DNA of 64,000 nucleotides from positions 1-64,000 of IMG/VR virus record IMGVR_UViG_3300042975_000100; one strand, given 5' to 3'. The first letter of the stretch is position 1; each line of letters begins with the position of its first letter. The notes under the pieces are model-generated. The model was not told the origin of the DNA. It saw only the letters and a list, made by a program, of their open reading frames with translations, and did not search any database. The stretch is from a virus (taxonomy: Duplodnaviria; Caudoviricetes). Made by a program: the position numbers and the translations under genes. This document shows positions 1-64,000 of this stretch, in pieces.

Positions 1-657
1 GCAGCTGCTAAGAAGGTATATACAATCGCAATCTATAAAGAATCGATACTGAGTAGTATAGAATACTTTATAAGAGTTCATGAAAGCGATGAACTTTGAT
101 AGACTCTCTTGAGGGGGAATAGTTAACTGATCCACTATTTCATTATAATCGAATTTCTGAATAGTAGTTGGAAAAGCAGATAGCTGATCCATTACCACAT
201 TCATGATAGCTGTATTTACGATGACATTGTTATTTGTAGCGCTATTCTCCTCATTAGCTGTCTTGAAATACAGTCCTAAGAAAATGGATTTGTATACATC
301 CTTTTTATCAGGATTATCCGCATAATCGATTTCCTTGTTGTAATTGATATCATCTGTTATGAAGTAAGAATACTCTCCAGACCATGCGGTCTGTTGTGCT
401 GCGTCTTGTGTCTGAGTAGCTCCATCATCTTCTACATGAACTTTATTAGCATAGATAAAGATACTAGCAGTCTTAGCATTCATAATTACTTTATCCACAT
501 TATTCTTATCCAGAGTTAGTGAACAAACAATCTTACTGATATTCTCTTTATCGTAGTTATTGTCACGCATAAAGGTTTTGAAGTTTTCTTGCTTGATATC
601 AAATGTATCATTACCATTCTTCCATTGAGCGGTTATGATATATTTACATCTGTACAC
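1..657 (-). CDS. Hypothetical protein, probably virion/tail-associated; runs off the left edge
   Basis: Not in the ORF track. GGAGGTG RBS, then GTG at 657, open to position 1 (MYRCKYIITAQWKNGNDTFDIKQENFKTFMRDNNYDKENISKIVCSLTLDK...). Confidence 0.75.
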   Translation of the reverse strand, partial: MYRCKYIITAQWKNGNDTFDIKQENFKTFMRDNNYDKENISKIVCSLTLDKNNVDKVIMNAKTASIFIYANKVHVEDDGATQTQDAAQQTAWSGEYSYFITDDINYNKEIDYADNPDKKDVYKSIFLGLYFKTANEENSATNNNVIVNTAIMNVVMDQLSAFPTTIQKFDYNEIVDQLTIPPQESLSKFIAFMNSYKVFYTTQYRFFIDCDCIYLLSSC

Positions 658-683
658 ATTTTACACCTCCATTACAAAAAATA

Positions 684-712
684 AAAGGTAATAGCATAAT
701 GCTATTACCTTT
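684..712. terminator. Intrinsic terminator hairpin
   Basis: AAAGGTAATAGC-ataat-GCTATTACCTTT, with a T-run on the minus strand, just downstream of 718..1785. Confidence 0.7.
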
Positions 713-717
713 GTGTT

Positions 718-1785
718 TCAGACGCCTTCGAAGTTGATTGGATAATGGGTAAAGTATCTCCCATTAATGTATTTCATAGCATCAGGATCTTCAAGCTGTG
801 TGAGGAATGCATTCTCAGTAGCTTCAGGCGTATGCTGATATATAGCAAGCTGTGTGTTAATATCAATCGCCATGAATCTATTGTAAAACGCCTCATACGA
901 CAATAGCCTTTGATTCTTAGCTTTACATTTCTCGCTTAAGAAGCGATAAGTCCCTTCAATATTGCCAATCATTTCTTTTGGCATATCTGATAAAAGATTT
1001 ACCGATGTTACAATATCCTTACTACTGATCACATTCTTTTTAGGAATGCCACTCAGTACCATGATAGTTGAAATAAGCTTAGGATAAACAGGATGGTCTA
1101 TCACTATCTTACGTGTCTCATGGGCAAATGCATTAATAGCATTTACAAAATTGTAAGAATACGCAATCGTAGCTTTTTTCTTAGCATTGTACTTACGTCT
1201 GAATACAACAGTATCTTCGCAGTTTGCCGGCAAGCAATACATATACTCAGATGAAGATATCACTACATTAGGGAATTGCTGAAATAATGGAATCGTAGTT
1301 ATAAGATTCTTTATTATGACAGCGGGTTCCACCGTTCCAAACTTGAAATACACATCAGGCATATATGGAACAAGCATCTTTACAAACTCTAATGCCCGAT
1401 CTACTTTATCACCTATCTCACTGTTAGATAATACACGATCTCTATACTTAGAATTATACTCTGGGCAGTATCTTGAGATATTGATAGAGGTCATATTTGA
1501 ATAAACAAATATAATCTGTGTCGTTACCCTATGACGAGTCCAAAAGTATTTTCTATAGTGCGATACCATGTTTAAAATACACGATGAGATAAGCTCTATA
1601 GCATGACTAGTATTCAAATGCCGATATAGAGGAAGCAAAGCTTCATATAAGTCAATGAATACATTTACATGCTCAGCGCTAGACCCTTCAAATTCCAAAC
1701 CTACCAATGTGTTCAGATGTTCATAGCGAATATACTGTCCGTACATAACTTGATCTAAAGGCATATCCTGATCATATCGCTGCAT
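718..1785 (-). CDS. FEN/T4 RNase H-like (5'-3' exonuclease fold) protein, apparently degenerate
   Basis: The order NVFIDL...VEPAVII...VVISSSEYMYCL...VLSGIPKKNV parallels the T4 RNase H/FEN motifs ID...EADD...ISSDGDF...KGDKKDN, but most acidic residues are missing. AAGGAGG RBS. Confidence 0.45.
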   Translation of the reverse strand: MQRYDQDMPLDQVMYGQYIRYEHLNTLVGLEFEGSSAEHVNVFIDLYEALLPLYRHLNTSHAIELISSCILNMVSHYRKYFWTRHRVTTQIIFVYSNMTSINISRYCPEYNSKYRDRVLSNSEIGDKVDRALEFVKMLVPYMPDVYFKFGTVEPAVIIKNLITTIPLFQQFPNVVISSSEYMYCLPANCEDTVVFRRKYNAKKKATIAYSYNFVNAINAFAHETRKIVIDHPVYPKLISTIMVLSGIPKKNVISSKDIVTSVNLLSDMPKEMIGNIEGTYRFLSEKCKAKNQRLLSYEAFYNRFMAIDINTQLAIYQHTPEATENAFLTQLEDPDAMKYINGRYFTHYPINFEGV

Positions 1786-1797
1786 CTGTAATCCTCC

Positions 1798-2223
1798 TTA
1801 CATTGGGCATTTGCTACAATGGTAGCATCTCTCTAACTTACTGTGATGCTCAGGCTGAGCTAAGTCATAAAGATTATCAAGGCACTCCTGACATAATCCG
1901 CTGAATATCCAGTTAGTAGGTGACTCTATAAGTTTACCACAAGCTTTACATGCAACTGGCAATACTTCTGCCTTTTGCATACGTTTGATACACGATTGAC
2001 AGAAATGAGCTTTCATCTCTTTAGGGTCAATGCAATCTACTTCACCACAGATGATGCATTTAAAGAAATGAAGTTTTGCAGTTTGAGGCATACCATCATA
2101 CTTGCAATTTTCAAAGATACACCTACCTGCAATATCTTTATGCTTACAATCTGCTGTCGGATGTTTACACATCTCAAACTGGGGATACGGAGCAGCCCCA
2201 GTGTCTCCCTCCATCTTAGCCAT
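1798..2223 (-). CDS. Cys-rich multi zinc-finger protein
   Basis: Several CxxC pairs (CIIC, CQSC, CKAC, CQEC, CYHC/CSKC); tightly packed in an operon. Confidence 0.7.
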   Translation of the reverse strand: MAKMEGDTGAAPYPQFEMCKHPTADCKHKDIAGRCIFENCKYDGMPQTAKLHFFKCIICGEVDCIDPKEMKAHFCQSCIKRMQKAEVLPVACKACGKLIESPTNWIFSGLCQECLDNLYDLAQPEHHSKLERCYHCSKCPM

Positions 2224-2226
2224 AGC

Positions 2227-2613
2227 TTACACCAGCTCTTTCGGATCATAGAATTTTGTGTCACTTGGAACTTCTTTGATCTTCTTTACCTTCTTGGGTC
2301 CAATTACATGAGACAATGCACTCATGAAATCATCACGCTTCTGTAATGACTCAATGCACTGCTCTGTATCTCCATACCCATTGTCGATCAAAGATTTGGT
2401 AAGATTATGCGGGCCATCATCAGTGAGGAACGTTACTCCCTTAGATGCTTTCTCGCTATCTACATCAACAAACCATTTACGAATCTCGAGTTTCTCTTTG
2501 CCGCTACCCCATGCGAGTTTACGCATCATGATAACAGCATTTCCACGCTCATCTACAACTTCATCAATATCTCCTACCGTGTAGCTGTAGTCTTTCTCTG
2601 CACCATAAGCCAT
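2227..2613 (-). CDS. PC4/YdbC-like ssDNA-binding protein
   Basis: RKLAWGSGKEKLEIRKW...EKASKGVTF matches the YdbC/PC4 signature (W-N/G...K-x-D/E-I-R-x-W...K-G-I/V-T). AGGAGG RBS. Confidence 0.7.
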   Translation of the reverse strand: MAYGAEKDYSYTVGDIDEVVDERGNAVIMMRKLAWGSGKEKLEIRKWFVDVDSEKASKGVTFLTDDGPHNLTKSLIDNGYGDTEQCIESLQKRDDFMSALSHVIGPKKVKKIKEVPSDTKFYDPKELV

Positions 2614-2646
2614 TATAGTTTCCTCCTAAATTTAAAAAATAAATAA

Positions 2647-2669
2647 GGAGTAGCGTTATCCGCTACTCC
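2647..2669. terminator. Intrinsic terminator hairpin
   Basis: GGAGTAGCG-ttatc-CGCTACTCC followed by a T-rich tract on the minus strand. Confidence 0.7.
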
Positions 2670-2697
2670 CATATTTACTTCTCTTCTACTCTTAACG

Positions 2698-3513
2698 TTA
2701 ACGACGAACGTTGCTGAAGCCCATGCTATTGCTAACCGGAGCTCCGATGATCGTTGCATTCGCCTTGATCGAAGATTCTTCGTCGATCTGGATGATCTCG
2801 AAGGCGTAGTTATTTGCATAACCAGCCTGAACCTGACCCTGCTGCATCTGCAGTTCCGGAACCATGCCCAGAGCACGCTGAACAGTGATCATGTAAGATA
2901 CATGATTGCCCTCCTCCGTCTTGCTTCCATAGAAGCGATTGACGAAGTTAACAATGTCCACATTCACCTTGAATGCGATCTGCGGGCTCGGGTTACCGAA
3001 TACAGTGCCGAGGCAGATTTCCTGAGAAGCAGCACCCCAATTGATCTTCGGGATGTTACGCTCATGATCAAAGCCATTGCGGAAGTTCGGACCCACGAAC
3101 GGAGTCAGAGCCTCTTTAGCTTCCTGCGTCAGGCGATAGCGCGTGGACGTAGTTTTTGCACCATTCCAACGTGCGATCTTCGCCATCATATCGCCACCCT
3201 TGTTCGGAGCGATTGTCGACTCGAGTGCAACGAGTTTCTTCGTTTTCTCAGCTGCATACGTGTCCAGCGGCGTGAATGCAATTTCTGCAACGATTACGCC
3301 GTTGTTGTTTACGTTGATGCGGGAACCCATGTAATCCGCAAACGCAAACGTAGAACCAAATACCTCATCGATCATGTCGGTGAGCTGTTTGGTGTTGATC
3401 AACGAAACTGCGTGAGTCATTTCAAACTTACGCGGCTGAATGTTGATCGTGCATACCCCCGTGTTTTTCTCCTCGTTGTTGACCTTCTGATTGTTGTTTT
3501 TCTGATTCATCAT
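2698..3513 (-). CDS. Hypothetical protein, probably highly expressed and early
   Basis: Strong codon bias, AAGGAGG RBS, TATATTAT motif upstream at 3610-3617. Confidence 0.8.
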   Translation of the reverse strand: MMNQKNNNQKVNNEEKNTGVCTINIQPRKFEMTHAVSLINTKQLTDMIDEVFGSTFAFADYMGSRINVNNNGVIVAEIAFTPLDTYAAEKTKKLVALESTIAPNKGGDMMAKIARWNGAKTTSTRYRLTQEAKEALTPFVGPNFRNGFDHERNIPKINWGAASQEICLGTVFGNPSPQIAFKVNVDIVNFVNRFYGSKTEEGNHVSYMITVQRALGMVPELQMQQGQVQAGYANNYAFEIIQIDEESSIKANATIIGAPVSNSMGFSNVRR

Positions 3514-3609
3514 TAGTGAATCCTCCTTTAATTTATTCTATAAAAGCCAATCCCTAGTTCTCTCCTGGGGAGCTAGGTAACTGCTATCATAGCTACGTTT
3601 ATCATATCT

Positions 3610-3617
3610 ATAATATA
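3610..3617 (-). promoter_or_regulatory. Early promoter motif TATATTAT (representative copy)
   Basis: Also at 4606(-), 8956(-), 15477(+), 18781(+), 23843(+), 27429(+), 31830(+), 37319(-), 39113(-), 42711(-), 46066(-), 46111(-) and 47183(+), nearly always just upstream of an RBS/start on the same strand. Resembles the early promoter consensus of AR9 and phiKZ. Confidence 0.8.
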
Positions 3618-3635
3618 TGATCATTTAACCGTTTA

Positions 3636-4535
3636 TCAACGGCTAAATTTAGCGATCTCCTCGTCACTCAAATGTTGAGGCTTTATAAATTCACCTTTCT
3701 GATACTGTACAACGTAAACGCTGCCACTATCATCTCTGATGAGCATAAAGTCTGTAATGATTTTGGAGAAGTCTAAATCATACCAATATGGGATAACTTC
3801 TACTTCAAGCATGTAGTGAGAAATCTTATCCTGAAGGAAATATAACTGAGTAAGGGAAAGACCTTCTCTTCCAATATCATCAGTCATTACCAAACCAGGC
3901 ATCGAAGTGATCTCAAACATACTATCGAACATATCCCAGAATGAATGTCTCTCAAACAGTTCCTTAAGGGAACTGCAGAAATCATCATTCTTTTTAAACT
4001 TTTGTTTCGTATCCAGTAAAATCTTATTGGCTGCAGCCTCAGCACTGGATGCGATATCGAGAATACTATCAATTGTATCATCGCGATAAATAGAAATATT
4101 ATAAGACTTGATAAGTTTATCAAAGCCTTTAGCATCATCGTAGCTTACATAACTCGGACAATTATCTCTTGAAAGAGCTACACCGAATCTTTTAATACCA
4201 GAAAAGCTCTGGTAATACGGATTGACGATATTCTGTCGGCACATCGCATAATCTGTATTCTCAGATGCCCTGCCGATCATAGCAACTACATCTTTTAATG
4301 CATTATGTTTTCCTACCTGCACGATGGCGATAATGAATACGCCATGTGGGTTAAGAGGACGATATTCTTTGATTTCTTCTACTGAGTATTCACGACGCGT
4401 ATCAGGTTCGCCGTCCATTTGTGCAATCATTACTTTATCTGATTTACGACGAATAACTCGGATTACTTCGACTTCATTGTCGTTAATGGCTTTATAAAGT
4501 TTAAGCCCGTTATAGTTTGCTTGTCTTTTTGGCAT
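3636..4535 (-). CDS. Hypothetical protein
   Basis: 299 aa, AAGGAG RBS, early motif at 4606-4613. Confidence 0.8.
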   Translation of the reverse strand: MPKRQANYNGLKLYKAINDNEVEVIRVIRRKSDKVMIAQMDGEPDTRREYSVEEIKEYRPLNPHGVFIIAIVQVGKHNALKDVVAMIGRASENTDYAMCRQNIVNPYYQSFSGIKRFGVALSRDNCPSYVSYDDAKGFDKLIKSYNISIYRDDTIDSILDIASSAEAAANKILLDTKQKFKKNDDFCSSLKELFERHSFWDMFDSMFEITSMPGLVMTDDIGREGLSLTQLYFLQDKISHYMLEVEVIPYWYDLDFSKIITDFMLIRDDSGSVYVVQYQKGEFIKPQHLSDEEIAKFSR

Positions 4536-4670
4536 TGCTCATATCTCCTTTTTAGTTGTAAAAATTATTAAGTAGTATAGCATAGAATAATTTATTACCA
4601 ATATTATAATATATAAGTAAAGGAGTTTATTCCTTGCTCCTTTACATTTTATACTTCTATAGTATCATAC

Positions 4671-4717
4671 ACACAGATATTCCCTCTACCCCATATAGGT
4701 AGAGGGATATTCTGTGT
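4671..4717. repeat. Dispersed palindrome family TCCCTCTACC-loop-GGTAGAGGGA (copy 1)
   Basis: Near-identical stems at about 14865, 46148 and 62700, and a covariant copy at about 54821. Confidence 0.8.
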
Positions 4718-4721
4718 TTTA

Positions 4722-6575
4722 TTACTTGATTCCGATTATTCTTTTAAAAAGATCGATAGTGTAAAGTAACGTACTTCTACGAATCTTTACTCTATCATCG
4801 GAGAATGGACTATCCTGATATTCCTTAAGCATATCAAAGTTTCTATCATATTTCTGTACGATAGCCATATACTTTGTAATATCATTGATAATCTTTGCCC
4901 TAGCTTTATGATAATCCTGTATCTTCTTTTTACTACGTTCCTGATGGATTTTCTCCTCAAGAATCGTATTCAGATACCAAAGTTTGCAAAGGCAATATTT
5001 CATTCCTTCTACGTTCTTTGCTTTCTCATATTGTTTAAGAGCAAGATGTGTTGTAGAATACTCAGCTTCAAAGTCTACATCGAGACCCTTATCTATAAGA
5101 AGGTTTCCATCATCATCAAACTGAATAGGCCATTCTTTTGCTTCCATGATGCATGAGAATGAATCTATCAAAGAATTCTCGGTCTTAGGAGCATTAGACT
5201 TGGAAAGAGAATCGATATAACTCAATACCTTTGCTGCCGAATACTTCTTAGGAGATCCATAGAATACTTTGTAGATGAATGCCTGATACTTCTTTTTCTT
5301 TACAGCTCTATTCAAACTTCCAGGGGATACCATGTTAGAACCGATCTTAGTGATATCCACATCTGCAAGTTTAAGCATGCTATCTACAAACTGAGAGCAT
5401 ACCATCTTTACATTATCAACGTAATTGATATTGAGAGGTATAGTAATCAGATTGATAAGAGAGTAATCGGCATGTGATTCTTTCAGCTTTTCTATTTTCT
5501 GCTTAAGTTTATTGTATCTTTCCTTAGATACAAATACAGCATACACCTGAATAGCTTTATCAGAGGTACGGTCTTTCAATGACTGTGCCTGAAACCCACC
5601 CGGGAAAGAGAAACTGTACAGTGTTTTCATAGATGCATCGAATGACAAAGCTGAATGTGAGTACACTGACTTAGTAGCAATTCTAGTCAATTTATTGAAA
5701 AATGTCTCAGAATTGAAGAAAACTACGTATAGTGGGTACACATCAAGGGAAGTCTCTGTAAACGCGTTTTTCGCATTTTTGACACTCTCAGATACATCCA
5801 AAATGGTGTAATTAGAAACTGATTCTGAGATGATCTTGCTAACTCTTTTGCTGGCAAAGCGTTTAGTAGATTCATTATATTGTATTTCTGGATTCCATCC
5901 TAGATCAAGTATAGATTGCTTAACAGCATCTACATCTTTCTTATCAGAAGTCTTAGAAAGTTTCATATACAGTTTCTTTAAAGTATTATCCCAATCGGTG
6001 TATCTGGACATGGTAGATCCAAATCCATTCAGCCTATTGCAATAATGCTTATACCATTCCGCTGCATCCAAGTCAGTTTTGAATGCCTCTTTAGAGTACA
6101 TAGGATTTTCACTCAAGTATGACACTCCAAGGTGCTCCATTTCGTTAGATGTGAAGTAAGGAGTGCCGAGAAATCTTACAGAATTATCGGCATCGACCCT
6201 ATCAACTATATCTTCTGTAGCACATTCAGAAAGATACTTACTACGAATATCAATAGGTTTCATAAGAGCTGCCGACTCAAGAGCCGGGCTGTATCTCTTA
6301 TCAAACAAACTATCATTGATATCGTTCTTTAAGAATTCATGCGCCATTTTCTCATAGCGAGTTCTGTTATCAAAGTTAAATAACTCTATCGATTTCCAGT
6401 CAGATTCATGCTGAAAATCTATAGGCATTTCTTGATATGAATTGAAGTCCTGCTTAAGCGATTTGAAATCTGGATACTTACTATACAGAAGAATCTTATT
6501 GTTACCAATACGCCATTTCTTAACTTCTCTATCGCCAAGCTCTACATGCTTGATTTCTTCATCAATGTTTAACAT
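4722..6575 (-). CDS. Probable virion protein carrying a permuted papain-like (NlpC/P60, YiiX/YebB-type) domain
   Basis: Likely start is ATG 6575, overlapping the upstream stop. His precedes Cys: KSVYSHSALSFD...ADYS...KMVCSQFVDSML (about 5200-5750). Candidate cleavage motifs ALES, ISES, VSES, FTET, IMEA. Confidence 0.7.
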   Translation of the reverse strand: MLNIDEEIKHVELGDREVKKWRIGNNKILLYSKYPDFKSLKQDFNSYQEMPIDFQHESDWKSIELFNFDNRTRYEKMAHEFLKNDINDSLFDKRYSPALESAALMKPIDIRSKYLSECATEDIVDRVDADNSVRFLGTPYFTSNEMEHLGVSYLSENPMYSKEAFKTDLDAAEWYKHYCNRLNGFGSTMSRYTDWDNTLKKLYMKLSKTSDKKDVDAVKQSILDLGWNPEIQYNESTKRFASKRVSKIISESVSNYTILDVSESVKNAKNAFTETSLDVYPLYVVFFNSETFFNKLTRIATKSVYSHSALSFDASMKTLYSFSFPGGFQAQSLKDRTSDKAIQVYAVFVSKERYNKLKQKIEKLKESHADYSLINLITIPLNINYVDNVKMVCSQFVDSMLKLADVDITKIGSNMVSPGSLNRAVKKKKYQAFIYKVFYGSPKKYSAAKVLSYIDSLSKSNAPKTENSLIDSFSCIMEAKEWPIQFDDDGNLLIDKGLDVDFEAEYSTTHLALKQYEKAKNVEGMKYCLCKLWYLNTILEEKIHQERSKKKIQDYHKARAKIINDITKYMAIVQKYDRNFDMLKEYQDSPFSDDRVKIRRSTLLYTIDLFKRIIGIK

Positions 6576-9500
6576 TTTTCTTAGCCACCACCTTAGCTGG
6601 AATATCTTTGATCCTCTGGTAATATGCTGTACGCATTCCAGTCTTTGCGTTCTTAGCATAGACACCATACTGATTCTCCATCACTACGACATCTTTCAAT
6701 CCTTCAGTGATAGCATCTGCTTCTTTAATCATATGAGGATTAGTAAGAGGGAATTCATGATCTTTCTTACCCTTAATAGACTTAAGCTGCTCAGCTACAG
6801 TCTGTAGATATGAGGTAGCTTCAGATCCAATATCAATTGGAGATACCTCTGTGCATGATTCATCACAAAGAATCTGATCATCTGATAACAGCTTCTTTCC
6901 AGTAAGGGCTTCATATATGAATCCTCTAGGCTGAACTGTTCCTATAGCATTTTCGATAATACGTAATCCTTCTGGATCTGATCTGAATTGGAATACACGA
7001 AGCTTTCTTCCTTTTAAGAACTCCTCTGTATTTTCTTTCTTCACCATACCAGATTTATCTTGCGTAAGAATATTCTTAGTCAGGATATCATTGGAGACAG
7101 CATAGCCCTCTACATTCATATCCATGATACCAGTTCCAGTATCACGATGAACAGGACCATATTGGGTTACATATGATAAGTCTGGTGCAGGTGTCATCCC
7201 ACCAGGGCCTGCAAACTCATTCAAGTCCATATCTACTCCTTCCCGAATAGCATCCCGATGATTGAAGTAGAAGTCAATTGCTTCTTCATGTTCCGCTCTC
7301 CAATCAATGGTATCCACTCCAACATATTTTGCCTTCTGATAGAAGTCATCTTTATCAACGTCTTCAATATGACCAGTAAACTTCTTATCATATTCTGCTA
7401 CGAATATGAATGTAAGACTGCCTTCGTATTTCAATCCCAGTGGCCAAAGTTTCTTCTTTTGCCATTCAGGATATTTTCCTTCATAATTCTGGAAGTAAGT
7501 CATTCCAGTATATGATCTATTCTTAGTTACGACTAAGGCCTCTTCATTGCATTCAGCCTCAGCTTGCTCATCTAATGCTCTGCCTTTATCTAATCCACCA
7601 CCAGGAAGTTTATAGTTGGTTCCATACTTGTTAAGATTCTTAGGATCTTGCATTTCTACAAGTACATCCCCATGCTTATCGAATATAAGAGTTTCTACTC
7701 TTACACGATACTGCTTGTTGTCATACATGATATAAGGATTATCTATACCTTCAGCAGACTTAATATATTTGATATCTTTCGGCTTAGGAATAGGAACTAA
7801 ATTTGCTTCCATTGCGATAGAATCTCTGTAGGTATTCATAGGTGGAACAGGCATAGGAATAAGTTCCATCCACTCTGTATCCATATTATATGCAACTAAG
7901 AATATCTTCTCTATCTCATCCTCACCAAAGAGAATCAGATAAGATAACCAAAGATCTTTAGCCATCTTGATATGCATAATACCAGAGTAGGTAAAGAGTT
8001 TATCTCTCATAGTATCTACTAACCCATTACCGGTAGCCATAGATTGAATATAGTTACAAAGCTGATTAGCATTGTATCTCTTATCTGCATCAGTATCTTT
8101 AGGATTGAAGATGATAAGGAACTCATATTCCTTTCCAGCTTTTTCATAGAAAGAAGCCGTAGCCTTACCGATGATACTAAAGAATTTCTCGCTAGGATCG
8201 AACCATTCTTTGAATCTATCCTTTCCAGCACATGCCAGATTAGCAAGAAGAATCTCAGCCCCTTCAGACTTTGGAGAGATAAAGTAGTTTATACGTTCTT
8301 TATGTTCTACTCCTACAGATTCTATCAATGATTCATAGTTAGGATCTGTGCTATGATATTCTCCTTCATAAGTAGATACTGATTCCTGCATACCAACGTT
8401 ATCTATAACGATGGTTCCAGTGTCATATATGTGATTCATGTATTTAACGGTCGTAAGGCCAAATTTTCTAGATGGTTTATACTTCATAAGAAGATTTGGC
8501 ATCTTTTCTTCATTAAGTTTACTTACGTATACAGCTATCATATCTTGCTCATTGTCAAAACAATGAACTCCTTTAAAGCTATACCATGAAGATTCTACCA
8601 CGTAAACTTTATTACCTTTCATACATGCTACCCATGTATGTGTAGGATTAACTCCATCATCACTATTGAATTGATGATAGTATAATGAATATTTACCATT
8701 GCTTAAATCTGCAGTGGTATTTTTATATCCCATTTTCTCTAGATACTTAGCTTCATAGTCTGCATAATCCCAGCATATACCATATCCAAGCTTTTCAAAT
8801 TCAGCCGGAGACTTAGTTTTATAATCTTTAAAGTAGTCATCCCTCTCTTCATAAGAGAAGTTTGCCTCTAAGTTATTATATAACCTTACCAATTCCTTAG
8901 GGCCTTTGACAGGTTTTGCATTTTCTAATACCATATTATTATCACCTCTATAATTATAATATATAGGTGAAAGGTTAGTTGACTCTCCTTCATAAGTAGA
9001 TACCGAGTCATCGAGTTCTCCAGATTCCATCATAGAATCATTCGTCCTATTAAACCAATCTGATGCAGCATATATCAACTTAGCTTTTATAGACTTTGGA
9101 AGGTGCGTTAGCTTTTCCTTCAAGTTGTCGTACATATCGTTATGCATCTCAGGATTTGGAGAATCGTATTTGCAAATAAGAGATGGCATATACTTAGATT
9201 TGAACATCATATCATCTCTAAATATCTTTTTATCTCCATAGAATTTATCATAGATTGGATACTCCTTGGTATCCTGGATAGCTGCAAAATATTTAATATC
9301 ACATAAATCATTGTCGCTAGCTTTTCCTATGATATTCTTTACACTCATAACATGCTTCTTCATCATCTTAAGTTGTTCATTTCTTACATCTTCAGGCTTA
9401 GAGTATGGGCCCTTCATTCCATAAGAACGTTTCCCTTGATAATTAAAAACATAGTACAATCCATCTTTTTCTTTATAGATGCACATAAAGTGCTGGAACA

Positions 9501-11388
9501 TATGATACTCTTTATCTCCATACTTGCGGAAGTATTTGGAAGTTCTAAGGATATAGTTTTCGATATGCTTACGTTCGCAGAAGAAATGCATGAGTAAAGT
9601 AAAGTCAATGCACGTTCCAAGCTTCGTTCTCAATATATCATCAGGCCAATAGAAATGTATTCCTTTGCTACGGTCTTTAGCATTAAACTCTTTAGGCCAA
9701 TCACACTGATTTACCTTAACCCAATTAAGAACGTCGGTTGGAGATTGCATGTCCTTACAGAAGGCATCGAAGCTAGTATACTTCTTTTTGTATCTATCAA
9801 TACCAGATTCATTGATGGTAGACTCTCCAAATATTCCTTTTATAGATTTGAGTATGCTGCTCAACTTGATTTTATCTAGTTTAGAAAGAACCTCATCGAG
9901 CCACGTAATCTTATCAGTATGGCATTCTTTATTCACCTTAGCAAGCATATCCCAAATTTCAGGTATACGTTTAACTATCTCTGCTTGGGTGGCATACCTA
10001 TCATTATAATAATCATCATATACATTCAGATTTTCTTTTTGTATACGAGAAAACACCTTTTTAGCATGATACTTTCCAGGCATCAGTTTTAAGAAAAGAG
10101 AAGTGATGTAGAAATAATACTTTTTATATGCCGCTTCTGCTTCTTCGTATGAGCCAAATGGTCCCTGGAGTGAACCTTCATTGTTAGCACGATAATTAAA
10201 GATATAGACTCCAGAATCTTTTATTTTGTATAGGCATACTATATGACCTAAATACTTAGTATCTTTATCATTAGTCGCTATAGTTCCTATATACAGCATT
10301 CTATTTTCTATGCTATTACGATTACAAAGCAGACGCATAAAGATGGCATGATCGAAGCAAATTCCAGCATGATTTTTGATTATTTCATCAGGCCAAGCTA
10401 CGATAACATCATCTTCATTCGTACTATGAATGGCTAATCTTCTTTTTACCCTCTCATCTTGCGTAAACCATCTGATATTATTTACGTTATACCAGTCATT
10501 CAATTCACTAGGAGTTTTGATAGATTTACATAAATCATTAAACCCAGAATACCTTTTGGTAAACTTACTACCTACAGTTTCATCAATACAAGTCTCTTGC
10601 AGCATATCTACTTCTTCATTGACATTGATGATGACCTTCTTATTCTCTTCGCTATCATCAATCATCTGAGCTTTCAATTCTGCTACGATACCAAGCAGCT
10701 GGCTGAAATCGTTATCAGTCAATCTAAGGTAGTTGAATTTACCCATATTGGTAATCATCTGCTCTTTGGCTAACTGCTTCTCTCTATAAGAAATCATCTC
10801 ACGATTGTTAGGATTACTTCCTCCATCCTTAACTTCAATAACAAGATTGAATGGGATAAGAAGGATATCGGTAATCCACTTCAGTTTCTTCCCTTTGTAG
10901 ATATATTCTATCGTAGGCCCAGGAGAGAGAATATCAGTGCTTTTGAATCCCATCACTTTATCCATGAATTCAAGAGCCTTCTCTTCGTATTTACCAGTAA
11001 ATACATGATATCCACCATCAGTGAATTTATACTTACCAGATATACGTCTGTTAGCCAGCATCTTTTCTTGCTGCTCTGGGTCATCAAGAAGAGTAGTCTT
11101 GCCATGTACTCTAAGCATATTCTTCTTATAAGCATCTCGCAAAGCTTTCTGGCACTGTGGTCTACCACAGAGCCGATCATATTTGCAAGCGGTTTCGTTC
11201 CATTTCGTTGGTCTCTTGCATACGACGCAAGTACCATGATCTTTATGATTGATAGTGTTGAATACTATCTGATTTGCCGTCATACCTTTTGGAATGCATT
11301 CCTCATGCTCTTCCTCAATATGAGATCCTAAGTTTTCTCTAGTAGCTCTATAGCTGCAAAAGGGACACTTATACGTTTTCGTACTCAT
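6562..11388 (-). CDS. 1608-aa polyprotein: C2H2 finger + PD-(D/E)xK nuclease, three transglutaminase-like domains, unknown domain, Nudix hydrolase, C-terminal domain
   Basis: CPFC...HIEEEH; TDILLIPFNLVIEVKDG; GICFDH...GHIVC...YIFNY; GTCIDF...QHFMC...YVFNY; GICWDY...THTWV...VVESSW; Nudix-box-like KLPGGGLDKGRALDEQAEAECNEEALV. Confidence 0.8.
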   Translation of the reverse strand: MSTKTYKCPFCSYRATRENLGSHIEEEHEECIPKGMTANQIVFNTINHKDHGTCVVCKRPTKWNETACKYDRLCGRPQCQKALRDAYKKNMLRVHGKTTLLDDPEQQEKMLANRRISGKYKFTDGGYHVFTGKYEEKALEFMDKVMGFKSTDILSPGPTIEYIYKGKKLKWITDILLIPFNLVIEVKDGGSNPNNREMISYREKQLAKEQMITNMGKFNYLRLTDNDFSQLLGIVAELKAQMIDDSEENKKVIINVNEEVDMLQETCIDETVGSKFTKRYSGFNDLCKSIKTPSELNDWYNVNNIRWFTQDERVKRRLAIHSTNEDDVIVAWPDEIIKNHAGICFDHAIFMRLLCNRNSIENRMLYIGTIATNDKDTKYLGHIVCLYKIKDSGVYIFNYRANNEGSLQGPFGSYEEAEAAYKKYYFYITSLFLKLMPGKYHAKKVFSRIQKENLNVYDDYYNDRYATQAEIVKRIPEIWDMLAKVNKECHTDKITWLDEVLSKLDKIKLSSILKSIKGIFGESTINESGIDRYKKKYTSFDAFCKDMQSPTDVLNWVKVNQCDWPKEFNAKDRSKGIHFYWPDDILRTKLGTCIDFTLLMHFFCERKHIENYILRTSKYFRKYGDKEYHMFQHFMCIYKEKDGLYYVFNYQGKRSYGMKGPYSKPEDVRNEQLKMMKKHVMSVKNIIGKASDNDLCDIKYFAAIQDTKEYPIYDKFYGDKKIFRDDMMFKSKYMPSLICKYDSPNPEMHNDMYDNLKEKLTHLPKSIKAKLIYAASDWFNRTNDSMMESGELDDSVSTYEGESTNLSPIYYNYRGDNNMVLENAKPVKGPKELVRLYNNLEANFSYEERDDYFKDYKTKSPAEFEKLGYGICWDYADYEAKYLEKMGYKNTTADLSNGKYSLYYHQFNSDDGVNPTHTWVACMKGNKVYVVESSWYSFKGVHCFDNEQDMIAVYVSKLNEEKMPNLLMKYKPSRKFGLTTVKYMNHIYDTGTIVIDNVGMQESVSTYEGEYHSTDPNYESLIESVGVEHKERINYFISPKSEGAEILLANLACAGKDRFKEWFDPSEKFFSIIGKATASFYEKAGKEYEFLIIFNPKDTDADKRYNANQLCNYIQSMATGNGLVDTMRDKLFTYSGIMHIKMAKDLWLSYLILFGEDEIEKIFLVAYNMDTEWMELIPMPVPPMNTYRDSIAMEANLVPIPKPKDIKYIKSAEGIDNPYIMYDNKQYRVRVETLIFDKHGDVLVEMQDPKNLNKYGTNYKLPGGGLDKGRALDEQAEAECNEEALVVTKNRSYTGMTYFQNYEGKYPEWQKKKLWPLGLKYEGSLTFIFVAEYDKKFTGHIEDVDKDDFYQKAKYVGVDTIDWRAEHEEAIDFYFNHRDAIREGVDMDLNEFAGPGGMTPAPDLSYVTQYGPVHRDTGTGIMDMNVEGYAVSNDILTKNILTQDKSGMVKKENTEEFLKGRKLRVFQFRSDPEGLRIIENAIGTVQPRGFIYEALTGKKLLSDDQILCDESCTEVSPIDIGSEATSYLQTVAEQLKSIKGKKDHEFPLTNPHMIKEADAITEGLKDVVVMENQYGVYAKNAKTGMRTAYYQRIKDIPAKVVAKKNVKH
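8360..9003. repeat. 20-bp exact direct repeat (TCTCCTTCATAAGTAGATAC at 8360-8379 and 8984-9003) flanking the third transglutaminase module
   Basis: Read directly from the sequence; both copies lie in SVSTYEGE on the minus strand. Confidence 0.9.
8932..8970 (-). promoter_or_regulatory. Intragenic early promoter, hairpin-occluded RBS and in-frame ATG
   Basis: Minus strand reads TCACC-TATATATTAT-AATTATA-GAGGTGA-TAATAAT-ATG (ATG at 8934, in frame with the polyprotein). TCACCT pairs with AGGTGA. Confidence 0.7.
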
Positions 11389-11465
11389 TGTTGGAATCCT
11401 CCCTTGTAAGTTTACTAGTATGTCAGATAGGCCTAATTTGACATATCCAGTAAGGAGATGATATC

Positions 11466-12107
11466 ATGAAAATTACAGGACAGGTAGTTGGAAATATACG
11501 AAGCGTTAAAGATATGTTAGGAAATTGGGTTGATGGGAAATGTAGTGCTTTATCCGGGCATGACTTCTATGAATCCCAAGTTGGTAAGTTTGGTAATAAA
11601 TGCTTAGAGTTTAAAGGGAATGGTGAAATAGATATAACGATCCCTCCAATATGGGGGGGTGGAATGATGGCTTGGTGGATCTGTCCAAAAATTATAAATA
11701 AGTTTGGGATATGGTGTACCTATAATAATTATATATTTTTGTCAGATATGCCGGTTGGAAGAATATATTCATTTCACACAACTGGGTGGAATGATTTTAA
11801 CGGTACAATAGCAGCGAATACCTGGCATCATATGTGCGTTTCGTATGACTATGGAGGAACTGTATACGTTTATTTAGATGGTGCAGTTTTAGGAACTTGT
11901 GCAAAGTGGAATAATGGTAATACAGTTATCAGAATAGGTTGTGGAATGGATAATGCTGTTCCATTTACAGGTTTGATAGACGATTTTATAGTCATAAAGA
12001 ACCAGACCATAACCTCCAACTATGATATTCCTACTGATTATCTTGTAAATGTTAATGTCGGATATGCTGCACTGCTGCATAATAGTATAATAAGCGGTTA
12101 TAAGTAA
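11466..12107 (+). CDS. LamG/concanavalin A-like domain protein (possible receptor-binding or tail accessory)
   Basis: GKFGNKCLEF...NTWHHMCVSY...VYVYLDG...IRIG...FTGLIDDFIV is the typical LamG-like pattern. Confidence 0.75.
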   Translation: MKITGQVVGNIRSVKDMLGNWVDGKCSALSGHDFYESQVGKFGNKCLEFKGNGEIDITIPPIWGGGMMAWWICPKIINKFGIWCTYNNYIFLSDMPVGRIYSFHTTGWNDFNGTIAANTWHHMCVSYDYGGTVYVYLDGAVLGTCAKWNNGNTVIRIGCGMDNAVPFTGLIDDFIVIKNQTITSNYDIPTDYLVNVNVGYAALLHNSIISGYK

Positions 12108-12160
12108 TTGCGTATAAATTAACAACTCAAACTTTATTAGTAATAAATGGAGGTAATCAT

Positions 12161-12538
12161 ATGGCTATAACTACTGTTACTAAGATAACAGAGCATACTC
12201 TTAGTATCAATGAATTCAACAAGCCAAAGGTACTAACTAATGAAGCGGCTATCGCTCAAAAGCTGATAGAAATCGCTTTGCTAAATCCAGGAACATATCC
12301 TACTAGGCCTGACATGGGTTTAGGCTTGGTAAGAAACTATCGTTATCAATCTGACACTGATGTCGAAAAGATGAAAGAAGAGTATAAGAGTCAGATAGAG
12401 ACATATCTCCCAACGTTAACTGACGTTGAGATCGATATAAAAGTAGTTGGCAAAGAGCTTAGATTCTTTGTCAAGATAGATGGGACAATGTTCCGTCTTA
12501 TCTTAAATACAGACACAAAAACATTGATGTCATTATAA
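12161..12538 (+). CDS. Baseplate wedge subunit, gp25-like
   Basis: LLNPGTYPTRPDMGLGL...QIETYLP fits the GPW/gp25 motif. Confidence 0.7.
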   Translation: MAITTVTKITEHTLSINEFNKPKVLTNEAAIAQKLIEIALLNPGTYPTRPDMGLGLVRNYRYQSDTDVEKMKEEYKSQIETYLPTLTDVEIDIKVVGKELRFFVKIDGTMFRLILNTDTKTLMSL

Positions 12539-12554
12539 TGGAGGTAGAAACAGA

Positions 12555-14340
12555 ATGTCGAAATCTAAGAGAAAAATTAATCTTAATGACTTGAGTAAGG
12601 CTCAGACCACTTCCGTTGCAGCTGCAGCTGAGCCGGAAGTTAAAACGGTTGAAGTTGCACAGCCCACTCAGAAAATCACCCCAGAGCTGGATGCAGATAC
12701 CCGTGCAAAGCGTCAGGCTGCAGCCGATGCTGAACCGGTATTTGTAAAGAATCTTGAGGAAGTTGCAAAACCAGCTCCGAAACTTGTAGCTCCGGAAGTG
12801 CGTAATATGGCCAATCTTATGTCTCGTACAGATGATGCCATTGAGCGTGTAAAGCGGGATCAGAAAGAAAACGTCATGAAACCGCTCAAAGAAAAGCTCA
12901 TCAAGGAAATCGAAAAGAAATCCACTGAGCAGAATGAAAAAGATCTGGCTGCTGTAAGAACAGAAAGCGGTAAAGACGCTCTGACCGCTGCACTCGATGT
13001 TGATAACAGTGAAGAGGATGCTCTCCTCGCAGAGGCTACAGCACTTCCTGCACAGGGCATTCGTGAACGAACTCAGCAATACGAAGATGGATCTGGCCGC
13101 TCCGGTTGAAGAGGACGATGAAATGAAATCCCTGCTTCGTGAAATCGACGAAGATGATGACGAAGAAGAGGAAGAGAAGGTTACAGAAGACCTTTCTAAA
13201 CTCACTGACGAAGAGCAGAAGATCGCTGACGAATGGGAAAAGAAAGCAATCACTACATATCGTGAGTCTCTGAAGAAGAAACTCGTTACGAGTGGTCGTG
13301 TCGAGAAAGAGAATGGCGAACTTAAGATCGCTAAGGCTCCTATCTCTGTAAGCCGTGCCTCTCGCAATGCAAATACTGCAATTGCTCATACGGCTTCTTT
13401 CCCGCTCATCCATACTGGTCGTATGATCACTATGCAGTCTCTGACTGGTGATGAGATTCCGACTCTCGATGCTCGTAGCTATAACAGCGATATGGAAGCT
13501 GCTCGTGCTATGTATTCGCTGATGTATAAGAAAGATGTATCTCCGAATAAGCCATCAACCTTTGAGGTATGGCTGAAGAGCATCTGTGATTGGGATATCT
13601 TCAATCTTTACATGTGCCTTTACATTGCTACATTCAAAGATAGCAATTACATCTCTTACACCTGCCCTGAGTGTCACAACATGTTTGTCACTGAGCAGCC
13701 GATCGAAGCTATGTATCGCAAGCATCCGGATTCTACTAAGGATTTTGATACTCGCATTGAAGCTATCAAAACAAAGGGAGACAATGCAGTACCTTCCGTA
13801 CTGAAGTCTAACCTCGTTCAGATCTCTCGGAAGTTTGCTATTGGTCTGCGTGCTCCAAGCATCTTCTCTTCTACTTTTGAGACTGCAGCTCTTGATGTTG
13901 CATTCCGTCGTAAGCATATCCAGTGTGTAAATCTGGCACAGTATGTTGATGGTGTGTATACTATCGATAATGGTATTGCTACGCCGATCAACTTCAAAGT
14001 GGATCAGCATAATACGTCGAAGACTGTTAAGATGAAGATTGTTTCTCTTGAGAGAATCATTTCCACTCTTACGACCGATGAAGCTGCAGCATTGTCTGGT
14101 ACTATCGCTTCCTTCAATCAGAAGGCAAACGATCGTTACCAGTTCGTCATCCCTGCAACTGATTGCCATGGTACTTTTGGTCCTTATAAGGATGCAGAAG
14201 GCAAATCTATGAATGGAAAGGAATGTCACTACAAGATTCCGGAGATCGTTCAGGATCGTGGCAACGAGGTGACTCCTTTGGACCTCCTTTTTACGCGTCA
14301 CAGGCTCACACAGTTCGCCTTCTACGAGACAGAATTATGA
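12555..14340 (+). CDS. Baseplate hub/assembly protein (T4 gp26-like C-terminal part); one gene broken by a +1 frameshift near 13089
   Basis: Removing one G of GG at 13089-13090 joins 12555..13109 to 12997..14340 (…QQYEDDLAAPVEE…). D-x-x-x-L...YTCPECHN zinc knuckle and LRAPS are typical of gp26-like proteins. Confidence 0.55.
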
Positions 14341-14525
14341 TGTTAGCCGATTGGTTCGGTACGGGCTTTGATATTCTTAAAGCCCCTACTGTTCCTTACG
14401 GCTATCTTCAATATCTATTTTTTAGATACAGTGTTGAAGCTAAAGAAAAAGAGCTTCGGCAAATGCGGGAAGCAGCCGCACAAGCGAATGCAATGAACGG
14501 AAATCGTGGAAGGAGGGCAATGTAG
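14337..14525 (+). CDS. Small protein coupled to the hub gene (possible gp51-like assembly factor)
   Basis: ATGA overlap with the upstream stop; 62 aa MMLADWFGTGFDILK... Confidence 0.55.
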   Translation: MMLADWFGTGFDILKAPTVPYGYLQYLFFRYSVEAKEKELRQMREAAAQANAMNGNRGRRAM

Positions 14526-14848
14526 TGACATTTGAACAGTTTACGATGGCTGTTAATTATCCAAATAGAGAACAGCAATTTTATAAATACTATGATTCAC
14601 ATCTTGCCCTATTCAAATTGATGTGCCAATATATGGATGAAAAGTCCGGAATGGATATTGGTATTCGTGATACTGGTAAAAGATGCAAATATATTATCAC
14701 TTTGCAGTCTGGTAGGCCTGGTAATCTAATTGATCTTGCTAATAGATTACAGGGTTCTACTGTATCATCAGCTGTAGATGATAACACTATATGGGTTGGA
14801 AAGACATCCTTGAAAGATCCTAACGTACTTGAAGTTAGTTTTAATTAA
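14525..14848 (+). CDS. Hypothetical protein
   Basis: GTG start overlapping the previous stop; AGGAGG-like RBS. Confidence 0.7.
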   Translation: MTFEQFTMAVNYPNREQQFYKYYDSHLALFKLMCQYMDEKSGMDIGIRDTGKRCKYIITLQSGRPGNLIDLANRLQGSTVSSAVDDNTIWVGKTSLKDPNVLEVSFN

Positions 14849-14860
14849 AGTATATAAGTT

Positions 14861-14894
14861 ATATTCCCTCTACCTATAATGGGTAGAGGGATAT
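14861..14894. repeat. Dispersed palindrome family (copy 2)
   Basis: ATATTCCCTCTACC-tataatg-GGTAGAGGGATAT. Confidence 0.8.
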
Positions 14895-15088
14895 ACTTTG
14901 TAACAAGTTAAAACTTACACTACAGATAGATAGGGGAAGCATATACAACCAGCAGCAACAATACTATGCTTGGTTTGTCGTTATAAGAGAAGGAATATAG
15001 CTAATGGTAATGAATAATAATATTGCGTATATAAGAGAAAGAGGAATGGTTTGTTGGAAATCTATCAGAGGAATTCGATAATGGCGCT

Positions 15089-15415
15089 ATGCTAACTATG
15101 TTTATTAGATCAGATCAATTCGATCTTGGATTCACCAAAAATGCTATTTATGACTTTGGATCTATTTTAGTAGAATTAGCTAATAGAGACCTTGATCTTG
15201 ATTCATTATTAGGAAGAAGATGGAATTTAGAAAAAGCCTTAACAGAAAATGGCTTAGGGTTTGGTAAAGAAATGAGATTTCTATATGATAGACCTATACG
15301 TATAGAAAAAGATTTTGATGAACTGACTTGCATCAAGCAGTTAGTTATCCAATTTGGTGAGTGGCTTATGGACAATTATGATTCAGAAGAATTAAGTGTA
15401 TTCTATAAAAATTAA
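15089..15415 (+). CDS. Hypothetical protein (true start may be 15004 if there is a +1 error near 15033)
   Basis: 108-aa ORF; the frame is open back to 15035, and an RBS plus ATG at 15004 lie in the adjacent frame. Confidence 0.6.
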   Translation: MLTMFIRSDQFDLGFTKNAIYDFGSILVELANRDLDLDSLLGRRWNLEKALTENGLGFGKEMRFLYDRPIRIEKDFDELTCIKQLVIQFGEWLMDNYDSEELSVFYKN

Positions 15416-15419
15416 TATT

Positions 15420-16009
15420 AGAGGTATCCATTACGGATACCTCTAAATTTTTTGTAAAAGTTCAATATTTCGATTATATATTATATCAGTGATAGAGATA
15501 GAAGCAAGTAACAATTCAGCTACTTGCAATTATTAAAAAGGAGGTCTTTATCATGACAAAAGATATATATAATAAAGTTAACCTGGTAAGCATCGTTGGT
15601 ATCATTGATGGTACAATTAATATCGTTAATGAATCCATGGAATGTACAATTTTTGTACATTCTACCAAATTGGATTTGGCTTTTACTAAAGGCAAAATGA
15701 TCCTTCTTGGACAGAGTATCCGGGATGCGGCAATAACTTGTCTTGAAGCATTGAAAGATGATGAAGACATCAACGTAGTAAAATACATATTCAATGCTGT
15801 ACCGATGCTTGAACAGTATAAAGGTTTAATCAATCTTTCTATTGACATTAAAGCTCAGTGTGGTACTTACCAAAAAGGAACATCTAGAGATTATGCAAGA
15901 GCATGGCAGTGTGTAGGTAATGAGATTGCAGCACTAGCAGATGAAAATTTCCTTAAAGTATTCTACAAGTAATGCAAGAAATAGAGAGGTATCCATTACG
16001 GATACCTCT
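15420..16009. repeat. 25-bp exact direct repeat of a terminator palindrome (15420-15444 and 15985-16009)
   Basis: AGAGGTATCCATTACGGATACCTCT occurs twice, bracketing promoter 15477 and gene 15553..15972. Confidence 0.9.
15553..15972 (+). CDS. Hypothetical early protein
   Basis: AAGGAGGT RBS, TATATTAT at 15477, terminator downstream. Confidence 0.8.
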   Translation: MTKDIYNKVNLVSIVGIIDGTINIVNESMECTIFVHSTKLDLAFTKGKMILLGQSIRDAAITCLEALKDDEDINVVKYIFNAVPMLEQYKGLINLSIDIKAQCGTYQKGTSRDYARAWQCVGNEIAALADENFLKVFYK

Positions 16010-16018
16010 TTATTTTTT

Positions 16019-18077
16019 TTAGAATTTAGGCATTGAGAACTTATTCTCATCTGTTGGTAATGATAATGTAAGAGCATACAATGCATCGATACCTTCATTA
16101 GTAGTACACATTATATTCTTACCAGAAAGAGAAATGAAGTGCCGCTTAGAGTTAAGCTGGTCTTCAAGTTCTTTATTGGCTTCTGTGCTATATACAGACT
16201 TACATGAAACCTGATCGCCATCCGTTTGTCGACTATATTATTGCTACTAGAATCTTTTAATCATATACTCTATTGGAATAGTATATAGATTCTAATACCT
16301 ACCTACTCTTTTGCTTGCGCTACTCTACTCGCTTCGTGTATCATCTGATACCTTATTTTCATCTTAAAAGATTTAGCTTTCGATAGTCTGTGAACCTTCA
16401 TCCTTTACAGGACGCTTGGCTGCGTTTGATGAGTCTCTCATAACTATTTTACCATACCGATTCTGTTACTAATCGCCACTATGTATCTATTACTAGCATA
16501 GCTTGGTTGAAATGAGATTTTAACGTATTCTGTGATACGTGACCTTCCCCGTCAGTTAAGTAGGTTTTTGGTAACGAAGACTACAATGACGATAGTTTAT
16601 AGTCTCCGCCAATAGATCCAAGATAGATATTACTAATACCTAATGTATCAATAAACAAGTTGGTAGTATTGCTATTGATCAATTCTTTTGTAATGTATGG
16701 ATAGTTCTTATAGAACGTTCCATTCACTACCATTGGTTCTGTACGCTTAGTAGAATATACGTTTACTTTTGTAGGGAACTGGTTGAAGCAACTATCGATA
16801 GGATATCTGGTAACCAGAATCATCTTGTCCTTAGTTACTTCTTTAGCTGCCATAAACAAAAGATCACACCATGTAAGAATACGTTCTTGTAATGGGAATT
16901 TGTTTATGTCAGAGTCTTTTGCCGTAAACTCTTCTTCTGTACACTGATGACCTTTGAAAATCATATTCGTAAACTTAATAGTTTCTCCATGGTACTTGAA
17001 TGGTTCTACTGGAACCTCTATAGGACGTAACCGCCCTGCATAGCCATGGATAAATCTATCGATTTCTTCTTTTAGCACTTCATCTGAAAATGAGATCAGC
17101 GGGTCTTTTACCTTAGCAGCAACAACTTCATTTCCATTTCTTGAGAATGGAACACTGCCCATATCAGAGAACTGATTCTGAAAGAAGTTTCTTAACCAGA
17201 ATATGATATACGGAAAGAAGTTAGCACATACAGCCGCTAATGGAACAGCACTATGATCTACATCAACCATCATATCATCGATATTCTCTACCTTCAGATT
17301 AGGAGCAGATAATACTAGTCGAGCAGACATATCTGTCGTCTTGCTAGTAGCAGCTCTATTGATGATACCCTGCTTACCAGTTATCTCACTAGTAATCCAA
17401 TCAAAGATTGAAACCAGTATGTCCTGTATACGGGCAGCCACCGTGGTAGAAAGGCTAATTCCGTATTCAGCACTCTCCTCAAGTGACTTAGTTGCTACGA
17501 TTAGAGAGGTGTAAAGCTTGTTTATATCTCCAACGCCAAGTCCATGGTATGCATCTTCAGCACTATTTACATCTCGATAGTATGCAGGAAGAATGATAAA
17601 ATCTTTTATCCACATACGATCACCGAATCGCTTCAGGAACTTGATATTGTATTCTCTAGATTCAGCACCGGTGGATTTGAACTTAAGAGAGTCATATACC
17701 TTCTTGAAGAATTTTATTCCGCATTCTCCATTTTCTTCATCTTCTACAAGTTCTCCACCTTTAACGACAAATTTCTTTGTTCCGTGAATACATGCAGAGA
17801 TTTTTCCATCAAGCTTACAGAGAATCTTATAAAATAATGGAGACAAGAATGGAGTATTCCCAAGTGCTACATATGCAAATGTATTAGAACGATCATACTG
17901 CGTAATACCAAAGATTTCATGAGAAAGCAAACCTTCTGGATTAGCCTGCATCCCACTACCATTCTTGCTAAAGATGATAGGAGATGTAACCTGCTGCAAT
18001 TTGTTGACTTTAACAAAATGGTCAGTTCTGAGAGGCTTTACATTCAGATATCTATTCTTTTTTTCTTTCTTTATCAT
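16019..18077 (-). CDS. rpoC: Multisubunit RNA polymerase beta-prime N-terminal/catalytic subunit (probably virion RNAP), spliced: exon 1 18077-16599, exon 2 16222-16019, 560 aa
   Basis: GLLSHEIFG, ILPAYYRD, SARLVLSAP, TRYP. Splicing restores GGDY|DGDQV (the NADFDGD equivalent). Late motif at 18101-18112. Confidence 0.9.
16223..16598 (-). ncRNA. Group I self-splicing intron, 376 nt, no homing endonuclease ORF
   Basis: P1: exon GGCGGAGACUAU pairs with GUAGUCUUCGUU, U-G at the splice site. P10: AUCGUCAUU with exon 2 GAUGGCGAU. Core elements AACUGACGGGGAAG, GCAGCCAAG, UCACAGACUA, AAUAUAGUC. Terminal G at 16223. Confidence 0.92.
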
Positions 18078-18169
18078 TAGTGACTCAGCTCCTTTACTAT
18101 TACCTCGATGTTTCCAAAGCACGTAATTACGGTTAAAACTATTAAGTAAACCATAAAGGAGGTAATAAT

Positions 18170-18721
18170 ATGGGACAGATTTTAGGTGTAGATATTTCTG
18201 AGAACAATGATCTGTGTCTGGAAGATTTTCAGGCAATGGTCAATGCTGGCGTAGAATTTGTAGTCATTCGTTCTTCGTATGGTCTGCATAGCGCCGACAG
18301 CCGTTTCAAAGAATATTGTGGCTATGCCGATCAGGTTGGTTTGCGTAAGCAGGCTTATCATTATTCTTATGGCCATAATGCGGAAGAGGTTGCTCAGGAA
18401 GCTGAGAACTGCCGTAAGGTTATTGAGGATGCTGGTGTTTCCCTGGAAATGGTATGGTATGATTGTGAGGAAGCTCGTCTTCGCGGCTGGGCTACTGAAG
18501 CATGCAAAACCTTCCTGGACAACATCAAGCTGCATTGCGGAGTTTATGCTTCGCTGAGCTGGTTCCCTGACGAGATCGACTATGAGTCGCTCGGCTGCTC
18601 TATCTGGGTAGCACAGTACAACCGCACTTGCGACCTTAAAGGTTACATGTGGCAGTTCACCGATGCCTTTGAGATCAATGGCAAAGGGTTCGATGGAGAT
18701 TACATCTTCACCGAAGACTAA
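18170..18721 (+). CDS. GH25 muramidase (endolysin-like, catalytic domain only)
   Basis: GVDISENN, VEFVVIRSSYG, AYHYSY, WYDCEE (DxE), WVAQY, WQFTD, FDGD. Confidence 0.9.
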   Translation: MGQILGVDISENNDLCLEDFQAMVNAGVEFVVIRSSYGLHSADSRFKEYCGYADQVGLRKQAYHYSYGHNAEEVAQEAENCRKVIEDAGVSLEMVWYDCEEARLRGWATEACKTFLDNIKLHCGVYASLSWFPDEIDYESLGCSIWVAQYNRTCDLKGYMWQFTDAFEINGKGFDGDYIFTED

Positions 18722-18742
18722 GAGAAAATTTAAGCAAATTAT

Positions 18743-18773
18743 CGAGAATGCCATTTTGGCATTCTCGGTTTTT
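18743..18773 (+). terminator. Intrinsic terminator
   Basis: CGAGAATGCCA-ttt-TGGCATTCTCG followed by a T-run. Confidence 0.8.
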
Positions 18774-18864
18774 TGTGTTATATATTATAATTATGGAGTG
18801 GTGAAAATGCATCATCACTAAATAACTATATTCAGGTACAAGTCGTACCAAGGGAGGTCTCTTA

Positions 18865-19437
18865 ATGTCAACAGCTACAGAGTTATGGAAAGAGTGTACT
18901 CAACCACCAGCAGGAATGGGTGCACATAACCTCAAGAAGATCAAGGAACGGATCTTCGGAAACAGTTTTAAAGTTCCGTTGTATGGACATAAGTTTGTCT
19001 TTACTCCGGAGCAATGCCCAGTAGTGTTTAAAGATGGTAAGGTAGTAATCTTTGAGCATGGGTTCGTAAAACTCTTTGATGAGAAGTTTAATCTTGTCAA
19101 AGAGATGAAATCCAAGATTACGGATAGATTGGATTTCAATGGTAGTATGATCTATCACCAAAGAGCACCAAAGGAGAAATGGAAAAGACTCTTATGGGAA
19201 GTAGGATTGGTTAAAAGGAATTGGCGCCATCCTAACAATATTCAAATGAGACTCATAGATGACTCATTTTGTGTAGAGGATAGATCTACACAGGTTACAT
19301 ACAGTATTACTGTTTATAAAACGGGGACTAATGCATTATTTTGGCATGCACATGTCAAAGAGACCCCAGCAGTGATTCTGCAGTCAATGGCCGAGCGCGT
19401 TAAGAAAATAATGAATACAAAAGGATGGGTTAAATAA
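18865..19437 (+). CDS. Hypothetical early protein
   Basis: GGGAGGT RBS; TATATTAT at 18781. Confidence 0.8.
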   Translation: MSTATELWKECTQPPAGMGAHNLKKIKERIFGNSFKVPLYGHKFVFTPEQCPVVFKDGKVVIFEHGFVKLFDEKFNLVKEMKSKITDRLDFNGSMIYHQRAPKEKWKRLLWEVGLVKRNWRHPNNIQMRLIDDSFCVEDRSTQVTYSITVYKTGTNALFWHAHVKETPAVILQSMAERVKKIMNTKGWVK

Positions 19438-20030
19438 TGATGAAAATAAATGCAGCAAAGGAAATCGCAAGCAAGATTGAAAATAAGCAGGAATACGATA
19501 TGTTCCTGCTTAATATAACGAATCTCAAAGATCAGGGAAAGCTTGATCAGAAAGATTACATGGACTTGTTTACTGTAGCATGCAAGTCTTATGTCAATCA
19601 CCAGTATCCGGAAGATATTCCTTATGGCTTTTATACGGTAGATGAGATGTTCGATCGCTATCCAGAGGAATGGTTAGTAATGAATGAAGATGAACTTAGG
19701 TTCGTTATCCGTAAAGCCATCATGAAGCTTTCTAAGATGACTCCATTCATAGAGGACTTACCGTACAATGTCAGAATGGCTAATATCATTCAGCTTGAGT
19801 TCCCTTCTCCATATGGGTTGGATAGTAGTATGAATCTTTCGTGGCTTGGGGATTATATGAGTCATATCGACGTAGATCTTTCTGGTGCTGTTGCAGCTAT
19901 TAAACAGATTGAAAAGAACTACAGAGAGGAATACAAAAAGTTCGGATGCAGTGATTATACTGCTGGCGATATAATGATAATCGATAATGCTTTGAGCATA
20001 TTGATTCCGAATTACGAAAGGGTATTTTAA
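19437..20030 (+). CDS. Hypothetical protein
   Basis: Translationally coupled to the previous gene (TAATG). Confidence 0.8.
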   Translation: MMKINAAKEIASKIENKQEYDMFLLNITNLKDQGKLDQKDYMDLFTVACKSYVNHQYPEDIPYGFYTVDEMFDRYPEEWLVMNEDELRFVIRKAIMKLSKMTPFIEDLPYNVRMANIIQLEFPSPYGLDSSMNLSWLGDYMSHIDVDLSGAVAAIKQIEKNYREEYKKFGCSDYTAGDIMIIDNALSILIPNYERVF

Positions 20031-20076
20031 GTGGTACTTATAGTATACATGTCGTATACGCCAAATCGCTATTGGA

Positions 20077-20175
20077 ATGCATAATAAAGCAGCAACTGCA
20101 TTGTTGCTTGGATGGATGATAGGAATAGTCATCGCCCTTCTATTTATGATGATAGGAGTTATGATATTCTACTAA
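20077..20175 (+). CDS. Small hydrophobic (single-TM) peptide
   Basis: MHNKAATALLLGWMIGIVIALLFMMIGVMIFY, ending just before a terminator; weak RBS. Confidence 0.35.
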   Translation: MHNKAATALLLGWMIGIVIALLFMMIGVMIFY

Positions 20176-20287
20176 AAGATAAGGAGTCTTAAGACTCCTT
20201 TCTTTTTTTTTTTAATCATCCCTTGTTCGGTATGATAAAAGATATTCTGAACTTATTATTAATGAGATCACAAAGGAGTGGTAAAAA

Positions 20288-22586
20288 TTGAAACACATAA
20301 TTCCGATCAGTGAGGTATGCTATAAAAGCCGTAGTATACCGCAGCGAGCCATGTACTGTTATCCACTATATGAGACCTATAGGAAGGTATATAACTTCCG
20401 CAATATAGAAGAGTCTCTGTCTAGATGGAATTCGTACAGCAAAGATGAACAGGTGTGCTTTGAGCAAGCAACTTCACTTCTCAATTATGTATTGGAGAAG
20501 GGACCAGCTAGCGACAAACGTACGGCTGTAGAGCGTGTAGCTAATATTGCTGTAAATCTCCAAAACCCAAAAGCTTCTAAAGGTGTAGTTACGGCAATGA
20601 CTAAGAAAGCCGATAATGCTGTAAAGAAAGAAGCTGTATCTGTTATTGAGTCTGCTCTCGATAAGAATATCGAGGAACGGCGTATTATCGCTAATCATGA
20701 GATGATTAGCAAAAGATTCAATGTAGATTCATTTGTGCGTGAGAATCTGATGTTCAGTAATGATCCATCGGAAGTTCTTTACGAGTTGTGCTCCTTTGTA
20801 GAAACGTATAAACTTGGATTAGATTCCAAGTTTAAGATCGCTTTGGAGGAATGCTTATTTGCAATGGCCAAGAACAATATCGAAGTAGATGAACAGACTG
20901 TTCTTGAAGCTGTTACAGATTTCTTTATCTCTAATGAGATGAAGAAGAATGATAAGGGTGGTCAGATCTTTGATATCATGGATAAGGTCTGTAAATCGAG
21001 TAAGCTAATCAGTAATTGGGATTATATTAAAGATTTGCAGAAACACTGCAAATCTAAAGATTCTGTGAAAGAAAGCATGATGCTTACAGAGGCAGACAAA
21101 GGGATTATCAATACACTTGGTAATGCTAAGAATCTTGGTAAAGAAACTATCAATAAGTTCAAATCTCTTTCTGATAAAACAGTTCCTGACCTTAAGACAG
21201 TTATCAATAAACTCTTCATCCTTAAAGAGGATGAGGATGTTATTAATGACACTTCAAACGTACTCTCTCTTATTTTTTATCTTATTATCATTGCTGGGAC
21301 ATTCGCCATTGGAGTATTGCCCGGAATCTTGGGTTTGATAGTCACCAAGACTATCAATATGCATCTTGAGCGTAAGTATTATGATAAGGTGCTTAAGAAA
21401 TGGTATGCCCATAGAGATGCCACTGCAAGAAAGATGGAGAAGTGCAAAGATCCTGAGAAGAAGAAAAAGCTTGAAGAATATCTTAAAGAACTCGATAAGA
21501 ACATTGAGAAGCTTGAAGACTATTCGGATGCAATGCGTGGCGATGATGAAAAGAAGTCAAGCGATAAACGTCCAGAGAACTACAGTAAGAAAGATGACGA
21601 TGATTTTGGGGATCTTGGATTTGGATTTGAAGCTTCAAATATGGCATCTGATATAGAAGCTATATCATTTGGTATAGAGAATATCAAATGGGATAGAAAG
21701 TTAGTAGAGAATACATTGCTTTCTTATGAAGGAGCACAGAAATTATCTACTGATGATTTGAATTATCTTGCTGAGTTTGCTATCAGATACCCTGGCATGC
21801 TTTCACTTGATAAGATTCATGAAGCTGTTTGTATCAAAGAGAAGAGTATTCTCGATGAATCTACTAGCGTGATGAGCTATGTAGAAACTGGATTCTGCTC
21901 TAGTATCAAAGAGAAAGTTGAGCTGGCTAAGAAGAAGGAAGACGAGGTTAAATATCTCGAGAAAGATACTACAACTAAAGATGTATTCAAAGAATTGAAT
22001 GATCTGTACAAGTATACCTCGAATATTAATCATCATATTTCCTGCTTCAATGAGCTCTCTATGACTAGCAATCTTAAACTGGCTGCAGATAAACTTATGA
22101 ATGGTGTATCTAAGTTATCTGATAAAGAGCAGGTTGCATCTAGAACTCTTGATGGTGCTTGCAGACTTATGCAGCGTTCAGTTGAAAGAGCGCTGACAAT
22201 GGAGAATAGAGAAGCCGTAATCCGTGGAGATGTTCTTCCATCTTTGAGTAAGATTATTAAGTTAGCAGCTGTTACAGGTGTAGCAGCACTTATCCATCCG
22301 GCATTGGCAGCTATAATTCTTATTGGTAGATTCGCTATGAGTGCCTAAGATTCGTACTAAAGAGCGTCAGATGGTCGTAGATGAACTGTCTGTCGAACTC
22401 AAGATGATCGATAAATATATCCAGGATGCTGATGACAAGAAAGATTACAAGAAAGAGCGTGAACTCATGCTTGTAAAGAAAAAGCTTCAGAATCAGTATT
22501 CTCGCTTGAGCTATAATATAAACGTCGAATGGAAAGACGACAATACCCACATGCATATCGATAAGAATATTAAAAATGATGATTAA
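20288..22586 (+). CDS. Virion structural/internal head protein; one gene broken by a +1 frameshift at 22344-22345
   Basis: Removing one C gives ...FAMSAKIRTKERQ..., joining the two ORFs. Late motif at 20250; LTE/LDE/FNE-type motifs; lies in the capsid operon. Confidence 0.65.
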
Positions 22587-22602
22587 GGAGGTATGAACAT
22601 TT

Positions 22603-23772
22603 ATGAGCAGTATGTTTGATAGTTTACGCTATATAGTAAATGAAAAGATCACCGTAAATGGGCAGCCACTTGGGGATGATACAGCTGATGGCGAGGAGGA
22701 ACCTAAATATGATGACGACCCTAATCAAGATCCAGCAGCGCCAGATGACAATGGAGGCACTAATGCAGACAATACACCAGCTGAGCCGGCACCGGCTGCT
22801 GATGCCACTGGCGATGCTGCTAATGATGCTACTTCAGCACCTGATCAAGCACCAGATACGGCGAATGCTCCGGATGACACTGCGGCTGAGCCAGAACCCG
22901 CTGGCGAAGATCAACCCAATGACCAAACGAATGCACCAGATAATACTGCGGATGCAGGTGATGCTGACGCTACTGGGGATGAACCACCAGTATACGATGA
23001 TGACCCTAATGCAGAAGACGATACCGATGGAGGCTTAGACGCTGGAGACACTGGTGCAGATGATACAGCTGCAGATGCTCCGGATGCTGGTACAGACCAA
23101 GCCGCTACTGATACACCACCAGAAGAGGCAGGAGCGGCTCCTGCCACTGGTGGAGATGATACTGGGGATGAACCGCCAACATATGACGACGATCCTAATG
23201 CTGAAGACGATGCACCAGCCGACGACGGTACAGATCCTCAAGAAGGAGGAGATGACAATGGGCAGGGCGCTGAGGACGGTGGAGAGGAACCGCCAACATA
23301 TGACGACGATCCTAACGCAGAAGATGGCGAAGGTGACGACGGACAAGAAGCTGGAGATGACGGTGCTGGTGATACTGGCGATGCAGCTCCTGCTGATGGT
23401 GTGGATACTGAAGATGGCGGAGGAGACGATGAGATAGATCAGCTCCAGCAGGATGTATTCTCCGATCTTACCCCTGCTCAGATTGCTATTAAGAACAAAG
23501 AGCTTAAGGGTAACTTCATCAATCTCTATACCGACATCACATCTATCCTTGATAGACTTACCTCAGTGAATCGTACTTCTGATAATATCAGAACAATAGA
23601 GTTTATCACTCGTAAGTTTATGGATCTCAAAGATATAGTCAAAGATTCATTGGTCTTTACCTATGATCAGAAAAGCTATGTGCAGAATCAGATTGATCTT
23701 CAGAAGTTTATCTCTATTTATGCTGGACTTACTCAGATGATTGAAGAACTTGGAGAAGAAGCCTCTAAATAG
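22603..23772 (+). CDS. Highly acidic low-complexity head protein (scaffold-like) with four EPPxYDDDPNAED-like repeats
   Basis: D/A/G/P-rich disordered region and helical C-terminus; directly upstream of the major capsid gene. Confidence 0.65.
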   Translation: MSSMFDSLRYIVNEKITVNGQPLGDDTADGEEEPKYDDDPNQDPAAPDDNGGTNADNTPAEPAPAADATGDAANDATSAPDQAPDTANAPDDTAAEPEPAGEDQPNDQTNAPDNTADAGDADATGDEPPVYDDDPNAEDDTDGGLDAGDTGADDTAADAPDAGTDQAATDTPPEEAGAAPATGGDDTGDEPPTYDDDPNAEDDAPADDGTDPQEGGDDNGQGAEDGGEEPPTYDDDPNAEDGEGDDGQEAGDDGAGDTGDAAPADGVDTEDGGGDDEIDQLQQDVFSDLTPAQIAIKNKELKGNFINLYTDITSILDRLTSVNRTSDNIRTIEFITRKFMDLKDIVKDSLVFTYDQKSYVQNQIDLQKFISIYAGLTQMIEELGEEASK

Positions 23773-23805
23773 CCAAATTAAATTCAAATGCGATTAGCTT
23801 AAATA

Positions 23806-23817
23806 AACAATATAGTA
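23806..23817 (+). promoter_or_regulatory. Late promoter motif AACA-N6-TA (representative copy)
   Basis: AACA copies also at 34745, 36015, 37363, 46499, 47061, 50848 (TG), 62770 (+) and 18101-18112, 54973-54984 (-). AACT variants at 18137, 20250, 47573, 52492, 57053 (+) and 43429-43440 (-). Matches the AR9 late consensus AACA-6N-T(A/G). Confidence 0.8.
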
Positions 23818-23886
23818 AATATTTAGCCCAATCTCGGCTTGATATATTATATCTGAAAATAAGAAATTACTAAGGAGGAAATAAAC

Positions 23887-25869
23887 ATGTCTGTTGTAGG
23901 AACTAGAGAAAATAACAAAGACATTATGCGCGGCTATGAACAGGACGCCATGGCCCCATTTGCCGAAGCATTCGTAAACGTTGCAAAAGCTGGTATTGAT
24001 GAGGGGTGCAACTTCTTCGGAGATACGAGTGACTTTTTGCGTAATCGCTCCACTCGTGATGAGCTGAAGAAATTCTTCATGGAGCAGTCTTTCGATAAGG
24101 AAGATCCGCGTTTCTGCCAGGAAGGCAAAAATGCAAACCCGAACGCTGCTGCTAACATCAAAGAGCATATGGACGAGATGTCTGCACTGTTCGAGAACGA
24201 TGTTGAGAAGATCATGACAGAGGCTTCGCCGCTGGGTGCTTTCAACAACGTTGTTGGTCTGGCACTGCCGATTCATAAGAATATTCTTATGAGTGCTGTG
24301 TTTGATCAGATTCTGCCGAAATCGGTTGCTCAGAGCCCGAAATTCACGCTGTCCCTTGAGACTCGTGAAATGATCGACATTCACGGCAACCACATCGATA
24401 TGTTCATGGAGCAGAACAAGATGACTCCGGCCATCAACGAGTCTGTTCCGAACCAGGATGTTATCATCCCGATTCCGGAAATGAAATCCGTGAACATTCT
24501 GAAAGATACGTTCAACCTCGTTGGTCAGAAATATCATCTGTCCATCAAATCGGCTGTAACGGGTATCATCGTTGAGTCCATGTGCAAAACTGGCGATACG
24601 TATTATGATGCAACGACGAAGACGATGAAGCAGGTTACGGCAGCAGCTGATGAAGGTATGAAACCGGTTCTGTTTGAGTGCGGCGAGATTCAGTTCCTGC
24701 CGGGTTATGGCGAGATCGATCGTCAGATCAACAAGACGATTGGCTTCACAATCACGAAGGCTGATGGAACGACTGTTCCGGTTACCGGCGTACTGGCTGG
24801 TGGCGCTTACAAGGATGATACGTTCTACTTCACGTTCACGCCATCCACGGCTGAAGCTAAAGTTTCGGCTATCCGCTTCCATGCTGTCGTAGACACGACG
24901 TCTGCAGCATTCCCGACGGTCCGCTTCGAATGGGCTGCGAAGACTGATATCTTCCAGATCCCAGAGCAGCCGCACGTTACGGTTACGGTATCCCCGGAAT
25001 CCGTAAAAGATATCCAGGCTTCGTACGATGTAAACCAGATCACGAAGCTCATGAGCATGATGCAGCTTGCACTTGTTCATTGGAAAGATGACAATATCCT
25101 GATGGATCTTGATCACAGCTTCAAGACGATGCCGGCAAGCCAGAAGGTCACCGGTGCAATCGATTGGGCTCCACCTCTCCAGTTCCTCGGTACGCCGAAG
25201 CAGTGGAGAACGGAAATGGGCATGGACCAGCTCGACAAGTACGTTACTCGTATGCTTCAGGTTCTGAACGACGAGAACATGACGATCCTTGTTGTTGGTC
25301 GTCCGGAGATCATCCGCAACATTGTTCCGCAGGAATATACGTACCAGGCTCCGAGCAACATCGGTCCGGTGCAGCTTGACTACACTCGTACGGTCGTTTC
25401 GACTGATAAGCGTGTGTACAACTTCGTATCCAGCCAGAAGATGCGTAATGATAACAACCTTATCCTTATGCTGATTCCGCGCAACACTATGCGTATTACG
25501 TACAAACTGATCGATTATCAGCTGTATGTATCCAATGAAATCCGCGATACTGTTAACTACGAGCTCCCGGGCATGACCTGCTTCGAGCGCTGGTTGTTCC
25601 TCCAGTATCAGCCTGTACAGGGGAGAATTCAGATCATGAACGTTATGGGTACTCGTGAGCAGATCGAGAACAACAACCCGGTTGCTGATCGTGCTATGCA
25701 TGATGATACGGCTAACTACAGCTCCTACGCTTCTAGCGTCAATGGCGTTGTTAAGACGAGCGATGGTTCCTTCATCGGTGTCGCAAAGACGGCTACGCCG
25801 GCTGCTGCACATGAGAACAACGCTGTTGTCGGTAACCCGACTGGCTTTGCTGCTCCTGACCAGCATTAA
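23887..25869 (+). CDS. Major capsid protein precursor
   Basis: 660 aa with very strong codon bias, strong RBS, late promoter and terminator; N-terminal propeptide ending near IMTEAS; resembles AR9-like major capsid proteins. Confidence 0.8.
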   Translation: MSVVGTRENNKDIMRGYEQDAMAPFAEAFVNVAKAGIDEGCNFFGDTSDFLRNRSTRDELKKFFMEQSFDKEDPRFCQEGKNANPNAAANIKEHMDEMSALFENDVEKIMTEASPLGAFNNVVGLALPIHKNILMSAVFDQILPKSVAQSPKFTLSLETREMIDIHGNHIDMFMEQNKMTPAINESVPNQDVIIPIPEMKSVNILKDTFNLVGQKYHLSIKSAVTGIIVESMCKTGDTYYDATTKTMKQVTAAADEGMKPVLFECGEIQFLPGYGEIDRQINKTIGFTITKADGTTVPVTGVLAGGAYKDDTFYFTFTPSTAEAKVSAIRFHAVVDTTSAAFPTVRFEWAAKTDIFQIPEQPHVTVTVSPESVKDIQASYDVNQITKLMSMMQLALVHWKDDNILMDLDHSFKTMPASQKVTGAIDWAPPLQFLGTPKQWRTEMGMDQLDKYVTRMLQVLNDENMTILVVGRPEIIRNIVPQEYTYQAPSNIGPVQLDYTRTVVSTDKRVYNFVSSQKMRNDNNLILMLIPRNTMRITYKLIDYQLYVSNEIRDTVNYELPGMTCFERWLFLQYQPVQGRIQIMNVMGTREQIENNNPVADRAMHDDTANYSSYASSVNGVVKTSDGSFIGVAKTATPAAAHENNAVVGNPTGFAAPDQH

Positions 25870-25891
25870 TCAAAATCATAGTAGAATATAT

Positions 25892-25918
25892 AGAGGTACT
25901 GTCTTGCAGTACCTCTTT
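25892..25918 (+). terminator. Terminator after the capsid gene
   Basis: AGAGGTACTG-tcttg-CAGTACCTCT-TT. Confidence 0.75.
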
Positions 25919-25954
25919 ATTCTACGTTAAATTTATGGTAAAGGAGGAAATAGC

Positions 25955-27118
25955 ATGCTTAATGAAACTATGCAGAATAGAATTGGAGATCTTTCAGGAG
26001 CTTTGATGACCCTGAAGATGCATCCGAAATCTGCTATTGTACTTCAGGATATTCGCTCAGCGATCAATGCCATCTTCAAGAATGATAAAGGAGATGGAGT
26101 TTGTAAGCAGGTTATCTTTACTGAGAATACGGATAAACTCTTCTTCGGCATTGTAGTTATGCCTGTTATCCCAGCTGATAAGATCATCGATATTCTTATG
26201 AATGATGAGCACTACATCATTCCAGAGGTATACGTAGAGCTTGATTCCAAACTGTTCTCTGAGATGCTTGATCTTGATGTCAATGAGATTACTGCATTGG
26301 TATTGAGAGAAGTAGACCATATGGTATCAGATGCACGGCCTATGGAGCAGATCAAGAATGATATCGATAATTACCTTTATAAGAAGGGTGAGAATATCAA
26401 GCTGTCTGATTCTGTTCACTATAAGGAATTACTTTCCTTTGGTGTACGTGATGCTATCCGCAAAACGGTATCTATCTTTGAAGCTACGAAAGATCATATC
26501 ACTGATCAGTCTGATGATGATATGGAAATCGCCGAGGATCTTAGATCTGCAATGAATAAGATCGATAACAACGGTTTCAACTTCAATAGCGAGATTGATA
26601 ACAAATTGATCTTCTTGTCCTGGGTGCTGCGCTTGTATAGAGACGTATTGACGTATCGTGTTAATGCTATCTATACGTTGAAGCATAGCATTCGCTTGAC
26701 TCCATCTGTTCTCGAGCAGAAAGAGATGAAGAATATCATTTCTCGCCTGGAAAGAATCGATGATGATAGTTTGCTTCAGGAAGGTAGTGTGCTTGGAAAC
26801 ATCATTGATGCATTCAGACGTACTTCTGGGGATATGAAGCGTAATGGTATCAAACGGTATGAAGATGATTTCTATGAGATTCAGTTTGAGGTAAATAACA
26901 TCGAGACTCAGGAAGAGGCTATGCTGCTGTTGCATCGTATCAACTCCCGTATGTCTGTTATCGATGATTACATCAGCACTGAGGAAATGAATAAGTCTGA
27001 TTACCATCGTTGGACCGGACTGTACCAGAAGTATGGTGCACTTAGAGCTACTCTGGCAAAGAATAAGATCTACCAGAACAAGACTCGTCTCTATGTCAAC
27101 TATGGCATGGATGATTAA
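25955..27118 (+). CDS. Virion structural protein (putative)
   Basis: 387 aa, AAGGAGG RBS, follows the capsid gene. Confidence 0.7.
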   Translation: MLNETMQNRIGDLSGALMTLKMHPKSAIVLQDIRSAINAIFKNDKGDGVCKQVIFTENTDKLFFGIVVMPVIPADKIIDILMNDEHYIIPEVYVELDSKLFSEMLDLDVNEITALVLREVDHMVSDARPMEQIKNDIDNYLYKKGENIKLSDSVHYKELLSFGVRDAIRKTVSIFEATKDHITDQSDDDMEIAEDLRSAMNKIDNNGFNFNSEIDNKLIFLSWVLRLYRDVLTYRVNAIYTLKHSIRLTPSVLEQKEMKNIISRLERIDDDSLLQEGSVLGNIIDAFRRTSGDMKRNGIKRYEDDFYEIQFEVNNIETQEEAMLLLHRINSRMSVIDDYISTEEMNKSDYHRWTGLYQKYGALRATLAKNKIYQNKTRLYVNYGMDD

Positions 27119-27204
27119 AAATATAAAGTATACAACAAGAATATATCAGGCATAGCTTGAATGCTATGCCTTTATATTTTGCTAGGAGGTTAAATAGAAA
27201 TACA

Positions 27205-27414
27205 ATGAATAAGAAACTGGTATCAATGACAAGAGAAGAGATTATGGATGAGCTTAAAGAAGGAAAGTCTGATTTCATTTCATCTCATAGATTAGAGCTG
27301 ATGTTACTCTCAATGCGTGAGAGATATGATAAAAATCTTTGGATATTGCCTAAAGGTGAAACATCCGCTTTGCACCTTCCTATTACCCACTTAGATCTTG
27401 ATAAAAACAATTAA
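27205..27414 (+). CDS. Small hypothetical protein
   Basis: AGGAGGT upstream of ATG 27205. Confidence 0.5.
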   Translation: MNKKLVSMTREEIMDELKEGKSDFISSHRLELMLLSMRERYDKNLWILPKGETSALHLPITHLDLDKNN

Positions 27415-27532
27415 ATTTCTTTCATTCATATATTATATGAATGAAGGAGGTTTAAATAGAATTTAAACAGAGTGTCTACAATTCTATTAATCAGGCCCAA
27501 ATTAGGTCAAGTAATGAGAGGAGTCATCAATC

Positions 27533-28333
27533 ATGGCATTAGGACAAACGTATGACAACAACAAAAATGAGGCTTATCGCCCTACAGTGTATGGTATTTC
27601 GATGAGCAATACAGGAGAGAGCGCAGTTGACAAAACTCAGTTGTCTTTCTCTATGTGGAAAGGTACTATTAAAGTACAGATCGCACCGATGGTTAAAGCA
27701 TCATCGTCTGACGATTTCCCGAAAGCAGATCGTGATTCTGCTGCATCCATCTATCTTAGCCCATCTAAGGCTTATATGCTTTCGCAGATTATGCGTAAGT
27801 GCTTGGATGATATTAAAGCCTTCCCGTTGGATGGCTATTCCATCAATGCTGGTGGTGGTCTTATCACTATCAGCTCTGGTAAAGATTTCGGAGCTAAGAA
27901 CCCATGCATCGTTCTTCGTTCGATCAATCCGGATACCGGCAAGGTTGAAGCGATGTATGCATATGAGTTCAAGACTGATTACCATACGGTAATTGAGAAC
28001 TACAATGAAGAGAAAGGTAGCTATACTGAAAATGCAAAGATGTTTGCAAACATCGAGATGCAGCAGGTGATTGAGCAGCTTGAAGACTATGCTCGCTCTT
28101 CCAATCACGCATATGCATTCTCTGTATGTGATAGCATGTCTTTCCAGCTGAACTCTGTACGTTCTGACATTGGCAAAGTTGCTGAGAAACTTGGCGTAAC
28201 GCTTGGTAGTAAGGGCGGACGCAAAGGAACATCTCGTAGCTTCTTCAATAAAGGCGGAAATGGTGGAAACGCCAGTGAGAGTGTAGCTCATCAGACTGCA
28301 ACCATTGATGATATCGTTGGTAACGACGACTAA
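27533..28333 (+). CDS. Putative single-stranded DNA-binding protein
   Basis: Early promoter at 27429, beta-rich body, Gly-rich linker and acidic tail (IDDIVGNDD); sits in the replication cluster. Confidence 0.5.
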   Translation: MALGQTYDNNKNEAYRPTVYGISMSNTGESAVDKTQLSFSMWKGTIKVQIAPMVKASSSDDFPKADRDSAASIYLSPSKAYMLSQIMRKCLDDIKAFPLDGYSINAGGGLITISSGKDFGAKNPCIVLRSINPDTGKVEAMYAYEFKTDYHTVIENYNEEKGSYTENAKMFANIEMQQVIEQLEDYARSSNHAYAFSVCDSMSFQLNSVRSDIGKVAEKLGVTLGSKGGRKGTSRSFFNKGGNGGNASESVAHQTATIDDIVGNDD

Positions 28334-28383
28334 ATTAAAAGGAGGATAAAGAGTGTACTTAGGTGCACTCTTTATTTTTTGCC

Positions 28384-29028
28384 ATGAGTAAAGTAAATAC
28401 TATAAATAATCTTGTAGAGTTTAATTGCATTCTTGGCACTGATGTCGGTATAGTTAAGGTACTATTGAAGCACTATGGTAAGTCTGGGTATTTCGATATC
28501 CATTATTCTACAGAGAACTCATTGAAAAATAAGTTACTTTGGAGGGATAATTGGAATCCTCTTACTATAATGCTTAAACCGGATTATATGGATAGTGCCA
28601 ATGATTTATACAAAGAGGTAGTTAAGAAGTATGAGGATGAGATATATGAGTTATCTCCTTATACTGACATTCTAAGATTCATGAATCTTATGCAGAATAA
28701 TGATGATTGGAAAACCAACTGTTGCGTAAATTGTAAAAATGAACGACAAAAACAAATCGTTAAACAGATCAATTCGAGATTTCAAATCTCGATAGATCAA
28801 ATTAGCATGAGAGAGTATACGACTCTCTTTATTAATGAGATAGAGAATATTGCTAAGTATCGAGATCTTGGAGGGAAGTATATCTTCATATCTAATTATA
28901 GATTCAACCTTACTGAAGACTTTGTGCCTAAACCGGTCATACTCTTAGAAGGTGGTTATAATAAGGTGAGAATGATAGATCCTTATAAAGGTCTACGATT
29001 ACCAGTCAAAAACGAAGGAGATATGTGA
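28384..29028 (+). CDS. Hypothetical protein
   Basis: 214-aa ORF overlapping the chaperonin start. Confidence 0.7.
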   Translation: MSKVNTINNLVEFNCILGTDVGIVKVLLKHYGKSGYFDIHYSTENSLKNKLLWRDNWNPLTIMLKPDYMDSANDLYKEVVKKYEDEIYELSPYTDILRFMNLMQNNDDWKTNCCVNCKNERQKQIVKQINSRFQISIDQISMREYTTLFINEIENIAKYRDLGGKYIFISNYRFNLTEDFVPKPVILLEGGYNKVRMIDPYKGLRLPVKNEGDM

Positions 29029-30938
29029 ACACTATGGGAACTGAATTAGTTACTAACGTTGTAAGCAAAACAAATCTGAGAAAGGCTCAGCTGAATGCAT
29101 TCCGCATTGCTGCTGAAACTCTTACGTGTGCTTTCGGACCGTATGCATCTACTACGGCTATTCGTCATGGCGAAACCGAGAAAGATCAGTTCGGTGGCAC
29201 TACCTATACTAAGGATGGTCATACCATTCTTAAAAGCCTGCTGATCAATCGTCCGATCGAGATGTCTGCTATTGAAGATCTGAAACGTATTACGTCTGAG
29301 ACTGTAAAGAAGGTCGGCGATGGAACGACTTCTGCGACCATTCTGTCGTATATCATCTATCAGTGGCTTACGTTTGCCAACAATAAGTTTGGCATTCCTG
29401 AATCTCGTCTTGTACGTGATCTACAGAGTACGACGAAGCAGATCATCGATCTGATCGAGACGAAGAAGCGTCCATGTACCTCTATGGATATCTTCGAGAT
29501 TGCCATTATCTCCACGAATGGCAACGTAGAAGTTTCTAATGCCATCAAGCAGCTCTATGAGAAGCATGGCATGGGTGTATTTATCGACGTAGGCATTTCC
29601 AATACGGAAGAGCATGTAGTCAAAGAGTACGATGGCCTGACCTTTGATCAGGGCTATTACAATGCTGGCTTCATCAACAATGAGGCAAAGGGTACTTGCG
29701 AGATCGATCGTCCGAAGATCTATGTATTTGAAGATCCGGTAGATACTCCATCTATGCGTACATTCTTTGATAAGATTCTGTATGACAATATCTGGGGTCC
29801 GCTCAGCTCTTATGCTTCCGCTAAGCAGCAGGGTAAAGAAACGAAGGTATCTATCGTTCCGACTGTTATCTTCAGCCCGGCATATGGCCATGATATGAAG
29901 TCTATGGCTGATGATGTAATGGCACGCTTTGGCCAGTTCCCGGTCAACCAGAAGCCGCCATTCCTTTCTGTAACGAATATCCATGATAAAGATGCTCTGT
30001 CTGATCTTTGTACTTTGACTGGGGCGCGTCTGATCAAGAAGTATCAGCTTCCGGAAGAGGAGAAAGAGGATCAGGAACGTGGTCTTGCTCCGACGCTTGA
30101 GACTATTCATGAGTTCTCTGGCACGGCTGGTCGTGTAGTTGCAGATGCAGCAAAGACCAAGGTAGTAGATCCTGGTCTGATGTTCGTATACAACTCTGAT
30201 GGTAGTATCGAAAAAGACGAAAACGGCAATCCTGTACACAGCAACATTTATGAGAACCTGCTCAATGCTTGTGAACTTCAGCTCAAGCAGCTTGAGAATG
30301 AGCATAAAGAACTGACTCAGATCTATCTGCTGAAGAAGAGAATCAACTCTCTCAAAGGCAACATGGTAGAGTATCTGGTTGGTGGCGTATCAACATCTGA
30401 TCGTGATTCCGTCAAGGATCTGGTTGAGGATGCTGTATTGAACTGCCGTAGTGCTGCTGCTGAGGGCGTTGGCTATGGTGCTAACTTCGAGGCTCTGCGT
30501 GCTCTCAATACCCTTGCCAAGAAAGAGTCTCCGGATGTAGCTATTGATCCGAATAAGCAATACTCCATGGTTTCCATGCTGCTTGATGCATATACGACGA
30601 TGGCACAGACTCTGTACAAGAGTGCTCTTGATGGTAATGCTCAGGAGGCGCTTCAGCTGGTAGCTCTTAGCGTAGCAAAAGATCGTCCTTGCAATCTTGC
30701 TGAGCTCGTTGTTACTTCTGATGGTGCTGGTGGACACAATATCACTGATGAAGCTGTTGACGCAGCATTCAATGAAGCTCGTCCGGTTCTTAGCTCCATC
30801 AAGTCTGATGAGGTAATTCTCAATGCGATTTCCAAGATCATTGGCGTTACGTTCGCAACGAATCAGTATTTCGTTCAGGACCCGCGCTATAACATCTATG
30901 AAGATGCTCCGGTAGTTGCAGCCGCAGTAACGAAATAA
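29025..30938 (+). CDS. groEL: Phage chaperonin (GroEL/Cpn60-like)
   Basis: FGPY, TKDGHTIL, VGDGTTSAT, ISTNG, EYDGLTFDQGY, VEDAVLNCRSAAAEGVGYG. Confidence 0.92.
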   Translation: MNTMGTELVTNVVSKTNLRKAQLNAFRIAAETLTCAFGPYASTTAIRHGETEKDQFGGTTYTKDGHTILKSLLINRPIEMSAIEDLKRITSETVKKVGDGTTSATILSYIIYQWLTFANNKFGIPESRLVRDLQSTTKQIIDLIETKKRPCTSMDIFEIAIISTNGNVEVSNAIKQLYEKHGMGVFIDVGISNTEEHVVKEYDGLTFDQGYYNAGFINNEAKGTCEIDRPKIYVFEDPVDTPSMRTFFDKILYDNIWGPLSSYASAKQQGKETKVSIVPTVIFSPAYGHDMKSMADDVMARFGQFPVNQKPPFLSVTNIHDKDALSDLCTLTGARLIKKYQLPEEEKEDQERGLAPTLETIHEFSGTAGRVVADAAKTKVVDPGLMFVYNSDGSIEKDENGNPVHSNIYENLLNACELQLKQLENEHKELTQIYLLKKRINSLKGNMVEYLVGGVSTSDRDSVKDLVEDAVLNCRSAAAEGVGYGANFEALRALNTLAKKESPDVAIDPNKQYSMVSMLLDAYTTMAQTLYKSALDGNAQEALQLVALSVAKDRPCNLAELVVTSDGAGGHNITDEAVDAAFNEARPVLSSIKSDEVILNAISKIIGVTFATNQYFVQDPRYNIYEDAPVVAAAVTK

Positions 30939-31019
30939 ATCATAAAATGATGGTAAATAAAGGCTACGAGTTTCTTCGTAGCCTTTAAATACCGCGTTTT
31001 AAAATCGAGGTGAAATTAT

Positions 31020-31814
31020 ATGCGTATGACATTTAATGAGTATATCAAGAATCCGGCTGGTAAAGATAACGCTGTATACAGTGCTAGAGAAATGTTCAAG
31101 AAGATGTATACTGAGAAGTATAGCAAGGTAATGACTAGGGAAGCTGGTCATATGTCCACGTCGATGTATATCAAAGGCAACAGTGTTCTCAGTGCCAGTG
31201 ATTATATCATTCATCTCAGAGTTCCATCTGAAACTGTAGCTCATTTCTTCTATGATGTGGTGATAAGCTTTAGTACATCTAATGCTATTCATGCTATCGG
31301 AAATGACTTGTTCGACTATGATGCTAAGTTCTATAGCAATGATCCAGCATTCGTATTCACTTTTGCTCATTCGTTCATAAAGAACAAGATGTTCTTCGAG
31401 GATCTTAGATCTAAGATGAGTAAGATAGCTATTAGGGATAAGGCTAAAGTACGCAATCCTAAAGATGTAATCGGGTATGTGAAGACGATCTACTTTGCTT
31501 ATCTGTATATGAAGGATCATGGGCTTAACAATAAAGCACAGTGGAGCACAGCTGTATCGTACAATCCAAAGTACCTTCTCGACAATGTAATGCCGGCAGA
31601 TAATAAGGTAGCTCTTCGTCAGGAAAAGCGTGGAGAAAAAGCCGATAACTCCAAACCTATTGAAAAGAAGAAGAAGCATTTTGAAGTTCAGGGTGCTACT
31701 AGTAACATTACTCGTCGTAAAGGTGCCGGTAAGCTTACAAGAAAGGCTAATAGAGTCAATAAAGCTAAGCGCGCAGGTATGGTAAACACGGTTCGTTCGG
31801 GACGTATCGTATAA
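31020..31814 (+). CDS. Hypothetical protein with a basic C-terminal tail
   Basis: GAGGTG RBS; lies between the chaperonin and the sigma-like gene. Confidence 0.8.
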   Translation: MRMTFNEYIKNPAGKDNAVYSAREMFKKMYTEKYSKVMTREAGHMSTSMYIKGNSVLSASDYIIHLRVPSETVAHFFYDVVISFSTSNAIHAIGNDLFDYDAKFYSNDPAFVFTFAHSFIKNKMFFEDLRSKMSKIAIRDKAKVRNPKDVIGYVKTIYFAYLYMKDHGLNNKAQWSTAVSYNPKYLLDNVMPADNKVALRQEKRGEKADNSKPIEKKKKHFEVQGATSNITRRKGAGKLTRKANRVNKAKRAGMVNTVRSGRIV

Positions 31815-31876
31815 ACTGCAAGTAGATTATATATTATAATTTTGAAAGTAAAATCTCAATAGGGAGGAATTTACAA

Positions 31877-33568
31877 TTGCAACAGACTGCTATGAGACTT
31901 GTAGAACCGTCAGAGGTTATACCAGTTGACCAATGGTTACCAGAGAGCCCGTCAGATGTATTATTTGACCATGCTCGATCTGCAATTATCCTTAACATCG
32001 CTCCATTGTACGGATTGGAGAGTGAAAAGGAAAATATCAATTATTTCGTTATGTCACCGAATAGGTGCTATAATGGAGATACAAAAGTTAAGTATAAAAA
32101 GGAAGGTAAGAACGTAGCAGACGTATATCATACGATTACGGATGAGGTTCTTGCCAAGTATGATGAAATGGTGCAAGCCGGATTGATCAAAGAGTACAGT
32201 ACATCTGTAGGATTCAGAGATCATTTTTGCCGTTACATCAATTATTTCGAGAAGTTTTATGATAAAGATCACTGGCTGTTTGCATTCTATGCAAGAATCA
32301 AATTCATGATTGACTATATGCCTGGATATCCTGAGTATACAGCAGAAGGTTTGATTAGTGATCTGAAGAGATGCATCATTGATTATAGAAACAAAGATGG
32401 TTCGTTCTCAATGCTGCATGCATGTATATCCAATATGGTTAATGACAATTATTTCATCAACCAGACTTATGAGAATTCGATGAATGAATGCTTGGCATAT
32501 AACAATCACCATGCAAAAATTCTTATGGAAATCTCTATCATCTTTAACATGGGGATTCCTATTCTCTCTCATTACGCATTCAAAGCCGGATTGGCATCAG
32601 TGGATGTCAACCGTCTGTTCATGATGTTCTTCGATGAAGTCTATAAGATGACTAAAGAGAAGCATGGAGTTGATATGTTCAGTAAGCTTTATGAGACTAC
32701 TGAAAGCAATGTCATCAAGAATGTAAAGAGAAATGGAATGCTCTGGGATATGCAGGATATCCGTGGTATCAATCCTACTACCTTGATATTCAAGATTGTA
32801 GAGCAGATTACCAGACAGCTTATTCCTAAGTATGTATTTGATAAGAACGTAGTGTTCTTTAACTTTAATGCTATTCTCAGTGAGCTTAGATATAAGGTTA
32901 CTGATAATGAGTATGAGTTTAAGCTTGCATCTGTATCATCATCTGATAGAGATGAAGATAATAACTCTGCTGCTGATAAGTTTGAAGCGCATATCTCTAA
33001 AGTAAATGAAGCATTGGTATTGCAGTCAAATGTAAACTGCGATAGTACAATGGAAAAGATAGAGCAGCTCTATGGGCCATTCTCTAATGAGGAGATTGAG
33101 TTCTATAAGAAAGAGCTTACTCGTAATGGAAGACCTATCAAGACCGAGTATCAGACGTATCTTATCTCTTACTTGTTCTTGAAGTATTTCAAAGATAAAG
33201 GTGCTACGACACTTGTAAACAACCGTAACTATATCAAACTTATGATTGCGGCTAAGAGATTTCTCTATAGTGCAGGACTAACCATTCTGCCTGAGATTAT
33301 CGCTGGTCGTGCTGAGCGTATTGTTACAAAGAAAGTTGTAAACAAGAAGATCAAGCTCCGCATTCAGATGTCCGAAATGTATCCACGAGTTCAGGCTAAA
33401 TATCAAAACCCGAAACTTGAGGATAATATCTTCGGACATATTGCAAAGATTCTGGCATCAGATTTCAGAATGATTGATTTCCACCATCCGGAACTTAATG
33501 GCCGGAAGTTGGAACCTATTCCTGAACTTCTCTGCGAAGAATTCTTGCAATTTGTAATGATGATTTAA
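31877..33568 (+). CDS. Non-virion RNAP promoter-specificity (sigma-like) subunit, AR9 gp226-like
   Basis: Recalled similarity along the length (IPIL, SKLY, IPK, DEDNNSAADKFE, ILPEII, LCEEFLQFVMMI C-end); early promoter at 31830; two genes from the chaperonin, like AR9 g228/g226. Confidence 0.7.
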   Translation: MQQTAMRLVEPSEVIPVDQWLPESPSDVLFDHARSAIILNIAPLYGLESEKENINYFVMSPNRCYNGDTKVKYKKEGKNVADVYHTITDEVLAKYDEMVQAGLIKEYSTSVGFRDHFCRYINYFEKFYDKDHWLFAFYARIKFMIDYMPGYPEYTAEGLISDLKRCIIDYRNKDGSFSMLHACISNMVNDNYFINQTYENSMNECLAYNNHHAKILMEISIIFNMGIPILSHYAFKAGLASVDVNRLFMMFFDEVYKMTKEKHGVDMFSKLYETTESNVIKNVKRNGMLWDMQDIRGINPTTLIFKIVEQITRQLIPKYVFDKNVVFFNFNAILSELRYKVTDNEYEFKLASVSSSDRDEDNNSAADKFEAHISKVNEALVLQSNVNCDSTMEKIEQLYGPFSNEEIEFYKKELTRNGRPIKTEYQTYLISYLFLKYFKDKGATTLVNNRNYIKLMIAAKRFLYSAGLTILPEIIAGRAERIVTKKVVNKKIKLRIQMSEMYPRVQAKYQNPKLEDNIFGHIAKILASDFRMIDFHHPELNGRKLEPIPELLCEEFLQFVMMI

Positions 33569-33629
33569 AAGGGATTTAGGGTAAGCAGTAATGCTTACCC
33601 TTTATTTTTCTTTTTAAGGAGGCATTAGA

Positions 33630-34691
33630 ATGGAACTGCAAGAACAACTGCGTTCATTCTTATTAGAAAAACTATCCGATGCTATACCAGCATCTGGTGG
33701 TAAAGAGGTTGTAGTGCGTTGTCGATTCTGTGGCGATAGCCAATCAGATAGAAATGCACGACATCTCTATATTTCATTAGGATCTAAAGAAAAACCTCCT
33801 ATGTATAACTGTTTCAAATGTGGAGAGCACGGAATTCTTACAAAATCTGTGTTAGAAACGCTAGTAGATACGGTTGATGATGGAGAGTTAGTTGGTAATC
33901 TTAATACAGCATTGAGTAAGTATTCTAAGATGCATAAAACACATGGAAAGAATACTGTATTCAATATAAGAATAGATTACAATAACACAGATGCATTAGA
34001 TGATGCTAAGCTACTGTATATTAACAAGAGACTTGGCTTGAATCTGACATATAGTGATTTGGTAATGAATAAGATAGTGCTGAATCTTAGAAACTTGATT
34101 ATAGATAATCACATTACTGAACTCACTAGAGATGAAAGAAGCGTTATGGAATTGGCCGAAAGCTTCTTAGGATTTCTGTCTATGAATAATGGATATGTAA
34201 CGATGAAGAACCTTAGACCCGGTAAGGTGTCTAAGTACGTTGATCATAAATACGTCGATTACGCTTTGTTTGATTCAGAGAGTAATAGCCGTAGATTCTA
34301 TAGCATTCCAACTACGGTTAATTTGTTGGACCCAACTCCTATTAAAGTTCATATTGCAGAAGGATGTTTTGATATACTTGGAATATTCTATCATGTATGT
34401 AATGGGAATAGGTATCAGAATCTGTATATAAACTGTGGGGATAAAGCATATAACAATGTAGTGAAGATGCTATTGAAAGAGTATGGACTGATCAATTGTG
34501 AGTTTTATCTGTATCCAGATAATGATGTGCAAACTAAAGATATTTATATCAATACTTTTGGTAGACCATTGCACATAATCAGAAATAGATATCCTGAAGA
34601 AAAAGATTTCGGAGTACCCGAATCACGCATTAAACCGATGCCTGAGGCAAGTTATACCGGAAACCGGTTCAATCGCACAAATCGCTATTAA
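33630..34691 (+). CDS. DNA primase (zinc finger + TOPRIM)
   Basis: RCRFCGDS...HLYI...YNCFKCG; IAEGCFDILG; YPDND. Confidence 0.85.
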   Translation: MELQEQLRSFLLEKLSDAIPASGGKEVVVRCRFCGDSQSDRNARHLYISLGSKEKPPMYNCFKCGEHGILTKSVLETLVDTVDDGELVGNLNTALSKYSKMHKTHGKNTVFNIRIDYNNTDALDDAKLLYINKRLGLNLTYSDLVMNKIVLNLRNLIIDNHITELTRDERSVMELAESFLGFLSMNNGYVTMKNLRPGKVSKYVDHKYVDYALFDSESNSRRFYSIPTTVNLLDPTPIKVHIAEGCFDILGIFYHVCNGNRYQNLYINCGDKAYNNVVKMLLKEYGLINCEFYLYPDNDVQTKDIYINTFGRPLHIIRNRYPEEKDFGVPESRIKPMPEASYTGNRFNRTNRY

Positions 34692-34770
34692 TGACGTTTC
34701 TAATCCCATTGGTTCAGCACCAATGGGATTTTATTTTTTGTGGAAACATCGAAGTAAAGAGGTGAAAACG

Positions 34771-36015
34771 ATGGGTAGATTTATAAATACCACTTATAAT
34801 AATACAGTAAATTCACTAGTGACTGCAGCTAATGAAAAACTGCAGAATCCATTTACTACCTTCCCTGATGGGAAAGGACCTACAGAGGTAACGTTCTTTA
34901 ATATCAATAAAGATAAGAGTACCTTTGATAAAGCTACAGGAGATACGTACGAAGAGTACGGACCAGATTCTTCCTTATTCTATGATAAGATTGAGAAAGT
35001 TTTCTTATTCGGTCTTGCACATATCGAAATTGATATAGAGCAGGGTGAATTTGGTTCTGAATCTAATAAGGTTCAGGGAGAGTGCTATCTCCCGCCTAAT
35101 ACATTCAAACCGTACCAGTCTAGTTATTTTTTGATCAATTATCTCAAAGGTAAGAGAATTCTCTTCCGTGTAGTCAATGTGAATAGAGATACACTGGACA
35201 ACGGTGGCAACTTCTATAAGATTGATTACGAGGCTGATCTGGTTGGTGAAGCAGCCATAGCCCAAATTGAAAGATCTGTAGTTCGTAAATTTACGATGCT
35301 TGCCAACTTCATTGGTACCGAAACCAGATGTGTTATTCAGAATGATGAATACCAAACAATAGTTAAGATTCAGAATGCATGTGACGAACTTCGTAACTAC
35401 TATCATGATATGTTCTTCAAGCCAAAGGTTCAAACCTTTGTCTATAAGTATTCTGATAGAGATAAAGGGATTTATTTCTATGATCCGTTCATGATAGAAT
35501 TCCTTACGAAGAATGGGATACTGTATGGATCTAATAAGTTTGAGTATATATCTCAGGCATGTGTATTGCCACAATCATTTACAATAGATTATAATAGATC
35601 TGTATTTAGAATGATTGAGACTCAGAATGCTAATCAAGAGATCTATCGGGTTTATGCTACAAGAATATATGATCCGATGAGTTTAATGACTGTGCGACTT
35701 GAAGACTACTATTCGATCTCTATACGTGATGAATCTGGAGAGCGTATTAGCGGTGTATTAGCAGATCCAATTGATTGCTTTGATACCGTATTTATAGATG
35801 CTTTACAGGGTAATAAGATATTCGATGAAAATGATTTCAGATACTATATGAATATCACTCTTGATTCTTTCTATAATAGAGATATCACAGAACATCAAGT
35901 TGATTCTATCTATAAGATAAACTTTGTTCCTTGCAAAGAGCTGTTCTACATGATACCTCTAACGATATTTTCCCTTGAAAGGTACGTTTACAGACGGCTT
36001 AAAACTACGTCGTAA
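34771..36015 (+). CDS. Virion structural protein (possible neck/head-tail joining)
   Basis: Late motif at 34745, GAGGTG RBS, ATG 34771. Confidence 0.65.
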   Translation: MGRFINTTYNNTVNSLVTAANEKLQNPFTTFPDGKGPTEVTFFNINKDKSTFDKATGDTYEEYGPDSSLFYDKIEKVFLFGLAHIEIDIEQGEFGSESNKVQGECYLPPNTFKPYQSSYFLINYLKGKRILFRVVNVNRDTLDNGGNFYKIDYEADLVGEAAIAQIERSVVRKFTMLANFIGTETRCVIQNDEYQTIVKIQNACDELRNYYHDMFFKPKVQTFVYKYSDRDKGIYFYDPFMIEFLTKNGILYGSNKFEYISQACVLPQSFTIDYNRSVFRMIETQNANQEIYRVYATRIYDPMSLMTVRLEDYYSISIRDESGERISGVLADPIDCFDTVFIDALQGNKIFDENDFRYYMNITLDSFYNRDITEHQVDSIYKINFVPCKELFYMIPLTIFSLERYVYRRLKTTS

Positions 36016-36049
36016 ACATAAGAGTAAATTGCAAGGAAGGAGATATATC

Positions 36050-36382
36050 ATGACTAGACAGGTTGATGAATTTCTTTTGCGTGAAATGGAAAGTGAAGAT
36101 GTAGCAGACACGATCCATTCATGTGTTGATGGTACTGATGAAATCATAGAAGCTATGATGGAAACAGAGAGCAAAAAAGAAGTTTCTGATAGGGTTTTCC
36201 CGGTAGCGGAAAAATACCAAGAGACTATAGATCCAGAAACTCTTCGTATAGCCGAATCCTTATGCAAAGATGAGTATAGCTGCGAATGCGGTGAACTCGT
36301 TGGAGAGAAGAACGAAGGTCGTACATGTAAGAGTTGTGGCAAAAAAGTAACAAAGGGAGGAAAGAAACATGCATCCAATTGA
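36050..36382 (+). CDS. Small acidic protein with an RNAP beta-prime-type zinc ribbon
   Basis: DEYSCECGELVGEKNEGRTCKSCGKKV; late motif at 36015; AAGGAG RBS. Confidence 0.65.
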   Translation: MTRQVDEFLLREMESEDVADTIHSCVDGTDEIIEAMMETESKKEVSDRVFPVAEKYQETIDPETLRIAESLCKDEYSCECGELVGEKNEGRTCKSCGKKVTKGGKKHASN

Positions 36383-36641
36383 TGAAGAGCTTATTGGAAT
36401 CGGCGGAAGCGATATTATCGCTGAAGAAGCTTCTGGAGAGGCTGAAGACGTTGATCACATCATCGATGACGAGGAAGAAGAAGAGCAGGAAGCTGAGGAT
36501 GAACTCCTCGGCGATAGCGCACGCGATGATGAAGTTGATATTGTTGTAAACTCTGACCTCGAAGAGCATCCTGAAGAGGATGACGATGATGACGAGGCCA
36601 AAGAGATTACTATAAAAATTAAATTTGGAGGTAAAGACTAA
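36369..36641 (+). CDS. Very acidic small protein
   Basis: GGAGG RBS; D/E-dominated 90 aa. Confidence 0.7.
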   Translation: MHPIDEELIGIGGSDIIAEEASGEAEDVDHIIDDEEEEEQEAEDELLGDSARDDEVDIVVNSDLEEHPEEDDDDDEAKEITIKIKFGGKD

Positions 36642-37123
36642 TGGAAATCACGACAAAGAAAGTTAATATGTATGCAGCCAGCCCGACGACTGTCGGATTT
36701 GGTATTCCTAGAGTTGGAAATCTGAGAGGCATTACTATGACGGTAGCTGACATTCGTCAGGCTCTGCGTAGCCATGCACATATCGAGGAGATCATGGACG
36801 ATGGCCGTTTGGTTCCGCTCGATTTCTCGAACTTTGACAAAGACAATTCTGTTGCCAGCGAACTGACGCAGGCAGCTCCGGTTGTAAGCATTGTTACTCC
36901 GCTTGGTGAGCAGACTCCGATCGATGTCGCTAAGAAAGCAGAAGCTGCTAAAGCTGCTGCAGAGGCTGCAAAACCTGAGACGACTGTAGAGGTTCATGAG
37001 CCGCCGGCTTGTGATCCGTTTGCCGATGTAGCTGCTGATGCTAAGAAAGCAGAAGCAACTGTTACAAAGGTAGAGGAAGAGAAGAAAGCTGACGACAAGA
37101 CGGCTGATTCGAAGAAAAAATAA
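36641..37123 (+). CDS. Hypothetical virion-associated protein with Ala/Lys/Glu-rich tail
   Basis: GGAGGT RBS, coupled start, biased codons. Confidence 0.8.
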   Translation: MEITTKKVNMYAASPTTVGFGIPRVGNLRGITMTVADIRQALRSHAHIEEIMDDGRLVPLDFSNFDKDNSVASELTQAAPVVSIVTPLGEQTPIDVAKKAEAAKAAAEAAKPETTVEVHEPPACDPFADVAADAKKAEATVTKVEEEKKADDKTADSKKK

Positions 37124-37124
37124 A

Positions 37125-37315
37125 AAATAAGAGACTGGGTAAGGCCATTTGCCTTACCCGGTTTCTTGTGTCTCTTAACAAAGTATGATATCACCCATGT
37201 GATCACCATCTTTGCATAGATAAAAACTGAGCATCTAACTCCTCCCAGGATACCTTTTCTATCAGGCAGTATAAAACTACCTATCACATCATCTTGATGC
37301 TCACCTCTTACCATT
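37125..37315 (-). ncRNA. Candidate early structured small RNA (or mRNA for a 19-aa peptide, 37234-37175)
   Basis: TATATTAT at 37319-37326, several stems and a terminator at 37131-37165 with a U-run. Confidence 0.4.
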
Positions 37316-37396
37316 ATTATAATATATAATTCTAAATACGCCAATTTACAATGCTTTACTGAAACATACGAGTAAATGGTAAAGGAGGTAATATGA

Positions 37397-38245
37397 GTGA
37401 ATCCGTTAGCTTATATAATTTGTGAATCTACAGCTCAGGATGTAGAATTCAATATTGTAAATCAAAATAGAAACTTTGTAATTGCTGAGGGTATTCTCCA
37501 GGAAGCCGAAGGCGAAAATCGTAATCATCGCTGCTATGCTAGGGAAGATCTCTTTAAAGAGATTACCTCTCCGAGACAGCAGGAATTGGTTCAGAGCGGA
37601 AACTTCAAAGGAGAAGCAGGCCATCCAATGGATGTGAATCTTGCTCGTCAGCAGACTATTGATCCTACCCTTGTTCAGGTTTGGTATACTAAACTTTGGA
37701 TGGACGGAAACTTGGTTAAAGCCCATTTCAGAGGTACAAACAATGAACTTGGTCGTGGATTCAATGCAGACCTTCTGGATGGTCAGAAACCATCATTCTC
37801 TCTTCGCGCTCTTGGCAGAATTGAGAATCAGAAAGGTAAAGCGTATGTAAAAGGGCTTAAGATCGTTACATATGATCGTGTATACTATCCGTCTCATTCA
37901 AAAGCCTACACTAGTAAGATCATCAGTGATGATGCTGAAAAGGTAATGGCGAATAGTGCTAAGTTTAGCACTCCTATTAGTGTCAAAGAAGCCGGCAATA
38001 ATATGGTGATGACAGAGAGTGGTATTCTTTCGCCAATTTGCTCTGAATCTGTTCGTAACTATCTTATCTCTGAATCTGCAAACATCGATTTCATTCGTAA
38101 GAATTTTGATACTTTCTATGAGAGCATCAAACTTACGGAAGATGGAAACAGTGTTGCTTTGACGACTAAAGACTATGATACGATTCTTGTTCCGGTAGAG
38201 CGTCATATCTCTAACGAAATTATGGAATTTTGCTCGAAATTATAA
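37397..38245 (+). CDS. Prohead core protein protease (T4 gp21-like)
   Basis: NRNHRCY, GEAGHP, SFSLRALG, VTYDRVYYPSH; late motif at 37363. Confidence 0.9.
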   Translation: MNPLAYIICESTAQDVEFNIVNQNRNFVIAEGILQEAEGENRNHRCYAREDLFKEITSPRQQELVQSGNFKGEAGHPMDVNLARQQTIDPTLVQVWYTKLWMDGNLVKAHFRGTNNELGRGFNADLLDGQKPSFSLRALGRIENQKGKAYVKGLKIVTYDRVYYPSHSKAYTSKIISDDAEKVMANSAKFSTPISVKEAGNNMVMTESGILSPICSESVRNYLISESANIDFIRKNFDTFYESIKLTEDGNSVALTTKDYDTILVPVERHISNEIMEFCSKL

Positions 38246-38284
38246 AAAATAAACCCCAGCCACATAAAGGCTGGGGATATTTTT

Positions 38285-39088
38285 TTAGCTCATAGCTATT
38301 AAGTCATATGGTGTTCGTGTGTACCGTCTATTTATTTCATGGACAGTGCATCTGACATCTACTGCATTAGTTCTAGGAAAGAAATACCCTTTACAACTAA
38401 CCTGATAATAATCTTCTATCGTATCGATGATAGGAGTTAACTGATTAGGATCTATAACAGCATTTCCTCTCTTAACAACCCAGTGTTCTGGCGGTGTTGT
38501 ATAACCATCCTTCTGGGTGCTAAGAAGTACAGTTGTATAGTCCCTGAATAAGCGATCATCATTTATCTGAGCTATATACTTATTCATGATCTTTGATACT
38601 AAAACTGCAGGGGTCATCGAAATATATCCAGTGTTCCCATCTTTTTGAAGCAGCTCGTATTTACCCTTCAAAATATCAATGTTGAGAGGTCCAAGACATC
38701 TCTGAAGATAATTAGCATGATCGATTATCCACTTGATAGCATTCTTATTATTAGAATCCTCTATCCAGTTATGATATGCTATATCATTGTGATATCTTAT
38801 CATATTGATATCCTGATCAAGATGAGATTTCTCATGCGCTACTATATACAGTATGCTAGTAATCATATCTTTATCTTCTTGATATTGACACTCTTCAACA
38901 CAGTAATTGTATAGACGCGGTATATGGAATATAATGCTTCCTGTACTAGACGATGACCAGGCCATCGTACCTTTAGTTGGTGTACATTGAAATTTGACCT
39001 TATTACATTTCACCATTGGGTTCAATGCACCTTCTATCAAATTAGAAATATACATGATTGTTCTAACGATCTTTTCTTCTGTTATCAT
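38285..39088 (-). CDS. Zincin-like (HExxH) metallopeptidase-domain protein, early
   Basis: IVAHEKSHLDQ...IE; AAGGAGG RBS; TATATTAT at 39113. Confidence 0.6.
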   Translation of the reverse strand: MITEEKIVRTIMYISNLIEGALNPMVKCNKVKFQCTPTKGTMAWSSSSTGSIIFHIPRLYNYCVEECQYQEDKDMITSILYIVAHEKSHLDQDINMIRYHNDIAYHNWIEDSNNKNAIKWIIDHANYLQRCLGPLNIDILKGKYELLQKDGNTGYISMTPAVLVSKIMNKYIAQINDDRLFRDYTTVLLSTQKDGYTTPPEHWVVKRGNAVIDPNQLTPIIDTIEDYYQVSCKGYFFPRTNAVDVRCTVHEINRRYTRTPYDLIAMS

Positions 39089-39167
39089 ATTATTGATTCC
39101 TCCTTCATCTATATAATATATGGCCAGACTGATTTTTACATTTAGGTAATAAAGGAGTTGATTAGAA

Positions 39168-39932
39168 ATGTCAATGAATAGAATGACTTCTCTTCTTAAC
39201 AAGATAGAGCGTCGACTTGGTACAAAGCCTCTGGGCTTGCCAGATCATTTGACTAAACCTGTATGGGCAACAGATATCATAGCCAACGATACATTAGATA
39301 CATTCAGTAGATACTTTCCTCATGCAATACCATACGTCTTAACACCAGAAAGACGTAAAGGAGAATGCTGGCTTATAGATGAGAACTTATGTGATTCTAT
39401 AGTTATCCTTGGATGTGGAGATATTGACTGGCATGCATTCAGCACGAACAATCCTTCATCTGTAACGTGTGGCGGTATGTATACGCCATTGGATATGCTT
39501 ACATCTGACTATGATGTAGAAGATGTAATGATGCAGCAGATGCTTGCAGATCATACATCCATATTCAAAACCAGTATATATCCTGAGTTCTTTGAACCGA
39601 ATATGATTAAGATGCATAGTATCGTTTCTAATAACAATCTTAACGTTCTTCAGAACATTCCAATCAGATTGTTTGTAAAGCATAGTGAAAATCTTATGAC
39701 TATTCCTGCAATGAAGATGGAACTGTTTGAAGGATTGGCTACTGCAGATGTAGCAGGATTCTTGTATGAGAATCTTAAGAATTATACTATTGATACCGTG
39801 TATGCTAATATCGATATCAAAGTAGATGAGCTTAAGGATAAAGCTTCTGAACGTGAGAAATACGTAGATGAACTTAAAGAAAGCTTCGTATCCTTCAGCA
39901 ATCACTATCAGCCAATGGTAATAGCAATGTAA
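39168..39932 (+). CDS. Virion structural protein, probable neck protein (T4 gp13-like)
   Basis: LLNKIERRLG...TLDTFSRYFP N-terminus resembles gp13-like neck proteins; TACA-N6-TA upstream. Confidence 0.55.
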   Translation: MSMNRMTSLLNKIERRLGTKPLGLPDHLTKPVWATDIIANDTLDTFSRYFPHAIPYVLTPERRKGECWLIDENLCDSIVILGCGDIDWHAFSTNNPSSVTCGGMYTPLDMLTSDYDVEDVMMQQMLADHTSIFKTSIYPEFFEPNMIKMHSIVSNNNLNVLQNIPIRLFVKHSENLMTIPAMKMELFEGLATADVAGFLYENLKNYTIDTVYANIDIKVDELKDKASEREKYVDELKESFVSFSNHYQPMVIAM

Positions 39933-39974
39933 AAGAAAAAAATAAAAGGGAAGGCACTACGCCTTCCCTGATAT

Positions 39975-40574
39975 TTATAATTTCATTGCTTTGACCACAT
40001 CAGAGATCCTCCGCTTGCCAATAGTAGTTATATCGATGACATTTGTTCCAATATAACCAGCCTCTGTATACGAGTTGAGTCTCTCTTGGTAGATCTCATT
40101 TTCCTTGAACTTATACGGATCTACTTCTTCCCCACGTTCAGCTTTCTCTTTCCTTCTCTTAGCGATAAAGGAATTCACCGTATCCATATCAGGATGTAGC
40201 CAGATGACTCGGCTCGGATCTACTTGAGCATTCAGCTTAGTGCTCATTTTGATGCATAGATCCCTGAAGAACTTCAATTGCTCTTCCGTAATATATCCAC
40301 AACTCTCCAGTGCAGCGGCTTGAGCCAGCGTATCCATTTGAGACCTGATAAAGATAATCTTCTTATCAGGATTGCATTTGGCTATCTGATTAGCCCTGAC
40401 CATATGAGCTATGTTCTTATCAAGAGATACAAGCAGCGAAACGAACTTATCTTTGACCTTACCACATTTGAGTCCATCAGCTGGAATACATTCACGCTCT
40501 TCCACTAAATACTTCTTGAGCGTGCTCTTCCCAGCTCCGTGAATACCACTAATGATCCATACATTTTTCTCCAT
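39975..40574 (-). CDS. Deoxynucleotide monophosphate/thymidylate kinase-like P-loop kinase
   Basis: ISGIHGAGKST, IIFIRS, PSRVIWL, IAKRR lid. Confidence 0.7.
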   Translation of the reverse strand: MEKNVWIISGIHGAGKSTLKKYLVEERECIPADGLKCGKVKDKFVSLLVSLDKNIAHMVRANQIAKCNPDKKIIFIRSQMDTLAQAAALESCGYITEEQLKFFRDLCIKMSTKLNAQVDPSRVIWLHPDMDTVNSFIAKRRKEKAERGEEVDPYKFKENEIYQERLNSYTEAGYIGTNVIDITTIGKRRISDVVKAMKL

Positions 40575-40591
40575 TTATAAATCCCCTTTGT

Positions 40592-41314
40592 TTAGTCTTC
40601 AAAGAATGAACGCTTGCCTGACTTCATAAACGTTCTTCCCTTCTTAGCAGTCATGTTATCCTCTACATTCTGCTTGGACGTCATGTCATACATATTCGTC
40701 CCAAATGCTGGTCTACCGATATATGTACTAGCATTTTGTGAGTACAAGAACATATTCGCATTATTTAAACACTCTATCAAGCCAGACCACTTCTTCATAT
40801 TCATCAGTACATAGAGATTAGGATTTCCTAATGTAACTCGTACTGCAGCTGATGTACTTCCATTGAAATTCTCAACTACATCAGGAGTGAATACTAAATA
40901 CTTATTCAATGCCAATCCAGTTATCTCTAATGGCTCTTGAACTTTACGCACATGAACATTTCCTTTGCTGACCACGTATATCTCTTTGAAGTGATCAACT
41001 ATATGAAGTTCCATATCTTCAACGGCTTTTCTCAGCATTCGTATATCCTCATTACGTATCATAACGAATCCCTTTTCTCCGTTGACGGGATGAGATTGCT
41101 CGAAACTGATGTATGAATCGAACTTTCTCTTTATATTGACCAACTTAGAATTGGTAGATTCATTATAATACTGAACTTCTGAATGATAATAGGATCTACC
41201 GAATTTTTCAGACTCACTATAGAGTCTCATATTGAATAGAAGGTTGGCATTCTTCCCCAGGTTCATCATCACATCTGAGATCTTATTATAGTTCTCGAAT
41301 GTTAATTCTTGCAA
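40592..41314 (-). CDS. Hypothetical protein
   Basis: AAGGAGGTG RBS, then TTG at 41314. Confidence 0.75.
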   Translation of the reverse strand: MQELTFENYNKISDVMMNLGKNANLLFNMRLYSESEKFGRSYYHSEVQYYNESTNSKLVNIKRKFDSYISFEQSHPVNGEKGFVMIRNEDIRMLRKAVEDMELHIVDHFKEIYVVSKGNVHVRKVQEPLEITGLALNKYLVFTPDVVENFNGSTSAAVRVTLGNPNLYVLMNMKKWSGLIECLNNANMFLYSQNASTYIGRPAFGTNMYDMTSKQNVEDNMTAKKGRTFMKSGKRSFFED

Positions 41315-41385
41315 TTTCACACCTCCTTTACAAAATAAAAAGAGGGGATGATTTTTCACCCCCTCCTTCTACCTTTGATCGATGA

Positions 41386-42654
41386 TTATGCTACCTTTTT
41401 GCTAGCCGCCTTCTCAGCTTTCTTCTTGGATTCAGCAAGGAACTTTTCCAGCTCCTCATTGTTTACATCCTTGCGGAAGAACTGAGACCAGCTCTTGTCT
41501 CCAGTGATTGCAATGCCCCAACGAACATCGCCATAGCCGAAGAGTAATAAATTAGGATTACTGTTCGGTCCAAGATCGAGCTTATGCTCGAACTTTTCCT
41601 TATGGCCTTTCAACACAAACTCCAACTCACGCTGAATAGCCTTGAAGATCTTCGTCTTCACTGCCATGTCTACTCCGTTTAGTACCGTATCAAGAGACTC
41701 CTTGGTAATGTACTGATAAATGAACTTCGGATCGACGATTATCATCGCCGTCTTTTCGTTCTTTACGAACTTAGGCATGACGATCTTGACAAGTTCAAAG
41801 ACCATCGCCTCAAGCTTCTTCTCGTCTTCAAGCTCATTGGCTTTTTTGATGCCGGCTTTCTTGAAAGCCTTGCTGAGATTCTTGATATCGGCAAAGGCAT
41901 TTTTGACCTCCGGCTTCTTGCCAATTTCTTCCATCTCCTTCACCGTTACCCCAAGCATTTTGGCAATCTTATCGGAAATTGCAGGATCGCTGTCCAGCTT
42001 GGTCATTGCTGCTTCTACGGCTTTGAGATCGATACTATCAGCATCTTTCATACCGGCTTTGTCATCGGCCTTTGATTTTTCATCGAAGATAAGATGCATG
42101 ACGTCCAACTTTGTTGGAGCGCCACCGTGAACCTGCTGGAATCCAGCCTTATCATCTTTATGAGAGACGATAACCTCCCTGGACGTTTCAATACCCTCTT
42201 TCCAGAGATTGAATTCGTCCATGGTTTTAAATTCCTTGACTCCGGATGGGAGGTTCACAGTAACCTTTCCAGTCTTTTTGTCAAGATGGCATTTAACCTT
42301 CTCCGTCTTTTTAGACGGTTCAGGCTCTTCCTTCTTTTCGATGTCTACCATCGTCGGAAGGAACTGCTTAAGTGATTTCTCAAACAGTTTCAATGCCGGG
42401 TTATTCTTTGAGGAAATAATGTCATCTCCATCAAAGATTTTAGATTCCGATCCAAGCTGAACCTGCTCGAACCCCTCGATTCCTTTCCATACATGGATAG
42501 GAACCACCCAGCCATTACACATGGCTTTAATAGCATCCTTGCTAAAATACCATCCTGCTTTTGCATACTCTGTGAAGGAACCGCCATCGATTCCTTTTAC
42601 TGCTTCCAGATATGCTGCGATCTCTTTTTCGTTTTTCTTTACCATTGTTGACAT
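41386..42654 (-). CDS. Lys/Glu-rich hypothetical early protein
   Basis: AGGAGG RBS before ATG 42654; TATATTAT at 42711. Confidence 0.8.
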   Translation of the reverse strand: MSTMVKKNEKEIAAYLEAVKGIDGGSFTEYAKAGWYFSKDAIKAMCNGWVVPIHVWKGIEGFEQVQLGSESKIFDGDDIISSKNNPALKLFEKSLKQFLPTMVDIEKKEEPEPSKKTEKVKCHLDKKTGKVTVNLPSGVKEFKTMDEFNLWKEGIETSREVIVSHKDDKAGFQQVHGGAPTKLDVMHLIFDEKSKADDKAGMKDADSIDLKAVEAAMTKLDSDPAISDKIAKMLGVTVKEMEEIGKKPEVKNAFADIKNLSKAFKKAGIKKANELEDEKKLEAMVFELVKIVMPKFVKNEKTAMIIVDPKFIYQYITKESLDTVLNGVDMAVKTKIFKAIQRELEFVLKGHKEKFEHKLDLGPNSNPNLLLFGYGDVRWGIAITGDKSWSQFFRKDVNNEELEKFLAESKKKAEKAASKKVA

Positions 42655-42749
42655 AATTAACCTCCTATAAATATACAGTTTACTTATACTATTGATCATC
42701 GATCACTGTTATAATATATCATTGAAATTAATTACTCTTACAAATTATC

Positions 42750-43010
42750 TTATGCATCTACAAGAGCGAATTCTACACTTACTTTACTAAGTTTAACAGA
42801 AACGTAAATCTTAGTTTGACGCAGTTCAGTAATCAAAGTAAGGGGTGTATTTTCCCTCATATAGATGGCAGCCTCATTATCGATATTCTCATCTTTGATC
42901 AGAAGTTCATTAGCAAGTTTAATTACTTTATTAGCTCTGATTAATCTCCATGCATTTCTGGTATTAAGCTGTCTCATAAGCTCAGCTAGTAGATCGAACT
43001 TTTCTTTCAT
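42750..43010 (-). CDS. Hypothetical protein
   Basis: 86 aa, AGGGGG RBS. Confidence 0.6.
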   Translation of the reverse strand: MKEKFDLLAELMRQLNTRNAWRLIRANKVIKLANELLIKDENIDNEAAIYMRENTPLTLITELRQTKIYVSVKLSKVSVEFALVDA

Positions 43011-43088
43011 TTCTATTCCCCCTGGATATAGACAATAAGTACCCCATATCCAATTAAGGATATGGGGTATTATCTTGCTTTGTGTGGA

Positions 43089-43358
43089 TTAAAGGTACTT
43101 CTTAATGATCAGTACATAAGCCGGGTCCATGTACTCAGATTTGATCATTTTCTTCAGGAACTTCTTACCATTCGTAAGCTCAGCGATATGCTTTGCTTTC
43201 ATGGAAACAAGTCCATTTACATTCGGACGAACAACAAGCTTCAGAAGAGTATCCTGAGCTTTTGCAAGAGCAAGGTGCTCTTCAACCCGTACACGGTTAG
43301 CAGCGCTCTCAGCCAAATATTCGTCGAGTGCTTTCAGAAAATCTGCTTTCTTAGCCAT
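43089..43358 (-). CDS. Hypothetical late protein
   Basis: GGAGG RBS, AACT-N6-TA at 43429-43440, biased codons. Confidence 0.75.
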   Translation of the reverse strand: MAKKADFLKALDEYLAESAANRVRVEEHLALAKAQDTLLKLVVRPNVNGLVSMKAKHIAELTNGKKFLKKMIKSEYMDPAYVLIIKKYL

Positions 43359-43454
43359 TTTCTTTCCTCCATTTAAAATCAGGATATGATTTCATATCCC
43401 TTAATTTAGTAAGGGGTTATCCCCTAATTACTCTTAAGTTATAAGTTTTGTAAA

Positions 43455-45986
43455 TTATAACGTCAAAAGATTAGTGTATGGGATATTACCATTACCAAGG
43501 GTATTGATGCCTACTTCATCAGTTGGGAATCCTTTAAGATTATCATTAATGATATTATCGTAATCAATAAATCTAATGATCCATTCAGGAATAGGATCGC
43601 CAAACTGAATAGCTATTGAAGTGATTCCAGCTTTATACTCTTTAGCAGAAAGAAGTTCTACTGCTTTTTTATACATAGCAGGATCATCGTTCTTGATATC
43701 TTCTACTGTTTTCTTATCAAGTTTAGTCTTAATAATCAGAAGACTATTTCTCTTCTCAAGATCGATAGGATCGGAATCTACAGGGCGTAAGGTGTTATAT
43801 GCATATGCTGCTTTTATACCCTGAATTCTCATTGGCATTGCATATGAAGTCATTGGTTTGATCCGTGCTGGTTTATGATAAGTGGTTTCACCGCTCACCA
43901 GAGATTTGAAAATCTTCTTTTCCAGTACAGCCAAGCTGTTAAGAATCTTCATCTGATCCACACCAGTCTCAGAATCAAGAATCTCTTCAAAGAGAATTCT
44001 CTTAAGCTCATCAGCAGTTGACTTAGGTGTACCGGCTTTATCCAATTCCAATCCTGTTACCGATAATGCTGCACTCTTAGGAACCATGTTTCCTTCCTGA
44101 ACCAATGTATTAGCAGCATAATGTTTCTTTACATACGTAAGAAGGATGGACTTAAACAGGAATTCATTCTTCATAATTAATAAGCATTTTCTTCCAGGAC
44201 TGGAGGAATAATGTTTATCGCAGAAGTTACGCATGTAATCGAGAATAAGCTGACTGATGGTATATGACATAATATCTATAATCGAGCATCTGAGTCCATC
44301 TTGTGGAATAAGCTTTAGCGGTTCTACCGCACGATGAGTAGCTACAAGCTTATCGTTATAGAAATCATAGTCATAATCAAAGTCGATTAATTCCACTACC
44401 TTCTTTTTAGGCATATCTCCAAACTCATCAGCTTCTATGAGTTTAATGATATCATACTTCTGGTGCTTGATAGCCATATCAATTCCCTTAGTTTTTTCTG
44501 CTAAGAACTGATACCATGCTTCAAGAGAGATTATGCAAGAATCTGTATCTACGATCAACACTGTATCTCTCGGCATAGTCTCTATGCGATCAAGCTTATC
44601 CAAAGTGATATACTCGTAATACACATATTCTTTTACCCATGCTAAGAAGATATTCATATGATCTTTAATCTCTTCTGGAACCTTATTAGGATTCAAGAAT
44701 GGAGTTTTTAAGGTCATAAGCATAGAGACAAGAAATGAATTTACCTTTTTATTTTCACAGAACTCAAACAGATTATTCTTGTAATAGATTCTGTTCAAAT
44801 CTTCCTGTGATACTCGGCTAAGCATATCCCAGATTATCATGGCTTCCTTCTCACTCGGAACCCACATATAACCGGTTGTTGCCATTATCTTATAGAAACA
44901 CTTCGTAAGACTTATATTCTCATCGATGATATCATTGTCATTAAGCTTTCTTATTGCTTTTTCCATTCTGATATTATCGATGAATGTTACTACCTCATCC
45001 AGAGAACCAAACTGAACATTATTCGCTAAGAATGATTCAAAGAATGTAATTGATGCCGAGATAATACTCTTACCCATAGTTGTAATACTCGGCGCTACAT
45101 GTAAATTGAAGAACACCGAAGACGGTGCCCCGAACGTTCCATATACGAAATCTTAAGATAGGTCTACTGTGGATATCCACTCATTACCTATCCCTCTATT
45201 GCTAGAGCTTGATCTTTTCGATCAATGTCGAGACTATATCTTCAACTCTAGATTCCTCTAGAGCTGGGTGGCACTTTCAACCCGTTTGGGCCGTACTTCC
45301 TTTCGGAATAGTCGTTGAACCTTCAAAAAATGTAATCTTTGAATTTGATACTGATTACAATTTAAGCTTGGCTGCTGATTGCCCATTGTACAAAGCACTT
45401 AGAGTTACTATCCCCATATGCTATCTTATAGTTTGTTTCTGCATTTCGCGACCTTTATAAGGTACTATAAGCTTTAGGACTTCCCAGCAATTCACTCACC
45501 TTTTCGACGACCCTCGCGAGCCGAAGGACCTATTGCTCTTTCGAACGTCAAGCCATTCATATCAATCTTTGCTAACAACTGCAGCAGATTGTATTTGTTA
45601 AACATCTCCGTACCTTTAGGATACTTGAACATCTCATTCTTGTATTTGGTACGTAAGTCTGCAAGACTTTCAATGAAGTTATAGTATGGGTTTACTACAT
45701 CTCCATGTCTTGCAAAGAGAACACCATATGCAGTGATGATCGGCTTTTTACTAGATATATAATCCACCATCTGCTTAAGTGTCGATGTAACCTCTTTGTT
45801 TTTGTAGTTATTCAAGAGAGTGCAATCTGCATCCTTGAATCTCTTTTCCATAGAGAAGTCTATCACCTTTGCGATTTCATCTTCCAATAAAGATGGAAAT
45901 GCAAGTTTAAGACTTCGCATCATGACGTTTTTGTACTCTTTAAGCGGGTCGTCATCCCGCAGCCCAAGATTAAATAGTTCAGCCAT
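43455..45986 (-). CDS. Family B DNA polymerase, catalytic (C-terminal) segment, spliced: exon 1 45986-45551, exon 2 45145-43455, 708 aa
   Basis: Splicing restores motif B QLLAKIDMNGLYG; motif C IVDTDS; KKHY and GLELDK follow. No exonuclease motifs or motif A are visible. Confidence 0.9.
45146..45550 (-). ncRNA. Group I self-splicing intron, 405 nt, no homing endonuclease ORF
   Basis: P GAAUUGCUGGGAA, Q AAUCAGCAGCCAAG, R GUUCAACGACUA, S AAGAUAUAGUCU; P1 GAAUGGCU/GGUCCUUC with U-G at the splice site; terminal G at 45146. Confidence 0.93.
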
Positions 45987-46139
45987 TTGTCTATGTTCCT
46001 CCTTATAATTGATTACTACCTTGTGAAGACCGGTCTAAAAAACTATAGTTACCTCCTTCAAGTATATAATATATAATAGAGATTATCATTGTTCTAAATT
46101 TCAGTTATGTATAATATAAGTGAATAAAGAATATGCGAC

Positions 46140-46182
46140 ACAGAAAATCCCTCTACCACTCACAATGGTAGAGGAATATCTG
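46140..46182. repeat. Dispersed palindrome family (copy 3)
   Basis: ACAGAAAATCCCTCTACCA-ctcacaa-TGGTAGAGGAATATCTG. Confidence 0.75.
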
Positions 46183-46214
46183 CTGTCACGATTCTAGGAA
46201 GAGAGGTGACAATT

Positions 46215-46370
46215 GTGAACCATTCAGAGTTCTTGCCTAATTACATAGACAAGCATGGACCTGGCAAAGATGCAAAGTTTGATTCGAAAGAATCAGCTTT
46301 CGCCAGCATGTGGGATTTAATTTCCGCTGCCCAGGCGGCTTGGAAAAAAGAAATCTCGTTATCCCTGTAA
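46215..46370 (+). CDS. 51-aa small protein not in the ORF track
   Basis: GAGGTG RBS, GTG start, MNHSEFLPNYIDKHGPGKDAKFDSKESAFASMWDLISAAQAAWKKEISLSL, terminator at about 46401-46432. Confidence 0.6.
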   Translation: MNHSEFLPNYIDKHGPGKDAKFDSKESAFASMWDLISAAQAAWKKEISLSL

Positions 46371-46567
46371 GACGCTTACTTAGATAATTGAGATTTGAAA
46401 AGAAGGGAGCCGAAGCAACTCCTTTCTTTTTTATTCAATATGTATATCTTATTATTTTTTCTTAATCGTAGCCAACCCTGTGCTAATTTTACTGTTTAAA
46501 CATAAAAATAATCTACGGTAGTAGAAAACTAAATAGGCCTATTTAAAATATAAAGGAGGAAAATTCA

Positions 46568-46999
46568 ATGTTTATTGAAGGAAAGAATTCTGCTGTTCAG
46601 GTGGAAGGCACCGGTGTTGCCGATGAATCTGAGCTTAGAGGTTATATCTTCGAGAGCGCTGTATCTGCTATGCCGGATGAGGCTCGTAAAGCTTATCTGG
46701 AAAGCGAAGAGTGTAAAGCCGCTGTTGACGAGGGTGTTGTTGGGCGTCGTTCCATTATGCGTCTGAACAAAGCTGATGATCTGACCCGTCGTACGAAACT
46801 TGCTTGCCTGCAGAAAGCAAAGGAAGACAATACGGCAGAGTGGCAGCAGCTGCGTAAAGTTCAGGCTAAACGCAAAGCTCTTCTGGCGAAGATCGCGATG
46901 AAGTATCAGAGTCGTGTACAGCGTGATGCTATTAAGGCTCAGCGTGCTATGCTGAAGGTAACTCCTAATGCATTCACTGCTCCACTGAAGTTTAACTGA
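46568..46999 (+). CDS. Highly expressed late (virion) protein
   Basis: Late motif at 46499, AAGGAGG RBS, strong codon bias, IFE/VDE motifs. Confidence 0.8.
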   Translation: MFIEGKNSAVQVEGTGVADESELRGYIFESAVSAMPDEARKAYLESEECKAAVDEGVVGRRSIMRLNKADDLTRRTKLACLQKAKEDNTAEWQQLRKVQAKRKALLAKIAMKYQSRVQRDAIKAQRAMLKVTPNAFTAPLKFN

Positions 47000-47071
47000 T
47001 GTGAAGGTGGGGAGGACTTCGGTCCTCCTCTTTCCTTTCGTTAGAATTTTAAGTATTCTTAACATTATGGT

Positions 47072-47160
47072 AGTGAATACTTTTTTGCCATGAAAGGTAT
47101 ACGCTCCTTAATTTATTATAACCTGATATCCGGGATGGGTCTAGGCTCATCCTGGATACC
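47072..47160 (+). ncRNA. Candidate late small RNA with anti-AUG loop and anti-SD sequence
   Basis: AACA-N6-TA at 47061, 5' hairpin with UGCCAU loop, CUCCUU, 3' hairpin; no ORF. Confidence 0.5.
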
Positions 47161-47225
47161 TGTGCAATTTCGATTTGAAGGATATATTATAGTATTGGTA
47201 AGCAAATATTCTATGGAGGTACAAG

Positions 47226-47555
47226 GTGAAAATAGGTATGACTATTGCTAGCAAGATTGATTCATTTGGATCAAAAGCAAATTTTAAAGAATTCGAGGTG
47301 CATCTTAGAGAAAAAGAAGATGGATATAAGTCTATCTTAGTTGCTGCTAAGACTACGTCAGCAAGAGCATTGATTACCAATGCCAACTCATTGAATGATA
47401 CAGCCTATAAAATGATGGCTGGGGTTATACGTAACATAAAACCCGATGAGAAAAGATTAATCACAATGGCTAGAAATAGCAAGGTGGTATTAGTCCGTGG
47501 AGGATATGAGAAATGTGCGGATTTAATTGACAAATTCGTTACAGCACTATTGTAA
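47226..47555 (+). CDS. Hypothetical early protein
   Basis: TATATTAT at 47183, GGAGGT RBS. Confidence 0.7.
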   Translation: MKIGMTIASKIDSFGSKANFKEFEVHLREKEDGYKSILVAAKTTSARALITNANSLNDTAYKMMAGVIRNIKPDEKRLITMARNSKVVLVRGGYEKCADLIDKFVTALL

Positions 47556-47620
47556 GTTTTGAATAGTATTCCAACTTCTAATTAACCTAATATAGGGATA
47601 ATAACTTAAGGAGGATAATA

Positions 47621-49756
47621 ATGGTTGCATCAAATGAAGTAGTATATTTTATGTATGCAGAATTATTAGAAACTGGTCACATGGCAATTAAGACCAGTGA
47701 GATCAACAGATCCACATGGCAGGATCATTATGATGGTATCATGAATCTCATGAAAGATCATATTGAAACGGAGCAGTTGCAGAGCAGCTTTGTTACTGTT
47801 GACTTTGGTAATGGGGATATTGTAGAGTTGTCTGTAATCGATCTCTATATAAATCTCATTATGTGGTATCCACTTGTATCATTGAATATTCCGATCACCG
47901 GTGAGCATTTGTATTTCAATGAATGCGAAACCCAGGATACGATTAAGAATTTCTTTGATACGTATATCATCGAAAGGTATCGTCAGTATATTGATAACAC
48001 AGTGCTGAACAATATCCTCGACGATGCAGTACATAAGTTGATTGAGACAGATGCATTTGGTATGTATCTGGCTAACACAATCAATTTAAAAGATACGATT
48101 GAACTTATGCAGGCCAATCCTGAGTTCAATAACATTCTTCATACAAGTTTGGCTAATATGCCAATGGAAGATGTTAAAGAGATCGGTATGCAGTTGACTA
48201 ATCGTAGTATTGATATTATCAAAGATGCTAAGAAGTATATTGGTCATGATCACTGTCTGGCTAATAGCTTTAGAGCTCAACAGGGTATCAATATTCGTCA
48301 GTTCAAAGAGTTCCTTTTGAATATTGGTTCCAAACCTAATGGTATGGGTGGTGTTCATCCATCTATTATTGATGGATCTTATGTCGGTGGAGCACTGAAC
48401 AGCATCCTGGCTCAGTTCATTGATTCTAGTGCTTCTCGTGTAGCACAGATTCAGACTAAGGGTAACACTGGTGAATCTGGTAAGTTTGCACGAGTATTAG
48501 GCTTAAATAATATCGATAGTGATATTATGCAAGACCCTGACTATGATTGTCACACAAAGAATTTTATCGTACTTCAGATTGTTGATAAGAAGCACTTTGA
48601 AGAGCTGATCGACCGTTACTATAGATTCGATCCTGATGGTATCGATCATCTGATCACTCCTAAGGATACATTCTTGATTGGTAGAATCATTTATCTGAGA
48701 TCTCCGATGACTTGTGCATCTAGTGCACGAGGCCATGGCGTTTGCCATAAATGTTATGGTGAACTTGCTTATACAAATCGGCACATCAAAGTCGGTAAGT
48801 ATGCAGCTGAGAAGTTATCTGCAGAGATTACTCAGCGACAGTTGTCGGCAAAGCATCTGCTTGAAACCATCATTAAGAAATTAACTTGGTTTGGTGGGTG
48901 GGATAGATTCCTTGCTGTAAATATGAATATCATTCAGCTTAGCAAAGAAGCTATCATCAAGAAGAATACATTCCTTATCATAGATCCAGAGTCGATCGAT
49001 TATGTGAATGAGGATGATTATGATACTGATGGCGACATCAGCACTACAGATGAATATAATGAGTATATCACTGAGTGCCGTGTTGAAACCCCTGAAGGAG
49101 AATCAGTAATCATTGGTACTGAGAATAAGGATAAACTTTATCTCAGTAATGAACTTAAGAGTTATATGACTCATTTCGGTAAAAGAACAGAGGATGGACT
49201 TATCTCTATCGATCTGTTCCATATCTATAATGAGAATGATGAGTTCAGCTTCTTCCTGCTCGATCTGGACAATAACGAGCTTAGTAAGACCCTTGATGAT
49301 ATCAGAAATCTCATCGATCTTAAACCTGTAGTGCAGTCTCATAATAAAGACAGTATTCTGCAGGAGATGCTTAGACTCGTAATCGAAGGTAAACTTCATA
49401 TCATGTCTGTGCATCTTGAGATGCTTCTTATGGATCAGATCAGAGACGCTGATAATGTATTGGAAAAACCTGATTGGAGTAAGAAGAATGCTCCGTATCA
49501 GCTTCTGACGCTGAATCAGTCTCTTCTCAAGAATCCGAGCGTTACAGTAACGTTACTTTATCAGTATTTGAGCAAGGTACTTTACAATCCGTTGACGTTT
49601 AAGAAACATGCTCCATCCAGACTTGATCTGTTCTTCATGAAACAACCTCAGCAGTATCTCTCTAATCAGAGCAATATTGCTGAAACAAAACCAGTCAACA
49701 CCGGAAAGACTAGGGTAATCACGAAGTATAGAGTTCCTGGAGAGCCAGATTGCTAA
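47621..49756 (+). CDS. rpoC: RNA polymerase beta-prime C-terminal subunit (non-virion RNAP, AR9 gp154-like)
   Basis: GSKP, bridge-helix region ESGKFARVL, zinc site RSPMTC...GVCHKCYG, trigger loop TQRQLSAKHLLET, DNNELSK, SVHLE. Confidence 0.9.
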   Translation: MVASNEVVYFMYAELLETGHMAIKTSEINRSTWQDHYDGIMNLMKDHIETEQLQSSFVTVDFGNGDIVELSVIDLYINLIMWYPLVSLNIPITGEHLYFNECETQDTIKNFFDTYIIERYRQYIDNTVLNNILDDAVHKLIETDAFGMYLANTINLKDTIELMQANPEFNNILHTSLANMPMEDVKEIGMQLTNRSIDIIKDAKKYIGHDHCLANSFRAQQGINIRQFKEFLLNIGSKPNGMGGVHPSIIDGSYVGGALNSILAQFIDSSASRVAQIQTKGNTGESGKFARVLGLNNIDSDIMQDPDYDCHTKNFIVLQIVDKKHFEELIDRYYRFDPDGIDHLITPKDTFLIGRIIYLRSPMTCASSARGHGVCHKCYGELAYTNRHIKVGKYAAEKLSAEITQRQLSAKHLLETIIKKLTWFGGWDRFLAVNMNIIQLSKEAIIKKNTFLIIDPESIDYVNEDDYDTDGDISTTDEYNEYITECRVETPEGESVIIGTENKDKLYLSNELKSYMTHFGKRTEDGLISIDLFHIYNENDEFSFFLLDLDNNELSKTLDDIRNLIDLKPVVQSHNKDSILQEMLRLVIEGKLHIMSVHLEMLLMDQIRDADNVLEKPDWSKKNAPYQLLTLNQSLLKNPSVTVTLLYQYLSKVLYNPLTFKKHAPSRLDLFFMKQPQQYLSNQSNIAETKPVNTGKTRVITKYRVPGEPDC

Positions 49757-49880
49757 TCTATATGTAAGAGATATTAAGGCTGCTCATCCGGGCAGCCTTT
49801 TTATTTTTTCTGACATTTCAATAAAAATGATGGGTATCTTATCCATCCTCTACCTTTATACAAGCAAAGGGGAAATGAAC

Positions 49881-50234
49881 ATGGAAGAACAGCAGAAAAC
49901 GCTAGGATATTACATGTCGCTTGTCTACCCAACTAGGTTCATAGAACTTAATGATGGTGGATTTAAAGCTATGCATCCGATGTTACATGGTTGCTCTGTA
50001 ACTGGAACTACCATCACTAACTGTCTCGAAGAGTTGAAGAAGACTCGACGACTATGGATGATAAAAGCCATGGAGGAACATATGGATATTCCTAAACCAG
50101 ACGATTATCCATATCTGTATTTTAGATATGTGCATGTGTATTCTGAAGACGGAATTATGCTGTATTCGGTTCATATCTTCTTAGATGGATTCAAATCTAA
50201 GAAGAAAAATAAGAAGAAGAAAAAGGTATCTTAA
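49881..50234 (+). CDS. hicB: Orphan HicB-family antitoxin domain protein
   Basis: YYMSLVY...DGGFKAMHPMLHGCSVTGTT...L...W...IPKP matches the HicB N-terminal domain; no hicA nearby. Confidence 0.7.
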   Translation: MEEQQKTLGYYMSLVYPTRFIELNDGGFKAMHPMLHGCSVTGTTITNCLEELKKTRRLWMIKAMEEHMDIPKPDDYPYLYFRYVHVYSEDGIMLYSVHIFLDGFKSKKKNKKKKKVS

Positions 50235-50249
50235 AAGGAGTTGTTTACA

Positions 50250-50789
50250 TTGTTCGATAAGGTTTCTCCAAAAAGAAATGCTGTCACCACTATGGATGTA
50301 TACGAGATTGCTAAAGACACGGATGATCAGGCTGTAGTCGATTATCTTAAGCAGGGAAATACGAGTTTCTCTATCGTTCGTTTTCATTTTGGTGAGGCCT
50401 ATTTGTTTGCCCATATCAAAGAAGCTGCAGACCTTGAGTACATCAAGAAGATTGCGGACTTTATCCATGGTACGAATGGCAATATCTTCCTGTATGAAGC
50501 TACTGTTCTTGGCTACATTTCCAAGCAGTCTGGCATTACCTTCAAATTGTCTATCGACGATGATTTGGAATACGAGCGTAAAGAGTTCGGAATTGATTCT
50601 TTTGTCGCTGAACAGGAGCCTGAAGACGTTATCAAAGTTTGCAATGAGATCAATGAAATCAAACCTAAGTTTGATATGCGTACGTCTCTTGCAGTGCGTC
50701 TGTATCGTCCGGAATCTATTGAGTATGATTTTGCTGCTAAAGCTGAAATCATGTTCAAGCGTGTTGACGGCGAAGTAGTTAAACAGTAA
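50250..50789 (+). CDS. Hypothetical protein
   Basis: AAGGAG RBS then TTG; biased codons; terminator downstream. Confidence 0.75.
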   Translation: MFDKVSPKRNAVTTMDVYEIAKDTDDQAVVDYLKQGNTSFSIVRFHFGEAYLFAHIKEAADLEYIKKIADFIHGTNGNIFLYEATVLGYISKQSGITFKLSIDDDLEYERKEFGIDSFVAEQEPEDVIKVCNEINEIKPKFDMRTSLAVRLYRPESIEYDFAAKAEIMFKRVDGEVVKQ

Positions 50790-50873
50790 AGTATCAATAT
50801 GGAGCAGCCTTATACGGGCTGCTCTTATACTTTTTGATTGGCCCTAAAACACCATAATGTGAGGTGTTGATAA

Positions 50874-52427
50874 ATGCAGAAGCATAAATTAGAAGTTAAG
50901 CACACTTGTATTAAGATAAATAACTATGAACTAGGAGATCTTCCCAGTACAGAGAAGTTTTTCTCCATATGGGACCCTGTAAGATTTCAAGCATTTCCGA
51001 AAGGAATAAAATACGATCAAGAAACAAAGACTCTATATCTGCCTAGAGGAGCTAGCATCCCTAGGTTAGAGAAAGATTTAGGGGTAAATGCATTTATAGA
51101 TCAGAGCCATGATCCAGTACAAAGGGTAAATCCTATTATGCTCAGATATATGCCTAGAGATGATATCCAAAAACAGGGTATTCAATTTCTTCTTGGAAAA
51201 GGAGAGTATGAGTATACCGCTAGAAAGTCTCAGCTATCTGTAAATCTAGGGCCTGGGGATGGAAAGACATATCTCTCTGTTGCAGCAGCTGCATATTATG
51301 GAGTTCGTATGGCTATGATCACTTCTGCTGGTGGTTGGATAGAGCAGTGGGCAGAGCGTATCCAAGAGTATACTGATACAACGAGAGAAGAGATCTATAT
51401 AATCAAAGGTAAACCATCTATAGTTATGCTACTGAATGGAGTTCATGATATATCGAAGTACAAATTCGTACTTTGCTCTCATAATACATTAAAGTCGTAT
51501 GGCGATAAGAATGGATGGGATAAGATCGGAGAACTATTCAAGATGATGGGTATCGGGTTAAAGATATATGATGAGGCTCATCTATACTTCGATAACATTT
51601 GTTCTATAGATTTCGCTACAGATACTCTGAAGACTATATATCTTACTGCCACCCCAGCCAGAAGTGATAGAAACGAAGATAAAATATATCAAGCTGCATT
51701 CAGTAGTGTTCCGGGATTAGATTTGTTTGACGATGAGCGAGATCCTAGAACACACTATGTAGCTTTCCATTACAGTAGTAATCCATCTCCTATTGACGTT
51801 CAACGGTGCAGAGGAGCATATGGATTCTTGGCAATCAAGTATATAGATTACGTAGTCAAACGCCCTAACTTCTATGAACTATTGTTCATACTATTGGAGA
51901 TTGCTAAGACTAAAGGAAAGACTCTTATCTATATAGGCAAGGTGGATGCTATCTATCGAGTATATAATTGGATTATGTACAACTTCCCTGAACTGAATGG
52001 AATGGTTGGAATGTATCATTCTAAGATGGACCCAGAGATAAAGGAAGCTGAAAAGGAAAAGCTTATCATCTTATCTACGATAAAGTCATGTGGAGCGGCT
52101 ACTGATATCAAAGGTCTTCAGCTTACCATCAATCTGGCTAATCCTTTTAGCTCTAATGTAATTGCAAGGCAGACTCTTGGAAGGACTAGAGATAAAGGAA
52201 CTATGTACATAGACGTAGTAGATACAGGATTTGCAACTCTTAGAGGATACTATAAGCATAAGCAAGGAATATTCTCTAAGTATGCTTTAGACTTTAGAGA
52301 TGTCATCTTACGGAAAGACATGCTGCATGAAAAGTACATGCAGATGTTTGCCAATAAGATGGAATGGTATAACAAACTTTACTCTAAGGATTCAGATAAA
52401 AAGAAGAAAGTAATGCATTTAGTGTGA
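50874..52427 (+). CDS. Superfamily 2 helicase (UvsW-like)
   Basis: GPGDGKT, IYDEAH, LTATP, QTLGRTR. Confidence 0.9.
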   Translation: MQKHKLEVKHTCIKINNYELGDLPSTEKFFSIWDPVRFQAFPKGIKYDQETKTLYLPRGASIPRLEKDLGVNAFIDQSHDPVQRVNPIMLRYMPRDDIQKQGIQFLLGKGEYEYTARKSQLSVNLGPGDGKTYLSVAAAAYYGVRMAMITSAGGWIEQWAERIQEYTDTTREEIYIIKGKPSIVMLLNGVHDISKYKFVLCSHNTLKSYGDKNGWDKIGELFKMMGIGLKIYDEAHLYFDNICSIDFATDTLKTIYLTATPARSDRNEDKIYQAAFSSVPGLDLFDDERDPRTHYVAFHYSSNPSPIDVQRCRGAYGFLAIKYIDYVVKRPNFYELLFILLEIAKTKGKTLIYIGKVDAIYRVYNWIMYNFPELNGMVGMYHSKMDPEIKEAEKEKLIILSTIKSCGAATDIKGLQLTINLANPFSSNVIARQTLGRTRDKGTMYIDVVDTGFATLRGYYKHKQGIFSKYALDFRDVILRKDMLHEKYMQMFANKMEWYNKLYSKDSDKKKKVMHLV

Positions 52428-52537
52428 TATTGCCCGTATCCTATCCAAGGATACGGGATTCCCTTTGTTTAGCGTCAATTCGTTTTTACACAACTTTAAA
52501 GTAATGCAATTACGTTAAATCAAGAAGGTGAAAAAGC

Positions 52538-54809
52538 ATGGCAAACGGTTTTATAACCCCGCCTAGAACACAGCAGCAGATACCTGCACAAGAAATCAGA
52601 ATCTGCTATCAGATGACAACAAGAAACAAATCGTTTCTTGAGATGCATTATTATCTGAAAAAGAAAGGCATTAAAAATAACGCTTTCATGCTTCAGCTAT
52701 TAGATCCAGACTTAGCCGGTATCGACCCACATGATCCGATGCTAAGTAGAACCTATGAAGATGAAGGTACAACGAGAATGCATGTTTAACTTCTGGTATT
52801 ATGTACGAGAGGTTGTTCGTGTTACTCACTCTGGTAGCCCAAAAGGTATACCATTCATGCTTCACAGAGGAAACATGGCAATGTTCTTCTGTATGCTGCA
52901 AAATATCAATACATTTATAGAACTACCGCGTCAGCAGGGTAAAACACTTGGTGCGTGTGTATTCTATTCATGGGCATATAATTTTGGTACTGCTAACTCT
53001 GAGTTACGTTTCATGAATAAGGACTTAGCAGGTTCTAAAGATAACTTGGCCAAAGTCAAAGAGATTATCGGTATGCTACCATCCTATCTTCAGATGACTC
53101 GTGAATACACGATGGTCGGAGATAGAAAGAAGAAAGCTACTGCTAACGTAGAGACTATAGCTCATGTAATCAACCATAATAAGATTAGAACCGTAGCCTC
53201 TGCTAGAAGTAGAAATGCTGCTGGCAATCTGTTACGTGGTAAAACTATTACGTTCTGGTGGATGGACGAGTGGGCATTCATTGGATACAATGATGCCATC
53301 TATTTATCAACATATCCTGCATTGAAAACAGCATTCGATAATGCTAGAGCAGCTAATAAACCATATGGTATTCTTATTACAACCACTCCTGGTATACTGA
53401 GTACAACTGAGGGTAAGTATGCATTTGAAATGAAAGAAGATGCATCTGAGTTCTCTGAGACTTGGTATGATAAAGCCCCTATGCAGATTAGATCTATACT
53501 TGATGCTAATCAGAAGAGTGATTTCGTATATATAAGATTCAGCTACAAGCAGTTGGGTCGAGACGAGCAATGGTTCTTCGAGATCTGTAAAGGTTTGCAG
53601 TGGAAGATGCGAGACATCAGACGAGAGGTCTTACTTGAGTGGACTGATATGCCTGAGAATTGCCCATTCTCCCCTGAGGATCTTGAGGATATTGAGAAGA
53701 AGGTCAATGAGCCTATCAATCGTATTGAGTTCTTTGATCGTTATATCTTAAATGTGTATAAGCCAATTCCTCTTAGATCTGACTATGTTCCTAAGTATCC
53801 GCCAATCATTGGTGTCGACGTTTCTGGTGGTTATAGACGCGATGCATCTGCAATCACCGTTATAGATTCTAGAACAACTGAAGTTATCGCCGATTTCAAT
53901 TCTAACCATATCTCTCCGATAGATCTTGCTAGATTGGTACTGGATATAACTTGTAGATTCTATCCTAATGCAGTAATCAACGTAGAGCGAAACGGCGGAT
54001 TCGGTGCTTCAGTAATAGCTAAGCTCAAAGAGTCCAAAGTCAAAAAGAATCTGTATTTCGAGATGAAAGACCGTGTTGTAGAAGAGCAGACCGATGGCAT
54101 TAGAATTCGTAAGAAGAAGATGCTTACAAAGGTATTTGGCTTGGATTCTACTAAAGACGTTCGTGAACTCTTAATAGAGATTCTTAGAGAGCGCGTTCAG
54201 TATCATAAAGACAAGTTCAACTCTCCTACGATACTGAATGAAATGAAGAGAATGGAGATCAAAAGAACCGGTAAGGTTGAGCACTCCGATAACTCTCACG
54301 ATGACCAGGTGTTCTCTTACCTGATGGCTCTCTACGTATGGTATGAAGGTAAAAACCTTAGAGAGAATTTCCATATTGAGAAGCAGAGTATTAAGGTAGA
54401 AGAGGGCGTTGATGATACAATCACGGCTCTTGACCAGAAATATACGTCTGTTATCGATGAGGTCGTAGGACCTGCTGCAACTCCTGAGGAAGATGCAAGG
54501 AATGAAGAAGTCAATCAGATGCTGTCAGAGCTGAAGAAAGGACAAGGCATTCTGTACAATGAGTTTGCAAAGCGTAGAGACGAGGAAGAGGATCGTATGT
54601 TTAAGATGCTCTTACGCTCTAAGCCAGTTTTGCAGTCTTATTGCAAAGAGCATAACATCTCAGAAGAAGAAGTTAGAGAAGAAGTCTTTGGTGGAGAAAC
54701 CGACATCCCAGATTCTGTCTTCACTGGATTCAATTCCGATGTAGAGATGGATCAAGCGAACAAACTGAAGCGTAATTTTAACATGCTTAACTTCCCAACT
54801 GGAAGATAA
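52538..54809 (+). CDS. terL: Terminase large subunit; one gene broken by a +1 frameshift at 52752-52753
   Basis: LPRQQGKT, WWMDEWAF, ITTTPG, IIGVDVSGG, HDDQ. Removing one C joins ...MLSRT|MKMKVQREC... Confidence 0.9.
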
Positions 54810-54811
54810 GA

Positions 54812-54973
54812 CAGTAATACTCCCACTACCCGTTATTGGGTAGTGGGATATTGCATGCATTTGCCCCTCTGGTAATACCAGAGGAGCGAATACAGATTCG
54901 AAATGAAACCAACGTAGGGAAACACCCAATCAACCGAAATCAAACAGATGAAGCATATATCTCTATTTGATTT
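54812..54973 (-). ncRNA. Candidate late structured small RNA ending in a covariant copy of the palindrome family
   Basis: AACA-ttgaag-TA at 54984-54973; 12-bp 5' stem starting at +1; 11-bp stem; terminal CCCACUACCC/GGGUAGUGGG hairpin; no credible ORF. Confidence 0.55.
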
Positions 54974-55068
54974 ACTTCAATGTTTCAATTATATATCATA
55001 ATACTGTAAGAGGATATATTGATATATCATTCTTAACAAAAGCCAGTACATGGCGAGGAGGAGATCAC

Positions 55069-55590
55069 ATGAGAAAGTGGTGTAAAGAACTGTTCGGGAT
55101 GGACTATTCCGAGATAGTTCGAAACCACAAAGCACTCATAGCGAAAGAGCTGAACGAGCCTTTCGTTATGAAATCGTTCACTACCTTACTACCGCTAGAC
55201 GGATTCACAGTCGAAGCAACAGTAAGGTTGTGCACAGAAAGGGGGCGTAGGGTGTATTTTGATGGAATAGTAGATGGTAATCCAGTGAGAAGTCACGGAA
55301 GAAACCATAGCTATTTCTATGAAATGGAAGACTCGGATGCTGATGAAGCAGTGTATCATTTCATCAAGTTATGGATGCGTAATACAGATATTCATAACTT
55401 TGCCCAATCGTTCAGATCATTCATTTGTACCGATTGGTTGATGGAGCAGGAAATAAAGTTTGTTCTATCCTACGCCAAAACGGTAGGACCTGATTCTGCA
55501 ATGTCTGAAGCTCAGAAGGTGTTTGAATTCAGACAGCCGATCAGAGACGCTATCGTGAATAATGTAAAGGAGATGATCAAGAATGTTTAA
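55069..55590 (+). CDS. Hypothetical protein
   Basis: GAGGAGGAG RBS before ATG 55069; TATATCAT promoter variant upstream. Confidence 0.75.
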   Translation: MRKWCKELFGMDYSEIVRNHKALIAKELNEPFVMKSFTTLLPLDGFTVEATVRLCTERGRRVYFDGIVDGNPVRSHGRNHSYFYEMEDSDADEAVYHFIKLWMRNTDIHNFAQSFRSFICTDWLMEQEIKFVLSYAKTVGPDSAMSEAQKVFEFRQPIRDAIVNNVKEMIKNV

Positions 55591-56083
55591 AGACGAAAAG
55601 GACGGAGTGTATACCGCCCTCTTCAAATCATCGGATAAAGCAATTGATATCCCTATGTCTGATGATAAGATCCTTATGGTATCTGTAGATATCGATAAGG
55701 ATTCGCTGATTGTTTTAGCGACGACAATCAGCAAACACCAACCAGATATGACTGCTGCAACTACGTCATTGGTAGTTAAGCCAGGAACCTGGCTGGAGAA
55801 GGCTTACATCAAGATCATATCCGAATCGCTGCAAGGCACTGAGTATGAAAGGGTATATCAGCGTCTTGCAGGAGTGGCAAATGGAAGATACGTCAAGCGT
55901 ATTTTCTATAAGAACGTAATTCTAACCGGAATGCGTTCTGAAGGATTTACAACTCCTTTTGATAAGTTCCTTGAAAAAGTTGTATATGCAACGGTGGAAG
56001 AACTTGAAGCCACCCTAGAGATAATAAGGAATGATTATAGCCGCTCTATATTCACGGTCGTAAAGGAGTTGTTGAAAAAATGA
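55583..56083 (+). CDS. Hypothetical protein
   Basis: AAGGAG RBS, overlapping operon. Confidence 0.75.
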   Translation: MFKDEKDGVYTALFKSSDKAIDIPMSDDKILMVSVDIDKDSLIVLATTISKHQPDMTAATTSLVVKPGTWLEKAYIKIISESLQGTEYERVYQRLAGVANGRYVKRIFYKNVILTGMRSEGFTTPFDKFLEKVVYATVEELEATLEIIRNDYSRSIFTVVKELLKK

Positions 56084-56598
56084 ATCTGGTAAATCTTTAT
56101 CCCTATGGGGATTATCTAAAAAGTCAAACTATTCATCTTAAGGTAGGTGGCTACATTTCATATGAAGCCCATCCAGATGAATATGAGGATGGCTATGTAG
56201 TAATGAGAGTTGTCGAGCAAAACAATGGAACTTCTGTGTTCCGACTCAATAATGGTAAACTCATTACTGATCTTACTGTCGTAGATCAGGATCTACTCGA
56301 TTATCTCGAGAAAGAGGGAGATGATCGATTTAATGCTGCAGTTAAAATGTTTAAGGAGGCGACATTCGAAAACGACATGCAGCAGTATTTATATAATGAG
56401 CTTAAGGAGATTGTCATTATGGCACTGCGAGAGCTTATTACGAAGCGAGATATGTTGGACTCGCTTCTCTATAGCATCCCAAAAGTGAATCTCACTATTG
56501 GGAAGCATATGGTAGAAAAGTTGGCAGCTAATGAAAACGATATCAATCGTTGTAAGCTGTTGACCATGTCTGCCAATATCTTAGCCGAAGTAAAGTAA
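56080..56598 (+). CDS. Hypothetical protein
   Basis: ATGA overlap, AAGGAG RBS. Confidence 0.75.
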   Translation: MNLVNLYPYGDYLKSQTIHLKVGGYISYEAHPDEYEDGYVVMRVVEQNNGTSVFRLNNGKLITDLTVVDQDLLDYLEKEGDDRFNAAVKMFKEATFENDMQQYLYNELKEIVIMALRELITKRDMLDSLLYSIPKVNLTIGKHMVEKLAANENDINRCKLLTMSANILAEVK

Positions 56599-56617
56599 AT
56601 TATAGGAGGAATTTAAA

Positions 56618-56977
56618 ATGAAAAACGTAATGAAAAATGCAAAAGCAATGGTAATGGTACTTGTAGCAGTAGTGATGATTGGGGTTGCTGGCACTGCACA
56701 GGCATCTATGTATCTTGATGGAAACGAAAACTATCCGTCAGTAGTATCTACTCAGGAAAGTACGTATTATATCGATAAGAGTAGTGCTACTCGAAATGGG
56801 AATGAGTATGCGGCTATTTTCGTAATTGAAAATGACAATGGTCGTGAATATGTAACTTATCAGTTCTGTGATGAGAGCGTAAGTTACTGGTCCACGCCGA
56901 ACAGCAGCTCTTGGCATCGTATTACTAACAGAACTATGTGGATGCTTCACAACGCAGCTAAAAACTGGGCTCGGTAA
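56618..56977 (+). CDS. Small secreted protein with Sec signal peptide
   Basis: MKN...VMVLVAVVMIGVAGTAQA|S signal with A-x-A site; mature part YLDGNENY...YYIDKSSA. Confidence 0.75.
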   Translation: MKNVMKNAKAMVMVLVAVVMIGVAGTAQASMYLDGNENYPSVVSTQESTYYIDKSSATRNGNEYAAIFVIENDNGREYVTYQFCDESVSYWSTPNSSSWHRITNRTMWMLHNAAKNWAR

Positions 56978-57078
56978 TTTAGCGTAGTTCTAAATAAAGG
57001 GGAATCATATGATTCCCTTTTATTTTTTTATTTGATTCTGTACAAATGAGTAAACTGAACCATATAGGGGGAGAAAAA

Positions 57079-57837
57079 ATGGAAGAATATATTTGCAACT
57101 CTAGAGCCTTCGGTATTAAGGAGGAAAATGAGGTTGCGGTAATCTTGTCGAACTTTAGCTCTGACTATGTCATGGGCGCTATAGATGACATTCTCGAAAA
57201 GAGAATGTCTAATTTTGAAGCCACAACCAAACCTAACTTTGTTGGTGGGTTTGAACAGAGCTTTAAGAATATGGAAGCTACCTTTCCAAGTGATATAAAG
57301 AATATCAGAGAGGTACGCGATAATACCTACCTTCAGATCGTAAATGTTATTTCTAAAGCATTTGATCTTGATACGGATTTTCAGGTTGAGGAAGATAAGT
57401 ATCCAGTAGCATACTTCTTGTTTGACTTCTTCATCTCTAACTATGATATCTATCTTTCTCGCTTCTTTACTAATTATATCATCAGGGAGAAAGACTCATT
57501 GTTTAAAGCTCTTGAGCTTGATGACATGGCAAAGAGCAAAGATGTTACCACATTCTTCAACAAGAACTTGTTCTCTGATCAGACTCTTGCTGTGCTGTCG
57601 GCTAACCTTGATAAATGCATCAAGTATATCTCAGCTATGGACTTTACTGAAGAGAATATCTTTAGCTCCGTATATCAGTATGAGATCGTTACGATGCTTT
57701 GCAATCATGTACGTCCTCTACAGGATATGTTCAGATCGTCATTTTTGAGGACCCTGTCCAATCCTATTGTTTGGCCTATCGCAGCAACGCAGATCAAATT
57801 CAACCTCCAGAATGAAGCCATCAAAAATAAAATTTAA
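57079..57837 (+). CDS. Hypothetical late/virion protein
   Basis: AACT-N6-TA at 57053, GGGGAG RBS. Confidence 0.75.
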   Translation: MEEYICNSRAFGIKEENEVAVILSNFSSDYVMGAIDDILEKRMSNFEATTKPNFVGGFEQSFKNMEATFPSDIKNIREVRDNTYLQIVNVISKAFDLDTDFQVEEDKYPVAYFLFDFFISNYDIYLSRFFTNYIIREKDSLFKALELDDMAKSKDVTTFFNKNLFSDQTLAVLSANLDKCIKYISAMDFTEENIFSSVYQYEIVTMLCNHVRPLQDMFRSSFLRTLSNPIVWPIAATQIKFNLQNEAIKNKI

Positions 57838-57852
57838 GGGAGTAATAAAAAC

Positions 57853-58860
57853 ATGAACAATGCCAAGGTAGTTAAGGAAATCAATACAAAAGAACAACTC
57901 AAAAACATGGAAGATGTTTCAAAGAAACTCGAAGTCATGCCTACAACAATCGATCCAATGCGTGCTAGCCTCGACAAACTTTCTTCTGCGCAGATTATGG
58001 CTCTCTATGAGTTGTCTGTGCGTACGAAGAATGATAAGAATTTCAATCCTATCCCGGAGATTCCGGAAGAGATCTTCAAAATCATTCAGGAAGATGGTAA
58101 AGCTCTTGGGCTGAACTCTTCTGGTATTGCTATTCTCGCTAGAGAAATGGTAATGAGCTTTGGTGAAGAGATTATGCTCGATAAAGAACTTAAGGAACTC
58201 AATAAAGAGATTGATCATGCCAAGGCCCTTCCTGAGTTCATGGATCTTTATGGCGAAGCACTCCGTGATACGTATGAAGTAAAGATCGGAGAAGAAGCCG
58301 AGAAAGAAACTGATCCTGAGCGGAAAGCCGCATTGCTTGCAGTTCGTGATGCATTCATTGATTCTTATACTCTTGCCCCGCTTCTTCCTATCATTAGCTG
58401 TAAGGAAGAGGGATCTCGCAATCGCCTTATCAAAACTATGTATAAGAAGGTTAATCGCCTTTGTGATGATTTCGATTTTACCTTGAATAAGGTCATTGCA
58501 AAGAAGACTTCTATTCGCTCTATCATCAATGCTCTCCACACCATCTATCCTGAGAATGAAGTTTGGAGAGATGAACTCTTTATCGCTTGTCTGGCACTTG
58601 CCTGCCATAATGCTACTACAGATGATAAAGGCATGATGATGTATATGTATGCATCTATCTTCAATATCAATACCTTGGCAATCAACAAGAGTAAAGAAAT
58701 TGAAGAAGACATTGAGTTTACAAAGATTCGTAAGGAGAAGCTTGATCATTTCTTTGAAGTCACTCGTACAGTATTTCCGGATAGAGAATTTCCAGAGTAT
58801 GTCCCAATGGCCACAAAGAAGAAGAATAAGAAGGCGCGCGAACATCAATGTAAATCGTAA
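57853..58860 (+). CDS. Hypothetical protein
   Basis: 335 aa, AGGGAG RBS. Confidence 0.8.
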   Translation: MNNAKVVKEINTKEQLKNMEDVSKKLEVMPTTIDPMRASLDKLSSAQIMALYELSVRTKNDKNFNPIPEIPEEIFKIIQEDGKALGLNSSGIAILAREMVMSFGEEIMLDKELKELNKEIDHAKALPEFMDLYGEALRDTYEVKIGEEAEKETDPERKAALLAVRDAFIDSYTLAPLLPIISCKEEGSRNRLIKTMYKKVNRLCDDFDFTLNKVIAKKTSIRSIINALHTIYPENEVWRDELFIACLALACHNATTDDKGMMMYMYASIFNINTLAINKSKEIEEDIEFTKIRKEKLDHFFEVTRTVFPDREFPEYVPMATKKKNKKAREHQCKS

Positions 58861-58875
58861 AGGAGGTTTACAGAA

Positions 58876-60348
58876 ATGGATGATATCACAAACTTTCCAC
58901 TGACCCTTATAGATGTGGAAACGCGGCCTAATCTGAGACTATTGCTTAGATTCAGGTATTCAGATCCAAGCCACGATTATAATGTCATGCTTGAGAATGG
59001 CGTGCTGTACGATGTAATTTTCTTGCATCGTGGAGTTCTCAAAAAAGTAGTAGGAAGAATCATCGGTGTATCAAAAGTCCATAATGTCGAGACAGTTGAG
59101 TATCCTCAGCGTCCTACGGAATGGCTCATTAGAGTTGATGCATCATCTGCTAATAGTTCATTAGTAGTAGATATCCTCAGTGGTCAGATTAGATTGCTTC
59201 GTAAGTATACTCCTCATATGGATGAGGACAATACCATTGCATCTGGAACGACTACTGGCGGGATTACCCACGGTGATGTTTATGATGTAACAATCAAGAA
59301 TCCTACCACTGATGATAAAGGCAACACTAATGGCGGAGATATTGACGATGGTAAAGTAGGTCCAAAGCCTACACCAGATCCTACAGATCCGACTAAAACC
59401 ATCGTCACGCCTATCTCTCCGATCACAATCACCGAAGGTGGTTGTACAGCTGGTAAGAATAATTCCGGTAATGATGTCGTTGTTGTAAATGGCAATACTA
59501 CCGGAGGTACTATCACTGGTGGTAAGTTTGTATCTGGCAATATCTTGTCTCATGATACAGATGAGAATGGTAACTATACCCATTGCGTTATCAGCTATGC
59601 TGTAATTAGTAATAGCACTATCACTGGTGGTAAGACTACTGGTGGCTCAGTTATTGAACCTAAGTTCACTAACGTAACTGTTACAGGTGGTACTAGAACT
59701 GGTACCGACATGGTTACACATGGCGCAACTGTTGTTGGAGATATCGGAACTGGTGGGTATACTGAAGGAGGCGTCAATCACGGTGGGTCGGCTACTGGCG
59801 AAATCAATGGTAATCCTTATACTATTAGTGGAGGTACCTCTACTGGTGGTAAGTGTACCGGCTGTACTGTTATTGGTGGCGTTGTATCCGGTGGAACTGT
59901 CGTGGGTGGCGCTATTATTAATGCCACTATTACTGGCGGTACTGCTACTGGTGGTACTACAATTAACGCTGACATTACTGTCGACGGAGGTACGATATCG
60001 CCTGGCACTCACATCGATACCGTTAATCCTATCAGCGCTGTCGTTGTACCTACTGCCGTAGATCCGCTGACTCCAAACACTCCGGGTGGTAGTTCTACTG
60101 CTCCAACAGATCCTGTTATCGGGCCTACACATGTAACGCCTGGAACATCTACCAGACCTATTGGGCCTAATACCCCATATAACCCAATTGATCCATCCAA
60201 TCCTAATAATCCTAACCCTCCTACTTACCCTAACGGTAATAGCACCGAAGCGTATTGGGATGGTCTTACCATTTATGGTAGTGATGAAGGTATTGGATCA
60301 AATATTAAAACCTGGGACGGCAGACCTGGAGCCTGGGTAGAGAAATAA
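58876..60348 (+). CDS. Gly/Thr-rich repeat protein (probable beta-solenoid) with Pro-rich linker
   Basis: Many x-T-G-G-T-type 5-residue repeats (about 59490-60000), P/T/N-rich tail, AGGAGG RBS. Confidence 0.75.
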   Translation: MDDITNFPLTLIDVETRPNLRLLLRFRYSDPSHDYNVMLENGVLYDVIFLHRGVLKKVVGRIIGVSKVHNVETVEYPQRPTEWLIRVDASSANSSLVVDILSGQIRLLRKYTPHMDEDNTIASGTTTGGITHGDVYDVTIKNPTTDDKGNTNGGDIDDGKVGPKPTPDPTDPTKTIVTPISPITITEGGCTAGKNNSGNDVVVVNGNTTGGTITGGKFVSGNILSHDTDENGNYTHCVISYAVISNSTITGGKTTGGSVIEPKFTNVTVTGGTRTGTDMVTHGATVVGDIGTGGYTEGGVNHGGSATGEINGNPYTISGGTSTGGKCTGCTVIGGVVSGGTVVGGAIINATITGGTATGGTTINADITVDGGTISPGTHIDTVNPISAVVVPTAVDPLTPNTPGGSSTAPTDPVIGPTHVTPGTSTRPIGPNTPYNPIDPSNPNNPNPPTYPNGNSTEAYWDGLTIYGSDEGIGSNIKTWDGRPGAWVEK

Positions 60349-60364
60349 AGTAAGAAGGTGCTGT

Positions 60365-60553
60365 ATGATCAAGTTCACTGATGACCTACAAAATTCTAAA
60401 CTCAGGGTCAATGCGGAACGACTTGTATCGGCTCTAAGCAATATGATGAAAGAACATCCTGAGCTTAGAATGAAAATAGAATCCATGGATAGAGAATCGT
60501 GCAGAAACATTTCAGTTTGCTTTCAAATCACAGATACGGAAGAAGAGAATTAA
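60365..60553 (+). CDS. Small hypothetical protein
   Basis: AAGGTG RBS; terminator downstream. Confidence 0.6.
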   Translation: MIKFTDDLQNSKLRVNAERLVSALSNMMKEHPELRMKIESMDRESCRNISVCFQITDTEEEN

Positions 60554-60618
60554 AAGTATTGGCTACAGCATAATCGCTGTAGCCTATATTTTTGCTTGTA
60601 AAAAAGGAGGAAGAATCA

Positions 60619-61428
60619 ATGGAAATAAAAGATGCAGAAGGTCTTACTCAATCAATACGAAAGAAATTTGGAATGCATGCAGATGAATCAACAGTTCTTA
60701 GTGCATTTGCTAATAATCCAACCAAGTATAAGGATGAGGTTACATACATCGCTAAGTATGGATTAGTTGATGAAGAGGGAAATAAAGGAGAGTTTATTGA
60801 AGAGTGCATGCCTCATTGGATCAATAAGAATGGTGCATTTGCATTTATGCTCTCGGTAACATATGCTAAGCATCATTGCTTAGGTTCTGACTATAAGGAA
60901 AGTGGCTATTTTACTACGTTCCTTCAGGACTCTATGAAGTTTGGAGTCAATAAGAAAAAGAGCAAAGATGTACAGGAGCAGATCATGAAATATATGAATT
61001 TCTGTGTACGCAATGGCATAGACTTCAATCAGAAGAATGGTGTACTTATGCGAGCTACCACTGGCCATCTCTATAAAGATGTGGTAAAGGCGATGGTCAA
61101 ACTGCATAAGATTCCACACAATGAGCGTATAGACATTGTTCTGGAGAGATTGATTGCTAATAAGGCATGGGATCTTGCAGAAGACTTTATCCGCATGGGG
61201 GCTAAACTCTATACGAATAATGCTCATCTTGATTCGTATCTTGTTGAGGACGAAGAACTTCTTAAAGATGATCATATATCATTTTGTGCAAGATATGTCA
61301 AATCGGTTATCGATGAAAAAGCAAAAGAGCTTGCTAGCGTAGCTCCAGCTCAGACATTCATCGTAGATCCGAAGACATTCGCAATGAAAAGAAAGAATTC
61401 AACTTTACCACCTTTGACAAATAGGTAA
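60619..61428 (+). CDS. Hypothetical protein with possible degenerate ankyrin repeats
   Basis: NGIDFNQKNGVLMRATTGHLYKDVVKAMV and WDLAEDFIRMGA resemble ankyrin repeats. Confidence 0.5.
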   Translation: MEIKDAEGLTQSIRKKFGMHADESTVLSAFANNPTKYKDEVTYIAKYGLVDEEGNKGEFIEECMPHWINKNGAFAFMLSVTYAKHHCLGSDYKESGYFTTFLQDSMKFGVNKKKSKDVQEQIMKYMNFCVRNGIDFNQKNGVLMRATTGHLYKDVVKAMVKLHKIPHNERIDIVLERLIANKAWDLAEDFIRMGAKLYTNNAHLDSYLVEDEELLKDDHISFCARYVKSVIDEKAKELASVAPAQTFIVDPKTFAMKRKNSTLPPLTNR

Positions 61429-61441
61429 GAGGTGATAGATC

Positions 61442-62170
61442 ATGGCTAAATGGCCTACGTTTTTAAAGAAAGATGGAGACAAAGTTCTCTTCAATGCACC
61501 AGGAGAGCTTTTATTTTTTCTTCCTGAGAAGTTATTCGATCTTAGATTAGCTTTCCCAGCCGGAGACTATCAGAATGTATTTGGTCTGCTGAACTATTGT
61601 TTGGTAGATGCTAATGGTAAGAAAGGGAAACTTAAACTGCTTAAGCTCCCTACAAGATTTCTTACTCAGCCGTATAAGATTGATAAGATTAAAGAAGCAA
61701 AGCTTATTTCCACTTCTAAAGTTCAGGATTACAGGGTATTCCGCTTTAAGAAGGGAGATGCTGTTATCGTAGAAACACGAGTTCCTATGGATATCAAGAA
61801 TGTAGAGGACTTCATTAACCTTATCCTTATCACTGGTAATATGACAAACAGTGTTCCATACGATAAGATTCAGGATATGTTCATGAAGAATATGGACATC
61901 AATGGCAATAACTATAACGTTAGTGCACAGATGTTTGGAATCATATTCTCAGAGTGCTGCAGAGCATTGAATGATCCATCTAAGCCGTATCGACTCAGTA
62001 ATACGAATGACTTAACAGCATACGTATTGATGAGTGTAAAGAAGGTATCTCGACTCATCAGTTCTTATTCTGCATTTACATCAGAGAACTTTATGGAATC
62101 TATTACTCATGCTATGATGAATGATAAGAAGATAGATCAGCCATTAGAGCGTGTAATGACAGGAGATTGA
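61442..62170 (+). CDS. RNA polymerase beta-prime extreme C-terminal fragment (probably virion RNAP)
   Basis: GIIFSECCR...LMSVKKVSRLISSYSAFTSEN...ITHAM...PLERVMTG parallels the RpoC C-terminus (EVIVRQM...LLGITKASL...SFISAASFQ...LKENVIVG). Confidence 0.55.
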   Translation: MAKWPTFLKKDGDKVLFNAPGELLFFLPEKLFDLRLAFPAGDYQNVFGLLNYCLVDANGKKGKLKLLKLPTRFLTQPYKIDKIKEAKLISTSKVQDYRVFRFKKGDAVIVETRVPMDIKNVEDFINLILITGNMTNSVPYDKIQDMFMKNMDINGNNYNVSAQMFGIIFSECCRALNDPSKPYRLSNTNDLTAYVLMSVKKVSRLISSYSAFTSENFMESITHAMMNDKKIDQPLERVMTGD

Positions 62171-62176
62171 TTCAAA

Positions 62177-62683
62177 ATGCCAAATCCAACTTCGGGAATC
62201 AAAGTCAAATTTGATGAAGAACCTACCAATAAGCCTAAAGATAAAACTCCATACAAAGGACTTTCTGGTTGGCTCGATTCAATGCCAAAGGAAGAAAGAA
62301 CTGGATTCGCAAGATCTACATTCGCGCCGTTGAACAACCTTCTTAAGAATGCAGCTAAGAAAGATGACTTACCTAAACCAGATGCTATACTAAAGAAAAA
62401 GTTTATGCTCAATGCTTCTGATAAGATCGTGTTAGATCCAGATCAGAAATATGCATTGGTATATGATGAGCATGGCAACAGAAAAGGAATCATCGAAGGA
62501 AAGTTAGCTGGATTGATCGAATGTAAGCTCAAGAAGGTTAACGATAAAAACTCAGCGGTATATGCTAAGGATGGTTATCTTAAAGGAATAATCACTGGGC
62601 CTGGTAGTGACCTTAGCAAATATAGCTTAGATCCTTTAGCAGCTAAGCCAAAGATCGAGGCTAAGCTCGAAAAAATCAAATAA
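62177..62683 (+). CDS. Hypothetical basic protein with an internal duplication
   Basis: ALVYDEHGNRKGII / SAVYAKDGYLKGII. Confidence 0.7.
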   Translation: MPNPTSGIKVKFDEEPTNKPKDKTPYKGLSGWLDSMPKEERTGFARSTFAPLNNLLKNAAKKDDLPKPDAILKKKFMLNASDKIVLDPDQKYALVYDEHGNRKGIIEGKLAGLIECKLKKVNDKNSAVYAKDGYLKGIITGPGSDLSKYSLDPLAAKPKIEAKLEKIK

Positions 62684-62696
62684 GAAAAGTACATTT

Positions 62697-62735
62697 ATAT
62701 CCCTCTACCTAATGCTGGTAGAGGGATTTTCTGTG
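62697..62735. repeat. Dispersed palindrome family (copy 4)
   Basis: ATATCCCTCTACC-taatgct-GGTAGAGGGATTTTCTGTG. Confidence 0.8.
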
Positions 62736-62839
62736 CTCGAAAACGTATTAGCTGTAGGGCGTTAAAGCTAACATATCATTAAAGTTACCTTTTCTAGGGG
62801 AACAAATAAAAAATGAAACCAATAAAGGAGGAAACATAA

Positions 62840-64000
62840 ATGGCTTACGCTCAGACTAAAATCATTTGGGATGACCAATCTGATATCACTCCTATTAGTG
62901 AGACAGTTGAAGATTCCATTGATAGACCGGTCTTGTTCTTCGCCTTTGCTTCAGAAAAAGGTCCAGAAGAATATAAACCGCAGGTAAAAGGTGAAAACTT
63001 CTTCAAGCTTTATGGCTCGAAGCCAAGCTTCACTACTTACGGCCAGCCGTTGCTCGGTGCTGCTGCCTGCATCAATGCTGGCGGTCTTGCTGATTGCAAA
63101 CGTGTTGTCGCTGACGATGCTACGCTGGCAAATATTGCCGTTGTTGCAAAAGTCAAGAAAATTGCCCCGCAGGCTACCAACTCGAATGGTCAGGCTCTGT
63201 GGGAGGATGGACAGGGTGGGGTTACAACCGATCGTAACATTACTGGAAAACCGGCTCCGGTTCAGAAATGCCAGATCGAATACGAGCTTCGTGCTGTAAA
63301 CCTTGCAGGTAACTCTGTTAAGGCTATGGCAAAGGCTTTCCTTGGTGATGCTACTACCACTCATACTCTTGGTGCTGATGAAGAGTATCCGCTGTTCTTC
63401 TTGGCCGATAATGGCCGTGGACTCTCTGCAAAGAGATTCAAGATTGTATCCGATAGCTCCCAGACTCGTCCGATGGACTACGTGAAGTACATCATGACTA
63501 TTTCTGAGAATGGTACTGATCTTGAGCATTATGCATTCACGATCAATCCGGATATCATCGAGAGCGGCAAGAACCTGTCATTGCAGAGCACGATTCGTCA
63601 GTATGCAATGCAGATTCGTGGCGAAATCTTTGAAGATCAGATTGATGCATTCATTGAGAACGTTGCTTACATCGCCGGTATCCCGTATGAAACGTTCAAG
63701 TATTCAGATGCTCTGTTTGGCTCTGACCTGTATGGTAAAGCTTATGACACCATCGTCATGGCTGGTTCTGTTCAGCTCGATACGTCGGCTGGTATTGCTC
63801 TTGTAAATGGTAGCAATGGCGATTTCGCTAATGCTCCGTTGAGTGCTCTTACTTATAGCTCTCAGCTTCTGAAGGCTTTCAACGGCACTGATGGTGATGA
63901 GATCTATGATACGGATAACTTCCGTATTGATGCTGTCTTCGACTGCAACTATCCGGCTCCTGTAAAGAGAGCTATTGAGGATCTGGCTGCATTCCGCCAG
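62840..64000 (+). CDS. Tail sheath protein (partial; runs off the right edge)
   Basis: Not in the ORF track. Late motif at 62770, AAGGAGG RBS, MAYAQTKIIWDDQS...ASEKGPEE...FFKLYG...YGQPLL...AGG...KRVVADDATLAN, strong codon bias. Confidence 0.8.
   Translation, partial: MAYAQTKIIWDDQSDITPISETVEDSIDRPVLFFAFASEKGPEEYKPQVKGENFFKLYGSKPSFTTYGQPLLGAAACINAGGLADCKRVVADDATLANIAVVAKVKKIAPQATNSNGQALWEDGQGGVTTDRNITGKPAPVQKCQIEYELRAVNLAGNSVKAMAKAFLGDATTTHTLGADEEYPLFFLADNGRGLSAKRFKIVSDSSQTRPMDYVKYIMTISENGTDLEHYAFTINPDIIESGKNLSLQSTIRQYAMQIRGEIFEDQIDAFIENVAYIAGIPYETFKYSDALFGSDLYGKAYDTIVMAGSVQLDTSAGIALVNGSNGDFANAPLSALTYSSQLLKAFNGTDGDEIYDTDNFRIDAVFDCNYPAPVKRAIEDLAAFRQ

Follow-up and report, generated by a model that had tools for sequence, protein, structure and literature searches.

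The window, i.e. the whole stretch of 64,000 nt of phage DNA that was analysed, carries on its minus strand a long gene, 6562..11388 (-), for which ORF calling and translation give a multi-enzyme ('polyvalent') protein of 1608 aa. From the N-terminus, this protein is composed of a Zn-finger endonuclease (residues 1-262; PHROG endonuclease phrog_15137, E 2.6e-43); a first transglutaminase (TGase)-like domain, d1 (residues 263-522); a second one, d2 (residues 523-788), followed by a spacer; the d3 block, which contains the third such domain (residues 803-1010); a module of unknown kind, X (residues 1011-1192); a NUDIX module (residues about 1217-1378); and a conserved C-terminal domain (residues about 1386-1608). 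The module borders are drawn from alignments with the homologues P0002, P0003, P0156 and P0007. Pfam matches within the protein are DUF553, Transglut_core and NUDIX, and d1 and d2 share 27% identity. The polyvalent-type trait is found here, as an endonuclease, three TGase-like domains and NUDIX are joined in one 1608-aa chain, with GNAT and P-loop modules occurring in its alleles.

Upstream of the whole gene lies a late-type promoter-like motif, GACA-N6-TA, at 11409..11420 (-), and no early-type element is found there. In its general form, [AG]ACA-N6-TA, this motif precedes 24 of the 127 gene starts, against 1 of the 127 control windows placed within ORFs, and the starts concerned include those of the polyvalent-type gene and of the prohead protease gene. 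It resembles the late consensus of phage AR9, AACA-N6-TA/G (PMC5312081). The best explanation is that the phage is an AR9/PBS1-like jumbo phage and that the ORF is a polyvalent-type gene driven by a late promoter. AR9 was also considered as a carrier of the 'unfused' version of the gene, and this was rejected: g234-g239, which follow its stand-alone endonuclease g233, are homologous to none of the modules, and AR9 is thus not the unfused form. Megablast with the gene gives no match among GenBank phages, tblastn with the whole protein matches through the N-terminal endonuclease alone, and tblastn with the C-terminal domain gives no match. When IMG/VR is scanned with the module, with X, with the C-terminal domain or an alignment of it, and with the degenerate repeat, no relatives appear, and PDB sequence searches with X and the C-terminal domain give no match.

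The third domain, d3 (8383..8934 (-), Met819-Glu1002), is predicted to have a transglutaminase-like or papain-like cysteine peptidase fold. Pfam PF01841 (Transglut_core) matches residues 831-887 with 28.6 bits, for a cut-off of 23. An exhaustive HMMER search with d3 yields 340 homologues (E<=1e-3); a word-index search with the module at similar length gives no match, nor does tblastn. The nearest homologue is 60% identical, and no donor of the block was found. Cys872, His917 and Glu932 are invariant across the 26 homologues of alignment A1 and, judging from their position, could form the catalytic triad. When the structure model of d3 (pLDDT 84.9) is submitted to Foldseek, LapG, PeiW/PeiP, CPR-C4, SseI and vasohibin, all of them members of this superfamily, come out on top (probability up to 0.99, best E 2.8e-3, TM-scores 0.3-0.5). 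Its best structural neighbours are LapG, PeiW/PeiP (pseudomurein endoisopeptidases) and CPR-C4, with probabilities of 0.96-0.99 and a conserved Cys-His-acid triad, but their sequence identity to d3 is just 12-20% and the Foldseek E remains above 0.001.

The 20-nt direct repeat and the empty allele

The d3 block is bracketed by an exact 20-nt direct repeat, and the coordinates given for it in the preliminary description are confirmed. The upstream copy, at 8984..9003 (-), encodes the end of the acidic leader of X (...LDDSVSTYEGE, residues 796-802), and the downstream copy, at 8360..8379 (-), encodes residues 1004-1010, after which the remaining X leader follows (YHSTDP...). In a 26-nt form with 2 mismatches, the repeat extends to 9009 and 8385, respectively. 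The block breaks the leader right after ...YEGE, and the end of the block is a second copy of the leader's last 20 nt. In the reading frame of the 1608-aa protein, each copy is translated as [D/E]SVSTYEGE, and the two are 624 nt (208 codons) apart, a distance that is a multiple of three because both code for one peptide in one frame, so that the block is in frame. The 20-mer occurs exactly twice, at these two positions; blastn-short across the 144.8-kb record finds no third full copy, and none of 100 dinucleotide shuffles contains two matches to it. A partial third copy, at 7470-7486, sits in the conserved NUDIX core and was rejected as a chance resemblance. Given the same peptide and the codon usage of the genome, the probability that both copies use the same codons is about 0.002-0.008; as far as codon statistics can tell, this identity is beyond what peptide conservation alone would explain.

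A false duplication created during assembly, a danger raised in the preliminary description, is not borne out. Reads and assembler k-mers are longer than the 20 nt of the repeat. The same gene sequence is present in the JGI contig (258,667 bp) and in the Logan assembly of SRR35181508, which possibly derive from one sample, and the P0156 allele (1802 aa, 99% identical), located on a third contig, keeps both copies at the protein level. As nothing was found in its favour, we regard the probability of an artefact as negligible.

An empty allele with one copy of the 20-mer, as had been suggested for inspection, is found among the relatives. The sister locus L002 carries a single copy, 19/20 identical, whose left flank corresponds to that of the window's upstream copy (LDDS) and whose right flank corresponds to that of the downstream copy. 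Its leader is unbroken and homologous, on both sides, to the interrupted leader of the window. The L002 junction is exactly the product expected of recombination between the 20-mers. The 624-bp in-frame spacing proposed earlier is confirmed, and excision between the repeats would be in frame, matching the L002 junction. The two alleles form a mosaic, with a nucleotide identity of 96.4% in the endonuclease part, 86.2% in d1 and 98.5% from X to the C-terminus (1824 nt). L002 also lacks d2 and carries a GNAT module, so that the comparison is not that of a clean single indel. Whether the block was gained in the window or lost in L002, the flanks fit either direction equally. When shorter fragments across the junction were searched, no further close alleles appeared, and there is thus one close empty allele in all.

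Other alleles differ in other ways. P0156 has an additional P-loop module, P0002 has the GNAT module and lacks d2 and d3, and P0003 keeps d2 as the only one. The ends are constant (N-terminal Zn-finger endonuclease, C-terminal domain) and the middle modules vary from allele to allele; from the sequences compared, module turnover at this locus is rampant. A comparable DNA repeat is found at no other module junction, neither in the gene itself nor in the relatives L002, L003 and L123, and the idea that DNA repeats bound every module was rejected on this basis. A metagenome scan with the degenerate 20-mer, a pattern that proves too degenerate, gives at least 117 matches, all by chance and none coding a relative. 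The plug-in mechanism put forward in the preliminary description thus holds for one junction; as the other junctions are devoid of DNA repeats, it is not established as a general, repeat-driven mechanism.

The repeat had also been attributed to an insertion that duplicates its target site. Such an event could be due to a mobile element, i.e. a transposon or a homing cassette leaving a 20-nt target-site duplication, and it would account both for an inserted block lying between direct repeats and for the existence of an empty site. However, terminal inverted repeats are absent from the block ends, the block encodes a peptidase-like domain alone, with neither transposase nor homing endonuclease, and it has no second copy in the 144.8-kb record. 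Moreover, 20-26 nt is longer than typical transposon target duplications. All these features speak against a target-site-duplicating insertion, and a mobile element is considered highly improbable.

Putative early-gene signals at the head of the block

The block begins with a 48-nt linker stretch (8935..8982 (-), residues 803-818) of intergenic character, its GC of 0.23 and GC3 of 0.06 being the lowest of the gene. The linker is predicted to be disordered, with pLDDT <50 at residues 803-808 and 815-828, and no part of P0005, the closest homologue, corresponds to it. As described earlier, it contains an early promoter motif, a ribosome-binding site and an in-frame ATG, all of which lie where they had been placed. 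The core of the promoter-like element, TATATTAT, is located at 8963-8956. The whole element, of the early (virion-RNAP) type, spans 8949..8964 (-) and reads A-TATATTAT-A-N4-T, followed by an A where the 24 consensus sites have a G (+1). The Shine-Dalgarno (SD)-like sequence GAGGTGAT (8941..8948 (-)), an 8-nt match to the anti-SD complement, lies 6 nt ahead of the in-frame ATG of Met819 (8932..8934 (-)), within a few residues of which the N-termini of stand-alone homologues align. The same compact arrangement of promoter and SD is found at two intergenic promoters of the record, 39120(-) and 94792(-).

The element can be compared with the phage's own early consensus, ATATATTATA-N4-TG, which has 24 other sites in the 144.8-kb record, all of them intergenic, each lying in a short open span where an ORF begins. 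The site at 8964-8949 agrees with it at each invariant position save +1, and it is the only such element deep in a long ORF (835 codons in), so that the earlier assignment to the phage's early promoters is upheld in this extended form. Scored with a position weight matrix, it reaches 18.3 bits, which ranks 28 of about 290,000 positions and lies between the lowest and highest leave-one-out scores of the 24 consensus sites (16.9-29.2). The bare 8-mer TATATTAT occurs 17 times in the window for 9 expected, which is weak evidence alone; strings of TATATTAT within the L003 and L123 genes were also considered as early promoters and rejected, as they do not fit the extended consensus. Two features set the internal site apart: a rare C at position -4, and the A at 8949 (+1), the G coming one nt further on. 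The element may consequently be a decaying fossil. The early consensus of AR9 is AAATATATATTAT-N6-G (PMC5312081), and the experimentally mapped AR9 early promoter P044 is active with an A at +1 (PMC5312081 Table S2); the A at 8949 does not, therefore, exclude function. That the internal promoter still fires is possible, though judged from its sequence we would lean somewhat against it.

The preliminary description had also advised looking for the module as a stand-alone gene, and many such proteins, of about 170-230 aa, are found. In alignment A1, the first residue of several of them (P0006, P0011, P0015, P0046 and others) is no more than about 3 positions away from Met819, and the P0006 gene follows a 751-aa NUDIX+GNAT gene at a distance of 10 nt. 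At L127, a more distant, syntenic locus, the gene is split: an endonuclease+NUDIX gene ends at a stop and is followed by a perfect early promoter with an SD, a 120-aa gene, and a gene headed by d3 that ends with the conserved C-terminal domain. The module is thus found both as free proteins and as the head of a separate gene behind a perfect early promoter.

Alternatively, the repeat could reflect a functional linker, SVSTYEGE being a processing or spacer motif needed by each module, its DNA identity being maintained by gene conversion, and the promoter, SD and ATG arising by coincidence in an AT-rich linker. Kindred peptides do occur at other junctions (ETCIDE in the window, and ETYIAE/STN and SVSITE on the borders of the L002 GNAT module), P0029 has ...SESVST behind a d3-like domain, and hydrophobic-x-Glu is enriched near breakpoints. 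Furthermore, a simple base-composition model (38.7% GC) predicts about 0.6 chance matches per genome to the 11 fixed promoter positions. Nevertheless, a stretch of 70 nt holds the promoter core, the 8-nt SD, the correctly spaced in-frame ATG, the alignment of this ATG with the N-termini of the homologues and the breakpoint of the indel. Their joint chance is very small; for the promoter core by itself, a target of 60 nt gives about 1e-4. The identical codons (P about 0.002-0.008) also argue against this possibility, as do the YEGE junctions, which are not canonical hydrophobic-x-Glu, and the lack of a further copy of the 20-mer in the record. We therefore hold a functional linker to be improbable.

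The split locus bears on the order of events too. The state with two repeats could be the older one, in which the genes were fused by stop loss or were already fused, and the L002 type would then result from deletion between the 20-mers, the repeat being a deletion substrate. Short direct repeats are classic substrates for deletion. The early promoter ahead of the d3-bearing gene of L127 and the exact L002 junction that a deletion across the repeats yields are both in agreement with this order. It would still require, however, a prior event duplicating the 20-mer, and identity drops immediately past the repeat, where 2 of the 6 following positions are mismatched, as in a recent junction. This reverse direction appears rather unlikely.

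Probable capture of an early gene and its relation to known systems

The expression signals, the empty site, the homologues and the split locus together lead us to conclude that the reading of d3 as a captured gene is, at the level of sequence, largely supported. The proposal that a once-independent gene entered the polyprotein is partly supported: three of the checks suggested for it (empty allele, stand-alone genes, promoter) came out in its favour, while features of a mobile element were not found, and an independent early-gene origin of the block is what we infer from these signals. A whole early gene, with its promoter core, SD and ATG, would have entered a disposable spacer in the X leader. 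Its promoter/SD region would now be read through as the disordered 16-residue linker, no stop codon separates its coding part from what follows in the host ORF, and the 20-mer would be the trace left by the joining or duplication. Recombination between the 20-mers would excise the block in frame and yield the junction of the sister allele. We consider it probable that the d3 block is such a former whole early gene captured in frame, its repeat being the joining or duplication footprint, within a packaged polyprotein cut by the S77 protease.

This last step involves a T4 gp21-type (Peptidase_S77) prohead protease encoded at 37397..38245 (+) (Pfam PF03420, 36.4 bits for a cut-off of 27; PHROG head maturation protease, E 2.5e-25). 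In T4 (gp21) and phiKZ (gp175), prohead proteases process head and internal proteins. By analogy, the window's enzyme is a candidate for cutting the polyprotein at hydrophobic-x-Glu sites. Such sites end within 3 residues of 5 of the 7 module breakpoints (<=3 residues; P = 0.0017), and phiR1-37 g237, a homologue of the endonuclease, carries a structural-protein annotation. We infer that the polyprotein would be packaged in virions and cut there into units, and an insertion in a disposable spacer would be tolerated because of this cutting. The likeness to T4 and phiKZ thus lies in the presence of the S77 gene and in the enrichment of hydrophobic-x-Glu at module borders; the difference is that both repeated YEGE junctions fall outside the motif and that cleavage and packaging of the window's protein are predicted.

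Gene fusion by read-through of a spacer, in which a single ORF forms from neighbouring or inserted genes and the old spacer serves as a linker, is a known process, and here, too, split (L127) and fused (window) forms coexist. Compared with an ordinary fusion, the gene of the window still has a recognisable promoter and SD in its linker, an exact repeat at the bounds of the block and a matching empty allele.

The other known kind is that of the polyvalent proteins of phages and conjugative elements, which have been proposed to be injected with DNA and then cut into units (Iyer et al., 2017, PMC5512222; jumbo-phage overview, PMC7824862). They are, like the 1608-aa protein, large chains of unrelated enzyme domains whose content differs between relatives. 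Their processing domain is mainly a zincin-like MPTase, whereas the window's gene has TGase-like Cys domains and a separate S77 protease, and delivery with the DNA is putative for the window's protein. Furthermore, Iyer et al. (2017, PMC5512222) describe no module that has kept a promoter, an SD and an ATG, and no empty allele paired with a repeat in the DNA, as seen at the window's locus. The d3 block thus combines two kinds of case already known, that of the polyvalent proteins of phages and that of fused genes.

PeSL (promoter-early stem-loop) cassettes, the intergenic promoter+terminator units of T4-type phages (Arbiol et al., 2010, PMC2839356; Comeau et al., 2014, PMC4122927), are reminiscent of the block in that genes linked to early promoters are gained, lost and swapped between close phages at short repeats, with excision predicted to occur between the repeats. 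In PeSL, however, the element repeated across intergenic hyperplastic regions, at which recombination takes place, is the regulatory cassette itself, whereas in the d3 block the recombining repeat is a coding linker and the cassette lies in frame within an ORF. The block also differs in having no terminator, its hairpin at 8942..8970 being weak (z = -1.87) and followed by no U-run. As for AR9, its early promoters (PMC5312081) have in common with those of the window's phage the core TATATTAT and the 6-nt spacing to +1; the upstream consensus is T-T-A in the window's phage and A-A-A-T-A in AR9. Promoters do occur inside AR9 ORFs, the 13 internal ones being of late type; among its early promoters, a single one is not intergenic and is situated in an intron (Lavysh et al., 2017, PMC5312081).

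A bolder possibility, to which we give a rather low probability, is that the block is a live cassette whose 20-nt linker repeats allow the module to be lost and regained with the frame intact. The late promoter would then give the full packaged polyprotein, and an early transcript made from the internal virion-RNAP promoter, starting at about 8949, would give a 790-aa product (peptidase-like, X, NUDIX, C-terminal). A possible RNA hairpin, UCACCU / AGGUGA (8942..8970 (-)), joins the SD to nucleotides immediately upstream of the promoter core; it would hide the SD in the long late mRNA, and a transcript begun at the internal promoter, being without the 5' arm, would leave it free. The MFE fold of this hairpin has z = -1.87, with 6/200 shuffles as stable, which is weak evidence.

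Polyvalent proteins are thought to be the phage's first strike on host defences, and their domain content is highly variable, the entry and exit of domains with frame retained having so far been mostly inferred from domain architectures. The window and L002 provide two states at one defined junction, with a block that retains the signals of a free-standing early gene. They offer a concrete route, by which a whole early gene would settle in a disposable spacer, become translated as part of the longer frame and have a duplicated linker at its bounds. The block also gives a deletion substrate and, within a gene of late type, a candidate for an internal early promoter. For an AR9-like jumbo phage that is uncultured, the analysis supplies a late motif and a directly usable early consensus (ATATATTATA-N4-TG). 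Finally, if the cassette were live and its dropout and re-entry driven by the repeats, effector content and timing would both be switchable at one site in phage populations.

The repeat-bracketed d3 block and its allelic counterparts

The IMG/VR virus record is 144.8 kb long with 38.7% GC, and the window covers its first 64 kb. Two genes of the window, for the beta subunit of a multisubunit RNAP and for an S77 prohead protease (Peptidase_S77, T4 gp21-type; 37397-38245, plus strand), together indicate an AR9-like jumbo phage with its own RNA polymerases; a late-type [AG]ACA-N6-TA motif stands 5' of the protease gene. The d3 block lies in a polyprotein ORF of 1608 codons (6562-11388, minus strand), whose N-terminal module is a Zn-finger endonuclease (PHROG 15137 match, E 2.6e-43). 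In AR9, PBS1, Staphylococcus jumbo phages and phiR1-37 its homologues are stand-alone proteins, with 31-39% identity, and the one in phiR1-37 is annotated as structural. The endonuclease is followed by d1 and d2, paralogous transglutaminase-like domains with 27% mutual identity, by d3, likewise transglutaminase-like, for which sequence comparison gave no significant similarity to d1 or d2, and then by an unassigned module X, a NUDIX domain and a C-terminal domain for which database searches gave no match. In all alleles, a conserved gene encoding about 617 aa (window 4722-6668, minus strand; L002:6398-7543 and L003:6801-8651 in two related loci) overlaps the end of the polyprotein gene by about 14 nt; its PHROG match, to an enoyl-CoA hydratase/crotonase-like family, is weak (E 8.5e-13), and Pfam gave no hit.

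The 20-mer bracketing d3 occurs exactly twice (8984-9003 and 8360-8379), with no third copy in the rest of the window or the 144.8-kb record, and is never present twice in shuffled sequences; the repeat extends to 26 nt if two mismatches are allowed. Both copies are translated in frame to [D/E]SVSTYEGE, so that their 624-nt spacing is necessarily a multiple of three. Given identical peptides, identical codons have a probability of about 0.002-0.008, and the repeat is thus identical at the DNA level, beyond the peptide level. Transposon features were looked for at the d3 block and none were found.

Close relatives of this gene were found neither in GenBank phages nor in IMG/VR, but in a large protein collection. 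The preliminary description, which took d3 for a formerly independent gene captured in frame, had proposed looking for an empty allele with one 20-mer. The related locus L002 provides it: at the d3 position it has a single copy, 19/20 identical, preceded by the LDDS codons found before the window's upstream copy and followed by YHSTDP... as after the downstream copy. As read from the two sequences, this junction is the exact expected product of recombination between two 20-mer copies, and may reflect either gain of the block in the window or its loss in L002.

In the L002 protein (1276 aa), the endonuclease is followed by a GNAT module, and d2 and d3 are absent. At the nucleotide level, L002 and the window share 96.4% identity in the endonuclease, 86.2% in d1 and 98.5% from X to the C-terminus; this mosaic divergence, centred on the d1 segment (window gene nt 808-1568 versus L002 gene nt 1234-1994; 86% DNA identity, flanks 96-98.5%), indicates a separate recombination history for each module. 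P0156 (1802 aa; compared as protein) is 99% identical to the window protein and keeps d3 and both repeat peptides, with an additional module (P-loop NTPase/kinase-like, about 190 aa) immediately after the endonuclease-ending ...MLQE junction (window equivalent about 10594). This junction is also present in the fragment P0157, and four different modules follow it, varying by allele. In P0003 (78% identical), d2 stands alone between endonuclease and NUDIX. The contents of L002, P0156 and P0003 thus point to a gene whose middle is made of interchangeable modules, with a constant head and tail.

Since diverged linker peptides of a related kind flank the L002 GNAT module, it is suggested that a module generally brings along a copy of the linker ahead of it. 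No DNA-level repeat is retained at any other module junction, so that d3 would be the latest such event or else an exception. The capture of an independent gene stands up to those comparative tests that were possible, whereas its extension to a general plug-in mechanism for effector domains remains conjectural. At the d2 borders (window about 9023-9034 and about 9804-9815), a short GAATCTGG microhomology with E-S-G at each end may correspond, on a much smaller scale, to the repeat around d3.

An early-promoter-like element inside the gene

The repeat, promoter string, SD and in-frame ATG previously described around d3 are all confirmed. The 48 nt from the upstream repeat copy to Met819 have a GC of 0.23 and a GC3 of 0.06, the minimum of the gene, and contain, in this order, TATATTAT, the 8-nt anti-SD-complement match GAGGTGAT, a 6-nt spacer and the ATG at 8934.

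By itself the 8-mer carries little weight (window count 17, expected 9), and a consensus was derived by aligning all 39 TATATTAT copies of the 144.8-kb record. Twenty-four of them fit the longer pattern A-TATATTAT-A-N4-T-G, usually with T-T before and a purine after, giving T-T-A-TATATTAT-A-N4-T-G-R as the early-promoter consensus of this phage. All 24 sites are intergenic, in short open spans heading ORFs; examples in the window are 3617, 4613, 37326, 39120, 42718 and 46073 (minus strand) and 15477, 18781, 27429, 31830 and 47183 (plus strand). This pattern agrees with the experimentally defined promoter of the AR9 virion RNAP, AAATATATATTAT-N6-G(+1) (PMC5312081). Two extra sites (123535 and 68336, both minus), with one core mismatch each, score equal to true sites.

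The internal site (about 8964-8949, minus strand) agrees with all invariant positions except +1, where an A is found, with a G one base on. Alone among the copies of the pattern, it is buried in a long ORF, at a depth of 835 codons. A weight matrix trained on the 24 sites gives it 18.3 bits, which ranks 28 of about 290,000 positions and lies within the range that these sites span in leave-one-out scoring. In AR9, the early promoter P044, with A at +1, is active with modest read counts (Table S2, PMC5312081), and another site is silenced by a single upstream mismatch (PMC5312081). By its sequence, the internal element thus has the look of a genuine promoter of this phage, among the weaker ones. 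Its compact layout, with the SD beginning right at +1, is also seen at the intergenic promoters 39120 and 94792. In a predicted 6-bp stem, UCACCU/AGGUGA (window 8942-8970, minus), the internal SD base-pairs with the stretch immediately 5' of the promoter core; we propose that this hairpin would mask the SD within the long mRNA, the fold being barely better than shuffles (z = -1.87). Any retained function of the d3 expression signals is conjectural.

d3 outside the polyprotein

An exhaustive HMMER search yields 340 d3 homologues. Some are domains of large multi-domain proteins, and in P0029 a d3-like domain is found together with NUDIX, P-loop kinases, S51 peptidase and GNAT. Others are the stand-alone form that a captured gene led one to seek, proteins of about 170-230 aa whose aligned N-termini lie a few residues from Met819. 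The closest homologue, P0005 (60% identity), has no counterpart to the residues preceding Met819, and P0006 (47%) is located 10 nt downstream of a 751-aa NUDIX+GNAT gene.

A more distant relative has a split syntenic locus (L127:503-4293). Its first gene (692 aa) encodes the endonuclease (62% identity) and NUDIX (47%) and ends at a stop codon, after which come a promoter that fits ATATATTATA-N4-TG perfectly, together with an SD, then a 120-aa gene and a 430-aa gene with a d3 homologue (42%) at its start and the conserved C-terminal domain (43%) at its end. Module order differs from that of the window, d3 coming after NUDIX. This layout shows that an early-promoter-led transcription unit leading to a d3-headed protein is a real state of the locus in a relative. 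In AR9 (L126, 200867-206003), the endonuclease homologue g233 is stand-alone. Directly after it come an early promoter, given in the annotation, and early genes g234-g236; none of these genes is detectably related to the modules fused in the window.

Cys872, His917 and Glu932 are invariant in d3 (26 homologues aligned). The AlphaFold model is confident from residue 831 onward (pLDDT 84.9) and below 50 at residues 803-808 and 815-828, the segment ahead of the fold being thus modelled as disordered. Its best structural neighbours are LapG, PeiW/PeiP, CPR-C4, SseI and vasohibins, each with a fold of the transglutaminase-like cysteine peptidase or deamidase kind; probabilities are high and E-values weak.

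Probable late expression and the nature of the d3 cassette

Proteases of the T4 gp21 family cut at hydrophobic-x-Glu type sites, and such a motif ends at most 3 residues from 5 of the 7 module breakpoints (P = 0.0017). The d3 block lies in the acidic spacer between two of these sites, after Glu788 and after Glu1023, where insertion would be least harmful. As both YEGE junctions are not canonical hydrophobic-x-Glu sites, the 20-mer would be the footprint of the joining event and a substrate for deletion, rather than a demonstrated cleavage site.

No early-type element is present 5' of the whole polyprotein gene, which is preceded by a late-type motif, GACA-N6-TA (11409-11420, minus strand). Over the whole record, [AG]ACA-N6-TA motifs are found 5' of 24/127 gene starts versus 1/127 control windows inside ORFs, and they match the AR9 late consensus (PMC5312081). 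The polyprotein would be a late product, probably packaged and then cut into units, a reading that follows the model of polyvalent proteins (PMC5512222). The d3 cassette is not a new kind of system; it is a well-documented new variation on three familiar themes, namely polyvalent proteins, the fusion of genes, and the shuffling of phage genomes with promoter-bearing cassettes.
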